The notes under the pieces were generated by a model. It worked only from the letters and a program-made list of their open reading frames with translations, made no database searches and was not told where the DNA came from. A stretch of 63,370 bases of DNA, counting the filler, from Reticulomyxa filosa (lineage: Eukaryota; Protista; Foraminifera): NCBI GenBank assembly GCA_000512085.1. It is 18 parts of 18 records of this genome, joined end to end, with 100 filler letters (N's around TTAATTAATTAA, not from the genome) between each part and the next. Parts side by side here need not be neighbours in the genome. Positions count along the whole stretch, not along the records: positions 41,271 to 48,027 come from ASPP01023962.1; 17 more parts are not named here. One strand, written 5' to 3'. This document shows, piece after piece, positions 1 through 63,370 of this stretch. The position numbers and the translations under genes are program-made. Each line of letters begins with the position of its first letter. Positions within the stretch are counted from its first letter, which is position 1.

Positions 1-922
1 CCATTGTGTTGGCTATACCCAAGACCGACAACACCGACACTATTATGCCACGAACTATTTTTGGGTGTCGTTTCTTTATCAGCATTTGATCAAATAAACT
101 TTCATATTTTCACCATGAGTACAAAATCAAAGGAATCGAAACGCACCAATTTAAAAAGAATAATATCACCAATACTAATATCAACCATATTCGTTCTTCC
201 ATTTTTGTTCCCACCTTTTTTTTCCCCGTGTTGCTGTGCCAAAAAATAATTCGTCAGTTTACAACTAAGAAGTAGAGTTGGTCAAAGAATATCAATTTGC
301 ATTACGTTGACTATGATCAGGATAAGAAAATAGTAGCAATCTTGAGTTTTCTTAGTATTTTCAGTTTGCAAAAAGTGTGTGTTTATGTCTAACCAAACTG
401 GCAAAATCTTGAGAGAATTTGTGCCATGGGTTCGATTTTAAACAACATCTGCGCTTTTGACAATGAACTAGTTTGAAACATAACGATCAAGTGAGCTGGG
501 GGAAAAAACAATAATAAGACAATAAGCAATAAACATCAAAACGAAGCAGAAACAAAACTAAACAGCAAACAAAACAAATAATTAACAATAATGAAAGACT
601 ACAACACATCGCAAGAGGTGTCAGAAAAACAGAAAGAAATAGTTTATCTACGGAATCTCAAACAAACAAAACAAACTAGAAAAAAAAAGGGGGGGTGTTT
701 GGAAGCCAAATAAATGCATTGTGTCTTTTGGCTCAATGCTCAGTTTGGCTCCCTCTTTTGTTTTTTTTCTTCCATTCCTGCTCGCTCTGCCCCTTCTCTT
801 TTCTCCCCTCCCCCTCCCAATGACCTATTTCCTTGTTCTCTCTGCTCCGCCAGCAGAGAGTTAAAACAAAACAAAACAAAACAAAAAAAACAAACAAAAA
901 AGGCTGACTTTTTTTTTTATCA

Positions 923-2204
923 CTACGCGGCGTCAACACGTTGCAACGTGTCTTTCGCCAAGAGAAGTAAGAGTTGAAGTTCGTGTAGACAGGAATCGTG
1001 ATCAACAAGAGGCATGGTGTGGGAGAGATGATGATCGGTGAGATTTTTGGAAACATTGGAAAGATGATCAATGATGGACTGCATATTTTGGATGAAGGTG
1101 TGCATATCATCAACTTGAGTAATGTGTTGCAATTGTTGGGCCATGTCTTGCGCTTGTTTGGTTTTCATCCAAGGAATATTGTTCCTTTTTAATCGTTAAT
1201 TTCTTTTTCTTTTCATCATTGCCACTGTTATTCAAGGTACTGACACCATTACTATTGTTGGCATTGGCATTGATATTGTCTTCGTTATTATTGGCATTCG
1301 ACAAGGCATCAACGATTTTTATCTTGCGCCACCAATGGAGAGGAAAGATTCAATGCGTCGGCTTTGTCGTCCGTCGTCGTCTTATCGGACAACCCAACAA
1401 ATTTGTGCAAACGCAAATCTTTCATGGAAATGCGTTGACTCTCCGGTTTGAAAATCTTGCTCATCACATCCAAGGCATCGGCCGGGATCAAAGGTAATCT
1501 CTTCCAATGGACCAACACATCACGTAAACGTCCATTCACAAGAAAGCGGAATGCAGGATTTGAAGGGTCGGGGACTTGGTACGGAGGTGCACCAACCAGC
1601 ATCATAAACAGCATTACCCCCAAACACCAGATATCCGCCTTTTCTGGAGAATATTCTTTCCTCGCATAAACCTTTTTTTTTTTGTAAAAAAAAAAAGAAC
1701 AAACATTCAAAAAAATTGGATCATAAATAAAATAGAAGAGTATACGTTAATGTTACTACTGGACAAAAGAAAATCGCATAAAAAAAAAAAAAGTATATAA
1801 TTTATATTAAAAATACATGTAAAAATATTGTTTTTTTGTACACAGGTATATACATACAAAAAGAAAAATAAATAGGGACATTGCATGCAAACCTCGGGTG
1901 CCATGTAGCCGATTTTTCCGACTCGGTCATGAAACATTTGATCTGATTTGACTCGTCTCGCCAAGCCAAAGTCAATAATCTTAACGTGGATGTGGTTCGC
2001 ATCAACCGAAGCGATCATCGTGTTTTCCAAGCTCAAGTCCAAGTGAGAGATCCCATGGGAATGCATCCAAGATACGGTGTCAACCAGTTGACGAAACATC
2101 GATTGAACACGTATGCTCCATCCACTTGGCGTCGCCTGGCACACTTGTTCGGCGCTCGCCGCTTTTTTACAAGCTCGCTCATTGCACTGTTGGCGTGGCT
2201 GTCG
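923..2204 (-). CDS. Ser/Thr protein kinase, CAMK-like, 5'-truncated, intron 1672-1892
   Basis: Catalytic loop HLDLSLEN, KIIDFGLA, GKIGYMAPE then VYARKEYSPEKADIWCLGVMLF after the intron. The frame as given stops at 1309; a C-terminal extension to 923 needs two frame changes in A-runs. Confidence 0.9.
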
Positions 2205-2304
2205 NNNNNNNNNNNNNNNNNNNNNNNNNNNNNNNNNNNNNNNNNNNNTTAATTAATTAANNNNNNNNNNNNNNNNNNNNNNNNNNNNNNNNNNNNNNNN
2301 NNNN
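2205..2304. other. Artificial contig linker N44-TTAATTAATTAA-N44 (first of 17)
   Basis: Identical 100-nt spacer with stops in all six frames at 2205, 3788, 7557, 8919, 10321, 18954, 23647, 34752, 36060, 37284, 39625, 41171, 48028, 52423, 58061, 59839 and 61259. Confidence 0.98.
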
Positions 2305-2761
2305 CCACCGCCTCCTCTACGGTCTTGGTTGTGTGGTAGTTTGATTACACATTAAATGCTGTATATAGCAATCAACAAAAATGTGAAACAGAAAACAAAT
2401 GCAAAATCGAAATACCTCCGCCTCTTCCTCTCATTTTTTGGTTCTATAGATAAACAGGAAAATATTAGCTCAGTGTGAAAAACAGGGGTCGAGTAAAAAA
2501 GTATGGTAATGTCATCGCACGTTAAATTGATGATACGTTATTTCTTCAGCAAAAAAAATGAAAAAGTTATGCATTTAAGACAGTAATTTTAAAAATAGTT
2601 CAGGTTATCAACTTTTTTTCAATTTCAATTTGACATTTAGTCATGCGGCGTCATAGTTATTGGGAAAAGGCCGGTCAATTCACACAAAAATCCCATTAAA
2701 AAAACACCAAAAAAAACCCAGTTCACAAAAAATGAAAAACAGTCAGCGCTTTGATATTATG

Positions 2762-3775
2762 TTATGTTTGGAACTGTTCTTCAATTGCATCAGGGTTTTC
2801 AGTCAAGTCTACATCTTTGCCTGTCAATTCTTTGAATATTGTCATGACTTCACGAGAAGAAGCCTGGAAGTGGGTGGTAGCATCCATGGACGAGCAAATA
2901 AATACACCATCAGCACCAAGTTCCTTTGCAGGCACATAAGTATCATTTACCAAGAAAAAGTCTTTCAACACTTTTCCTAGCAGTTGATATGCTACTCCCA
3001 ATTCGCGTTTGGGGTTGTTCGTGTAGACCTGAGCCGAGATCATCGCCAAAAAGCGTTCTTTCGGCGCAACTTGCAGGGCGCTGGACATCACACTAATATA
3101 AATGTCCGATTTGTGACCAGTCTAAAAAATTTGAAACCCGTCAGTTAACAAAGCACATGATTTAAAAAAAAAAAAAACTATTATTGTATTATTTTTCTCT
3201 TTCTCCTGATCTACCCGCGATCTACCCATTAAATAGATAAATGAAGACAAAACTTGTTTGCAAGGTAAAATGATTTGTGCCGACTGCGCCGTTCCTGTTC
3301 CTTCAACAGAGTGGTCTAATATGCACAACCAACGAGCAACAGTTCCGGTTTTCTTCACTCGATCTGTCTCCAAGAAATAGCTTGGGTCTGCAATCAATTG
3401 TTTGCATTTGGCCGTCTATAGTGTGGACAACCAATATGACGTGTTTGAATCAATGATGACATACTTCGAATAAAAAAAAAAACATATTTCAAAAAAAAGT
3501 AAACGTAACTCCTTCAATCTTTCCTTCATGCTTGGCTGTTACTCCGGTCACATGGCCTTTGTCATCAAAATGGATTTCTGTGATTTCTCGTCTCAACATG
3601 TAGACACCACCGTGAACTGCTGCCAGTCGTGAAAAGCCCTCAGGCAAGCCACCCAACCCCCACACCGGATATATATACGGTGATTTTTCAAATCGATTGA
3701 GCGAATAAGCGTACAACTTTAAGCGCTCGATACATGGGATCACTTCCTTTGGATCTTCCAAGTATGAATCGTCTA
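2762..3775 (-). CDS. GDI1: Rab GDP-dissociation inhibitor, 3' part, 3 exons
   Basis: SPYIYPVWGLGGLPEGFSRLAAVHGGVYML; KCKQLIADPSYF; SAQIILP; SSMDATTHF. GT-AG introns join the three ORFs in frame. Confidence 0.95.
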
Positions 3776-3887
3776 TTCCGCCCCCCCNNNNNNNNNNNNN
3801 NNNNNNNNNNNNNNNNNNNNNNNNNNNNNNNTTAATTAATTAANNNNNNNNNNNNNNNNNNNNNNNNNNNNNNNNNNNNNNNNNNNN

Positions 3888-3914
<27 letters not shown>

Positions 3915-3930
<16 letters not shown>

Positions 3931-5709
3931 GCGCGAGTATGAAACAATAATGTCGAATTTGCAAGTGGACATTCCCTCGCGCAAAAAAATGTGGTGGATT
4001 TGACAACTCGTATCCTGTATCGCAAAGGAATCAATCTAATCGTTGCCACCCAACCCAAAATGCAATTTGCGTTTGAAATACCAGTCGTGGAAAAGTTCAT
4101 CACCGGACTGGAAATTGACGATTGTGACCAGCCTCAACCGCCCGTTGTCGCTGTCGTCAAGGCCACTTACAACTCGGCTTCAGTTACGTGTTTTTTTTTT
4201 CACGCTTGCTTAATGAACGAAGGGTTCTTTTTTTTTTTTTTTTTTTTTATAATTGCGCGTGCGTGGTTTTTTTGAATGTGAATTTTTGTATATTTTTTTT
4301 TTTAAAAAAAACTGTGTATACACTACTTATATACACTTATATACATATATGTATATATGTTTATAAGTGTATTTTTTTTTTTTTTTATAATTTGTCTTAT
4401 TATTGTTATATTTGTTTATGAATAACTATGTGATGCGAATCAATTTGAATGTTGTAAATGTGTGTGTGTGTGTGTGGTGCAGATTGAATGGAGAATGTCC
4501 CATCCCAGCCTCGTGGCAAAGGTGGACGAGTTTGGTATTGAAATCGCGCGCGTGAAGAAAGCGGAGGAAAAAAAATCCAAGTCGAAGAAGTCGAAGAAGA
4601 AAGGCAAAGGCAAAAAAAAAGGAAGCGATGATTCGGGCAGTGACGATTCCGAAAGTGCTAGCGAGTCGGGCGACGACAGCGATGAAGAGAGCGACAAAGA
4701 GGACGACAAAAAAAAAAGAAAAAAGGAGACAAAGACGAAGAAAAAGCAAAAGATCAGGACCTTGCGTTGGACGAAGATGGACTCAATTTGGGAAACGAAG
4801 GAGACTTCAACGAAGACGAGATTTCTGGCTTAAAGTGGGCTGATATTGATGGTAAAAAGTCTTTTGAAGTATTATTTAATGTAGGACACAGACAAAAAAT
4901 GTATTATATGTAATGTGTTTTTTGTTGTTGTTGCTGTGAAGAAATCATCAAAGCACAACGAAGCAAATATCGTCTGGAATTGGGACAATGGCAATATGAC
5001 ATTCGCGGATTAAAGGATTCCATGGTGTATGCCATTCGTATACGAGGGAAAAATAAGTCGGGATGGGGTGGCTACTCTGTTCCTGTGAAAGCGGTCACCA
5101 AGAAATTAACTATTGACAGTGTCATTATGAAGTCCAAAGAAAAAGCTGCCTTGCTGAAATTTGTCTCCAAAAAGGAACGCAAGAAACGCTGGAAATTGCT
5201 TTTCCGTGCCTCCAAAGATGGCTTTGCTAGCACACAATTCCACGCCAAATGTGACAACAAAGGCACCACTATCACTGTCGTGCTGTCTGCCCTTGGCCAT
5301 GTCTTTGGAGGGTACACTGTGCTGCCCTGGCAGTCGGGCGGAGGGGCGTATCAACAAGACTCCAATGCCTTCATCTTCTTGTTGCGCTCTACCAACAAAA
5401 TATACAAAAAACCACAAAAGTGGGGCATTAAGAATGGTTACAATGCTGTTTATCATTCGGGTGGATATGGGCCAACATTTGGTATGTCTCTTTTTTTTAA
5501 AAAAAAAAAAATTATCTTTTATACATTGTTGTAAATGTTATGGTCAAACAGGTGGAGGGTTTGATTTCTACATTTGCAGCGGATGTGACACGACAAACAG
5601 TAGCTATTCAAACGCTGGAAATAGTTTCACTTCGCCAGTGGATCAAACATTACTGGCAGGATCTTATAACTTTTTGGTGAAAGATTACGAAGTCTACCAA
5701 CTCAAATAA
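3915..5709 (+). CDS. Fibronectin type III + TLDc domain protein, 5'-truncated, multi-exon
   Basis: FN3 end YDIRGLKDSMVYAIRIRGKNKSGWGGYS; TLDc WKLLFRASKDGFASTQFHAKCDNKGTTITVV...VFGGYT...YGPTFG then GGFDFYI...VKDYEVYQL after an intron. A K/D/E/S-rich insert lies inside the FN3 region. Confidence 0.88.
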
Positions 5710-6984
5710 ATTTTACAAAAACAGGAACAGAAAAATATTTTTTTTTTACAACCTGTCCATACTTGAAACACATCAAAAAGCACTTGTGAAAATTTTTTTA
5801 AAGTAGTGGGGAATATAAAATACAGGTTTTTGTTGTTTAATTCCAATCCAATTTATTTGGTCCACATCTTTTATCACAACAAAAAACTTGGAATAATATC
5901 TTTGGTTGTTTCGCAACAATCGCTGAAATAAAATGCACAATCTCGGCAATAGCGAAAAAACAAAACAGACAACAAAAAAGTGTTGCAGCAAAAGAAAACT
6001 AAAAACAAAATGTTAAATATCAACACGTTCGAAAAATTTTTTTGTAAGTTATTGCTCCAAACAATTATATCTTATTGTCATAAAATGTGAAGAACTTTAA
6101 GGTAGCATAGTTTGTATGTCCGTTAAGTTTTTTTTTTGTTGACTAACAAAAAACTGCAATATTTAACATAACTTTTAGTCATTATGAAAGACGATGGTAC
6201 AAATGACTTGTAGTTTTAAATATAGTTTTTGTTTTTTATTTTGTCTTTCGAAATTTTTTTGTACAACCATTTTTTCAAATTAAAGAGTATTATTTGACTT
6301 TTATTTATATTTTTTGGAGATGTTTTGTTTATTTTGATGTTAATTATTTTTTTATTGTTATTTGCGTTTTATTATATGTATTTTCTGAAAAAATTTGACA
6401 ATTTTGTGATCGCAAAAAAAATATCATTTTTCTTTTAATAAAAAACGTCCAAGATTTTTAAAATTTTCCTGTAAAATCTTTAATAAATTATTTATCGTTT
6501 CAAAGGCAATTACATCAAGCCATTTTTTATTGAAACAGAACAATCATCGTAAAAAACATGCTGGAAACAAAAACAAAGATTCAAATTTTGGAAAAAATTT
6601 CGAAAGATAAAATGATATTTAAAAACTACACCATTCGTAGATATTTTTCTTTAAATAAAAAATAATTTTGATTAAATGTTTTTTTTTCATGGAGAAAATC
6701 GATTATATTCATAAAGTGCCGTTTTATGTGGCAACTTTCTTTTCTATTCTGTTATATTTTGAATAATGTTGTTCTCACTCGGCCGAGCTCAAAGCGTGAA
6801 TTAGCCTTCAAAAATTGGTGCTTTTGGCCGATTAATAAAAAAAAGCAAAATAAAGTTTGTCGGAGAAGTTGAAAGTGATGTGATTATTCGAAAAGATAAA
6901 AATAACATGTGGCGAAAAGTGGAGAGCTATTTTGTTTCGATTACAGTAAGTTGTTTTTTCGAAAGGTGGCTGCAATAAAACATA

Positions 6985-7556
6985 ATGTTGAAAGCGTTGG
7001 GCTGGAGGACATTTCAAATTCCACAACCATCCTATCCTAATGGCTTGCTCTATAATTTCCGGAAATGTCTGGCGTCAACCTCTCAACAGAGCTTACTACC
7101 CTTGAGACACGTGGTCAAAGTGCATTGTACTCGTTCTTCACCAGATTGGGTTCAACCCTGGCAATGTTTATCGCAGAAGAATGTGACAGGCTCAGGGTTG
7201 ATAATATCCGATCAAAGAATATTGACCAACGCACACGTGGTCAGCGACCATGCATTTGTGACAGTGACGAAACACAACAGCAGCACTCATTTTCCAGCAA
7301 GAGTGAACGCCATCGGGCACGAATGCGATTTGGCGTTGTTGACCATTGAAGACCCTTTATTTTGGGAAGATGTGTCAGGGCACTTGGAATTTGAAGGTCT
7401 TCCTCGGCTGCAAGACACTGTGTTAAGTGTAAAACGATTGTGCATTTGTGTGAATGTGTGTTTTTGAGCGTTTGCGCAAGAGCGCATGACATGTCTAAAA
7501 AAAAACGTCAAACAAAAAAAAAAATTTGTGTAATGTACATCTAAGAGGTCGAAGCT
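6985..7556 (+). CDS. Deg/HtrA trypsin-like serine protease (Deg2/9/10-type), 3'-truncated
   Basis: VVKVHCTRSSPDWVQPWQ...GSGLII...ILTNAHVV (catalytic His), IGHECDLALL (catalytic Asp), LEFEGLPRLQDTV. The basic N-terminus could be a mitochondrial presequence. Confidence 0.9.
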
Positions 7557-7656
7557 NNNNNNNNNNNNNNNNNNNNNNNNNNNNNNNNNNNNNNNNNNNN
7601 TTAATTAATTAANNNNNNNNNNNNNNNNNNNNNNNNNNNNNNNNNNNNNNNNNNNN

Positions 7657-8800
7657 GCCGCCACTCGTGGGTGTGAAGAGCTATTTCATAACAAAAGTAA
7701 GTTGACATAATATCTTTTTTACTTTCTATAATAAATCCGACATATCATCACTCATCATATCTTCATTCTATTGTTTGCTTGTGATATTGGCTTGGAGTTT
7801 CGTAAAAATAATTCACCAAATTGGGTCATAATATCGGAAGAATAGTCCCATGTGAAAGTGTGCTCACTCGACCGCCATGTATGCTTATGTATTTCATACA
7901 ATGTCCATTTCTCCTTTGTCTTGTATTTCTTCGGCCAATCTATCATTTCGTTTTCATTTTGCGCTATATTATTACGTTTTTTTCTTCTTGACAAATCTGC
8001 CTTCGTAGTCGAACAGCACCAAGATCCAGATCGTCGGCGATTCAACTGTGAGAATTTTTTTTGCAACGATTCCAATTTCATACCGAATTCATTCGTTCAA
8101 GTCGCTCTTGTGATATGAGACATACTTTGACCTTGGCTAATGGTCGTGATTGGAAATTCTCGCGCCCATTCAATAATTTTTGTGTTGGAGATACGATGAT
8201 TGAAGATACCATTTGCATTTTCTTTTTTTTTCTTGACGTATTCGCTGTTATTTTCCTTTCTTGCTTTCTTGATTGTCATCCAACACGTTGCCCGTGGTCA
8301 ATAGTCGCTCCAGCAGGCAGTTCGGTAAATATAATTATACGTTTGTTACATGAACGCAAGACATACAATTCTTGCAGTCTGAAAATGCAACAAGCGCTAT
8401 ATATTCACCAATTATCAATGACCAATGCTGATTACGAGCTTATCATTCCACATCAGCGCGTGCATGACTCAAAATCCAACATTTGCGCATGTGCGTACGC
8501 ACACAACAAGTTTCAATTGTTGTTCTGAGTTGATAAAATTATCGCGCCATTTCCATTACCACCAAGTTCCCATTGTTCGTTCTTTGGCACCAGTAACTCG
8601 CAGTTCGACACCATCTTTGAGACTAATTGTTGGCTTGGCACAGCGCCAGAGACTTGTGTCTGTTTACGCTGAATGTAAACAAATTCTTTGAAATACTTCG
8701 GACTACCACTTCCAGATATTGCCATATTTGTTTGACACTTTCCATTGGGACGCGCTATGGGGAGTACGTATCGAAACGCGCAAAATCGCCACTCGTGGAC
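7657..8800 (-). repeat. Degenerate dispersed repeat family A, copy in contig 4
   Basis: 8775-8797 is the exact reverse complement of 61115-61137 (CACGAGTGGCGATTTTGCGCGTT) and homology continues about 130 nt. The core CGCCACTCGTG recurs at about 7659. 8200-8270 aligns to 35055-35125. Confidence 0.75.
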
Positions 8801-9234
8801 CTAAGAGTAAAAGAGCAAATCAATTACCAATTTCAGCAAAGTCAGTCAACTGCTTTTTTTTTTTCTTGATACAAGCTTGATATTATTTTTCTTCTCTTCA
8901 TCACCATCCTACTCTTTCNNNNNNNNNNNNNNNNNNNNNNNNNNNNNNNNNNNNNNNNNNNNTTAATTAATTAANNNNNNNNNNNNNNNNNNNNNNNNNN
9001 NNNNNNNNNNNNNNNNNNTTTTTAAATTGTGAGCTACTGGGTCTCTTCAGGGGATCTGAAGTATTCCAAAATTTAGGAATGAAACATTAATATGTTTGAT
9101 TATTGTTTTTATAATATTAAATATTTTTTTTGCTTTTGGTTTTACTTCCTTCTGGTCTTAATGCGAATGCACGAAACGTGAAGATTACCTTGCAAGGCAT
9201 TGTTTATCGTGTGATTACGATGTTTTTTCAATGT

Positions 9235-9510
9235 CTTAATTTATTCCAAATCTTGTATGTCAACACAAGATTATGACCATTGAATCGACCTGATCATCGG
9301 ATACACTTATGATACAGCTTCACATCTTGTCTTTGTTGCAATTCTAGATGAGAGAGTTGAGAAATAACATTGACTGTAATAAGCAGTCTGGTTCATTACA
9401 CCAAGAATTCGACACATTGCAATTCTTTGTGTCATTTCCAATAGTCTCTTATGAATGTCGCGACCCGGTATCTCATTAAGATGCGCGGAAAGCACTCGCG
9501 CCAACAAGAA
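9235..9510 (-). mobile_element. Decayed non-LTR retrotransposon (LINE) fragment, post-RT thumb region
   Basis: KRLLEMTQRIAMCRILGVMNQTAY, frameshift, TVNVISQLSHLELQQRQDVKLYHKCIR*. This resembles the LINE post-RT pattern (L.RIQR.A.R.ILG...TT....L......PL.LR), with a frameshift and a stop. Confidence 0.6.
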
Positions 9511-10152
9511 AAGTTACTGAAACTAAAGAAAAAGCCACCGAAGGCAAGCCCTGAGTGTCAACTAGAAAAGATTCCAACAGTGGTATTCATATTTGCAGAT
9601 CAATCGAACATTTTCGTAAATCAAAAGACTCCGATCAAATTGTCACGAGATCTTCGAAAAAATATTGTGAAACCATATGAACAATTATTGAAATTGACGT
9701 ATACGTCCACAATCATAAAGGCTAACAAATTAGTGTTATGCCTTAACAGAAATAGTAATATGGAGAATAAAGGTCATGCGAGTAGAACAGTTTATCGTTC
9801 GAAGAACTTAATTTTTGCTTGCAAGCTTTGTTTGGTCTTTCTATTCTGTTTCGACCGATGTTTTCAGAAATTTCACTTGGTATCCTGGTTGTTCGATATC
9901 TAATCTAAAAGAGGTGAATTGAATCTCAATAGACTCCAATACTTCAAAAACGCATTGATCCTGTAATTCCCCCCGACCATTCCACAGTGAAGAGCCAAAT
10001 TTGTTTTCACAACCCGTACAACTTTTGAGATTTTATTTGTTTTTTTTTGATATTTTAAAGATTAAATTAAAATTTTTTCCACTTGTTGTTGATTGTGTGT
10101 GAGTGTGAGTTTTTGATATGTTTTGTTGATCTTTTCCCTTTTTTTGTGTTTT

Positions 10153-10295
10153 CCCGGAAACTAACGAAAAGGTCCTCAAAGGTCCGGAAATCAACAAAAG
10201 GCCCACAAAGGCCCGAAACCAACGAGAAGGCTCTTAAAGGCCAACAAAAAGCCATAAAGGCCCGGAAACCAGTAAAAGGTAGTTCCGGAAACTAA
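10153..10295 (+). repeat. Degenerate minisatellite, unit about 29 bp (CCGGAAACCAACAAAAGGCCCWCAAAGG-like)
   Basis: About 5 imperfect copies of ccggaaa/cccgaaa...aaaagg...aaagg. Confidence 0.7.
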
Positions 10296-10897
10296 AAGAA
10301 AAAGAAAATGTTTTGCTTTGNNNNNNNNNNNNNNNNNNNNNNNNNNNNNNNNNNNNNNNNNNNNTTAATTAATTAANNNNNNNNNNNNNNNNNNNNNNNN
10401 NNNNNNNNNNNNNNNNNNNNTTTTTTTTTTTTTATTTTATTTGTTTATTTATTTATTGTTTGCAAATTTTTTTTTTTTTCCTCTTGTCCCTCTTCTCCCT
10501 TTTTTTTTGTTCGTGCAGTGATTGCCATAGTGTTTTTGGAAAAACAATGTTGGCACTTTTTCTTGGGGGGAGAATTACCTACTTTGAATGATCACTTTGT
10601 CTCCAACACGAAATGCAACACTCATGATTGCAATTGATAAATGGATAAATAAATAAAACCCTTAAAAAAAAAGGAAAATTATCCTTTTTTTTTTTGAAAA
10701 AGTTTTTTTTTTTTTTTACTTCCCATATGAACTAGTTCGTCATACCTTTTTTTTTTTTTTTGAGAGTTAGGAAAAAAAAAGTTCAGGAAATTTAAAAATA
10801 TTGCTTCTGTTGTAACTTGAAAAAAAATTAACCGCTGAAAAAAAAAGGATGGAAAAGGAGGGAAAAAAAAGAAATGAAAAGTTAAAAAATTATATTA

Positions 10898-12420
10898 CTA
10901 TTGAATTTGATGGATTGCAACTTTACACATCCCTTCACAAGCTGTTTTCCCTTTTGTCTCCTTCCTTCCAATAGAACTCATGAGTTCTAAGTTTTTTGCC
11001 CCAAAAATTTGATATAGGCTCTGTTCGTTGAATTCATACAACAAAAGACATAAAATATGTGCACATGCATATATACATATATACATATATATGTATGTTG
11101 TATCGAATAAGAAAAAAATTAGTATGCACCTGGATGTTTCCAAAGCAATATTTAATTGTTGAATAGTTTTGATTTTATCTTCTTTCAATCTTTGAATTTG
11201 TAAAGTGATAGCATTGAAGCGACTTTTGACATCGGAAATTTCTTGCTGAATCGGTGCCAATTTTTTGTTGGCTTCCATTTGTAAATGTCTATCAAAAATG
11301 CCATGAAATTCATGTCTTAATTTTGCAGTAAGTTTTTCCATCTCTTGGAGGTGTTGAGTTTCACTATTATCCAATAGCCCTTTCCATTTTTCTGCCTCTG
11401 TTTTCCATTTGTTTATTTCCGATTCCACCTGATTTGTGGTGTAGTCTATGGTTGACATGTCATTCATGACAATGTTCTCGGCTGATTCTGATGCGCTCGC
11501 GTCCTCAGGAGGATTTTGCATATCCAAAATAGGGACCACTTCTATACACATTATATTATTACATATACATATGATATTGTGCATATTGAATAAACGATAA
11601 CATATTAAACATTACCATCTGTCAAGTCAATATCATCGAAAATATTGGGGACTTTAGTATTTGGCACTTGACCAGCTTCGTCCCCCAACAATATTCGTAA
11701 GTCATCCGCCTCTTGTTGAAGGAGCAGTATTGCACTTAACGATTGTTTTTTCACATGTTTTATCAATGTTGCTTAATCACACACACACATTCGCGTTATA
11801 TATGTGTGCATCTATACATATGTGTATATGTACATATACATATATATATGCATATATGCTATATTATGCATATTACATGCATTGCTTGAAACATTTTGGA
11901 TGTTGTTGCTTCGGCTATTCTTTTGTTGTTTATCAATAGATGATGTGTCAATTTTAGAATGTTCTGGAATTACATTATCTTCATTACCACTATCATTGCT
12001 ATGATTTCCATTATCATTATCATTTTCTTCTTCGCTCACATTTTCTATGCTATAATCCCTTTTTTGTAGTAATTGTTGTCTCATTTTTTCTGCTTCTGCC
12101 TTCCATTTTTCGGCCAATGCTATTGATGATCGACGCTCGGCGTGTAATGAGTCCTTCCTTTTTTTTTCTTTTATCAGTTCGTGTTCCAATTCCTCCACTT
12201 TTATGCGCAGTTGTTTATTCTCATTCACTAAGTGCCCTTCGAACTTGCCACCTTCTGCGCCACCACTAGCTTTTTTTTGTTTGTTTCCTTGTTTTTTTTT
12301 ATCTTGTTGGCTATTGTTTTTACCCTCAAGCTCGTAACAAACCAATCGGCGCGTTGGAACTGGACTCTTGTTCATTTTCTGAATGTTCTGACAAATTATT
12401 TTGGTTATCCTCATTTGCAA
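10898..12420 (-). CDS. Coiled-coil hypothetical protein, multi-exon
   Basis: Heptad-rich ORFs (NENKQLRIKVEELEHELIKEKK; KWKAEAEK and KWKTEAEKWK) separated by (TA)n/(CA)n-rich introns. Ends are approximate. Confidence 0.6.
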
Positions 12421-12714
12421 AGTCGATATCCATTTTAAGAATCTTTGGTTCCACTATTTTTTTTTTGTTATGACTCAAGAAAAGGAACGCTTTGTGTAGG
12501 GTCCATTTTTGCTTATTAGTCGGGTCGGTAGTTTACAAAATAAACTTAGTCTTGTTAATTTTACTTTGCTAAAACAAGAAATATTTTATCAATTTGTAAA
12601 TTTTGCTTGACCATTTTATTTCACACAAACAGCCAACAAAGCGGGCTAGTTTTTTTGTTGTTTGAGAGTCAACTCTAATTCGAAAAGTGGCGCCTATCCT
12701 TAAAAACTGAATTC

Positions 12715-14073
12715 ATGAAGATGATGTTTGTGGAGAAGCAAAGTATAACAGTGCGACTGTTTGTATTGTTATCTGTCTTGGTCTGGTGTGTGAACAGTGG
12801 GTTGCAATGTTTGGATAATTCCGGCAGTCCTGTGGACTGGTGGTAAGTTTGAGGAAGAAAGCAAGACAATGATATGGCCATCCACATACACACACATATA
12901 ACCAAAGCGATCAAACAATTAAAACGTGAAACAATAACAACAACAAAAAAAGGTTTATATACAAAGTGAACAATGGATACACATACGCATACTTTGAGAA
13001 TGAGGCTGAAGTGGGATTGAAAGTGCAAACAAATGGACAAACCCTGCAGAGCGGTCAAAACTCAGCATTGGAAAGGACATTGAACCAAATCTACAAGAAT
13101 AAGACCACAGTAAACTACATAATATACAACGACGAAAAACTGGACGGAAGCACGCCAAGTGGCTATGGACATACCAAAGGAGTGTTGGCATTTGACGCAC
13201 GTCAAAACTTTCAAAGTGGTTTTTGGTTGCTTCACTCGGTGCCGAGTTTTCCGGACATATCAAAAACGGTATATGTGTACATGTATGTATGTATGTATGT
13301 ATATATTGTAAGTGACTCTTTTTAGAGTTCACTTTGAAAAAAAAAAAAAGGGGGGGGGGAAGGACACAACCAACAACCAATCAAAAAAAAAAAAAAAGGC
13401 ATATCAATTTGCGTCGAGTACAACGTACGCACAATCGTTTTTATGTTTGACATTTACGAATTACTCGGAGATGAACGTGAGTGCATATCAACTGCGCTAT
13501 GAGAAGCCCTACGTGCTAAACTACAATATCGTGGACAACGAGAGTAAATGGGACAATTGGAACCAAGTGACGGGCAAGAAGTGGCTGTCCGGAAAGAGCA
13601 TTCAACAGATGTCAACGTGGAAAAGGTTTCCATTGGTTCACTTTGCAAGGTCGGGTGATATAAGCACCGACATCATGGAAGCGATAATATCGCCTTACTA
13701 TCACTGCTCCTTTGCTTGGGAGACATGGATTCGATCCCCTGCTGAAGACAGCTATTGTCCTCCTACGTACTCCTACATGGAATTGAATGTCAATCTTGTC
13801 ACTTTTGCGGATGGCACTTCGTTCAAAGAAACGCAAGATCACTCCAAAATTGGCATCTCGTTTTCATGCACTTCTCAACTCATTGTTTGTGTTGGCAGTC
13901 TTAATCGCATGACTTCGCAAGATGCTCGAGGCGGTGGCTATGCTTGCTTTTATCACGCCAATCTTTGGAATACTTTGAACTCTTCTTTTTTCAATATCTC
14001 TTATTGTCCTGCCAACTCGACCACTACTACGACTACCATCCCTACCTACGCTGACGCCCACTGCAATTCGTAA
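12715..14073 (+). CDS. DNASE2: Deoxyribonuclease II with signal peptide; introns 12843-12952 and 13269-13398
   Basis: Signal peptide then LQCLDNSGSPVDWW/FIYK; GHTKGVLAFD; GFWLLHSVPSFP; YAQSFLCLT; DHSKIGIS; CVGSLNRMTSQDARGGG. Both HxK motifs are present. Confidence 0.93.
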
Positions 14074-15951
14074 CACTCTTGCTGCTGACACTTCTTCTCA
14101 AACAATGTCCTGTGGCTGCTTCTTCTTTTGCCACTTGGTTCTTTTTGCTGCTTGGCTTTTCCTTCTTTGAACACATGCTGGCTCACTTTGCTTTTGTCTT
14201 ATCTGGTAGCTCCTTTTTTTTTCTTTTTTTGTTCGTTTGGTTATTGAGTCTTTTGCTATTTGGTCTTTTTTTCAATGTACATTTGGAGTCGGAAATAAAT
14301 TTGTGATGATTGCTCGATATAATAATCCAAATTAACATTCATCATTCCTTTGTCACTATGCTACTTCTGTAACTCTTTAATCAGCTACATACACCTCCTG
14401 CTGCGCTATACATTGTCCTTTTATCATCAAAGACGCTCTTAAACTCTTCTTTGAGCTCTATTACGCTGAAAATACACATTTATACAAGAATGTACTTTGT
14501 CCTTGTTTTACGAAAGTTCAGCACCAACAGAAGGGGCTACTCTTGCAGAAAAGATTTTTTAAAAAAGCATGCCTGAACAACAGGCAAAATTTTGATTTCG
14601 TACGTAAACATTGTAAAAAAAGTGAGGGATGATAATGTTAATTCAAGCGTATAGCGTGTCAGGAGCAAGACAAAAATTAAATGATTCTTTGCTTGCAAGT
14701 GAAAGTAAACTGTGTTTGTATGATGCCACCAATGCAAAATATTGTCCAGTCACAAGTTTGGTCAATTTGTTTCGTTGACTGCAATGAATGTTTGCCATAA
14801 TAACACTTTCAATTCTCTTATTTTCACTGCATTGTTGTTAATCAGTTCAAATGAAATTTATCGCTTTTTTGGACTTTTATTAAAAACCGAATACATTTTT
14901 GGATTCTCTATGATGAGTAGATATTATTTAAAAAAAGAATTTTTGATAAATATTGATTTTTATGAAGAAACACATGAATCTTCATATTGGTTCATTTTAA
15001 GTTGATCTTTTTTTAGCTATCGATTGTATGTCAAAAATCTATGCTTTGGGATGCTGTAATCCCGAACAAGAATCTTCAGTGAAAAAATGACAAATTATTT
15101 ACTGATTTTGAGGAGACACACTGATTACTGATTTTCCCAATTATTACAGTTACTAAAAAATTTTTAGAAGAGCGGAAGTGAAATTATTTCATTACATTTT
15201 TAATTTTTGTCTTTATCACCAGTTTATATAAAAATGAAAACTTTTTAATTTTCTTTTAACGTTTTTAAATTTTTTCAATATCGAAAAAAGAATTCGATAC
15301 TGATCGTTTGCTGACTAATGAGCACTTTTCAAGCTTTATTTGCTTTATCTGACTTCTTTTTGGGGTAATTCTAAAACCGATTTGCACGTTGCTAATGTAG
15401 GGCAAGTCCCTACTACGAGTGTCTGAACGTCAAGGGAACGGAGGAATGCCCAGTAGGCTAAACTTCCTCAACAAACTACTTCTTACTTTCTTGCTTTTCT
15501 TTACTTTTCTTTTGTTATCTTGTTTTATTACTTAAATTACTTTCGTTTTACGAAACCCTTATTCTCTTCTTAGTAAACACCTCTCGTATTACAGTTAGTG
15601 TACCAATACTATCAGCAGACGTCCCACACTAAAGACAACAATTCTTCAAATTTTTCCTGTGATTGTTCCAATTCTGTTAGTTTAACAAACATCACAGCTC
15701 GTTGGGCCATCGATTTGGTGATTAGTTTTCTCACCAAATTTAACACCTGTGTCACCGAAATTTAGATGAGTACACCCAGAAAAAAGCTAACGAAATTGAA
15801 TTAAAGAGTAGTTATTAAAAGGCCTTATAAGAGATATAAAAATGTGAACTGTATTAATCATTAAGATGTTTTGAAATAAAAAAAGCAGGATCTCTTAATT
15901 TTTGTATTTAGATATGTGTGAGATAAAAAGGTTGAATTTCAGTATGAAATA

Positions 15952-17617
15952 TCAAATATCAAATTCTCCAATCACATCAAAGACTGCTTCGCTGTGTTGT
16001 GACTCGGAACCACTGACAATGGACTCATTTCTGTCATCAGTGAAGTCGTCATGCATCCCAAAGGAGGACTCGGAGCTATCATCGTAATCGTCTGTCCGAA
16101 AAGAGCGAGATATTTGGCCTCTTCTTTTGTCCACAAGAATAAAGCGAAAATTGATTTCGCAGCAAGTGCTTTCGCTGAAAGTAGATGTGTTATTAAGAAG
16201 CGAGAGAGTGGCCCATCGGCTGTGTATTTGTTTGCGATGAAACTCACAGTCAAGAGACAGAGGAGGGAAAGTTATGTGTGTCTCTGTATCCGGGCCTTGG
16301 AAAATGCAGATTTGGAGCAAGAGACAGCCTTTGAGATGGCTGTGGCTAAGCAAAACGAGTCGAACTTTCATGTCAACAGGATTTGTGATATTGTGTTTGT
16401 CTTGTGTTTGTTTGACTTCGACGAGCCAAACATTGTTCAACGCGTGAAAAGGACGAGAGTGAACAACGCCTTCACTATCAAAGGTTTGGCCCTGTGCCAC
16501 GTCACATTACAGTTATTTCAAAACAGATTTTGATTTTCAATCAAAAGAAGTTTGTTTATGTATATATATATATATAAACACACATATACATATATATATA
16601 TATATATATATGCATATATATATATAGTATTTCTATGAAACTGCGCCCACCACAACGTCTCTGGTAACAATGTTTCGACATCGAATTTCCAAAATGTTGC
16701 AAATTTTGATATAACGCTTATCAACTTGTTTTGCGTTGTTCAAAGCGAGATTGTCTTTGGAATTTTTCGCTTTTACCTGTTCCAACAATTGGGACGGCGA
16801 CATTGCGCTGGTTTGGCAGCACTTGTGGTGCTGCTTTCTGTCCTTTTGCAGCCCCTTCCACGGACACCCCAACGGCTCAAACCGGCACGTCACAGGGCGA
16901 TACGGACATCGTGTCTCCATGTGCTGTCTCAAATGCGCAAACTGCATCGCTGCCGTGCAGCCAATGTTGCGGCACTTCACTTCCAATGTTTCCAAATGTC
17001 GTTCTGCTAAGCGATTGCGGATTGGGCTACGTCGAGATATTGCCACTGTGCAAATTGGGCACATTGCCTTCTTTGCTGCACAATTGCTTTTTTTTTTTTT
17101 TAAAAAAAAAAAACAAAACAAATAATAAAAATTAAAATTGGAAACACTTTTTGAAATTTAGGTAATACACACATGCCAAGCAAATCACTTTACCGTTTGT
17201 AACATGTCTGACAGAAAAAATGTCCATTTGAACACTGATAAATGTGATCGGGTGGGAGATCTTTGCATACTACACACGCTTTTTTTTTTTACAAAAAAAA
17301 ATAAAAAAGACAAGAGAATCACAGCAATACAATGAGTGCAATGTCTCAAGTATTTTGACAAAGATTTGCCTTCCGATTCTTATTCCTTGGTTGGACAAAA
17401 AAAAAATGCTGGTGCTTAAACAGCTTGTTCGAACGTCATTACCTAACTCTTCAAGCGAAATATCATCACACTTCATTTTCTCAGCTCCATCGGAAACTGC
17501 TTTTTCTTCCACACTTTCCATGCCATCTTGTTCTCTAGCAGCATTATTTTCTGTTATATTTGCGATATAAGAGCTAATATCATCATCAAGCGAATCAATT
17601 TTTTTATTTTCATTCAT
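15952..17617 (-). CDS. RING + TRAF/Sina-type zinc finger protein (CYHR1/ZFTRAF1-like), multi-exon
   Basis: Exon DLPPDHIYQCSNGHFFCQTCYKR (about 17195-17263); CPICTVAISRRSPIRNRLAERHLETLEVKC; HMETRCPYRPVTCRFEPLGCPWKG; acidic tail. Confidence 0.8.
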
Positions 17618-18170
17618 GATCGCCGCCTTTTCAAAACATCTGAGCCGAGCATTAGTTTGTAGGAGCGTTGCCTTTTTTGACGTTTTTTCCTTTCTTAGCA
17701 GCGAAACGTGTTTAAAGAACTTTTCGTGTTGCGTTCTGAAATATCAGTACTTATTCAACTTTTTAATATTGTATCTTGAGATGCTTTGACTTGCAATTTT
17801 CTGCAATTCCGTTTAAAAGAGAAATACAAGAATTGCGACTTTTGTTATTTTGACGAATCTAATTTTTTTACAACAGTCATATACTGTTTGTTATGGCCTC
17901 TATTTTTAGTTTGGAAAAGAAGGAGTTATTCTTTACAACGAAAACAACCGAAATTTCAGTTGAAGTTTAATTCAAAATGTTTTTTGTTGAGTATCAACAC
18001 TGCAGTGTTTTGCAACGTAATTAGAAGAGTCGATTGTGAATAAGTAATGCGATGACAGATATCAATAGCATGACCAAGATAATTTGTATTGTCATCAAAA
18101 TCGATTTGCGTGCAAAGTATGTGTCTATCATACTACACGACGGCCGTAACTTGTTTATTTGCAGGTGTGG

Positions 18171-18953
18171 CTATTGCTTTCCAGAGATTGGTTGTCGACG
18201 GTCTACAGGTTTGAGCACAGTAATGTACAATTGATGAAAAGTGCGTTGAACAGCCGACACCTGAACAGGAACGAGATCAAATAGCAAGTACGTTTCTGTT
18301 TCATTGTCATCCCATTTGAATTGAAGCTGTTTGGGAGAAACATCGACGAGAGACTTGACGTTTGCATTTTTGACTGTAGGCAGGAAAATTGTTCTTTTTT
18401 TTTTTTTTTTGGAACATTCCATTTTTTTTTTTTTGCACAAAGTGAAAAAAGGAGTGTCTAAAGAAAGAAAGAAAGAAAGAAAAATGCAACCGTTGGATTT
18501 GCAAATTTGGTACAAAGAGCTCAAAGTAGTTCGATCGGATGTCGACAATGACAGCATGGAACTCGGAAGGATTATTAACGAATGGAAGTGCTAAGTGAAG
18601 CTCTCGATCCAGAAGTTGCGCACGGGCGATATCTTTGGCCAGCTGATTGCAATCTTTGACGAAGACTTGGATGTGATGGATGAGGGGCAATTCGATTTGG
18701 TACGTGTGACATTTGGGGTCGATGGCGTAGCTCAGTAAGCGATGCACGATGACACCCGCGTAAGAGCGAGTGGGAGAGGTGAAGTGGGTGTAGGGAGACA
18801 AAAACAAGCCCCAGTGCTGCGTCTTCTCATTTCCGCAAGCGAGAGTGTCATATTGTGGACTCGGGATATTTTTATTCATCCAGTGCCATAGTAATGACCA
18901 GCCTGGCATGGCATTAGCATTGACATTGGCATTGGCATTGGCATTGGCATTGG
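18171..18953 (-). CDS. RNase II/RNB-family exoribonuclease domain protein, C-terminal fragment
   Basis: QHWGLFLSPYTHFTSPTRSYAGVIVHRLL matches the RNB motif H.GL....YTHFTSPIRRY.D..VHRLL, followed by an S1-like segment (AVIVDIRSNYFELFVPNL). Confidence 0.78.
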
Positions 18954-19185
18954 NNNNNNNNNNNNNNNNNNNNNNNNNNNNNNNNNNNNNNNNNNNNTTA
19001 ATTAATTAANNNNNNNNNNNNNNNNNNNNNNNNNNNNNNNNNNNNNNNNNNNNTGCTTTGAAGTGATTGTTTTTTTTTTTTTTTTAACATTGGTGACACT
19101 TTTAGAGTGCGAAATCCCGAACAGTACAAAAAAAATAAAGTAAAATAAAATAAACAAAACAAAACAAAACAATTGGCAAAACACA

Positions 19186-20915
19186 GTGGCAAAGTGTGAA
19201 TTTTTTAACGCTGGCGGGTCGGTGAAAGATCGCATTGGCAAACGCATGGTGATGGATGCGGAAAAACAAGGAAGAATAAAACCGGGCGATACGTTGATTG
19301 AACCGACATCTGGCAACACTGGCATCGGCTTGGCGTTGGCGGCAGCGATCAAAGGTTACAAAATGATTATAACACTGCCCGAAAAAATGAGCAATGAAAA
19401 GGTGTATGTATTGAAGGCTTTGGGTGCCGAAATTATCCGTACCCCAACCAGTGCCGCTTTTGACTCGCCCGAATCGCATATCGGTGTTGCCATGAGCTTG
19501 AATCAACAACTTCCCAACTCGCATATTTTTGGACCAAGTTTTGATTTTGTTTTCAATTGTTTGTTTGAGACCTTTTTCATATAAAAAAAAATAACAAAAT
19601 AATAAAATAATAAATTTATTACCCCCCTTTTTTTTTTTAAAAAAAAAAAAGTATGGTAACCCATCCAATCCATTGGCACACTACGACGAAACGGCAGAGG
19701 AAATATTAACCCAATGTGATGGCAAAATTGACATGATTGTAATGACTGCGGGCACTGGTGGCACAATCACTGGCATAGCTGCTAAAATCAAACAAAAGCT
19801 GCCGAATTGTGAGATTGTTGGAGTTGACCCTCATGGTTCCATCCTGGCCGAACCGGCGACTTTGAACCCGGAAGGAATACACAGCTATCAGGTCGAAGGC
19901 ATTGGCTATGACTTTATCCCGAAAGTGCTGAAGAGAGAACTCGTTGACACTTGGGTCAAAACTCACGACAAGGAATCTTTTGAAATGGCCAGGTATTTCA
20001 TTTAAAAAAAAAAAAAGGGGAGATTGTGTGTTTATTGACAAAATGAATAAAAAATTTTTTTTTACAAAAAAATACAATATATAAAGACGATTGATTCGTG
20101 AAGAAGGGTTATTGTGTGGAGGCTCTTCTGGTTCAGCCGTAGTCGGTGCTTTGCATGCTGCGAAGAAATTGAAAAAAGGGCAACGCTGTGTTGTGCTGTT
20201 GGCTGACTCAATCCGCAATTACATGAGCAAACACTTGAGTGATGACTGGATGTTGGACCATGGCTTTGTGGATTCCTCTCAATTGGAAACTGAAAGTGAA
20301 GAAAAGTTATGGTGGATTGGACGCACTGTCCAAGACTTGAAATTTAATGCCCCTGTCACTGTTACTTCCCGTGTCTCTTGTCAAACGGCCATTGACATTA
20401 TGGCCAAAACAGGCTTTGATCAGTTGCCTGTTTTTGATGGAGAAAAAGTTGAATCAACAAATGTTTTTATTCTATTTGTATGTAATTTGCTGTCACAATC
20501 ATCGTATAACAAAAAAGTTGACACGTATTCTGTTTGTCTTGAAAATGACCAGTTGGTTGGAGTGGTGACTGACGGCGCATTAACTGCAAAAATTTTCCAT
20601 GGCAGAGCAAAAAAAACAGATCCTGTCACCAAGTGCATGTACGGTGATTTCAAGACAGTGTCGCTTGAAACTACTTTAGGAGAACTATCCAAAATATTCA
20701 ACATAAGACACTTTGTCTTGGTAATGGCGAAACAAAGCCTCTATGAAGACGCCACCACTGCTACGACCAAAACAATGGTTGTGGGTATCCTCACAAGAAT
20801 AGATTTGCTTAATTTCGTTGTCGCGAGAGATCGCGCAAGTTCTTTGCGTCAAGTAAACCATCAACCCCTCATCCTGAAAGTGATGTTTGAACCAAATAAA
20901 AAATGTCAAAGTTGA
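19186..20915 (+). CDS. CBS: Cystathionine beta-synthase with C-terminal CBS domains, 5'-truncated, multi-exon
   Basis: [17 protein letters not shown] (PLP Lys), [76 protein letters not shown]. An extra T at about 19526-19530 breaks HILDQ. Confidence 0.96.
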
Positions 20916-21418
20916 TAAAACCTTTTTTTATGAGTGGGAATGCGTGTACAAACATCAAACAGTGAACCTCAATGTGGGTTTGTGTGTTTTTAAAATTCTT
21001 CCCGTTACGAATTCCAAATGGGAGGTAATTTTAACACTTCCGCATTATTAACTACATACTTTTGTTCGTGTTGATTCTGCAGTTTGTTTTAAGTAAACAA
21101 ATCCAACCCAAAGCAAAATTTTTGGAATTGTGCGAAACTAAACAAAAACATAAAAGAACCAAGGACAATGGCTTACAAAGAAAAATTATAAAAAAAAGAC
21201 CAACTAAAAAAGTACCTCAACATTTTTTTTTTTCAAATTCAATTAGGAAAATACTCCAAACCAAAATAAAAAACAGATACAATTGATCACGCAAAAAACT
21301 ATTAAAAAACACACAGCAACCACTCTGACCCTACATCACAGAAAGAGCAAAGAACAGATTGGCCAGGGAAGTAACAATACCGTTCTTTTTTTTTCCGGAA
21401 AGATTTAAAAAAAGTTTT

Positions 21419-22021
21419 TTACAAAGCTGTCGACTTCGATTGAATCAAAAAATCAGTGGTAGAATGAACATTTTTGGGATGCTTGGAATTTATTCCTCTG
21501 GATGATTTGGGTGTCATGGGTGGTGGCAATCCTCCGGGCCCATACAACGGACGAACCGTGTAATGCTTTGTAAAGTCACGACTTGCATGATCAACCTGAA
21601 TGGACATGGGCTTGGGCTGCAGCCAATGATTGATCATAGATTCATCCACTTTTCCAAGAAGAGCATCTTTGATAAGCCTCAACTCGGCGATGTTGTCTTC
21701 AATTGCACGCATCGGATTGACAAGATCTTCCGCTAAGGGGTTAGGCAAAGAAGGGGAATGAGAGCCACGAGCGCGGTCAAGGAATGGAGTGTGAATCCGA
21801 TCAGAGAGTGAGCGTGAGGCATGAGTATGCATGGGAGTACGTTGAATTTTATCCAAGATTTGTTGCAATTTGTTGCCTAGCGCACGTTCCAGTTGCATTC
21901 TGCGATGAAGAAACGTGTGATGTTGTTGTGGATGAGCATGGAGGAGAAGTGGAGAGCTGTGTTTGTTTGTGGCAACTGTTTGACGAAGATTTGAGTGCTA
22001 TCATCACTAGTATCGTCATTA

Positions 22022-22060
<39 letters not shown>

Positions 22061-23620
22061 CATTATCATTGTCGTTGTCACTCTCTTTGTGATTGTGAGT
22101 ACGAAAAAGGGAGAGTGAACAGGATGAGTGGGAAGAGAAGGGCGCGAATGAGAAAAAGAAAAGGATCGTTGAGGAGGAGGAGGAGGAGGAGGAGGATGAC
22201 GATGAGTAGCAGCAGTGGCATGATTTGGAGTGTGTGTTTTTTTGAGAGCATTGGAATGAGTACGTTGGAGTGTATGGCGATGGAAGTGGTGTGACGAAGT
22301 TGGAGTGGTGACGGTAGAAACGGAGGTAGGTTGAATATGAGTATGAAGTTGATGAAGATGGAGTCCGAGATTGGGATGAGAAGAGCGATAGAGGGGATGT
22401 GAGGCTTCAATGATGAGTTTGACACAATGGGCCTGTTCCACAAGGCTTCGAATGTCCTCCAAAGCGGGATAGCGCATGACCCTGGACAGACATTCTTGTT
22501 CGTCTCCGTCCATCAATTGCTGGCGAATGAGCATGAGCATAGCGCAGCACGTATAATCAACCATACGAAACTCGAGCTGTTGATCCAGCACTTGTTTGTG
22601 GAACGGACTGAGTTGTGCCTCCATTTCAAACTCTGGAGTCTGCGTGCGAGTCTTGGCCAGCGTCGGCATTTGTCGTTGAAACAAGTTCTGAATGTGGATA
22701 TATCGGTGGTGGCAAAAGGTGCTGAAGATGGCATCCCAAAGGATGCACACGTCGCCTATGTCAAACTCGCGAGTGAAAAACAGGCGAATCCATCGCAGCA
22801 TATACAATTGTGGTTCAATCTTCAGTTCGCCGAGTCGTTGGCATAGTCGCGCATCGACTTGTGCCAAGTAGTCATATTGAATCCATTGACAACGAAGTGT
22901 GATGGGAGGAAGATTCGTTAACAAAGAAGAAGAAGAAGAAGATGATGATGATGATTGACGATTATTATTATTATTATTATTATTATTATGATAATAATAC
23001 TTAGACATATAACGCATGACCATATCAAATAACCAATATGTATCATGGTCGATGAAACGACAGTCTTGAACGACTTCCCAAAGACTTGGACTTGTGGTCG
23101 GTGTGACGAGCAAGGTGGACTGCACCATATTGACCAAGTACAAAATGGCCACCAGTTCGTTCATGCCTTGCTGATACAGCAAGTGCGGATGCTCTTTCGC
23201 ATAGACGAAGAGCAAGTCCGTCAAATGTGTTTGCACGTAAGCACAATTGAAAAATAAATGTTCCGGATAAGTCCGTTCCACATCCAATTCTATCCTTTCT
23301 CGTAACTCTTTATCTTTATCTTTATTTTTATTTTTATTTCTATTTCTATTTTTATTTTTATTTTTATCTTCATCTTTATCTTTATCTTTGTCGTCCTTCT
23401 CACGTCCCAAATCTTTGTATTTATTCCATAATTGCTCGTATGCCTTGCGCTTCGTCTCCAATTCTGTCTTCCATCGTTTCACCTCCAATGACACATATCC
23501 CAAATACATCTTCCAATATACCGATCGGATTCGCGAGTGACCCAAGTCCATTTGCTCTGCTCTTCCCATCAGCTTCTTCAAATCCAATCCACTTTCCATT
23601 CCGCCACTTTCTATAAACAC
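21419..23620 (-). CDS. TBC1D5: TBC-domain Rab GTPase-activating protein (TBC1D5-like)
   Basis: IRSVYWKMYLG; IELDVERTYPE (Arg finger); YQQGMNEL (Gln finger); EPQLYMLRWIRLFFTREF..DVCILWDAIF. Poly-N/S/P inserts; the 3' segment 21419-21940 is joined across an (AAT)n tract. Confidence 0.85.
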
Positions 23621-23746
23621 TTTAAACTCCGTTCTTTTTTTTTTTTNNNNNNNNNNNNNNNNNNNNNNNNNNNNNNNNNNNNNNNNNNNNTTAATTAATT
23701 AANNNNNNNNNNNNNNNNNNNNNNNNNNNNNNNNNNNNNNNNNNNN

Positions 23747-26700
23747 GGCCAATTGGAAATTCCGACAAAAGATATCTTTGGATCTTCCAAGAGTTGGTGC
23801 AATATTTTTAAAGGAGAGTGCTTTGAATGTTCGGCCAATCCAATTTCATCGAGCAATAGAATTGGCTTGACTTGATTGTTCTCACTGTGACGCATTGCTT
23901 GATCCCATCGCTCTTTAATTCCTTGCGGTTTGCTATCACGAGTGCATTGGAATGCAATGGTATGAATTGGCTTAACAGCGAAATGTATATTAACTTTCTT
24001 TAATCTTTCTTCAAACTCCGTTTTATTGTGAGAAAGGTTGTCACGAACAATTTGAAAAGATAGAGTCTTTGAGGTGCCAGGTTTGCCCACTAAAACAATC
24101 GGGGTAGTAGTGATAATGGACATGAACAAAATGAACAAATTTTCTTTTAATCCTTGATTCAATGCAACACCTCCAGGGATTAAAAACGATTTGCACAGCG
24201 TGTCCACTTCTTGTTCCAAGAGTTTGGTAAATGTATTATCTGTGGAGGAAAGCTCTTTACTCAAGTCTTGTCTTTGATTGATGTTTAGTCGAAAGTAATA
24301 ACATAATCCAATGGCAATGTTCAAGCTTCGGCTAATCCAAGGAATATCGTTGGAATTCTTTAATTTAAAGCATTGCTTCATCAACCATTCAAATATCTTC
24401 AAACATCTTGACACATCTCGCAATGAGACAATGGCTTTATCTCTTAAATGTATGCGTAAAAACTTTTGGGCTGTTGCAATCTTTTTCGAAATTTCATTTT
24501 TCCATTTTTCAAAATCCTCATGTAAGCCAAACGGAAGCTCATTTTTCACTTGATTTGTCATTTCTACTATATACTGTTGCTCATCAAGTTCTGACAATCT
24601 TCCAAATGACCATACGTACTCCTTCATAGTCTCACACAATGGATGCACTCGGTATATGTATTTGCTCAATTCATCGTTTGTAAGCAATTCACCTTCTTCG
24701 GCACTCAATTTACGTTTTCGATATGGATTGCATGCAGCAATGACTTTAATATCTTCTGGTATTTTTACTCCGTCCAATGTATGATTGCACACCAATTCGT
24801 TCAACCAACCAATATCTGGAGAAGTATTAATTTCATCCAAAAATATCCATTGTTCCCGATCTCTCTTATTCTGTTTCTTTTTCATTTCCTCAATGTGTTT
24901 CTCAAACCCTTTCCTTTCTTCCTCGGTCATTATCGTTTTTTTAGTACTCTTTTTCTTATTTTCTTCCTCAATCTTTTCCCTTTCCTCTTCCTCTTCCATT
25001 GCGATCTTTTTTCCGTCCTCTTCCCATTTGTTTACGCACGCTTTAACAATGTCCCGAAGATCTTGCCTTCCAAATCCACCATGTACATCTATGGCTTGCA
25101 AGGAAACATGAGCTACTTTGGCCAGACATTTGATCAATGATGTCTTTCCACAGCCTGTTTCTCCCATTAAAATAATCGGTGTATTGGATTGTATCCTCAA
25201 ATATATTGCAATCATTTTCAATATATTGTCATAAGTTAATACATAATATCGGAATTCTCCAATTTTCATATTTTCAATTTTCATTTCTGGCTCTTTTTTT
25301 TCATCTGACATGAACTCCGTTCCCCATAATTCCACTTTAATCTTTGTCTTTAGTGTTTCTTTTGTGCCAACAATACGAAACAATAACTCTGTTCTTTTAT
25401 CTTTTTCTTTAATTTCTTCAGACACGTTCTTCGATTGATTGTCCGTATTTTTCTTCTAGTTTTGTTGTAAATGTATTTTGCAAAGTGTATATTCATACAA
25501 CAGCTTTGTACTTCCTAAATATATGCATACATATAAGGAATTAATGACAAGATTCCATTCGATTGCAATCGCCTTGTGCCGAGCTTTCATCTGTTCATTC
25601 CAACTCAGGAGCGTAAAACCCAAACTGCTAAAGGCTTGCAACAAAGGTTGAGGCGCAGATGTTGTATCATTAATCAGTGTTGAAATTGTACCTTTTCAGA
25701 AAGAGATGAAAGCCAAAAGCAAAAGCCGTTTTATATGCACACATATTCAAAAGTGAAGTTTTCATTGGAAATCAATCTTAATAAATTGGACAAACCTGCA
25801 TCATCTTGATTGACTAAATACAAAAAATCTTTGGATCTTTGCCATTCTTTGCACAAATAAAACTCTTCCTCTCCTTCACTCTCTTCGAGATTGTTTCCGT
25901 TGCTGTGTGCGTTCCCTCTCTCATACAATCGACTGGAAAGATCCATGCTGATCGCAATGATAGATTTGGTGACTTCGTGTTTGAAACGCAAGGGCCATTC
26001 TCGGCTTTCTTTGTCTTCATTTCGTAAAAAAACAGAGTCAACCAAGGGAGAAAATTGATTGAATAGATATTTATAAAAAGCAGTTTGATGCAATGGAGAA
26101 GCTTGCTCAATTTTTGGACATTTCGTTTTCATGATTTGAATCATTTCTGCAGGTTGCAGATCAGGAATTTCTTTCATTTTGGGATCTGTGCTCCTATTGT
26201 TTTATTTATTTTTGATTTTTTTTTTAATTGGACTAAAAAGATAACAATATAAAAAAAATATATTTTTTTTTTTTTGCAACTTTAAATTTTCAGCAAAGAA
26301 TTCTTTCATCCATTTAATAGCAAACTGTGCTTCTGGACCGAATACATATGGATTGGTATCTTTAGACACTTTAACAATGGGAAGCTTTGACAAAGAGAAT
26401 ATTGTATATAACACCTTTTTGTAATCGTTATTACTTCCATTCAATTTGAAAGGCATTTCAATTAAGAAGGCCATGTTCGTATTGACATGGAAACATTGCG
26501 ACGCCGGCACGTTCAATGTGGTGTTGATATGCTGCAAAAACAATAGCTCAAATAAAAACGTATTCATTGAAGCCGAAACACAAGAGGAAATATCTAGATG
26601 ATATACTACCAGGTTATCAGCATGATAATTGAGTTGGGAACACTTACTTTCAATACCAATTAAATTTTCTTGCACTTGTTCTTCATTTGTGCAAGGATGA

Positions 26701-29700
26701 TATCTCCAAAACCCTTCCATTATACTCTTCCAGTCCATGGTACTACTATTGAACGCAACGCGTACCACTTGTGTTTTTGGATTAATCTTTCGGATTGATG
26801 CAATATCTTGTTCAATTTTAAAGCTCTTGCCCATGCCAATTTGGTCAGAAATATACAACTGCACAAATGACTTGTTACTGTTGCGATTGACTGAGGGATT
26901 TTGTGAAGCAAATGTTTCCAAATCATTACAGTATGATTGTTGCATCAAGTGATTTGGAGTCTGATCATTCAGTACAATGCGTTGAGACAAACTAAAGGGA
27001 TTTAGTTTTTGAGATAACATATTATTGGGTGAATTTGATATCACAACCAATAAATACGGAGTTTTCTTCAATTCATTTAACGCATTTTCACTCAACAGCA
27101 AAGTATGGAACAATTTGGTCACTCGCTCCAATGTTTCCAATGGTAACACTTCTGGCCACATTAAGCAATACAATGGAGGCTGCAAGGCAATTTGTTTTGA
27201 GGGGATGGGAGGAGGAGTTGCGGCGAGCTTCTGTTCTTGTTCATCTTCTTCGTAGACTTTGGCTGATATAGCTCGGAACAACAAGCATTCAATTTCCTCT
27301 TCTGTCGTGTTTTCCTTGCATATCAAAATATGTTCGCTGCAAGGAATGACTCCAACACTTTTGAACAGCTCCAAAACGTTGAGCATTTGATTGGTATTTT
27401 GAATTATTAAGTTAGGTTTGCCATATTCAAGTCCGCACGAAGATACATTACGATATATACTACCAGACTGTTTCAAATTGGTCCAAATATCGGAAAACAC
27501 AGTCCCAAATTGAGTCAACGCCTTATCTCCTTCTGCAGCTTCAAATTTCCATTTTTCTACAAAAGGTAAGGCATCAGAGAGGTTAGGATCAATACGTTGT
27601 AAAAATGGTAAAATAAATCTGGAGCAAAGTATTGCTCGATGTTCTTGACGGCAGTTTACAATATCATTTAATTTTTTGGAAAGACAACGTACTTCATTGA
27701 ATGTAAAGTAATTTAATATTGGAGATATTGTTCTCAATTGCACACATTCCTTTTGCCACTCTTCTAATCTATTCTTCCATTGACTTTGTAGATCTTTAAA
27801 CACTCCTAACGATCCTTTCACGGGCAAGCGCAATTTTTCTGTTTCTTGTCGGCCACCTTTCCTCCAAAACATCACTCGTAATGTCTCAATATCCTTGCAC
27901 ATGCCAAACTGCTTAATCAGTGACTCTACTCTTTTTAACTCTTTTTCTTTGGAAAATCCTAACAATACACGATCAATAGCCTGTTCAATTTGGTCGTAGT
28001 TGAGTTTCTCTGATCCAATTTGCAAGACGAGCCACTCATTTGCTTTTGTTTCTCTTTGCTATTGTCGATAACAATGGAACTGACTTGTAATACTTGGTCA
28101 CATCCAGCAAAATGCCATTGTCCAATCTGATTTGCTTTTTCCAACAAATTAAAGCTTTGGACAGCTTGTAATCGACCGGCTTCTTCCACAAGAAAAGAAA
28201 CACGGCTCAGATCCTCGTCGCAGCACTTTTTGAATTTGACAGTGAAATCGTTGTCACGTTTATGAATTGCTAAAATTGCTTTTGCAACTTGGCTTGTCAC
28301 TTTTAAATCGGTATCCCAAATATACTCACGAATATTTCCATTGACTGCACGTAATGCGCCTACCAATTGCTGGAATCGGATTTCCTTGCAATTGTCCAAT
28401 GTCTCCATGGTGTTTGCAAAATGCTCTTTGTTTGCAAAGTTTTCGTTAGTCGCCAGTTGTTTGATCAGCTCTTTTTTATTCACGATCAAATCTAACAATT
28501 CCACACATTGCAAAGCTTCATTTCCAAAGCAGCTGATACACTCATCGTAACATTTGGACAAGTGTTGGATTGAAGGCTCTCGTTCTTTCAGTGCTTTAAG
28601 GCCGTTCTCCAATGACTGGATAAAAGTATTCCAATTTTTATCGTTTTTTATTGTGTGGTTCGATTTGTGATATTCTTTTAAAATTTCGGTGGCATCTATT
28701 AGCTTTGCCCAAGGAGTCACCATTTCTCTTAGTTGTTTAATCTTTTCACATTTTTCATGGATACCTTTTGCCATTGCCTCACTTGTTTGCGGATGCCACT
28801 TTGGAAATAGAAATTTCAATTCCAAATGTAAATCACTCGCTTCAAACCAGTTCAAATCTCCCATAGAAAATGACTCTTTTTTTATTCTCTCTCCCAATCC
28901 CATCCATTTTTTGTTCACTTGAGTATAGAGTTCGTCCATACTCGTCTCAAACGTCAACTTTCCTTGTTCTTTCATATCTGCTCGGTACATATTCCATAGC
29001 TTTTTAAATGCAAAGCTGTTTTTGATATCTGCCAAATCGTTCATTATTTTTTCTCTTTTTTGAAACATCTTTTGTTCATTCTGATAGCTCTGACATGCTT
29101 TTAGAAATGGCTCCAAATCCCAATTGGCACAGAAATTACCAAACTCTTGTAACCGTTCGGAGAGATCATCAGGAATCATATAATTTGTCGACACCACTGT
29201 GTATAACTGTTTCAATCGCACAAACTCTTTATATTTTTTTAATACATCCAATAATGCATTGACTCTGTTTTGGATATTGTTGTCTTTCCATCTGGGCAAA
29301 GATTTGCTGATCAATTGAATGTTATTCTTGTTGTTATCACGTTCGAGAAACTCGCACACACAAAATGCAATTGACTTATCTTCACTCATTGTAAATAAAT
29401 TATTCAATGCCATTTCCATAAAGGTTTGTAAGTCTTTCAATCGTTCCACTTTCGTTGATTCATGTTGAATCAATGGCAACCACGGAATAGACAGAAAGCA
29501 ATACTCCAAATAATATATTAACAACTTTGGTTTATCTTTGTCTACTTTTTCTTCTTTAGGCACTTCTTGTTTCTTTTCTTCATTGTTTTCGTTTTCTTTA
29601 TCTTGATTTTCTTTTTTTTCCTCGGTTGTGTCCTTGTCTTTGTTAGCATCCTCTTTATTTACAATTGGTTCCACTTGCACGGGAATATCCACAATAGCTT

Positions 29701-32700
29701 CAAATATTTTGTTCAATAATTTCAAATCAACAGATATGGACTTTGTCCCCAAAAGTTTTTTCATTGCCTCCAAAGATTTATTGCTCCATTTTTTTCCGCT
29801 GAGTAATATGGTCTCTTTTTTCTCTGTTATTTCAGTCAAAAATGTGTTTTGGTATTCACTGGGGAGACTCCAAAATTCTGGATGAAACATCAAATCCACA
29901 AGTTGTTGCGGAGAATCAATATTCCTTCCAACCATCTTGTTGTTTATCCAGTCACTCAAACTTTTCGACAAAATATTTTTAAAAATATGTTTTCTTTCTT
30001 CTTGTGTTTCATACGTAAACAGTTTCAGCCACAATGTGAGCGGCTTTCCTTCTGATACAAATCGTTTTAGCAATTTCTCAGAAGCATCACTGACTTGTCT
30101 TTCAATAGCTTTTTGGTCAAATGAACAGTATTTCCAAAGCACACCAAAAATAACCATTAATGTGTCAACACGATAGATTATGCCCGTTTTGTCAATGTAA
30201 TAATCCAATGTTTGCAACACATTTTCCCAATTTTCCCAAATTGTATCTTTGTGTTTCAGTATAAAAGAAATGAAATCAATGAATGCTTCATCAGTCAAAA
30301 CTACTGCATGTTGGAAGTTTCTATGGTCAAATATACCCAACAATTTTTTGCGAATTTGCTCATCTTTTAATGCCTGAATGGTTTGGAGTCTCTCTACAAA
30401 CTGACTCCACTTTTCAAAGTTACATTTGTGTAAATTGAAAATAACATCAGCACATTTCGAGTCATAAGATGTCCACAAGTTAGTCCACGTTTGCACAGTC
30501 ATAAATTCATCATTAGATAACAAATGTTTCAATACTTCTTGGGATAAATAATTATCATTTTGTAAATGCAATATTTGCATCAAATGTACTTCTGCGCATA
30601 AGTTTGAACTGATACTGAGCAGACGTCGAATTTTTAGATCCGTTTCGACAACGTCTATACACCGTGTGGCCATTTGTGACACTTTATTAACGTTTTTAAA
30701 GTCGAAACATCTTAAAATTTTGTCATTTTGCATGTTAGATTTGCTTGTCAAAAGATTGAAACAAGGGATCAACATAAACTGTTGGAAGCCTTCTACTTTA
30801 GTACACGTCTTATCTTCACATATATTGCATTTCAAGTCAAACCAGAATATGTCTTTCATAGTTTCAATTATGTTTAGTGTTGTTATCGCACATTTCACTA
30901 CAGCAAACAGTTGCGGTGGAAACAGATATTGTCGTTGTTCTCCAAGTTGTTCACATACAAATATAATTTGATAAATCTTTTTTTTTTTAAAGAATTTCTA
31001 ATGACCAAATTGTACCAAAAACAGGAAAATATAATATATGTATATATCATAAATCTTAACTAATTTAATATCTCCTTTGTGTTTGTTAAGCGAATTTGTT
31101 ATTTTTTGAAATAAACTTTGGAGTTCTTTGGTAGGTTTTTGAAACTCCTTGGCCATATCACGCATAGCTTGCCTGGCAAATTGAAATGACTCTTCGTCAT
31201 GGATGCTTTCCATCAAATGGCGAGCCACAAAAACATTCGGGAATTGAGACGAGCTATCCGTAGCCTTCTTTAAAAAATGAATAGCGTCGTAGAGTGGCTG
31301 AGCATAGCCCTGGCTTTTTAATGCCACAAAATAGGCACATTTGTGGTGATCTACATTAACGGACACGCGTAAATTCTGATATTTAACGTCAACAACTAAA
31401 CTTGTATTCTTTTTTATTCGAAAATCGGCCACGCACAAAGATGTGAATTCAGTGCTTGCCACTCTCATTGAATATCCTTGTCCTAAAATTTTTTTTGGAG
31501 TAACTCTAAAGAGATATAATCGAAATATAAAAAATATACCTTTTTTTAACGAAATAATTGGCCTCTTATCTGTTGATAAAATTTCATGGTAAGCATAAAT
31601 CCTCACAATTTTAGAGGCGTTGTCATTGGTACACTCATTTGGAATGATGAAATCTGGTAGTGTATTACAATCAATAATTTTCTCTTCAAGGACAATGTCG
31701 ACACACTTTTCTAATAAATGTTGGCAGTTGTCGTCTTCGGTCATTTCATGAAATTCTTCCACCAGCTTAAGCAGCTTCACAATTTCTTCATTTTGTTCAC
31801 CTGAATTTGCGGGATTTACCTCTTCGTCATGTTTACCCTCATTTACATCTTGGCTTTGTCTTGAGGGAGGCAATGCGCATAACAATGAATCTGGTACTTG
31901 GCATGGCTCACAAATGCATTGCATAATTATCCCTTTAGCCAACTCCAATTGGATGGCTCTCTTTTGCCACATTACTTGCTCCATTTTGCTTTCTCTAACG
32001 TGACTATCTTCCCCTTCTTGGAGCAGTTTCATCAATGTGGAGCCCATTTTAGACAGCTCTTTGTTTTGCCATTGTTTCCACGATGGTTGTTCTGTATGTT
32101 AGACAAAGTGACTTATCATTCAATTGATATAAATATACCAACAAAAAAAAAGATACGTTGGGATGGATCTTCGAGCCACTTTTTGACATCGCAAAAATTA
32201 CTTGCTTTTTCTTCAAGTTCTGAAGATGCTGGAATATCTTTAATTTTACGACTGTCCAAATACAAACAAGGAAAGTTCGTATAAAATCAAAATTATATGT
32301 GTACACATGTATACGTATGCGTGTATGTACATTAGAGCTTTTTCAATCCGCTTCACATCCACAGGTATGTATTGTTTTTCAAACCGAAGCCGAAAAGATA
32401 ATTTATCCCCATCACGCAATTTGGTTACTCCTGGTACAATGTTGCTTGAAAATGTCACACTTATCTTCACGCCGCAAATATGAAAAAAAAAAAGCAACAC
32501 GAGTGTGAAGAAACAACTGTTTGTGTAACATAATCATCAAAACACGTAACTTGTCTTGTATCAGAGTGGGGTTTTATTGACACTAAGAACACTTTGTTAG
32601 CACATCCAATGTGTCCTTCATACACAGGCCACTCAATATTTTCCACTACCAATTTTTTGTTTTCATTCAATGTATACGTGCATTGAATTTCGTCACCTTG

Positions 32701-33569
32701 CTTCAATTGCAAATGTCCCCACTGCTTGTCTTCTAGTGGCGCATTCGCTTTTTGGTTGTTCTGGAACAACATAAAAAAAAAAAGTGTCACTCTTTTCCTT
32801 CTTTTTCAATTTACACTAATAAATAAATAAAAATGTACAGTGTTATTAATGTCACCTTCAGATTAAATGTAACAACTTTCGATGTCAAATTTACACTTGC
32901 GACTTTTCCATACTCCACTTTTTTTTCGACGGGCTTTGGTTCATTTTTGGCATCTTCGTTGGTGGCACTATTGGTATTGTTTTGGGTGGAATCATTTTTG
33001 TTTTCGTCCTTTGGAATGATCTGCTTTTCAGCTTCTACTTGCCTTGGGGTTGATTCTTTGGCTTTCTCGTCATCCTTTGAAGGAATTTCGTTCCCATTTT
33101 CTGGTTTCTCTTTGGTGGATGCTTTACTACTTTCCAAGTTCGTTTCGACAGGTTTTTCTGATCTTTTTAGTTTGTTTATTTAAAATGAAATGATATTTTC
33201 CCAAAAATAAAAAAGCCAATCAACTCATTTTGTAACTGAAAATGTACTAAAAGAGTGGCTCTATTTTTTGTTTGCTATCAACTGCAATTTTTCAGTGTCT
33301 CCTCTCATAAAACCATCGACATCAAGTGGCTTCATGTCTTTTTTTTGGCGCCATTCGTTCAATGCACGCAATAGTTTTGATTGTTGACCTTCAACCAATT
33401 CTGCTTTTTTGAATACATTCCGCCATTTTTCGTTCGGTAGGACGACCACGCTTTCCATGTCGTCACATCCTAAAACGTCGAACAATTGCTCTAAAACTTT
33501 GTCCACATACTGTTGTCTCAATATTCTTAAAAAATCTCTAATTTCTGCTTTCCCTGGATCTTCTGCCAT
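23747..33569 (-). CDS. Giant RNF213/mysterin-like multi-AAA+ ATPase, multi-exon, 3'-truncated by contig end
   Basis: SDQIGMGKS; PIILMGETGCGKT; IFLDEINT; IAACNPYRK; YRVHPLCETM; VSLRDVSR; LKENLF; VGKPGTSKT; LLDEIGLAEHSKHSPLKILHQLLE; FVGISNW. These are collinear with RNF213 AAA-core motifs (e.g. DEVGLAEDSPKMPLKTLHPLLE). Co-oriented ORFs span about 9.8 kb. Confidence 0.88.
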
Positions 33570-34851
33570 TGTGCAACATACAATGACGAGCAAAAAAAAC
33601 CTTCGTTAGTTTGTTTATCAATATTGCATCCCTTGCTCAAGTATTTATGTAATTTGTATATTCTTTCTCTTACGTTGGATTTCCGCAATTGACAAAATAT
33701 ATTTCTATCAGCTTTTTCATTCGATAATGCTAATTGATTTTTATTACGCATAAATAATCTTCAAATTCTCTTCAGAGTTATTATGAATTCCTCTCTTTCT
33801 TTTTTGTCTTAATTATTTTTACCTACTGATGTTTATCAAAGTTAATAAAAGTGAATTTGTAGCTCAGAAATGAGCAATCTACAATTTGCAACACGATAGC
33901 TTACTGAAATAAATAGCATTAGAAAAGTGTGTTGTCTAACCATAATGCAAAATAAGGAGTTTTATCGATAACTGACACACTTAGCACTACTTTATCAATA
34001 GGCTTAAAGCATATCCATTTTTTTTCAATTTCAACAATTTTTAATGTGTTGTTTTGAATAAGATAACGCTCTAAAGTTTTTGTCTGTTTAAAAGTTTTGA
34101 GAGTGGGCTCGAAAAGAAAAAAGTAACTGCCAACTGTCAAAGAATTAAACTCTCAAAAAACTTGAGTACCACTTCTGTTTATCAAATACATTTGTAAAAA
34201 AATACTTTTATGCTCTCCTTGCGAAGTTTGTACGATTTAAATATCGCACATTATTCATGGCACAATTATATTCAGTCTCTAATCTTCCGTTCCTTTCTGG
34301 AGTCACTATCTTTTTCTCGAGAGTAACTTTTCCTTTTCGAATTAACAAAGAAACTTGGTAATTTTAGTTTTTACTGGGAAACAACTTTAGGGATATGAAA
34401 AAGAAAAGCAATATAAGATAGTTCATGTAGTAATTTGCATATTATTACTTGCGATATAACTTTCTGCGAAAAAAGTCTTTAAAAAATGTTGATTTTTGAC
34501 TTAGAAAATCGATATATCATAAAATGTTATTTTGGTATGTCAAAATTTTTGTCCTTACATTGTAAAATCAAAATTATATTTAATTGAAAAAATAACCTGT
34601 CAAGATGCAATAAATATTTTCTCTATTTGTTCAATTAAAAAAAGGAAAAATGTAATCAAAAGCCTATGTCGATTACAACACCAAATTATATTTTTATTCT
34701 TTGGCACTACAGTTGCGACAAAAAAAATTAGACAACCCTAAAATATGAACTNNNNNNNNNNNNNNNNNNNNNNNNNNNNNNNNNNNNNNNNNNNNTTAAT
34801 TAATTAANNNNNNNNNNNNNNNNNNNNNNNNNNNNNNNNNNNNNNNNNNNN

Positions 34852-35760
34852 TTGGTACTAGTTTATGGATTGCTCACTTTTGCTGGACTATCTTCGGAAT
34901 CGGCGACCTGTATTTCGTTGCTCTTCAAGTGTCAGAGAATGCGGCGGACACAAGCCACTTTGTACACATTTGAGTTGGTTTCAAATCGATGTGAGCTTTG
35001 AATTGTAATGCAGTTGCATCATGGCACGCAAGAAACAAGAAAGTCGAAGCCAATGCAAAAAGAAAGAAAAATAATAGAATACGTCCAAGACTGAAGAAAA
35101 TAATGGTATCCTCCATCATTGGAATGGTCGTTATTGGAAATGCTATCGTTACAAGGGTGACGAGAACGGATGGGCTTCGTATTTTGAAAGAATCCAATCG
35201 TGATATGGCATTATAACAGTTGGCAAATAAATCCCGGACAATCTTGATTTTATAGTCGAGCGGCACCAAGGTCCAGTTTCCAAGATAAAAGAAAAGGAAA
35301 ATGTGATGATATCGCACAAAGTACTAACGATATGAGCATTACGGTGTCGCAGCAACGGGATTTATTGAAGGAGTAGAAAAGGTGAATAAAAGGACGTGGA
35401 CGTTGTTACATGTGGCGTTCGAGTAAACCACGACATGGGAAGAATCGCTTCATATGCGAAGATTCAATTTGGTGGAGTAGTTATGCAACGCTCAAGCCAA
35501 GATCATTCGCAAACAAGAAGGGAAGAGAGAGATAATAAACAAAAGAAAGATAGCGCCAAACTCCGGGGAGTTATACCGCGTTGGATTTTTAAAAAAAAAC
35601 TTTGTCGGCTTTGCTGGTTGTGGAATGATTATTCACACACGCAAATAGCGACTTTACGCGCTCTCGGACATGCACTAACTTCATAATGTGCCAATCGAAG
35701 CTGCTGGATGATCGTGACAATGTCAAGAGAAGTGGCAATAATGATATGATAATGGTGACA
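34852..35760 (+). repeat. Degenerate dispersed repeat family A, copy in contig 9
   Basis: 35440-35740 aligns with 60915-61215 (ccaaactccggggagttataccgcgttggattt vs ccaagagtccggggggctataacgcgttggattt). 34872-34905 aligns with 60814-60848. Confidence 0.75.
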
Positions 35761-36159
35761 ACGAAACGCAGCCCATGTTTTTCATTGTCAATTATTGCAA
35801 GATATTGGATTGATGTTGTGTGTGCGCCGATATTTGCATGTCGTTTCTGTATTCAGAGACTTTGGCTCGATTTGCGCAGAAGATCTAATGTTGTTACACC
35901 ATTTATTATGAAGAGCAACAACGTCGTACCAGTCGATAATTGGATTAACGATTCAAGAGCCCCCCAACACATCGAAGCGATTAATTATCTGTTTCGCCAA
36001 ATGGTGGAGCGGCTTTGGGCCTGCTGGGTGGATACGTGGACAACGCCAGTGTCAGCAATNNNNNNNNNNNNNNNNNNNNNNNNNNNNNNNNNNNNNNNNN
36101 NNNTTAATTAATTAANNNNNNNNNNNNNNNNNNNNNNNNNNNNNNNNNNNNNNNNNNNN

Positions 36160-36840
36160 CAAGGCCCCAAGTCCGCCAAGTGCGGCGACAAGGAGACCGG
36201 CGGTCGCTGGAAGCGGGACCGCCGCGGGTTCGTCGTACTGGGTGATCTTCAGCGACTCGACGGTCATGTATCCCTTTGCATGCCGGCGTAGGACGACGTG
36301 CTGGTGTCAAATGCAGAGAGCTCGAAGTACCCGTAATTGTCGACCAAGGAGTCTGTCAGTGTCTTCGAGACCTCCAGGTCGATCGACGTCCCCGTATTCC
36401 AGGTCGTTTCCTGGAAGAAGGACGTTGTCACGTCAATCGTCCCGTTCGACGTGGTGCCGCTTGCTTCATGCTTGGCAAAGGTTGAACTCGGGCCGCCAGC
36501 AACCAGGAAGGCGAAACCCGCCCTGGTGGCGTTGAGGGCAACTTGACCCCGTTGATCTCCAATGTCACGGAGACGATGGGACTCACCAGCCCATAGAGGC
36601 TGCCGCCATAGAGGCGGTCCGCGGCATCCTCGATGGTTGATCGGGCGCCCAGGGCAGTATCATAAACGACCGTTAGGATATATTCGAACCCGTCCAGAGA
36701 CGTACTGCCGGTGTCAAAGACATTCTCGTAGTAATCAACCCCGTCATAGACTGAGCCCGTGTAGGTCGCCTTCATCGTCGCGCTTCGGCTGACATCGTCA
36801 TGAGCGCCAAAGCACCAGTTGCAAAAAGAAGCCTTCCCAT
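36160..36840 (-). CDS. Bacterial VPLPA-CTERM sorting-domain secreted protein (frameshifted, 3'-truncated)
   Basis: GGAGG RBS at 36849-36853, ATG at 36840, signal peptide MGRLLFATGALALMTMSAEA, body ATMKATYTGSVYDGVDY..., end YDEPAAVPLPATAGLLVAALGGLGAL. Needs about 3 frame corrections. Confidence 0.8.
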
Positions 36841-36954
36841 TCCGAATTCCTCCAAGCTGCCCGAGCCCAATTGCCCTGCCCTCAGGACGCCAGACGACAC
36901 TGCGATTCGCATGACGCAAATTGGCTATGCCGGCCCAGGAAAACACAGACCCCG

Positions 36955-36986
36955 AAAAAGGGACTGCCGGGCGGAGGGCCCGGCAG
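36955..36986 (-). terminator. Rho-independent terminator
   Basis: 9-bp stem CTGCCGGGC/GCCCGGCAG with a 5-nt loop, followed on the minus strand by TCCCTTTTT, about 25 nt after the stop at 37012. Confidence 0.75.
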
Positions 36987-37011
36987 CCAGTCTTGGCGGG
37001 GGGGTATGGGG

Positions 37012-37283
37012 TTACGAGCGGCGATTGCGGCGGGCCGCAACCCCCAGCCCGCCGATGGCGGCAGCCAACAAGCCGACCGTGGCCGGCAGTGGCACGGCGG
37101 CCGGTGTTTCTTCTACGGCGCTGACGGTGAGCGTCTCCTGCCAGAGGTAGGCATAGGAATTTGTCAGGTAACTGGACGTCGCCCTGTCATAGTATCGCGC
37201 CCAGAAGTAGCCGAGATTGTTCTGGCTGAAGGCCTCGTCAAAGGTCATGGTGAGGTCTGTAACCCCGGACAGGTCCTGACCCA
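37012..37283 (-). CDS. Bacterial VPLPA-CTERM sorting-domain protein, 5'-truncated
   Basis: Ends PAAVPLPATVGLLAAAIGGLGVAARRNRRS*: VPLPA motif, TM helix, basic tail. Confidence 0.9.
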
Positions 37284-37383
37284 NNNNNNNNNNNNNNNNN
37301 NNNNNNNNNNNNNNNNNNNNNNNNNNNTTAATTAATTAANNNNNNNNNNNNNNNNNNNNNNNNNNNNNNNNNNNNNNNNNNNN

Positions 37384-38071
37384 TTGAGATTGAGATTGAG
37401 ATGGAAGGTGAGATTGTGATGAAGAAGTGTCCTTTCTTCCACTTGTGTTTATATCCTTCCCTGCGTTTTGTCGACTGTCTGATGTCGTCATCTTGGCTTG
37501 AGATTCCATCACTATATTTGTTCCGTTGGGTTCATTTTTCTCGGATTCGGGTTCTCGTTTCTTTTGGTTACACATCAACACATTCAACCCTCTTTATTGA
37601 AATTGCTTCACGTTCGTCATATACATACATCCCGGGTGCATATGTCATTTGTATATATATATTTTTTTTTTTTTTTTTTTTTTTGACGTGGGGACCCCCT
37701 TATCTCCTCCCTTCCCTCTTCTTTCTTTACTATGCACATTCACCAAAGGGGACACTTCCAAAAAAAAAAAAGTCTCAATGTGCCCTGGAGATCAATGTCG
37801 GCATAATATGTTATCAAAATAAAAAGATTTTTAAAAAGCACATATCTCATAAGGTATAAACTGCAGGAAGAGAGCTTTTTTCAGACACGCTTCCAGTCTT
37901 ACTGACACGGCGTTGACCAACAGGGTTTGTTTTGGTTGTGTCCACAGGTTTTGTATTTTTTGCTTCTGACGGCTTTGCTGTCTGAGACTTGGATGCTTGC
38001 AGCGTACTATTCTTTTTGGTTGGTGAGCTTGAATTGCGAGTCGCACCTGAGCGCTGTTGATTATCTGACAT
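37384..38071 (-). CDS. Ser/Thr/Lys-rich low-complexity hypothetical protein, 3'-truncated, at least 2 exons
   Basis: ATG 38071 MSDNQQRSG..., an intron, then an exon ending in SQ repeats. Divergent from the FYVE gene. Confidence 0.5.
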
Positions 38072-38467
38072 CACAAATGTAACCCCAAAGAACGTTCCCT
38101 AAAATGGAAACTACACTTTTTTGTGTTTTTTTTACGAAATATCTTGCTTAGGCATGCAATTTGTGTTGTTTAGTATTGATCTTTTGGCTCATTTTGAACA
38201 TTTACACTATTGCTTTGGAGTGTTAGTCACTTATTGCCTGCCGCTCGTTCTTAAGTCTCAAACAAAGCGATAAACTTATTAACCCGTCGGAAATGAGCTT
38301 GACACATCATTTAAAAAAACACAATAAATTTTTTCGGCACAATTTATTGGAGAAAACGAAAAATGGATCGATTTCATTGAAATACCCACGTTAAAGTAAG
38401 TTTGTCGTGAGCAGTTTTCTTTTTTTTTTTTTTAAAACGGGAGGTGTGGATGCGGTGACATTAAGTA

Positions 38468-39037
38468 ATGACTTCAAACTATAACAATCCTGCATATTCT
38501 CTACTTCCAGGGAATGAAAGAGTAAAAGAACAAAAGCTGACCTCGCAAAAAATTGAAACGTGGGCGGATATTCCAGTGGACTTAAGTGCGGATGGTTTCA
38601 GTGACTTTCGAAAACTGAATGTTGATTATCAACAAGCCCGTCAGAACAACGCTGCAAGGAATCGTTTTTTGGGTAGTGACGTGAGTAATATACCAATTGA
38701 GAGTGGCAATGAATCATTGCTAAGTCGCCTTTTCACTTTTATGAGCAGTGACAATTTGGGGACTGTGAATAAGGGAGTGGCATCATCGAAGCAAGCGGAA
38801 GACTTATCGATGATAATACCACGAAGCCGTGCCAACAGTGGCGATATGAGTGTGTATGAGACAACGTCCATTGCAAATACGACAGCCCCCACACTGAACC
38901 GCCGTCAGGAAATAGACGATGCAGAAGACAATAATGATAGTGAGGATGAATACTATCAAGACGAAGAAAACAAATTTGATAACAAACATGGCAGTCGTCG
39001 AACTATTTTGAGAAAAAACTAGTTCTTTGTATATTAT

Positions 39038-39068
<31 letters not shown>

Positions 39069-39624
39069 ATTATTATTATTATTATTATTTGGTTCTTGAT
39101 TCCCCTCTCTTGCACAACTTGCACTTTATCATCGCTCTTCGAACACATCCAAAGCCTCCAAATATACCCCCCCCCCCAAAAAAAAAAATAAAATCCAAAA
39201 AGCCTCGGTTTTGGATGTCTGATCGCAATTGTACACAATGCAGTGAGTGTGGTGCTACATTTCACACTTTTAAGAGAAAACAGTTTGGAATGATTACTAT
39301 TTTTTTTTTTCCCTTCTCTACTTTATCATATAAATATATACATTTATGTATATGTTTATATAAATGTCTATATTTTATACGTACAACGATAATGACGAAG
39401 AGAGAAAGGGAAGTGAATAAACAAAAGGAAAGTTGGATTTTGATTGTTTGTTTGTTTGACAATTTGGCTTTGTGCACAATCAAAACATTCGTTCAAAATT
39501 TTGTATCACTCCCCATTGTCCCATATAAACACATATTTGCGTATTTGATCGTTGTAGCCATTGCCGGTTGTGCGGTCGTGTATTTTGTCAAGGGTATTCA
39601 ATCTGTTTTTTTTTTTTTTTTTTT
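38468..39624 (+). CDS. FYVE zinc-finger protein N-terminus (Fab1/PIKfyve-like position), 3'-truncated
   Basis: FWMSDRNCTQCSECGATFHTFKRKH then HCRLCGRVFCQ. Intron 39283-39557 splits the RKHHCR motif in frame. Confidence 0.88.
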
Positions 39625-39735
39625 NNNNNNNNNNNNNNNNNNNNNNNNNNNNNNNNNNNNNNNNNNNNTTAATTAATTAANNNNNNNNNNNNNNNNNNNN
39701 NNNNNNNNNNNNNNNNNNNNNNNNTTTTTTTTTTT

Positions 39736-39769
<34 letters not shown>

Positions 39770-39774
39770 GACGA

Positions 39775-40716
39775 TCAGAACAAATTGGATGGAAGGAACC
39801 AAGATCGAATGAAATGAGTGAGCGAGAAAGAAATCTGAGCAGACATCACTACAGCCGCAATTCGAACTACGACCTCAAACGTGATCATAATCACAACCAC
39901 AGTCGCAACAGCAATGCCAATGGCAGAGAGAGCTCTCATAATAATCATCACCATCGTCATCATCGTCATCATCACAATAACCATAATTATAATCATGACC
40001 ATCATAATAATCGTAATCATAATCCTAATAACCACTACATGCATCAGGAAGCACCACCTCCTTTGAACACCAAACGCGGATGCAAGAGCAGTCACGATAT
40101 CACCAATGCGATGGAATCAATGGCATATGCGCCGAGCACGAGCCACCGTGTGTCGTCATCGCACGCTCAGACGAACGCGGGAGCGCATCACAACTCCAAA
40201 CAGTGGTCTTCGTTGAACAAAATTAGCAATGCGCTGACGCTGTCCAATCGCACAAACATCGCAGGTCATCACTCGGGCCATAGGAAGAGCACGCGCCAAG
40301 ACGTGACATACGAGCTGAAGTGGGAACAAGCGCGTCTGTTGAAAACCTTCCACGAAAAACAGGCGGCTAATGACATTGCCTCGATTTTCGGAGGCAAAAA
40401 TGTAAATCACACGTGGTCCAAATTCGCGACCTATTGCACCGACACCTTCATCTTGACCACCGCATTCACAAACGCTTTGCACGTCAAGCGCGCAAATCAC
40501 AATGAACAAAACTATGCCAAGCACAACAATAGTCCGTATTACTCCGATGACACACTCGCCCTCGGTGATTTGGAGCATGTCATGCACGAACTCTTGTCCA
40601 ACTTTTGCATGCAAAAGCTGCAATACAATAACCCTGTTTCATTAAAACAAGTTTCGATTCACTTCTTTTTATGCTTGTTTGTTGTTGTTGTTGTTGCTGT
40701 CATTAATACATTTTAA

Positions 40717-40763
<47 letters not shown>

Positions 40764-41170
40764 TATTGTTATTATTAAAACGGATTGTCTTTTTTTAAAA
40801 AAAATAAAAATAAAAAAATAAAAATTAAACTTTTACCCCTTCCCCTAACAAATATATTCGAATACAAGGTGAAACCGTGGATAAGCGAGTTTCAAGAAAT
40901 AATGTATGACCATTTCAAAAGCAAGACGTTTTCGTTGGAAATGGTGCAGTGTTTTCCTCTTATCCTTGCAACCCATTTGCAAAACAAATTTGGAGGGATG
41001 GAAAAGGTGATTGAGCGTGCTCACAAAGCAGTTTGCAAAATCATTGGCCCACAGTACGATGCTAGCATCAGCGTCAGTGCCAGCGCCGACGGAGACGACG
41101 GCGATAGAAACAGAGGTAGACATAAAAGAAATAATGTTGATGATGATGATGATGATGATGTTTATATTGA
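39775..41170 (+). CDS. His/Asn-rich hypothetical protein fragment, multi-exon
   Basis: 300-aa ORF with a poly-H/N region and then a globular-looking part. A second exon follows an (ATT)n intron (VKPWISEFQEIMYDHF...). Confidence 0.6.
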
Positions 41171-41327
41171 NNNNNNNNNNNNNNNNNNNNNNNNNNNNNN
41201 NNNNNNNNNNNNNNTTAATTAATTAANNNNNNNNNNNNNNNNNNNNNNNNNNNNNNNNNNNNNNNNNNNNTTTTTTTTTTTTTTGCATATTAGAGTTCAA
41301 AAAAAAAAAAAAAGGGATTGCCTCAAG

Positions 41328-41771
41328 TTAAATGCGTCCTCTAAACGGAACTAAATGTGAAGCGTCTGTAGTTCGGATAAACAACTCAATGGAAATGTCA
41401 TTGTTGTTTGCATCGTCGTCGTTTGGTTGGCTTTCGTCGTTGGACGGCTGGCGGAAAATACTTTGCTTTTCCAATTCTCTGACCACACTTTGGGCTGATC
41501 TTTTCGTCACCAATTTGTAGAGGGATTTAAATGTCTTCGTGTTGTTGATCTCTGCTCCTTTAAATGTTATTGTTTGCTTGTTCGGAGGAGACGGAAATTT
41601 GTTCTCGTCGTACAGCTTCTGCTTCAGGTGATACACACTCCAGTCCAAAGGCACATCCAAATCCAACCGAAAGTTATCCACTCCTTGAAGGCAGACGCGA
41701 ACCTTGGGAGGAGATTTTCCACTCACCGCATTTTCACCTTTTGCTATGATCGCGTTTTCTGCTGTTGCCAT
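41328..41771 (-). CDS. Ubiquitin-like domain protein
   Basis: VRVCLQG...LDVPLDWSVYHLKQKLYDE..FPSPPNKQTITFKGAEINNTKTF fits the UBL pattern (TV..LK..I.....P...Q.LI..G..L.D..TL). Confidence 0.72.
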   Translation of the reverse strand: MATAENAIIAKGENAVSGKSPPKVRVCLQGVDNFRLDLDVPLDWSVYHLKQKLYDENKFPSPPNKQTITFKGAEINNTKTFKSLYKLVTKRSAQSVVRELEKQSIFRQPSNDESQPNDDDANNNDISIELFIRTTDASHLVPFRGRI

Positions 41772-43206
41772 TATTTCTATTTTTATTTTTATACACTCCC
41801 TTTCGAACTTCCTAATCTTTTCTTCTGTTTGCTGAAGTCTGCAATATTACATATTCTGTGTCCATTTGTAGTCGCAAAGTAAATTTAAAATCTTTATCAA
41901 CTAATCCATACGGAGTGTTCTTCTTTTTTTGTTTTCTCTCAGCTGGGATGTTATATTGTAGACCCACACCTCGAACGTTTTGACAAAAATACATTAAAAA
42001 TAGAACCTATGTTATTCAGTTGTCAAAATTTTTTCCATTAATGCCATGCTCCGAAATTTTCAAAATATTGTAAATGGATGAGCTTTTTGGTTAACATTCA
42101 TCAATAGTAAAAATTTTAAGAAGTAACAAATTGAGAGTATTAATGGTTGTGCAAATGATTTTGAAAATTTGTGTTGTAAAATTGACAATGAAGGGATGTT
42201 CCTTGTCAAAAAAAAAAACACGGTAACGTATGTCATAGTTAATAAATTATTTTTTGGGATGCCAGTCATCGTCCAAGGACGAAGTACCAGTCAGCGAGGA
42301 ATCAAATCCTGTCAGTCCCTCATCCGATCCAAAAGTTTTTTTAAGATCTTTGCCGTCGCCAATCAATGATTTTGTAATAATTTGCATTCCCTCAATCCAC
42401 CGGTCGACACATCGACCAACACATTTCTTCTCGCCACTTCCTAAAGAGCTTCCAATTTTGTTCAGACATGATAAGAAACATCGTTCCGAAAGCTATTTTA
42501 TCATTCCAACAACAATGAAAAAAAGTAATAGAAAACGCGGGAATATTCTATCTGTTTAGCCACGTTAAAAAAAATTTAAGCTAACCCTCTTACTCAGTTG
42601 TTCGACTGTACTAATCAAATGTGCTTGTTGGAGTTGATTTGTCAATTCTTGAACATCAAATTTTTCTTCTGACATGGCTTTAGATTATCGATATTTTACC
42701 CTTTGAAGAACTTTTTACCTTAAAACTAGTTGGTACATTCACAAAACTCTAAAATGAAAAAAATTTAAAAATTACTGTCTCCAAAACTAATTTACAATAA
42801 ATATTTGTTTTTCATGGAGAAATCGATTATCTTAATAAGTAGCACAAAAGGTGTGACGTTTGCTTTTGCGGAACATATCTTTGATACACAATAGTTTGCA
42901 AAAAAAAAGGATAACTTGACGCAAACACTGATAGACTGAAAACAATCTAATGATTTTTTCAATGTTCTACACAGTGCAGAACTTAAACAAAAATGAAATT
43001 CGTGTACTGCATTAGTAAAACAAAAATTCCGTAAATAATGTAAATTATTGAATAATTTTATTTTTTGTCCCAAATAAAGAAAGTAAGAATGGTGTCACAA
43101 ATGGAGCAAATCCTGCACTCATCTTTTCAGAAGATCCAAAAAACATAAAATTATCCTATGTTGGAATATTTTTGTTGGCTCGTTTAGGTGTTATGCAAAT
43201 ATATGC

Positions 43207-44500
43207 CTAACTGTTTAGTTTCCATATCTGCCCATTATGATTTTTTGGTCTCCATATATGTCCATAATGACTTTTTGGTTTCCTTGTCTTTACATTAAAA
43301 TAGTCATCGAAATATTGTTTGCATGTATTGAACGAGTTATAAATCTTTTGATAATCAATATCTGCAGCAAATTTCTCAACTAGTGATTCAAGTGAGTCAA
43401 AATTTTGATATTTTTCCATATTTCCGCTTATCTTTGAGATAAAAGCAAACAATATCTTATTTCATTTCTTAGATTGTATGTATAAATAAAAAATAAACTT
43501 GTTTAAATATACCTTGTTATGTAATGTATCAAAATCAATAAATTTCACTTGACAAAACACATAGTTATTGTCAGAGTAAAACAACATATCCAGATTATGA
43601 CATGAATTTCCAGGTAATATTAGTATTATTCCCTCGATTATGTATTGCTTGGTAAGAACTATTTTAATCTTCAAAAATGAATAAGCTAATACTGTATTCC
43701 AATCATATAGAAAAAAGCTATTAAGCAAGTTGAAAAGAAATTGTTCTTGCTCAATGATGTAATAAAAGAAGTGACACATATATGCAGCATTACTTGACAG
43801 ATTGTTCTAATTTGAATAACTCATTGATTTATTTATATTGCATTATTAAATTTTTATTTTTTTGTTTTTGATTGAAAAATGCATTAAACACATGGTGTGA
43901 TTTCCAAACAGTTAATCAATATCTTCAACTTCCAGTCTTTGTCGTCATCACAATTATAATAATATAGAATTTCTTTACCTAAGGATATTCCTTTCAAATA
44001 AATTAAAGCTGGTTTGCTATTTGATTGTGTTTGTTTAGTTGCAGTACCTGTTGTAGTATATAATATGACTCATTGAACAAGTTTATAATCAATTGATGAA
44101 ATGAATTTCGCCTGTTGACAGATTTGTTTGTTATTGTATATTAAAAAGTGTGTTAGTTTCAAGTCAGATAAACATATCAAGCTTCAAGTGGTTCCAATTG
44201 TTGTTCTTCAACGATCAAGTTCGATAATCGTTACAATGAAACATATTTTTCCCACAAATCTTGAATACTTTTTAAAATACTATAAACGACGTTTATATTC
44301 TAATTCGTGAATTAGAACTAGTCCTTCTATGTGTTCGATATTCACATTTAACTAGTTTTCTTTTTTTTGAATTTATTTAGACATACTTTTGATGTCGCAA
44401 GCAAAGCTTCATCAACTTCTTCAACTCTATTGCTAGAAGCTGATGTGAAAAATCAATCATTACTTTATCTGCAGCTGCAGGAGATTGATTTCTTTTGTTT
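43207..44500 (-). pseudogene. Decayed intron-containing gene-family copy
   Basis: Protein-like fragments with stops. 43300-43620 is homologous to 45400-45750 on the opposite strand. Confidence 0.45.
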
Positions 44501-44708
44501 ATGTTAGCTCTTATTTCTTTTTCTCGAAATGTGAATGTCACATTTTTATCAGTTAATATTTCATTTATTTAATCAAATAAGCTGTGCTTGCAGCATCAAA
44601 AGTATGTCTTAATAAATCCAAATATATGCATATCTTATATTTTAATTTAATTTACATTAAAAATTATAAAATACATAAAAAAAAACAAATATGTAGATTG
44701 ATTCTAGT

Positions 44709-45800
44709 CGTTGTCCTCACATAATCGTTTTTGGTGATTCTGGTGTCGGAAAATCACACTTCGTCGATCATTATGCAGATACGTATTATTATGATAACAG
44801 TAATTACTAAAGAGTGGAAAAAAAAGATTTTTTCCTTTGACTATTTGTTTTAATGATCAAACAGCAATGTATTCACCGAAGATCGATAACGAATTTGAAA
44901 TGGAGACAATTTTACGTGTTTGCTTTTAATACTTTTTTTTTCAAAATATTTAAAAAAAAGAAGAAGAAAAAATATACCGAAAATAACTGAATTCACAATA
45001 TTGACATTAATAGTAATTGCAGCAGCATTAAATGACGACTATCTAAGATATCCATTTAGGAGATGTTCGTATATTTCTAAATTCGTTTATGAATCCATCA
45101 ATATTTGCAATGGAAGACATTTGTTGTGGATTAATTTTGTTGAGACTTAATGCATTGCGAATCTTGAAAGCGCTAAAATGAATCCATTTATTTATCCTTT
45201 TCTGATTTATGTCAACATAGTTAATATTATGATATTAATGTTTTTTTTAATTTGTATTTTATTAAAAATCAAAAAACAACAGATTTTTGCAGAATAAAGG
45301 AATAAACGTGAAATAAAATTTGATTTATCAAATTCAATTGAAAAGATTGATATTTGTCAAAATTTCGAAACTTATTATCTTTGCAATAAATTAGAACGTC
45401 CAGGATTATATAAATTTCCAAATCAAAAGGATTTTGATATCTTGCTTTGTTTGAAACAATATCGCAGTAAATCTTGTCAAAATATATTTATATCTTTCGA
45501 TAGAACTTGTAATGTATGTTTAAACAAGTTTATTTTTATTTTTATTTTTATACAAATAATTCAAATAAAATGAAATAGAATAATATAATATTGTTCTATT
45601 TTTTATTTCAAAGGTTAGCTAAATAAATAAAGTATATGATTTTAATATATTTGAATCACAGCTGATAAACCTGCTTCAGTTGTCGATTATAGCAAGGCCA
45701 CCACTTCATCCAATTCACGAAAAATGCCAAATGATTATGTTAATTGTCTTGACCAAAACGAACAGAAAACAGAAGATGAATACGATGATAAAAGTGAAAT
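44709..45800 (+). pseudogene. Decayed gene with small-GTPase (Ras-like) P-loop
   Basis: HIIVFGDSGVGKSHFVDHY (G1 motif) at about 44718-44775. No intact DxxG or NKxD was seen, and downstream frames are interrupted. Confidence 0.5.
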
Positions 45801-46541
45801 ATAAAATCATGAAATAGAACATTATGAAAGAAAACAAAAGTCAAAAAAAAAATTTATCTTTATTTGCTCAATATATACACAACTCAGAACAAAAATTCAA
45901 GAACATTATAATTTAATCTATGTTAGATATAATAAGTTGATCTCTTTTGGATCCCCTAAAAAAATGATTGAAGGATTTGCTTCATTCTTAATGCCTTTAT
46001 GGCATATAATTTATGAAGCAAAAATGAAGAATTGTCTGTTTCAGTAGGCTTGCATTGGTTAAAAGAAATAATTTGCTGTTTATTGCTTTGTTTCACTGAT
46101 ATAGTTTTACGTTTTTCCTTAGTTTGAATTTTTCTTCAAAAATTTGACAATTTAAACAAATGAACATGAAATACTATAATATTGTGATTGCTAAACAAAT
46201 CTCATTTGTTTTTGGTAGTTTATGGTTATCAAAATTATTTTAAAAAAATTAGAAAGTTTGCAGATTTTTTAATTCGCATTTCTGTTTGAGTTCCATCGCA
46301 TCATGTTCAATTTCAACTAACGTTGATATTTTATGCCAGTAATAGCGTTTACAATTTGCCAATGTTTTATGTTTACAAATTTCACTAAACGATTTTATTT
46401 TAACATTAACAAACACAGTAGCAAAGCACGTGTAAACATCTGAGGCTAGAATAAGTGTAATGCTTACTAGAAAGCAGAAAACTCACAAGTTGACTGAACT
46501 ATTTTGCTTGAAGTTTTTTTTTTACTCGGTTCCCTTTTGAT

Positions 46542-47482
46542 TTGCAGGAGATGTCGGAATTGAGTAGTGCGTTAAATTGGACAAGCATCCAAGTGAAAGA
46601 ATGGGTAGTAACAGGGAAATTAGGAGGTTTAACAGAGAGCGAAGCACATGAGTTTGGTAAGATTGTGGAAACACACAACATCAACGGTATGGCCATGTTG
46701 ACAATGACAGATTCAAAATTGGTTGAGTTGGGAGTGAGTAACCAGCATGTGGCTTGGACCATCCAAGATGCAGTTGAGCAACAAAAAAAAAAAGTTGAAA
46801 GTTCAATAACCCCCCTTTTTCCAAAAAAAAATGTAAAAAATGCAGATATACAGTTTATTGACGAGCGTGGAAACAAGTGAATGGCTGAAGTCTTTACATG
46901 GCACGTTTGTGTCAAAAGAATATGACAAAAGCGTACTAGCGAATGGGGTGGACATAAGTACATTGCATATCAGTTGCGACAAAGCATTTTTGCAGCAGGT
47001 GTTCACCACCGACGAGACCGAATTGCACACATTGGAAAATGTGTTATTGGCAATGAGCACCATTCGTCAAAACAAAATCAAATCGGGGGCGATCCATGTC
47101 GGCGGTGCCCCAAAGAAGGGTTCCACTGAAAAAAATACACCATTACTTGTAAATAAACAAATCAAAACAAAGCAAAGCAAATAAATAAATAGATATATTA
47201 TATATATATACATATATATAATATATCTATTTATTTATTTGATTTTGTTGTTTTGCAATGTGGAAATAGGATAAATATTTGGCATTGTACGATGACTTGG
47301 ACAAGTTCAACTCGTTCGAAGAACTGCAATCGCGCATTGACGAATTGATCGTGAGCGACGAGACGCAGTTGTCAAAGGAAGTCCAAAGCCTACCTTTTTA
47401 CGATACTGTGGAAATGGTGATCAAACACGAAGCATCGCTATGTCCTTACAACAATAGCAGTCATAGCCATAATAATAATAAC

Positions 47483-47551
<69 letters not shown>

Positions 47552-48027
47552 GGCCATAACACAAACAATATCAACATCAACGCCAATGGCAGCAGCTTCA
47601 ATCTCGGTCTAGGCAGCCATGCGCGGGTTCGCACGATAGACAACGAGAAGTCGGCGCCGCGCCATAACATTGACTTGGACTTGTTTTTCACGACGCAGCC
47701 GAACGAGTTGAACCAAGAGAACAAGTGTCAGGAGTTGATGGACTACATATCCACCACGCAAATTCGGACGCACTTGGCGTTGGACATGCTGTCCAACTTT
47801 GGCATCACCTTGAAGGACATTGAGGCGTTTATCAACTCGGACAAGGCCAACGAGCTGTCAGTCATCGGCTATCCCAATATGAACTCGTTTGTCGATTGCG
47901 CTCATTTCATTCGCAAAAACTATCGCAATTCCAAAGTCTTGGCTTTTGCTATCGTCGATGTGGACAACTTTGCCGAAGTGTGCAAGTTTTTAAACAATAT
48001 ATACATATATACATATATACATATATA
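46542..48027 (+). CDS. Tandem SAM-domain protein with poly-Asn linker and a putative GGDEF domain start, 3'-truncated
   Basis: SAM1 NWTSIQVKEWV...FGKIVETHNINGMAMLTMTDSKLVELGV; SAM2-like TSVETSEWLKSL...YDKSVLANGVDISTL; C-terminal ELSVIGYPNMNSF...LAFAIVDVDNFAE. Confidence 0.7.
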
Positions 48028-48127
48028 NNNNNNNNNNNNNNNNNNNNNNNNNNNNNNNNNNNNNNNNNNNNTTAATTAATTAANNNNNNNNNNNNNNNNN
48101 NNNNNNNNNNNNNNNNNNNNNNNNNNN

Positions 48128-48222
48128 GTTCGCACCGTGTGTGATTGATATATTTTGTTTAAGCTTTGTTTCCAAAAAAATAAGGAGCTCGTCAATTCTC
48201 TCCAGGCTCGTGTTCGAAACAT
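48128..48222 (-). CDS. Possible N-terminus of a mitochondrial-targeted protein, truncated
   Basis: ATG 48222 MFRTRAWRELTSSLFFWKQSLNKIYQSHTVR, Arg/Ser-rich and open to the contig end. Divergent from RPL31. Confidence 0.3.
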
Positions 48223-48499
48223 GTGGCCACATTTGAAAATATGTTTGTCAAAGCGAACAAAAAAATTCCGTTTAACTCCCTGCTGTAGCTTCTAACAATT
48301 GTTTTTAGCGCTTTTCTGTCCTGTTTTTCAAAGTCTGTTGACTTACTTTTTTTTGTATGCAAGATACCATAAAGAAAATTTAAATTGTCTCCTAGGACTT
48401 TCCTTTTTGGGGTTTGTTTTAAAAAAAAAAATTCTAAACGAGGCAATCAAATCTCGGCCCAGTGTGTGGAATTGATAATTTATTCGTGATTGAGTAAGA

Positions 48500-48982
48500 A
48501 TGCCAAAAACCACTGACGTCCAGAAGAGCACAGATGCAAAAAAAAAAGAAAACGTCCTCCAGCGATTGAAACGACAGTTTATATTCGAAGAAAAGTCAGA
48601 AATGTGTAAGTTTAAAAAAAGATATGTGTAATGATTTTATTCCTCTACACAAGAGATTTGCGCAGTGTCGCAATATTTGACAAAAACCAAAATTGTTTTT
48701 TTGTGTGAAAAAAGAACAAACCACAAACGCACTCCTCGCGCAATTAAAGCTATAAGAAGTAGAGCACGTCAATTATATAATGTTGCTTTGGTTAAAATGG
48801 ACACAGGACTAAATAAAGTTGTGTGGGCCGGAGGAGTCAAGAGACCTCCAGCACGCGTCCGAGTAAAATTTGAACTGAAAAAATCAAAATCGCACGGAAA
48901 CCAACCTTGTGTATTTGTGTCACACGTCCCTGTGACTTCATTCAAAAAGCTGCGAACCAAGATATTGGCCCGAGGACAGTAA
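48500..48982 (+). CDS. RPL31: 60S ribosomal protein L31 (eL31), divergent; intron 48606-48714
   Basis: IETTVYIRRKVRNV then TNHKRTPRAIKAIRSRA...VKMDTGLNKVVWAGGVKRPPARVRVK...VSHVPVTSFKKLRT. One frameshift in the A10 run near 48540. Confidence 0.88.
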
Positions 48983-49439
48983 TGTTGACTACTGTACCAA
49001 ACATAAGTGAAGCTTTGTTGGTTTTTTGTTCTTTTGAATTTATTTTTGTTGATTTAGAAATGCAAATTTGTATTTTTAACTTCAACATTGTGATTACACA
49101 ACCAAGTGTCTTTCGTGACTAAATTAATTTTGATGCACCATTCGAGGTTCCTTTTTTTATTTTAAAAAATTCTAATTGGACCCCACAAGGATCTTTTTGT
49201 CACATGGTTGACTATTCAACATTTAAATTGTTAAAAAATTTGGCAAAAGATTACTATTGCTGGAAAATCCAAGAAGGTTTTTCAGGAACAAGGTTGTAAA
49301 GGATTGTAGTTGCATTGTTTATCACTGATAGGAACATGTTTTCTAAACTTCGCTAGATTATCTCCAAGAGTGAATACACAATCTGTACCCACAAAAAAAC
49401 CAAATAAAATTTGCAAAAAATTGTTTCAAATGCTTGGTG

Positions 49440-50948
49440 TCAGGGACTATTCAATAAAAGTGATTCAAAATGGAATGCCGTGAAGGAAATGGCAGAGCAA
49501 AATAATCCAATCAGCGCTTTTCACGAAAGAGAAAGAACAGAGCAAACAAGCAAGGATACTATTTGATTTGTCCAAAAAAAAAAGAAACAAGATAAAGTAT
49601 GCAAAACCTAACCACCAGCCACGACGTCGGAATAATGATGATAGTATTGAACGAGTCGAGAAATGCCCACATAAGAAGACAAAAGTAACGGGAAAGTGAC
49701 AACAAAGATAGGCAAAATGGTTGGATACATTTGTTCAAATGCGCTTTGAAAAAATAAGTAGTCAATATCAATTGTGCCAGGACCTCTCTTTTTTATATAC
49801 TTTGTTTTCAACAACTCTTTACTCCTATTTTTTTTTAAACTACATATTTTCCAAATTACTTTGTAATTTTTCATTTTTATAATAACTGACAACACCTATT
49901 TTTATGACTAAACAAATGACAATGCAATTAACTTTCTGTTGTATGCCCGGAAAGCAGAAAACAGCAAGTGATAGGACAAAAGACCACAAAAACAAAAGCT
50001 AACAGCAGTGTGCATTGACGGAAATGATTGTCTTGAATCTTGTCCCCCCTACATACGTTTTATTGTTATCCTTTATATGACCAACAAACTTGTATTGAGA
50101 CATGGAAAGATAATCAATAACAAAACAGCAGAATTCCAATAGTTTGGGCGGGGTCGGCCAACTGCATACTTAATTGCTTTTTTTTTTTTTTGAGTGGTTG
50201 ATGAAGTACGAAACACTCAAAAAAAATCTTAGAATTTGTTCATTTTGTTAAGATAAGGGGAGAGAAAAAAGGAGTAAGGAGAGTCGCAACACAAAGACAT
50301 AAATCACATTCTTACTATTTCCGAGCACTTCCGTTATCAAAACAGCTGTCAGCAATTCACGGCACAATATTTCAATGATCAACTATCATAATTTATTTTA
50401 TTTTATTTTTCTAATACACCCAAATTGCAAGCATATCAACTAGCGTTTTGCACTTTTTTTTGTCGTCATTATGTTTTTTTTTGTACGTATACATAACAAC
50501 ACCACAACGTTCTGCGTTTTATACAATGAGTGCATGAATGAACAACAAGGAAAACAAAACAAACATAAAAAAAAACTAAGAGAACTAATTTATAATGAGC
50601 ATCTTGCAACCAATGACCGGATTGAATATAATTCCATGATATGCTAAAGGCCAAAAATAATAACCATAAACCGATACAAAAGAGATAGTTCTCCCACACA
50701 GTGATTTCATGTTTCTTTGGGTAGGAGAACTGTGCACTTCTCTCTTGTATTTTGCAGTTTGGAGCTGTTGTCTCACCAGGGATACATTGTATGTGCGTAT
50801 CTTGATTGTAATACGTTATTATTTGGACTGCTCCTAATAGTATTATACACCCCCAATCTACCAATCTGCTCTTCTTTGATTTCATCCGACAAGGAGTCCG
50901 AGCTGCCCTCGAAACGTTACTCTGCAACACCAATGAACTGTTGTCCAT
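49440..50948 (-). CDS. PAP2-family lipid phosphate phosphatase, multi-exon
   Basis: C1 IKYAVGRPRPNYW (about 50135-50175); C2 SRQSFPSMH (about 50010-50037); C3 GISRLVQYYHHYSDVVAG; several TM segments. Confidence 0.88.
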
Positions 50949-51468
50949 TGGTGCCTTGCTGGTTATTGCTCGTACAGAGGGCTTGAAAAATTGGACAAAG
51001 AGATACAGCCTTTCCTTCTCTTTGTATTTGAAAGGGGGTTTTTCTTCATCACACCCCTACAAAACGTTCCAACCTTTTTTAGTAAAGCCAGTACTGTTGG
51101 ACCTGCTGTGTTTTATAGTTTGCAATTTTTATACTTAATTATTCAAAAAATAAAAAAACAATTTTTTTGGAAGCAAGGACTATGGACCATGTTTCCAGAG
51201 TTACATCAAATTTTAAAAAAAGTGTAATTTCATACACGTCTACGAAGATATGCACCAGTGCCATGAAAAAAATTAGTTTATAATAAGCAAATTTGGAATT
51301 TTGTAAAACATTCTTAAATAGAGAACAACGTAAGTGAAATGAAAAACGTAAAAAGCAAAAGTTTGAACAAAAAAACTACCAAAAAAGAGCGCAGTGTTCT
51401 GGGAACAAGAACAAAGGACTGAGCTGAAAGCAGAGCGCAATTAGCAGAAGAGAAAAAGAGTTGATTTG

Positions 51469-52422
51469 TTAAAGAGCGTGTAAATGTTGATAATGTTGAT
51501 ACAAGTCAGGACAATGTTCTTTGATGCCATCCCACCCAGTTTGTAATAAACCTTTTAGAGTTTTTTCAATGAAAGGTTCAGTAGCCAATCGTTTAATGAC
51601 CTTTGCTTTTTCCCATGATACAGACGCCTGTGCATGTATTGTTTTGCTTTTGTGTGTACCTCCTACTACTTGCGTTAGATTAACTCTAGTATAGCACTAA
51701 CACATATACACAGAGCAATTAATAGTCAAACCTTTCCATTTCTTTTTCCACTTTTGTCGACAAACTCAACCCACAGCACCAGAAACTCCATCACCTCTGA
51801 CCGAGCCTTCACATGCGCATCCAGCACAACGCCGAGACATTTTCGGCGATTCCAAGTGGCCTCGATAATATCATTTTTTTGATACATGGGCAAATGTCTA
51901 GAATTTTTGGTAGATGCACGTTCACGATCCATCTTTACATTCGAAGCGAGGTACTCGGAAAATTTCCTTTTCGATGACCGTCGAGACGAAGTCGTTCTGT
52001 TTTCGATATCGCTTTTAGTCAACATTACAAAAACAATGTTCCTTCCCCCCCCTCTATGGAAAAGCAAGACAATACAGCCATAAAGAAATAAATAAGTTTA
52101 TTTATTTGTGCATATAGTCAATTGAAACCTGGAACGTAACACCTCGGTCGTGTCACAATCCGATAGTGACACCGTTTGTTCCGAATTGGAGTCACACGAG
52201 TGGACAAAAGGCAGAGTCTCGACGGCAGTGGCAACAACAGTCGTAGTGACACACACACTCGCTTGTGAGTCGGCCGAGCAGTTTTCTTTCTCTTGCTGAG
52301 CGAGGTCCAGCAGCGGAATGTGTAGCGTGTCTTCAAGCACAAAGGGAATGGGGTCGTCGATGACCTCGTCATGTCTGTAACCAATCGTAAGAACAAAAGT
52401 GTATATTTCGAAAAGAGGGGGG
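51469..52422 (-). CDS. Hypothetical protein with a Tudor/chromo-barrel-like C-terminal domain, 5'-truncated
   Basis: YQKNDIIEATWNRRKCLGVVLD...EFLVLWVE...SWEKA resembles the Royal-family beta-barrel pattern. Exon structure is approximate. Confidence 0.45.
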
Positions 52423-52522
52423 NNNNNNNNNNNNNNNNNNNNNNNNNNNNNNNNNNNNNNNNNNNNTTAATTAATTAANNNNNNNNNNNNNNNNNNNNNN
52501 NNNNNNNNNNNNNNNNNNNNNN

Positions 52523-53420
52523 TTTTTTAAAAATATCTACAAACCTTCAAGTGTTTCAAAATACATTTCATTTTTTCTACAATTTTTTGTCAATTACAAC
52601 ATTTTTGTCATTTTCCATAACATTAGATTTTGCTTGTTGATTTTTTTTTTTTTTGCAAATTTGGTTTTTTTTTGTTTTTAAAATTTTCTGGTTTATTTTA
52701 TGTAATTTTTTTTGTGTTAATTTTTGTTTTGTTTTTTTTCTTTTTTTATCTTTCTTTTTATTTTGAGTTAGTAATTGTAATTTGAAAAAATTGAAAAGCA
52801 GCAAAGATATCATTATTTTTAAAAAATTAAAAGACTTTTTGGATTTTTGCGCGTCAGCATATGTTAGATTGTAAGTTTTTAATAAATATCAAAAAAAATA
52901 ATGAATTTTGCAATTGAAAATAATAATGATTTAATTTTAACAATTACAGTTCTTTAAAATTTGATATTTTTCAAAAAGCCTAAAAACTTTAAAATCAAAA
53001 AGTAATAAAAATAATATAATGAGATGGACAAAGCACCGTAAATTAAAAGTGCATTAGCTAAAAATAAAATTGCCAAAAATAATAATAAGTCAAAATGTTA
53101 ATAATACTTTAAAAAAAGAACAGTAAAGCTATCATGATAAGCTGAGACATTCTCACAACAAAAAAATAAAATACATACCAAAAACAAACGCCAAAACCTT
53201 TAAAAAAAGTAAAACAATACAAAATTGGCTAAAAATAAAAAAAATTACAAAAATTAATAAAGCACAATATTATTGTAAAAAAATGATAAAAATGTTTGTA
53301 ATTGACAAAAAATTGTAGAAAAAATGAAGTGCATTTTGAAACACTTGAAGATTTGTAGATATTTTTAAAAATTTTGAAAAAATGTTGATTTTTGACCTAG
53401 AAAATCGATCGCTTCATAAG
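52523..53420. mobile_element. MITE-like element with long terminal inverted repeats (family B); left end cut by contig start
   Basis: 52525-52615 is a near-perfect reverse complement of 53278-53370 (about 90 bp). The interior is non-coding, T-rich then A-rich. The right terminus is ...GACCTAGAAAATCGATCGCTTCATAAG. Confidence 0.75.
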
Positions 53421-53675
53421 ATAAAACTGTAAATGGCAAAAAAGTTTGTTGATTTAAGAATATTTTTGTAATAATTTTAGCAATAAAAGCTGAATCGAAA
53501 TGGATTATATGTCAACACAAAAAAAGGTAGTTTATGTAAATTAAATAAAAAATGGAAAAGTGAATGAGGCTTCAAAAGCTTTTTTATACAAAACAAATGT
53601 AAAGATTTTCAAAACATTTTTTTTGAGGAAAAAAGGGGACAAACAAGAAGACTGAGAGAAGGTCGAATGAAACTT

Positions 53676-54727
53676 TCAAAGCCTTCTAAGAGAGGCTTTG
53701 GTTTTGATCTTGGAACTAGCGGCAGTGGCTGACTTTTGTTTGTGCTTTTGTTTGTTTTGTTTAGTCTCGTTGTGAACAAACTCAGTGTGTTGTTTTTCCG
53801 TCGCTTTGTTACTATTATTATCGCTTGTGTTACTTGTATTGGTATTTTCACTTTCATTGTTAGCAAAGACCTCCTTTTTAACTCTTTTACTCTCGCTCAT
53901 CATAAGATTGCAACGTTCTACCGTCACACCATCCTTCTCAAAGTCAAAAGCACTGCTACCACTATCACTATTTTTTGCGCATTGCGTTTCCAATGTTCCC
54001 GACAAGTTCGAGCTTTTTGCATCTGTATCTGTTTTCTTGTCCGAAAGTGACTTTGCCACATCCAACTCTTCTTTAGATGCACTCATCGCATTTTCCACTG
54101 CTTTTTGTTTTGCACAAGTGCTTGTGGCAGCCTTGTTGTTATAATCAATTATTAGTATGTATAATATTCTCAACACGAAAATCCGCGGACTTTTGCAAAA
54201 AAAACACAAACAAGCAAAAACAGCTCAACTTTGTTGTCGGAACATGTCGGCTTGTGCGTGGGTGCATGAATTTTTGTGTACACTTTGGCTCGGTTGACAA
54301 AGTCTTGATACGATTCTCTCAACATTTTTCCGGCTTCTTCATTTAATGCACTGTCATAATTTGGATCGATCAACAAACTACGAATGGCCATTAAAATATG
54401 GCTGAGTCCGTAATTGGGCTTCCAATCCTTTTTCAAAGTGTTCACACATATCTCACCACTTTTGCAAGCAACGTTGGGATGAAAGATTGGTGTATCAAAA
54501 TATCCCTTCGGAGGAACGGTGGGAAAATCACCATCAAATTGAAGTCGCACGTGAAATATTCCGTTCTCATAAGGAGTGCTCTCCGGACCTATCATTGTTG
54601 CACGTATTGTACTTATGTCCTCCTCGTTCACATGAACTGTTATGTCTTCAAATGGCTTGCGGCTTAAAGCTCGTACATCTTTCAATATACGAGTTATTGT
54701 GGAAGGGTGCAAGCCGCTTGATGTCAT
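53676..54727 (-). CDS. UBE2S: Ubiquitin-conjugating enzyme E2 S, 2 exons
   Basis: GPESTPYENG, FPTVPPKGYF, IFHPNVACKSGEICVNTLKKDW (active Cys), SALNEEAGKML. The C-terminal KTKASLRRL* matches the UBE2S APC/C-binding tail (KKRALRRL). Confidence 0.92.
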
Positions 54728-56411
54728 CTGTCTTTTGTTCAAGTAACTGTCAACTGTATGCTTTTTGTTTTCACACTCTTGCACAAAGAAAACAATATAA
54801 AAAGAAAAACATACGAATCAAAGGACAAGAGATCTGAGAATAAAGTAGATACAAGTGACTTGAAGACGATCAAGTCCTGATGTAGTTGAAAAGTTCACTA
54901 AACACAAGGAAACACTGTTTCTTGTTGATCTGTTTGGATCATCAAGCAGCGGAGCAAAATTTTGAAAAATACTCGATAAATTTTAATTTAAGATATATTT
55001 CGTCTCCAATTATATATCCATAACAAAGCTCGATTTGAGGATGAACAATATATATAGATTGCAAGAATTGTTAGAATATGTTTGCCACTATTAACAAAAG
55101 CGGTGCTGCTTTTTAATACTTAAAAACTCGTTGAAATATAGACAAGTTACAAAGTGTCATAATCGTTTCTTGTATTCAAGTGATTCTATCAATTACAAAA
55201 AAAAAAGAATAAAATTTTAAATTTACATCTTGTCAGCTTCAATCGCGAAAAGGATGTGTTTTTTGAAGCTGCTTTCAATGTAAAAGGCAGTTTTGCACGC
55301 CAAATTTTGTGATGCAAAAATTTTCAAAAAAGTAGGTTTTATAATTTTGCAATGTAAAATTAATATTTAATCAAAATTAAAAATACCTACGAATATTACA
55401 GTCTTTAAATATGTTTTGTTTTTCATTATGTATTCTATCTTTCCAAATATTTAATACTCTTTTTGTTTTACTTATTGTTGAAGAGATCATAATTTTTTCA
55501 TTAAGTCTTAATTGCCTTTGATTATTTCATTTATTGTCGCATTTCATTAAGCTTTTGTACTAATACGTTTTTTTGTACGCTGATACAGTTTTTATTTAAC
55601 ACTATTTATAATTATTTCTTAAAAATTTTGATTAAATGATTTTTCATTGAAAAAAACATTATCTTTATAATGTGGCATTTTATGTCACCTTTTTTTGCAT
55701 TCTACTACAGAATTTTTTCCAAACACTGAATTCTCTCAGACGCACATGATATCACACTTTGTGTGTGATGTTGTATTGAGAGCATAAATCAAAAATTTTG
55801 GGACATTTTGAGGAGACAAGCGATTGTAATTCTTTCCAAATTGCCAATTATCTAGCCTATTCGATAGATAAACACACCTCGAGTGTGGAACGGGAAAGAG
55901 AAACAACGTGAGCTGACTTTACGGGTACTTCGGTAAATCATATAATGTGTCATCTTCAAATGACGAGTACATTACAAAGTGTGCAAGCAAAGACAGTAAT
56001 TTTGTACTCATAACGCAGTTCATTTTGTGGCTAACCTTGATGTAAAAAAAACTTTATGTAAGAAGTTCTTATAAAATTGTAATATTGAAACAAATGAAAA
56101 TATAATACAAATCAAGACCTAATTGAAAAAAAATGGTCAGAAATGCCAAGAAATAAATCTTAAAGATTTTCCGTGGTGGTGTCTGCTTTTAATGTATCAG
56201 GCTTATGAAACACTTTGTGAACATTTTTGAGATTCTTGCACAAGTATGTACTGGTTTTAGTTTTTTTTTAAAGTGAGTTTTTTTACTTCAAAAAATCAAA
56301 AGGATTAATAATAATAATAATAGTTTGAACAAGCAGTTCAAAATTTTGGTTCATTTTTTTTTAATTATTGAGACGAGTAAAAGTGTAGTGAAATCCTCAT
56401 CTTGAAAGAAA

Positions 56412-58060
56412 ATGGGTCGTATAAACTGTGCTCGTTGCTGTCACTGTTTTGGAGAGTCTCCAATGACGCCATGGGAGCGACTGAAGCTCGGTCCGTTCCA
56501 AAAGTGGAAGAAGTACGGACTGCCACCGTGGAAGTTGTTTTGTAATGTATTTTTAGTGATAATGACGACGTGTTCAATATACCTGATCGAAGAGAGCATA
56601 GCACCATACTCGCGAGTGCAGCAGTTGAACTGGGAGAGTATGTTGGTGCCAGGAGACCTGAGTTACACAGGCTACTCGTCGGACAACACGTACGATATCT
56701 TTACGATCGACGAGTTGGTGGAGAGCGTGAGCGCATGCGTGAACACGTACTATGATCTATTGAACTCGACAGTGGGCAACTACATGTACATGAGCGGAGC
56801 AAGCGAAGGTCTGGACAATGACACGATCCGACCAGTGGAAATGCGTCTGGTGCGCTACAAGGATCCAAGTAATCTATACAGCGCGAGCGACACATACTTT
56901 AGCAGCGATACGTATACGGAGACGTACTATTTGATAGGAAGTGGAGATGTGGGACCATTTGCAAATTGGTCTGCGAGACAAGAAATAGCATATTCGATGA
57001 GCGCAATGTATCTAACATTTGCAGTGCGAAATATGGCATTGGAAGGAGGAGACCGCGTATGTTATGTGAATGAAGTGAAGGAATCGTATCACTTTTATCT
57101 GCGAGGCAGAATTCAGTTGTCAGTGGAGCCATCGGTGTATCTGTGTGGAAGCGAATATCACAAGTCGTTGTTCGAAATGCACTTTGTGTCACTGGTAATG
57201 GTATTGCTGGCAGTCATCGTCGTGGGCGCGTGTTTGCAGTATCTACACATAAAGGCCATCATCAAGAACATTCGAATCTATCAACTCATCAAACAACAAG
57301 CGAAAAAGCGCATGGAAGAATGGAAAGATCTGTCATGGCGAGATAAATTGGAGTTCTTTAATGTCTGGTTCTTTGTCACAAGCATCGGTAATGTGGCCAG
57401 TATCATTGGCTCCGCATGGTGTTGTCGTTATCTCCTGTTCGAAACCAAGTCCATGAATTGGTATCCATGCTTCTTCTTCATTGGCATTGGATGCATGTTT
57501 TCATGGATCTCCATGATCCAATATCTGGAACAGTTCCCTCATTACTACTTCCTCATCCTTACACTCAAGACGTCCTCTCCGAGAGTACTCGCCTTTGTTG
57601 TCGGCGTACTGCCCATCTTCATCGGCTTTGCCTGCTTTGGCGTCGCATACTTTGCCACGTCGTCGTCACTCTTCTCTACCATCGACGAGGCCGCAGTCAC
57701 GCTCTTCTCACTCTTGAATGGAGACTCGATTCACGACGTCTTTGACGCCATCTACTCCGCTTCCCCTATCATCAGTCGTATCTATCTCTACACTTTCATC
57801 GCCCTCTTCATCTACGCCGTGCTCAACATCTTCATCGCCATCGTCGAAGACGCTTTCATGGCCTCGCGTCAAGCCAGCGAAAAAGAGCTCGAAGAGGACT
57901 TGCAAATGAAGCGCGTCGACGAGTCGCAGTTGGATGTTCTTGCGCTGGTGCAAGGACCGCCTATCCCTAGTCGCTTCAACACCCCTTCCATGCAGCCACG
58001 TCATAGGCGTAACTTTGATCAAGATGATCAAGAAGAAGAAGAAGAAGAAGAAGAAGAAGA
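56412..58060 (+). CDS. MCOLN: Mucolipin (TRPML) cation channel, intronless, 3'-truncated in poly-Glu
   Basis: PFQKWKKYGLPPWKL; large luminal loop; DKLEFFNVWF; LILTLKTSSPRVLAF; TLFSLLNGDSIHDVF pore; SRIYLYTFIALFIYAVLNIFIAIVEDAF. Confidence 0.92.
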
Positions 58061-59359
58061 NNNNNNNNNNNNNNNNNNNNNNNNNNNNNNNNNNNNNNNN
58101 NNNNTTAATTAATTAANNNNNNNNNNNNNNNNNNNNNNNNNNNNNNNNNNNNNNNNNNNNCAAAGTTTGAAAGTAGTTGTTGACTTGAGTAGACATCTTA
58201 GATGAATCTTTTTTTTGGAGCCCTTTTTTTGGAACGAACTTGAAAGTGATTGAAATATAAAAAAATGATTATTTTTATAAAATGATGAGCTTTGACTTCT
58301 TTAGATATTGTTGAAACACTTTGCATAATTGTATATTTGCAATCAATAAGAATTGATCGATAATCGCAAAAGCAAGAACATGTTCTTACAGACAAAATGA
58401 TAACTTATTCACATTTTATTTTTTTTGGATGATGTTTTCTTTTTAAAACTTTCGAAAAGAACATTCCTTGATGGAAAGAAATATAATGTTTTTTTTTTGC
58501 ATAGTATGAAAAGAACTCTAAAAATACTGCTTTTGAGTTACGCAGTCAGTATGTAGTGCCAATTAAAGCAAAAGTGTCAAAGTTGGATATCAGTTTGTAA
58601 TGAGGTAATTGTTTCTTTCGTGGGAGAAGAAAATAGATTTGCAAATAATCAATTTAACTGATTAAAAAATCATTTTTACTAATTGTAAAGATGTATGCCC
58701 GATTATCAATACGTTTTTTTAATTTGCAAAAATTGGATAATGTAATTGTTATGAAAAAATCTAGCTTTGTGATAGAAAATAGCAATAAAAATCAAAGGAT
58801 CGCCAATTCATTGAGAATTAACGAAAAAGTTGTCTTTTTTTTGTTATCTAACAGAGTGATTTAGGATTAATATACTTGTCAACAAAAAACAACAAGATTT
58901 TTTTTTATTTCGTTCTCGAAAAAAAAAACTACTTAAAAAAACTTTTTAGAGTCGACAAGAGTTTTTTGTACCTATTTGGTGTTTATGAAAAAATTGTTTT
59001 TAAATTCCTGTTCACATGGGTACACTAACAAATGGAAAAGAATTATTTTGCTTGAACACATAATAATATCGTATTCAATACAGTTCAAAAAAACATTAAC
59101 TTTTGTCTGATCGTAATTGCAATATAAAATCTATTTTTGATAAAAAAATTGTATTATAGACAACGACAATTTTTCAAAATCAGGTTTTTAAATACCCATT
59201 AAAAGTCGAACAACTATATTCATCAATCCTAACAGCATGGATAATTGAAATCTCATTCAAAGTTTGAAGGTTTTGTCCATTTTATATATGCCAATCATTA
59301 AAATTATTCTTTTTTTTGCATTTTACTTAGTTATTGAGAGAAAATGAGAAAAAGCAAAA

Positions 59360-59700
59360 CATATTAAATGTTTCACGATGAAAATAACAAAATAATTTGA
59401 TGGATCTTATATGGGAAAAAGTCAGTATAGACATGTTAAATTCTTTTTGAAACTTAGCCTCTTTGCATATTCCACTTAAACTTACAAATGTATAGCATAC
59501 AAATAAAACATTTTCATTTGTAGATTGTTGTTATTCTCGCATATTATTAAAAATGAATATTCAAGGACATCTAGATTCTGTTAATAATATACAATTTCAA
59601 TATTCAGACAATGTAACAATTATTAATTATCTTCTTGTTCGTTTGAAGAAAATTTTATGTTACCACATGAATATTTGTTGTCTTTTAACCTGTTTTAAGA
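59360..59700 (+). pseudogene. Possible decayed WD40-repeat fragment
   Basis: NIQGHLDSVNNIQF matches the WD40 GH...V..V.F start. Surrounding frames are broken. Confidence 0.35.
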
Positions 59701-59938
59701 GAAACTGCAGAAAAGGTGAATTTTATTTTTTTTGTCATCTTTATCAATTTTAAGAAAAAAAGTTCAGCTTACGCCGTCTAAAACTAGTTCAACAAAGAAA
59801 AAAAGAACACAACCAGTATTGGTAACTCAAAAGAAAAANNNNNNNNNNNNNNNNNNNNNNNNNNNNNNNNNNNNNNNNNNNNTTAATTAATTAANNNNNN
59901 NNNNNNNNNNNNNNNNNNNNNNNNNNNNNNNNNNNNNN

Positions 59939-60078
59939 TTTTAATTAAGAATGTTGGGGAAAATTTAATTAAAACCGTGAAAATTTTAATTAAGAAGGCC
60001 GGTGAAAATTTTAATTAAGAAAATTGGGGAAAATTTCAATTAAAAAAGTTGGTGAAATTTTAATTGAGAAAAATGGGA
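59939..60078 (+). repeat. About 24-25 bp tandem repeat (TTAATTAAGAAAATTGGTGAAAATT-like), about 6 copies
   Basis: Repeated ttaattaaga...gg(t/g)gaaaattt units at the contig start. Confidence 0.8.
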
Positions 60079-60289
60079 AAAAATGAAAAAATAGATAATT
60101 AGAAAATAAAAAAATGAAAAAGAAAAATAAAATAAAAATTGTAAAAAAGGAAAAAAATAAAAAAAGATGACAATGGGGAAAAAAGAAAAAAGGGGATAAA
60201 TTGGAAAAATAAAGACGGGAAAATACCCCGCAAAAGCGCTAGATCGCGCTAATTTGATGACGCCACGACCAATAAAGATTTCATCGAAG

Positions 60290-61258
60290 TGGCTAGTGTG
60301 ACAATATCAAGGAAGTTGCAATCTGAAAAATTGGAAGGATTTGCATATTCATAGGTTGATGGCGGAAAAATATCTGCGGATGATTCTTCATCAACAACAG
60401 TGGGAGCAGCTCGAATGGACTCATTCTTCACCTCAACTCTACATAAGAAGAATTGCGATTTACTGGAGCCAAGTACACAAGTCTTGTGAAATAGAAAAAA
60501 AAATAGGATGAAATCTTTTTTATTAAAATAAAAAAAACAATAATGTATACGTGTATGCACATACAGATGCGGGAAATAAAGCGAAAAAATGTGATTGGTG
60601 GCAATAATCGAATTTTGTGAGCTGTTTGCATAACGGGAAAAGTATGGCCCTTTCAAGCGATTTTGTGTGCAATGGAGGTGATTGGAAGTGGATTTTTGTT
60701 GAAAATGTTGTTGGACGTTTCGCTATAACGTTTCAAAAACAACAACTACGACTACATGCACAAACACCCTTCACGGGCTCAAACAGTGGAAACAGTGCTG
60801 CAAGAGTCGCTCTGATTACCTTCGCTGGACTGTCTCCGAGATCGGCTATGGGCTGACGGATGACTTGTTAGAAAGTATTAACACTAATGGGCGAGCAAAT
60901 TATGAAGTTCGGATAGTCACTATGTGCGAGCGGCCAATTTGATTGGGGAATTATACGAAACGAAGCCAATATCACTGGCAAAAAGGAGAAGAAGAAGCAA
61001 AGAAATAATATTCCAAGAGTCCGGGGGGCTATAACGCGTTGGATTTGTTTTTTTTTTAAAAAAAAAAAGTTTGTAGGCTTTACTACGTTTGATTATGGAA
61101 TTGCTCGTTATAAACACGAGTGGCGATTTTGCGCGTTGTCAGATATGGACGAACTTCCATAGCGCACCCCAATGGAACTGCTGGACGAGTGTGGTAATAT
61201 CAAGGCAGTGGCACCTGAATAATTGAAAAGACTTGCTATGTATACGTTGATGGCGAAT
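60290..61258 (+). repeat. Degenerate repeat family A, copy in contig 17 with internal tandem duplication
   Basis: 60296-60365 (gtgtgacaatatcaaggaagttgcaatctgaaaaattgg...gttgatggcg) aligns with 61189-61255. Also homologous to the contig 4 and contig 9 copies. Confidence 0.75.
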
Positions 61259-61732
61259 NNNNNNNNNNNNNNNNNNNNNNNNNNNNNNNNNNNNNNNNNN
61301 NNTTAATTAATTAANNNNNNNNNNNNNNNNNNNNNNNNNNNNNNNNNNNNNNNNNNNNATGAATTCAGTGATTGAAAAAACAGATAATTATTTATCATTA
61401 AAATTTTAATGACTAACCTTGAAATATATTTACTTGCACTAGTGAAAAGGAGATAAAAATTTTCTAATTACTAAAAAAAACCTTATAGCTTTTCAATGAA
61501 TATGTAATGTACCAATTAGGAAGAAATTAAGTTTTATAATATTTTTAATTCATTATTCATTATTTTATAAAGATTTCAGTTGCTTTCATTTTAAAAAAAT
61601 TGATTTTTCTTAACAACATATTGATAAATAATAAATTATTGTTATTTTTAGTATTAATTCATGACCAAACATGCACCGAAATTATTCAAGAATTTTGAAA
61701 GAAAAAAACATGAAAAATTTAAAAATTTGAAA

Positions 61733-63370
61733 TTATTTGTTGATACTATTAAATGGCTTTGGATTGATTTTTTTGATATCATCTGGTTGCAATTTTTGTC
61801 CATAAATTGCAATTCTTCCTTTTCCACCTTTATTTACCTCACCATACTCCCCCCCAATGCATTGGATAGTTCCAAAATCGTGAGAAAAAAGAGATTGCTG
61901 CAATTTAATTAATATTGATCCTCCACTTCCACCTCCACCCTTCATGCATGAATCTCCTCCATTGGATCGAATTGAGCCACGATTAAGCAATTGATGCTCA
62001 ATTATTAATTCAATTATTCCACCACCACTTCCTCCGTAATCATCTTTATGTTTAATTCCACGTCCACCTCCACTTCCAAAACAAATTTCTTTTTGTAAAG
62101 TCTCTTCTCCATATGTTGTCCCACCTTTTTTAAAATTATATCCTCCTTTTGTTCCATATCCACCACCACCACTATGACCATTACATTCTCCAGATTCACC
62201 TTTTCCTGGACCTTGATCCGAAGGATATCCCAACTCTGAACAATCAATAGTAGAGGAAGAATGTTTAATCCATAAATGACTAGCTTTGATTTTTAGATGT
62301 CCAAATTCTTTTCTATTAATAGTTTCATCACAGTGTACAGTTAATGTGATATTTTTTCCAACTAAATATACTCCAAAATTGTAATTACGCCATTTATTGT
62401 TTTTTAATCTAATTTGCTTATCATTTTCACTCACCAATAAAAAATCTACTCCATTTTTTAGGTTTGAGCAAGAAATAATTGAAACCATTTTACTACAATT
62501 GTGGGATTTAAAGATGGTGATATCTCGTTCTTTTTTTTTTGTTCATCATCACTATCTTCTTCTTCCTCATCTTCCTCTTCTTCCACTTTTTTTTCAAGTT
62601 GTGTGTTAATATGAAGTGGGCATTTTTTGATATTTGTATTTCGATTGTCTAACTCGGTTTTAATATTTTTTCTGTATTCTTCAGATTGACCAAACTCATT
62701 TGGTATTGTTTCAATATCATGTTGAGTAATATCCATTTTTAATTGTTGGATATTATTTACTAATGAATTATCATTTGAATTTTTTCCAATAATTTATCTT
62801 TTAAATTGTTGATTTGTTCGTTTTGTTGTTGTTTTAAATCATTCATTTCTGTTTTTAATTGTTGGATATCATTTGTCAATCCAATTATTTGATGGTCTTT
62901 TTTCAATACCTCGTCTTTTAAGTTATTCATTTGTTTCTGTTTTTTTTTAACATATTTTGAATTTGTAAAAAAAATTAAATAAAAAATCATTTAAAAAAAA
63001 AGAAACTATTTACATTGACTTCATCAATTTGTTTATGTTCATTCTCTTTCATCTTTTTGATTTGATTTTTATTTTCCATGATTTGTAATTTCGAATCTTG
63101 TATTTGTGATTGTAAATCTTTGACCATATTTTGTAATGTTTCAATGGGTTCACTTATTACAATTTGTGATGGAATAATTTGTTTAATTGGAATCAAATTA
63201 CATGATTTATCCAAATGATCTTTCATGTCTTTTATTTTTCCTTTGAAATTGCAATTACTTTTTGAAATTAATTCAGTGTCATTTTCTTCTTCTTCTCTTC
63301 TCTTGATTTTGTTTCTTCTTTCAAATGTCTTTTTTTCAAATCAAATTGTCGAGGACAAATTACCAATAAT
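61733..63370 (-). CDS. TRAF-ZF remnant / coiled-coil / C-terminal glycine-rich domain protein, 5'-truncated, multi-exon
   Basis: CNFKGKIKDMKDHLDKSC; long Q/K/N coiled coil; acidic linker; GHLKIKASHLWIKHSSSTIDCSELGYP...GGGGYGTKG...FGSGGG...GGSGGGIIEL...GGGSGGSILI...GGKGRIAIYG. Confidence 0.8.

Follow-up and report, generated by a model that had tools for sequence, protein, structure and literature searches.

Degenerate GGDEF domains are found in several bacterial proteins, among them the GTP-sensing PdeA (CC3396) of Caulobacter, PelD, PopA, LapD and FimX. In these domains the fold is that of GGDEF but the signature has been lost or changed, and they serve regulation or ligand binding, not synthesis. 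GGDEF domains are nearly all bacterial, and DgcA is the eukaryotic exception (PMC4686194, PMC10399225). DgcA of Dictyostelium discoideum is described as the first case of a putative diguanylate cyclase in a eukaryote (PMC4686194), and Dictyostelium is stated to be the only eukaryote that makes and uses c-di-GMP (PMC10399225). No paper on GGDEF in Reticulomyxa or foraminifera was found in the literature searches, and a SAM domain fused to a GGDEF-fold domain is not an architecture described in the literature searched.

The gene reported here lies in a stretch of 63,370 nucleotides, filler included, that joins 18 parts of one genome and is referred to as the window. The genome is that of Reticulomyxa filosa, a naked freshwater foraminiferan (Rhizaria). 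The 6757-base piece at window positions 41271-48027 is contig ASPP01023962.1 of assembly GCA_000512085.1, and its plus strand carries the 5' part of a multi-exon eukaryotic gene, of which three exons are in the piece. The protein encoded by this nuclear R. filosa gene would have an N-terminal SAM-like domain followed by a helical region; a poly-Asn linker would then lead into a highly diverged palm domain of the GGDEF fold, the remainder of which would continue past the contig end. With a probability of about 60%, the product is a scaffold or sensor in which a SAM domain accompanies a GGDEF domain with degenerate catalytic motifs, and not a c-di-GMP synthase.

The gene shares with DgcA the presence of a GGDEF-family domain in the nuclear genome of a protist. 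It differs in that the R. filosa family is highly diverged, that the catalytic signature is missing in the one homolog found (P0003, see below) and that the host belongs to Rhizaria/Foraminifera whereas Dictyostelium belongs to Amoebozoa. The loss of the signature seen in P0003 on a GGDEF fold is also what is known from the degenerate bacterial domains. In contrast to these, the R. filosa gene is nuclear, has spliceosomal introns and carries, fused to this domain, a SAM-like domain as well as a poly-Asn linker.

Gene structure, transcript evidence and the SAM-like region

The coordinates of the gene are given in Table 1. The NCBI gene call spans window 46551-47977 and has a partial product of 427 residues with no Pfam family on record. 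The preliminary description of this locus placed the start at 46542; this is corrected to the ATG at 46551, which has a stop in frame upstream of it and an acceptor-like tttgcag at 46541-46547. Each junction is of phase 0 and has GT..AG borders. The GC content is 42-43% in the exons and 16-29% in the introns, with 0.29 in intron 1 and 0.17 in intron 2 against 0.43 in the exons. An Rfam scan of the piece gave no RNA family match.

Table 1. Features of the R. filosa gene on contig ASPP01023962.1, in window coordinates
Feature	Position	Strand	Description
Exon 1	46551..46772	+	74 codons from the ATG; weak SAM-like domain at about residues 10-65
Intron 1	46773..46845	+	73 nt, GT..AG, phase 0; skipped in X1 record 1
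Exon 2	46846..47148	+	101 codons; helical region, no family assigned
Intron 2	47149..47269	+	121 nt, GT..AG, phase 0; predicted from splice sites and phase read in the sequence
Exon 3	47270..47977	+	236 codons; helical N-terminal part, Asn-rich linker, start of GGDEF-like domain
Asn run	47471..47548	+	26 Asn codons, (AAT)n; low-complexity linker
Start of GGDEF-like domain	47831..47977	+	first ~45 residues; GYPNMNSF, and the metal-binding Asp on the DVD strand
Start of intron 3	47978..48027	+	donor GTGTGC; runs into the (ATATATAC)n repeat and the contig end

Transcript evidence comes from a relative represented by the single public run found (X1), whose type is guessed to be RNA and whose contigs are about 93% identical to the window. 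The spliced contig of this relative (record 1) covers 46593-46772 of exon 1 and 46849-47140 of exon 2. It joins 46772 to 46849 with an ATG between them, which is the ATA of the window (46846-46848) with one substitution. Since the contig skips 46773-46845, exon 1 ends at 46772. The same join rules out an alternative 52-nt intron 1 (46794-46845). Exon 3 is covered by records 2 and 3 over 47307-47454 and 47612-47977. Record 3 (1146 nt, about 778 nt of them 3' of position 47977) follows the window as far as 47977, which places the donor at exactly 47978. Beyond this point it has other, coding-like sequence, of which the first 30 nt, in frame, read IIEMYGEEVH. None of the X1 contigs crosses intron 2, so that the SAM and GGDEF exons are not found together on one of them, and we infer the junction of exons 2 and 3 from the splice sites, the phase and the NCBI gene call.

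The window and X1 have 40 listed differences, of which 31 are synonymous and 9 non-synonymous, and 28 of the 40 are at third codon positions. These proportions show that the predicted reading frame is under purifying selection. In the stretch of exon 2 covered by X1 (46849-47140), nine of the ten listed differences are synonymous.

Intron 2 consists mostly of a 43-nt AT-rich inverted repeat (47165-47207 / 47212-47254, 88% complementary, 4-nt loop), which may represent either a small foldback element or plain AT-rich intron sequence. Positions 47150-47249 were counted as repeat when the X1 contigs were aligned to the window.

Several claims of the preliminary description hold. The spliced X1 contigs and the R. 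filosa origin of the contig bear out a host gene with introns in a protist, and the poly-Asn linker that it described is the run of 26 Asn. The segment DKANELSVIGYPNMNSF-x16-LAFAIVDVDNFAE is present and forms the end of exon 3, and the donor predicted at 47978 agrees with the X1 contig. The domain is cut by the contig end, as was also proposed: the (ATATATAC)n tandem repeat occupies 47997-48027 and the contig stops inside it at 48027.

Of two SAM-like domains that had been proposed, the first stands with weak scores and the second is not supported. Exon 1 matches the Pfam families SAM_1 (PF00536) with an E-value of 0.0035 and 18.1 bits (threshold 23), SAM_2 (PF07647) with an E-value of 0.023 and 15.3 bits (threshold 20.5), and SAM_PNT with an E-value of 0.09, which is also below threshold. 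Against the PDB, five of the six best matches of exon 1 are SAM domains with E-values of 0.05-0.7 (Aveugle, SAMD12, ANKS6). These signals are weak but consistent, and exon 1 likely carries the first SAM-like domain. The SAM scaffold and adaptor proteins Aveugle/CNK, SAMD12 and ANKS6 are the best though weak matches of exon 1, but all exon 1 scores are under the curated thresholds.

In exon 2, there is no SAM match in Pfam (E<=10) or in the PDB, and an Atlas search gave no usable match. A comparison of exon 2 with exon 1 found no similarity beyond 9 residues. Exon 2 also has no similarity to the upstream exon of the contig that encodes P0003. The AlphaFold2 (AF2) single-sequence models of exon 1 (pLDDT 51) and exon 2 (pLDDT 44) are too poor for use.

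Probable GGDEF fold at the end of exon 3

A phmmer search with residues 109-236 of exon 3 against 1.84 billion cluster representatives gave a single true relative, P0003, a protein of 200 residues with an E-value of 4.4e-4 at that database size. It is encoded on an 876-base contig (L001) of assembly GCA_024449935.1. In a pairwise comparison, P0003 and the window protein match with an E-value of 2e-12 and 31% identity over 104 residues, and the segment that opens the GGDEF-like domain is 45% identical to residues 105-151 of P0003. L001:221-823 aligns collinearly along the entire length of exon 3, from the first residue of the exon, while the poly-Asn run is absent from P0003 in the alignment along exon 3. 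The position and phase of the intron at the start of exon 3 are common to both genes. The acceptor position of intron 2 is conserved in L001, where tag is followed by D-D-Y (D-K-Y in the window).

Homology, collinearity and the common intron position and phase show P0003 to be a eukaryotic family member and not bacterial contamination. The conservation of the intron position with a homolog of only 31% identity argues for a long residence of the gene in eukaryotes and against a recent transfer or contamination. L001 is without intron 3 of the window, and its reading frame runs on into the domain until another intron, whose donor gtattcg directly follows ...ERNRFLVL. The upstream exon of L001 is in frame 1 and ends near L001:147.

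Further homolog searches with P0003 and with exon 3 (residues 109-236) found only P0003, although the length window of these searches may omit the 427-aa NCBI model. Scanned against metagenomes, the family alignment gave 600 pattern matches, none of them a relative, and a degenerate DNA pattern for IIEMYGEEVH had 0 matches in metagenome contigs.

The homology to P0003 makes it very likely that exon 3 opens a GGDEF-fold domain. P0003 matches the Pfam GGDEF family (PF00990) with 34.5 bits (threshold 23.8, E-value 2.1e-8), and the match aligns its residues 128-196 with profile positions 22-88. Residues 100-196 of P0003 match nearly exclusively diguanylate cyclase/GGDEF chains in the PDB, with a best E-value of 5.7e-4. 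The earlier proposal that the last exon leads into a GGDEF-like domain is supported in this way, through P0003. It had named PF00211 (class III nucleotidyl cyclase) as the family to compare with PF00990. Neither the window fragments nor P0003 match PF00211 (E<=10), and a match to PF00990 is found for P0003 and not for the window fragment itself.

Searches with the window fragment gave little. A Pfam search with each exon and with the last 98 residues returned no GGDEF and no Guanylate_cyc match (E<=10), and a phmmer search of the fragment against the PDB returned only chance matches with no GGDEF. That the fragment alone is below detection is unsurprising, because it has only ~45 residues of the domain. 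A two-sequence profile (49 common columns) finds diguanylate cyclases in the PDB at the right position with E-values of 1.4-1.7, which are not significant. The Atlas language-model features of the last 98 residues place 21 of 30 neighbours in GGDEF clusters at ~0.90, which is a weak lead.

The same results bear on an alternative in which the C-terminal segment is not of the GGDEF fold in R. filosa, the likeness to P0003 extends only to one short strand and to the region upstream that the two have in common, and the exons further downstream code for a different kind of sequence. The lack of a significant GGDEF match for the fragment and the two-sequence profile is consistent with this, as is the overlap of only ~24 window residues with the Pfam-aligned GGDEF part of P0003. 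However, the IIEMYGEEVH of the 93% identical relative continues the alignment, pairing with TIDAYGEEVG of P0003 within the Pfam-matched GGDEF stretch, and the Atlas features favour GGDEF clusters. The alternative is very unlikely.

Catalytic residues and probable function of the GGDEF-like domain

The degeneracy of the domain was read from the alignment of P0003 to the cyclase 6zxb (DIDSYFETIDAYGEEVGN against DIDKFKNINDTYGHEIGD) and from the P0003 sequence. The positions D327, N335, D344 and E370 of PleD are taken here to be the catalytic-residue positions, with N335 and D344 binding guanine in the PleD structures. In known enzymes, one acidic residue of GG(D/E)EF is the second metal ligand. 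The first metal-binding Asp (strand beta-1, DxD) is kept, as DVD in the window and as DID in P0003, which aligns with the DID of 6zxb. The guanine-binding Asn (PleD N335 position, xxND) is Ile in P0003. At the motif ND.(Y/F)GH..GD, for which the preliminary description proposed to look in the continuation, the relative reads IIEMYGEEVH. When this is set after the DVDNFAE of the window, Ile takes the place of the Asn, and the conserved His is replaced by Glu. The guanine-binding Asp (PleD D344, GHxxGD) is Asn in P0003 (GEEVGN), and the relative's sequence stops at GEEVH, one residue short of this position. At the GG(D/E)EF position P0003 has ERNRF, where Asn and Arg replace the two acidic residues, and the inhibitory RxxD site, five residues before the signature motif, is VPNA. 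The GYPNMNSF of the window compares with the GLPNRRxF of cyclases and has lost both Arg; the register here is by eye and lies outside the Pfam and PDB alignments.

The GG(D/E)EF and RxxD positions of the window protein itself are beyond the contig end at 48027, and degeneracy of its signature motif is extrapolated from P0003 at 31% identity. On these residues, the GGDEF domain of the family appears to be catalytically degenerate.

The preliminary description interpreted the gene as a SAM-oligomerised cyclic-dinucleotide synthase. An active diguanylate cyclase of this kind would imply c-di-GMP signalling in a foraminiferan, like that of DgcA in Dictyostelium. The homology to the GGDEF fold, the retained Asp of DVD and the SAM-like domain are all compatible with an active enzyme, and the window's own signature motif could still be intact past the contig end. 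Against this, P0003 has ERNRF in place of GG(D/E)EF, Ile and Asn at the guanine-binding positions and no RxxD. The much closer relative also has the Ile and Glu substitutions, and both Arg of NRR are missing from the N-terminal motif. The synthase interpretation is not supported by these residues and has very little probability.

Another possibility is a palm-domain nucleotidyl cyclase or transferase that has been repurposed but is still catalytic, with a non-canonical substrate or product and activation by SAM oligomerisation. The start of the domain is strongly conserved between the window and the 93% identical relative (V198I is the sole change in residues 188-236 among the listed differences), the first metal-binding Asp is kept in both family members, and the changed base-binding residues could mean altered specificity and not loss. 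But P0003 has Asn and Arg at the two acidic positions of GG(D/E)EF, one of which provides the second metal ligand in known enzymes, and the literature searches yielded no precedent. A catalyst of this type is unlikely. A wider form of this idea, in which Foraminifera have a lineage-specific SAM-linked family of GGDEF-fold proteins that is functional in nucleotide signalling, is also unlikely. Its members would be either cyclases that use a new substrate or form a new product, or receptors of cyclic (di)nucleotides whose signalling works through oligomerisation driven by SAM. If such a family were functional, GGDEF-type signalling would extend to Rhizaria, past the single case of Dictyostelium.

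The preferred explanation remains a scaffold or sensor with a degenerate domain. In this mechanism, the GGDEF-fold domain would retain the fold and the first metal-binding Asp, and the residues for binding GTP and for making c-di-GMP would most likely be lost, resulting in a pseudo-cyclase. The degenerate domain probably acts as a regulatory, dimerising or ligand-binding module, which would be tethered by the disordered Asn-rich linker to the SAM-like domain, which could mediate oligomerisation or docking. The role as scaffold or sensor is probable by analogy to the degenerate bacterial GGDEF domains. The analogy differs in detail for PelD- and PopA-type receptors, whose RxxD site is absent in P0003. 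An EAL partner domain is not present in the portion of the R. filosa gene at hand, which stops short of the 3' end.

The protein is probably a new eukaryotic variant of the GGDEF domain and a pseudo-enzyme. Since the evidence points to a pseudo-enzyme, the gene would not represent a second eukaryotic c-di-GMP system. It would be a modest case of a bacterial signalling fold repurposed in a protist, and its annotation as a diguanylate cyclase is inadvisable.

Other features of the contig

The contig also has a ubiquitin-like gene on the minus strand at window 41328-41994, with a match to Pfam ubiquitin (E-value 4.6e-7, 29.9 bits, threshold 25.4). This ORF at the left end of the piece is 100% identical to NCBI RFI_27718, a partial protein (208 aa) of Reticulomyxa filosa.

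An ORF of 101 codons lies on the plus strand at 42254-42559, where the local GC rises to 0.36-0.40 from ~0.27 around it. Its translation is listed as beginning with MGCQSS but with TTG as the listed start codon, and the ATG is unconfirmed. If the MGCQSS start is real, it would be a possible start for N-myristoylation/palmitoylation. The ORF has no Pfam match and is not among the gene calls of the contig.

Two further gene calls, at 43207-44460 (minus strand, 271 residues) and 45089-46047 (plus strand, 192 residues), have 25-29% GC, no long ORFs and no Pfam match, and may be over-predictions. Within the first of these doubtful calls, a 30-nt tandem repeat occurs at 43210-43283 in 2.5 copies with 79% matches.
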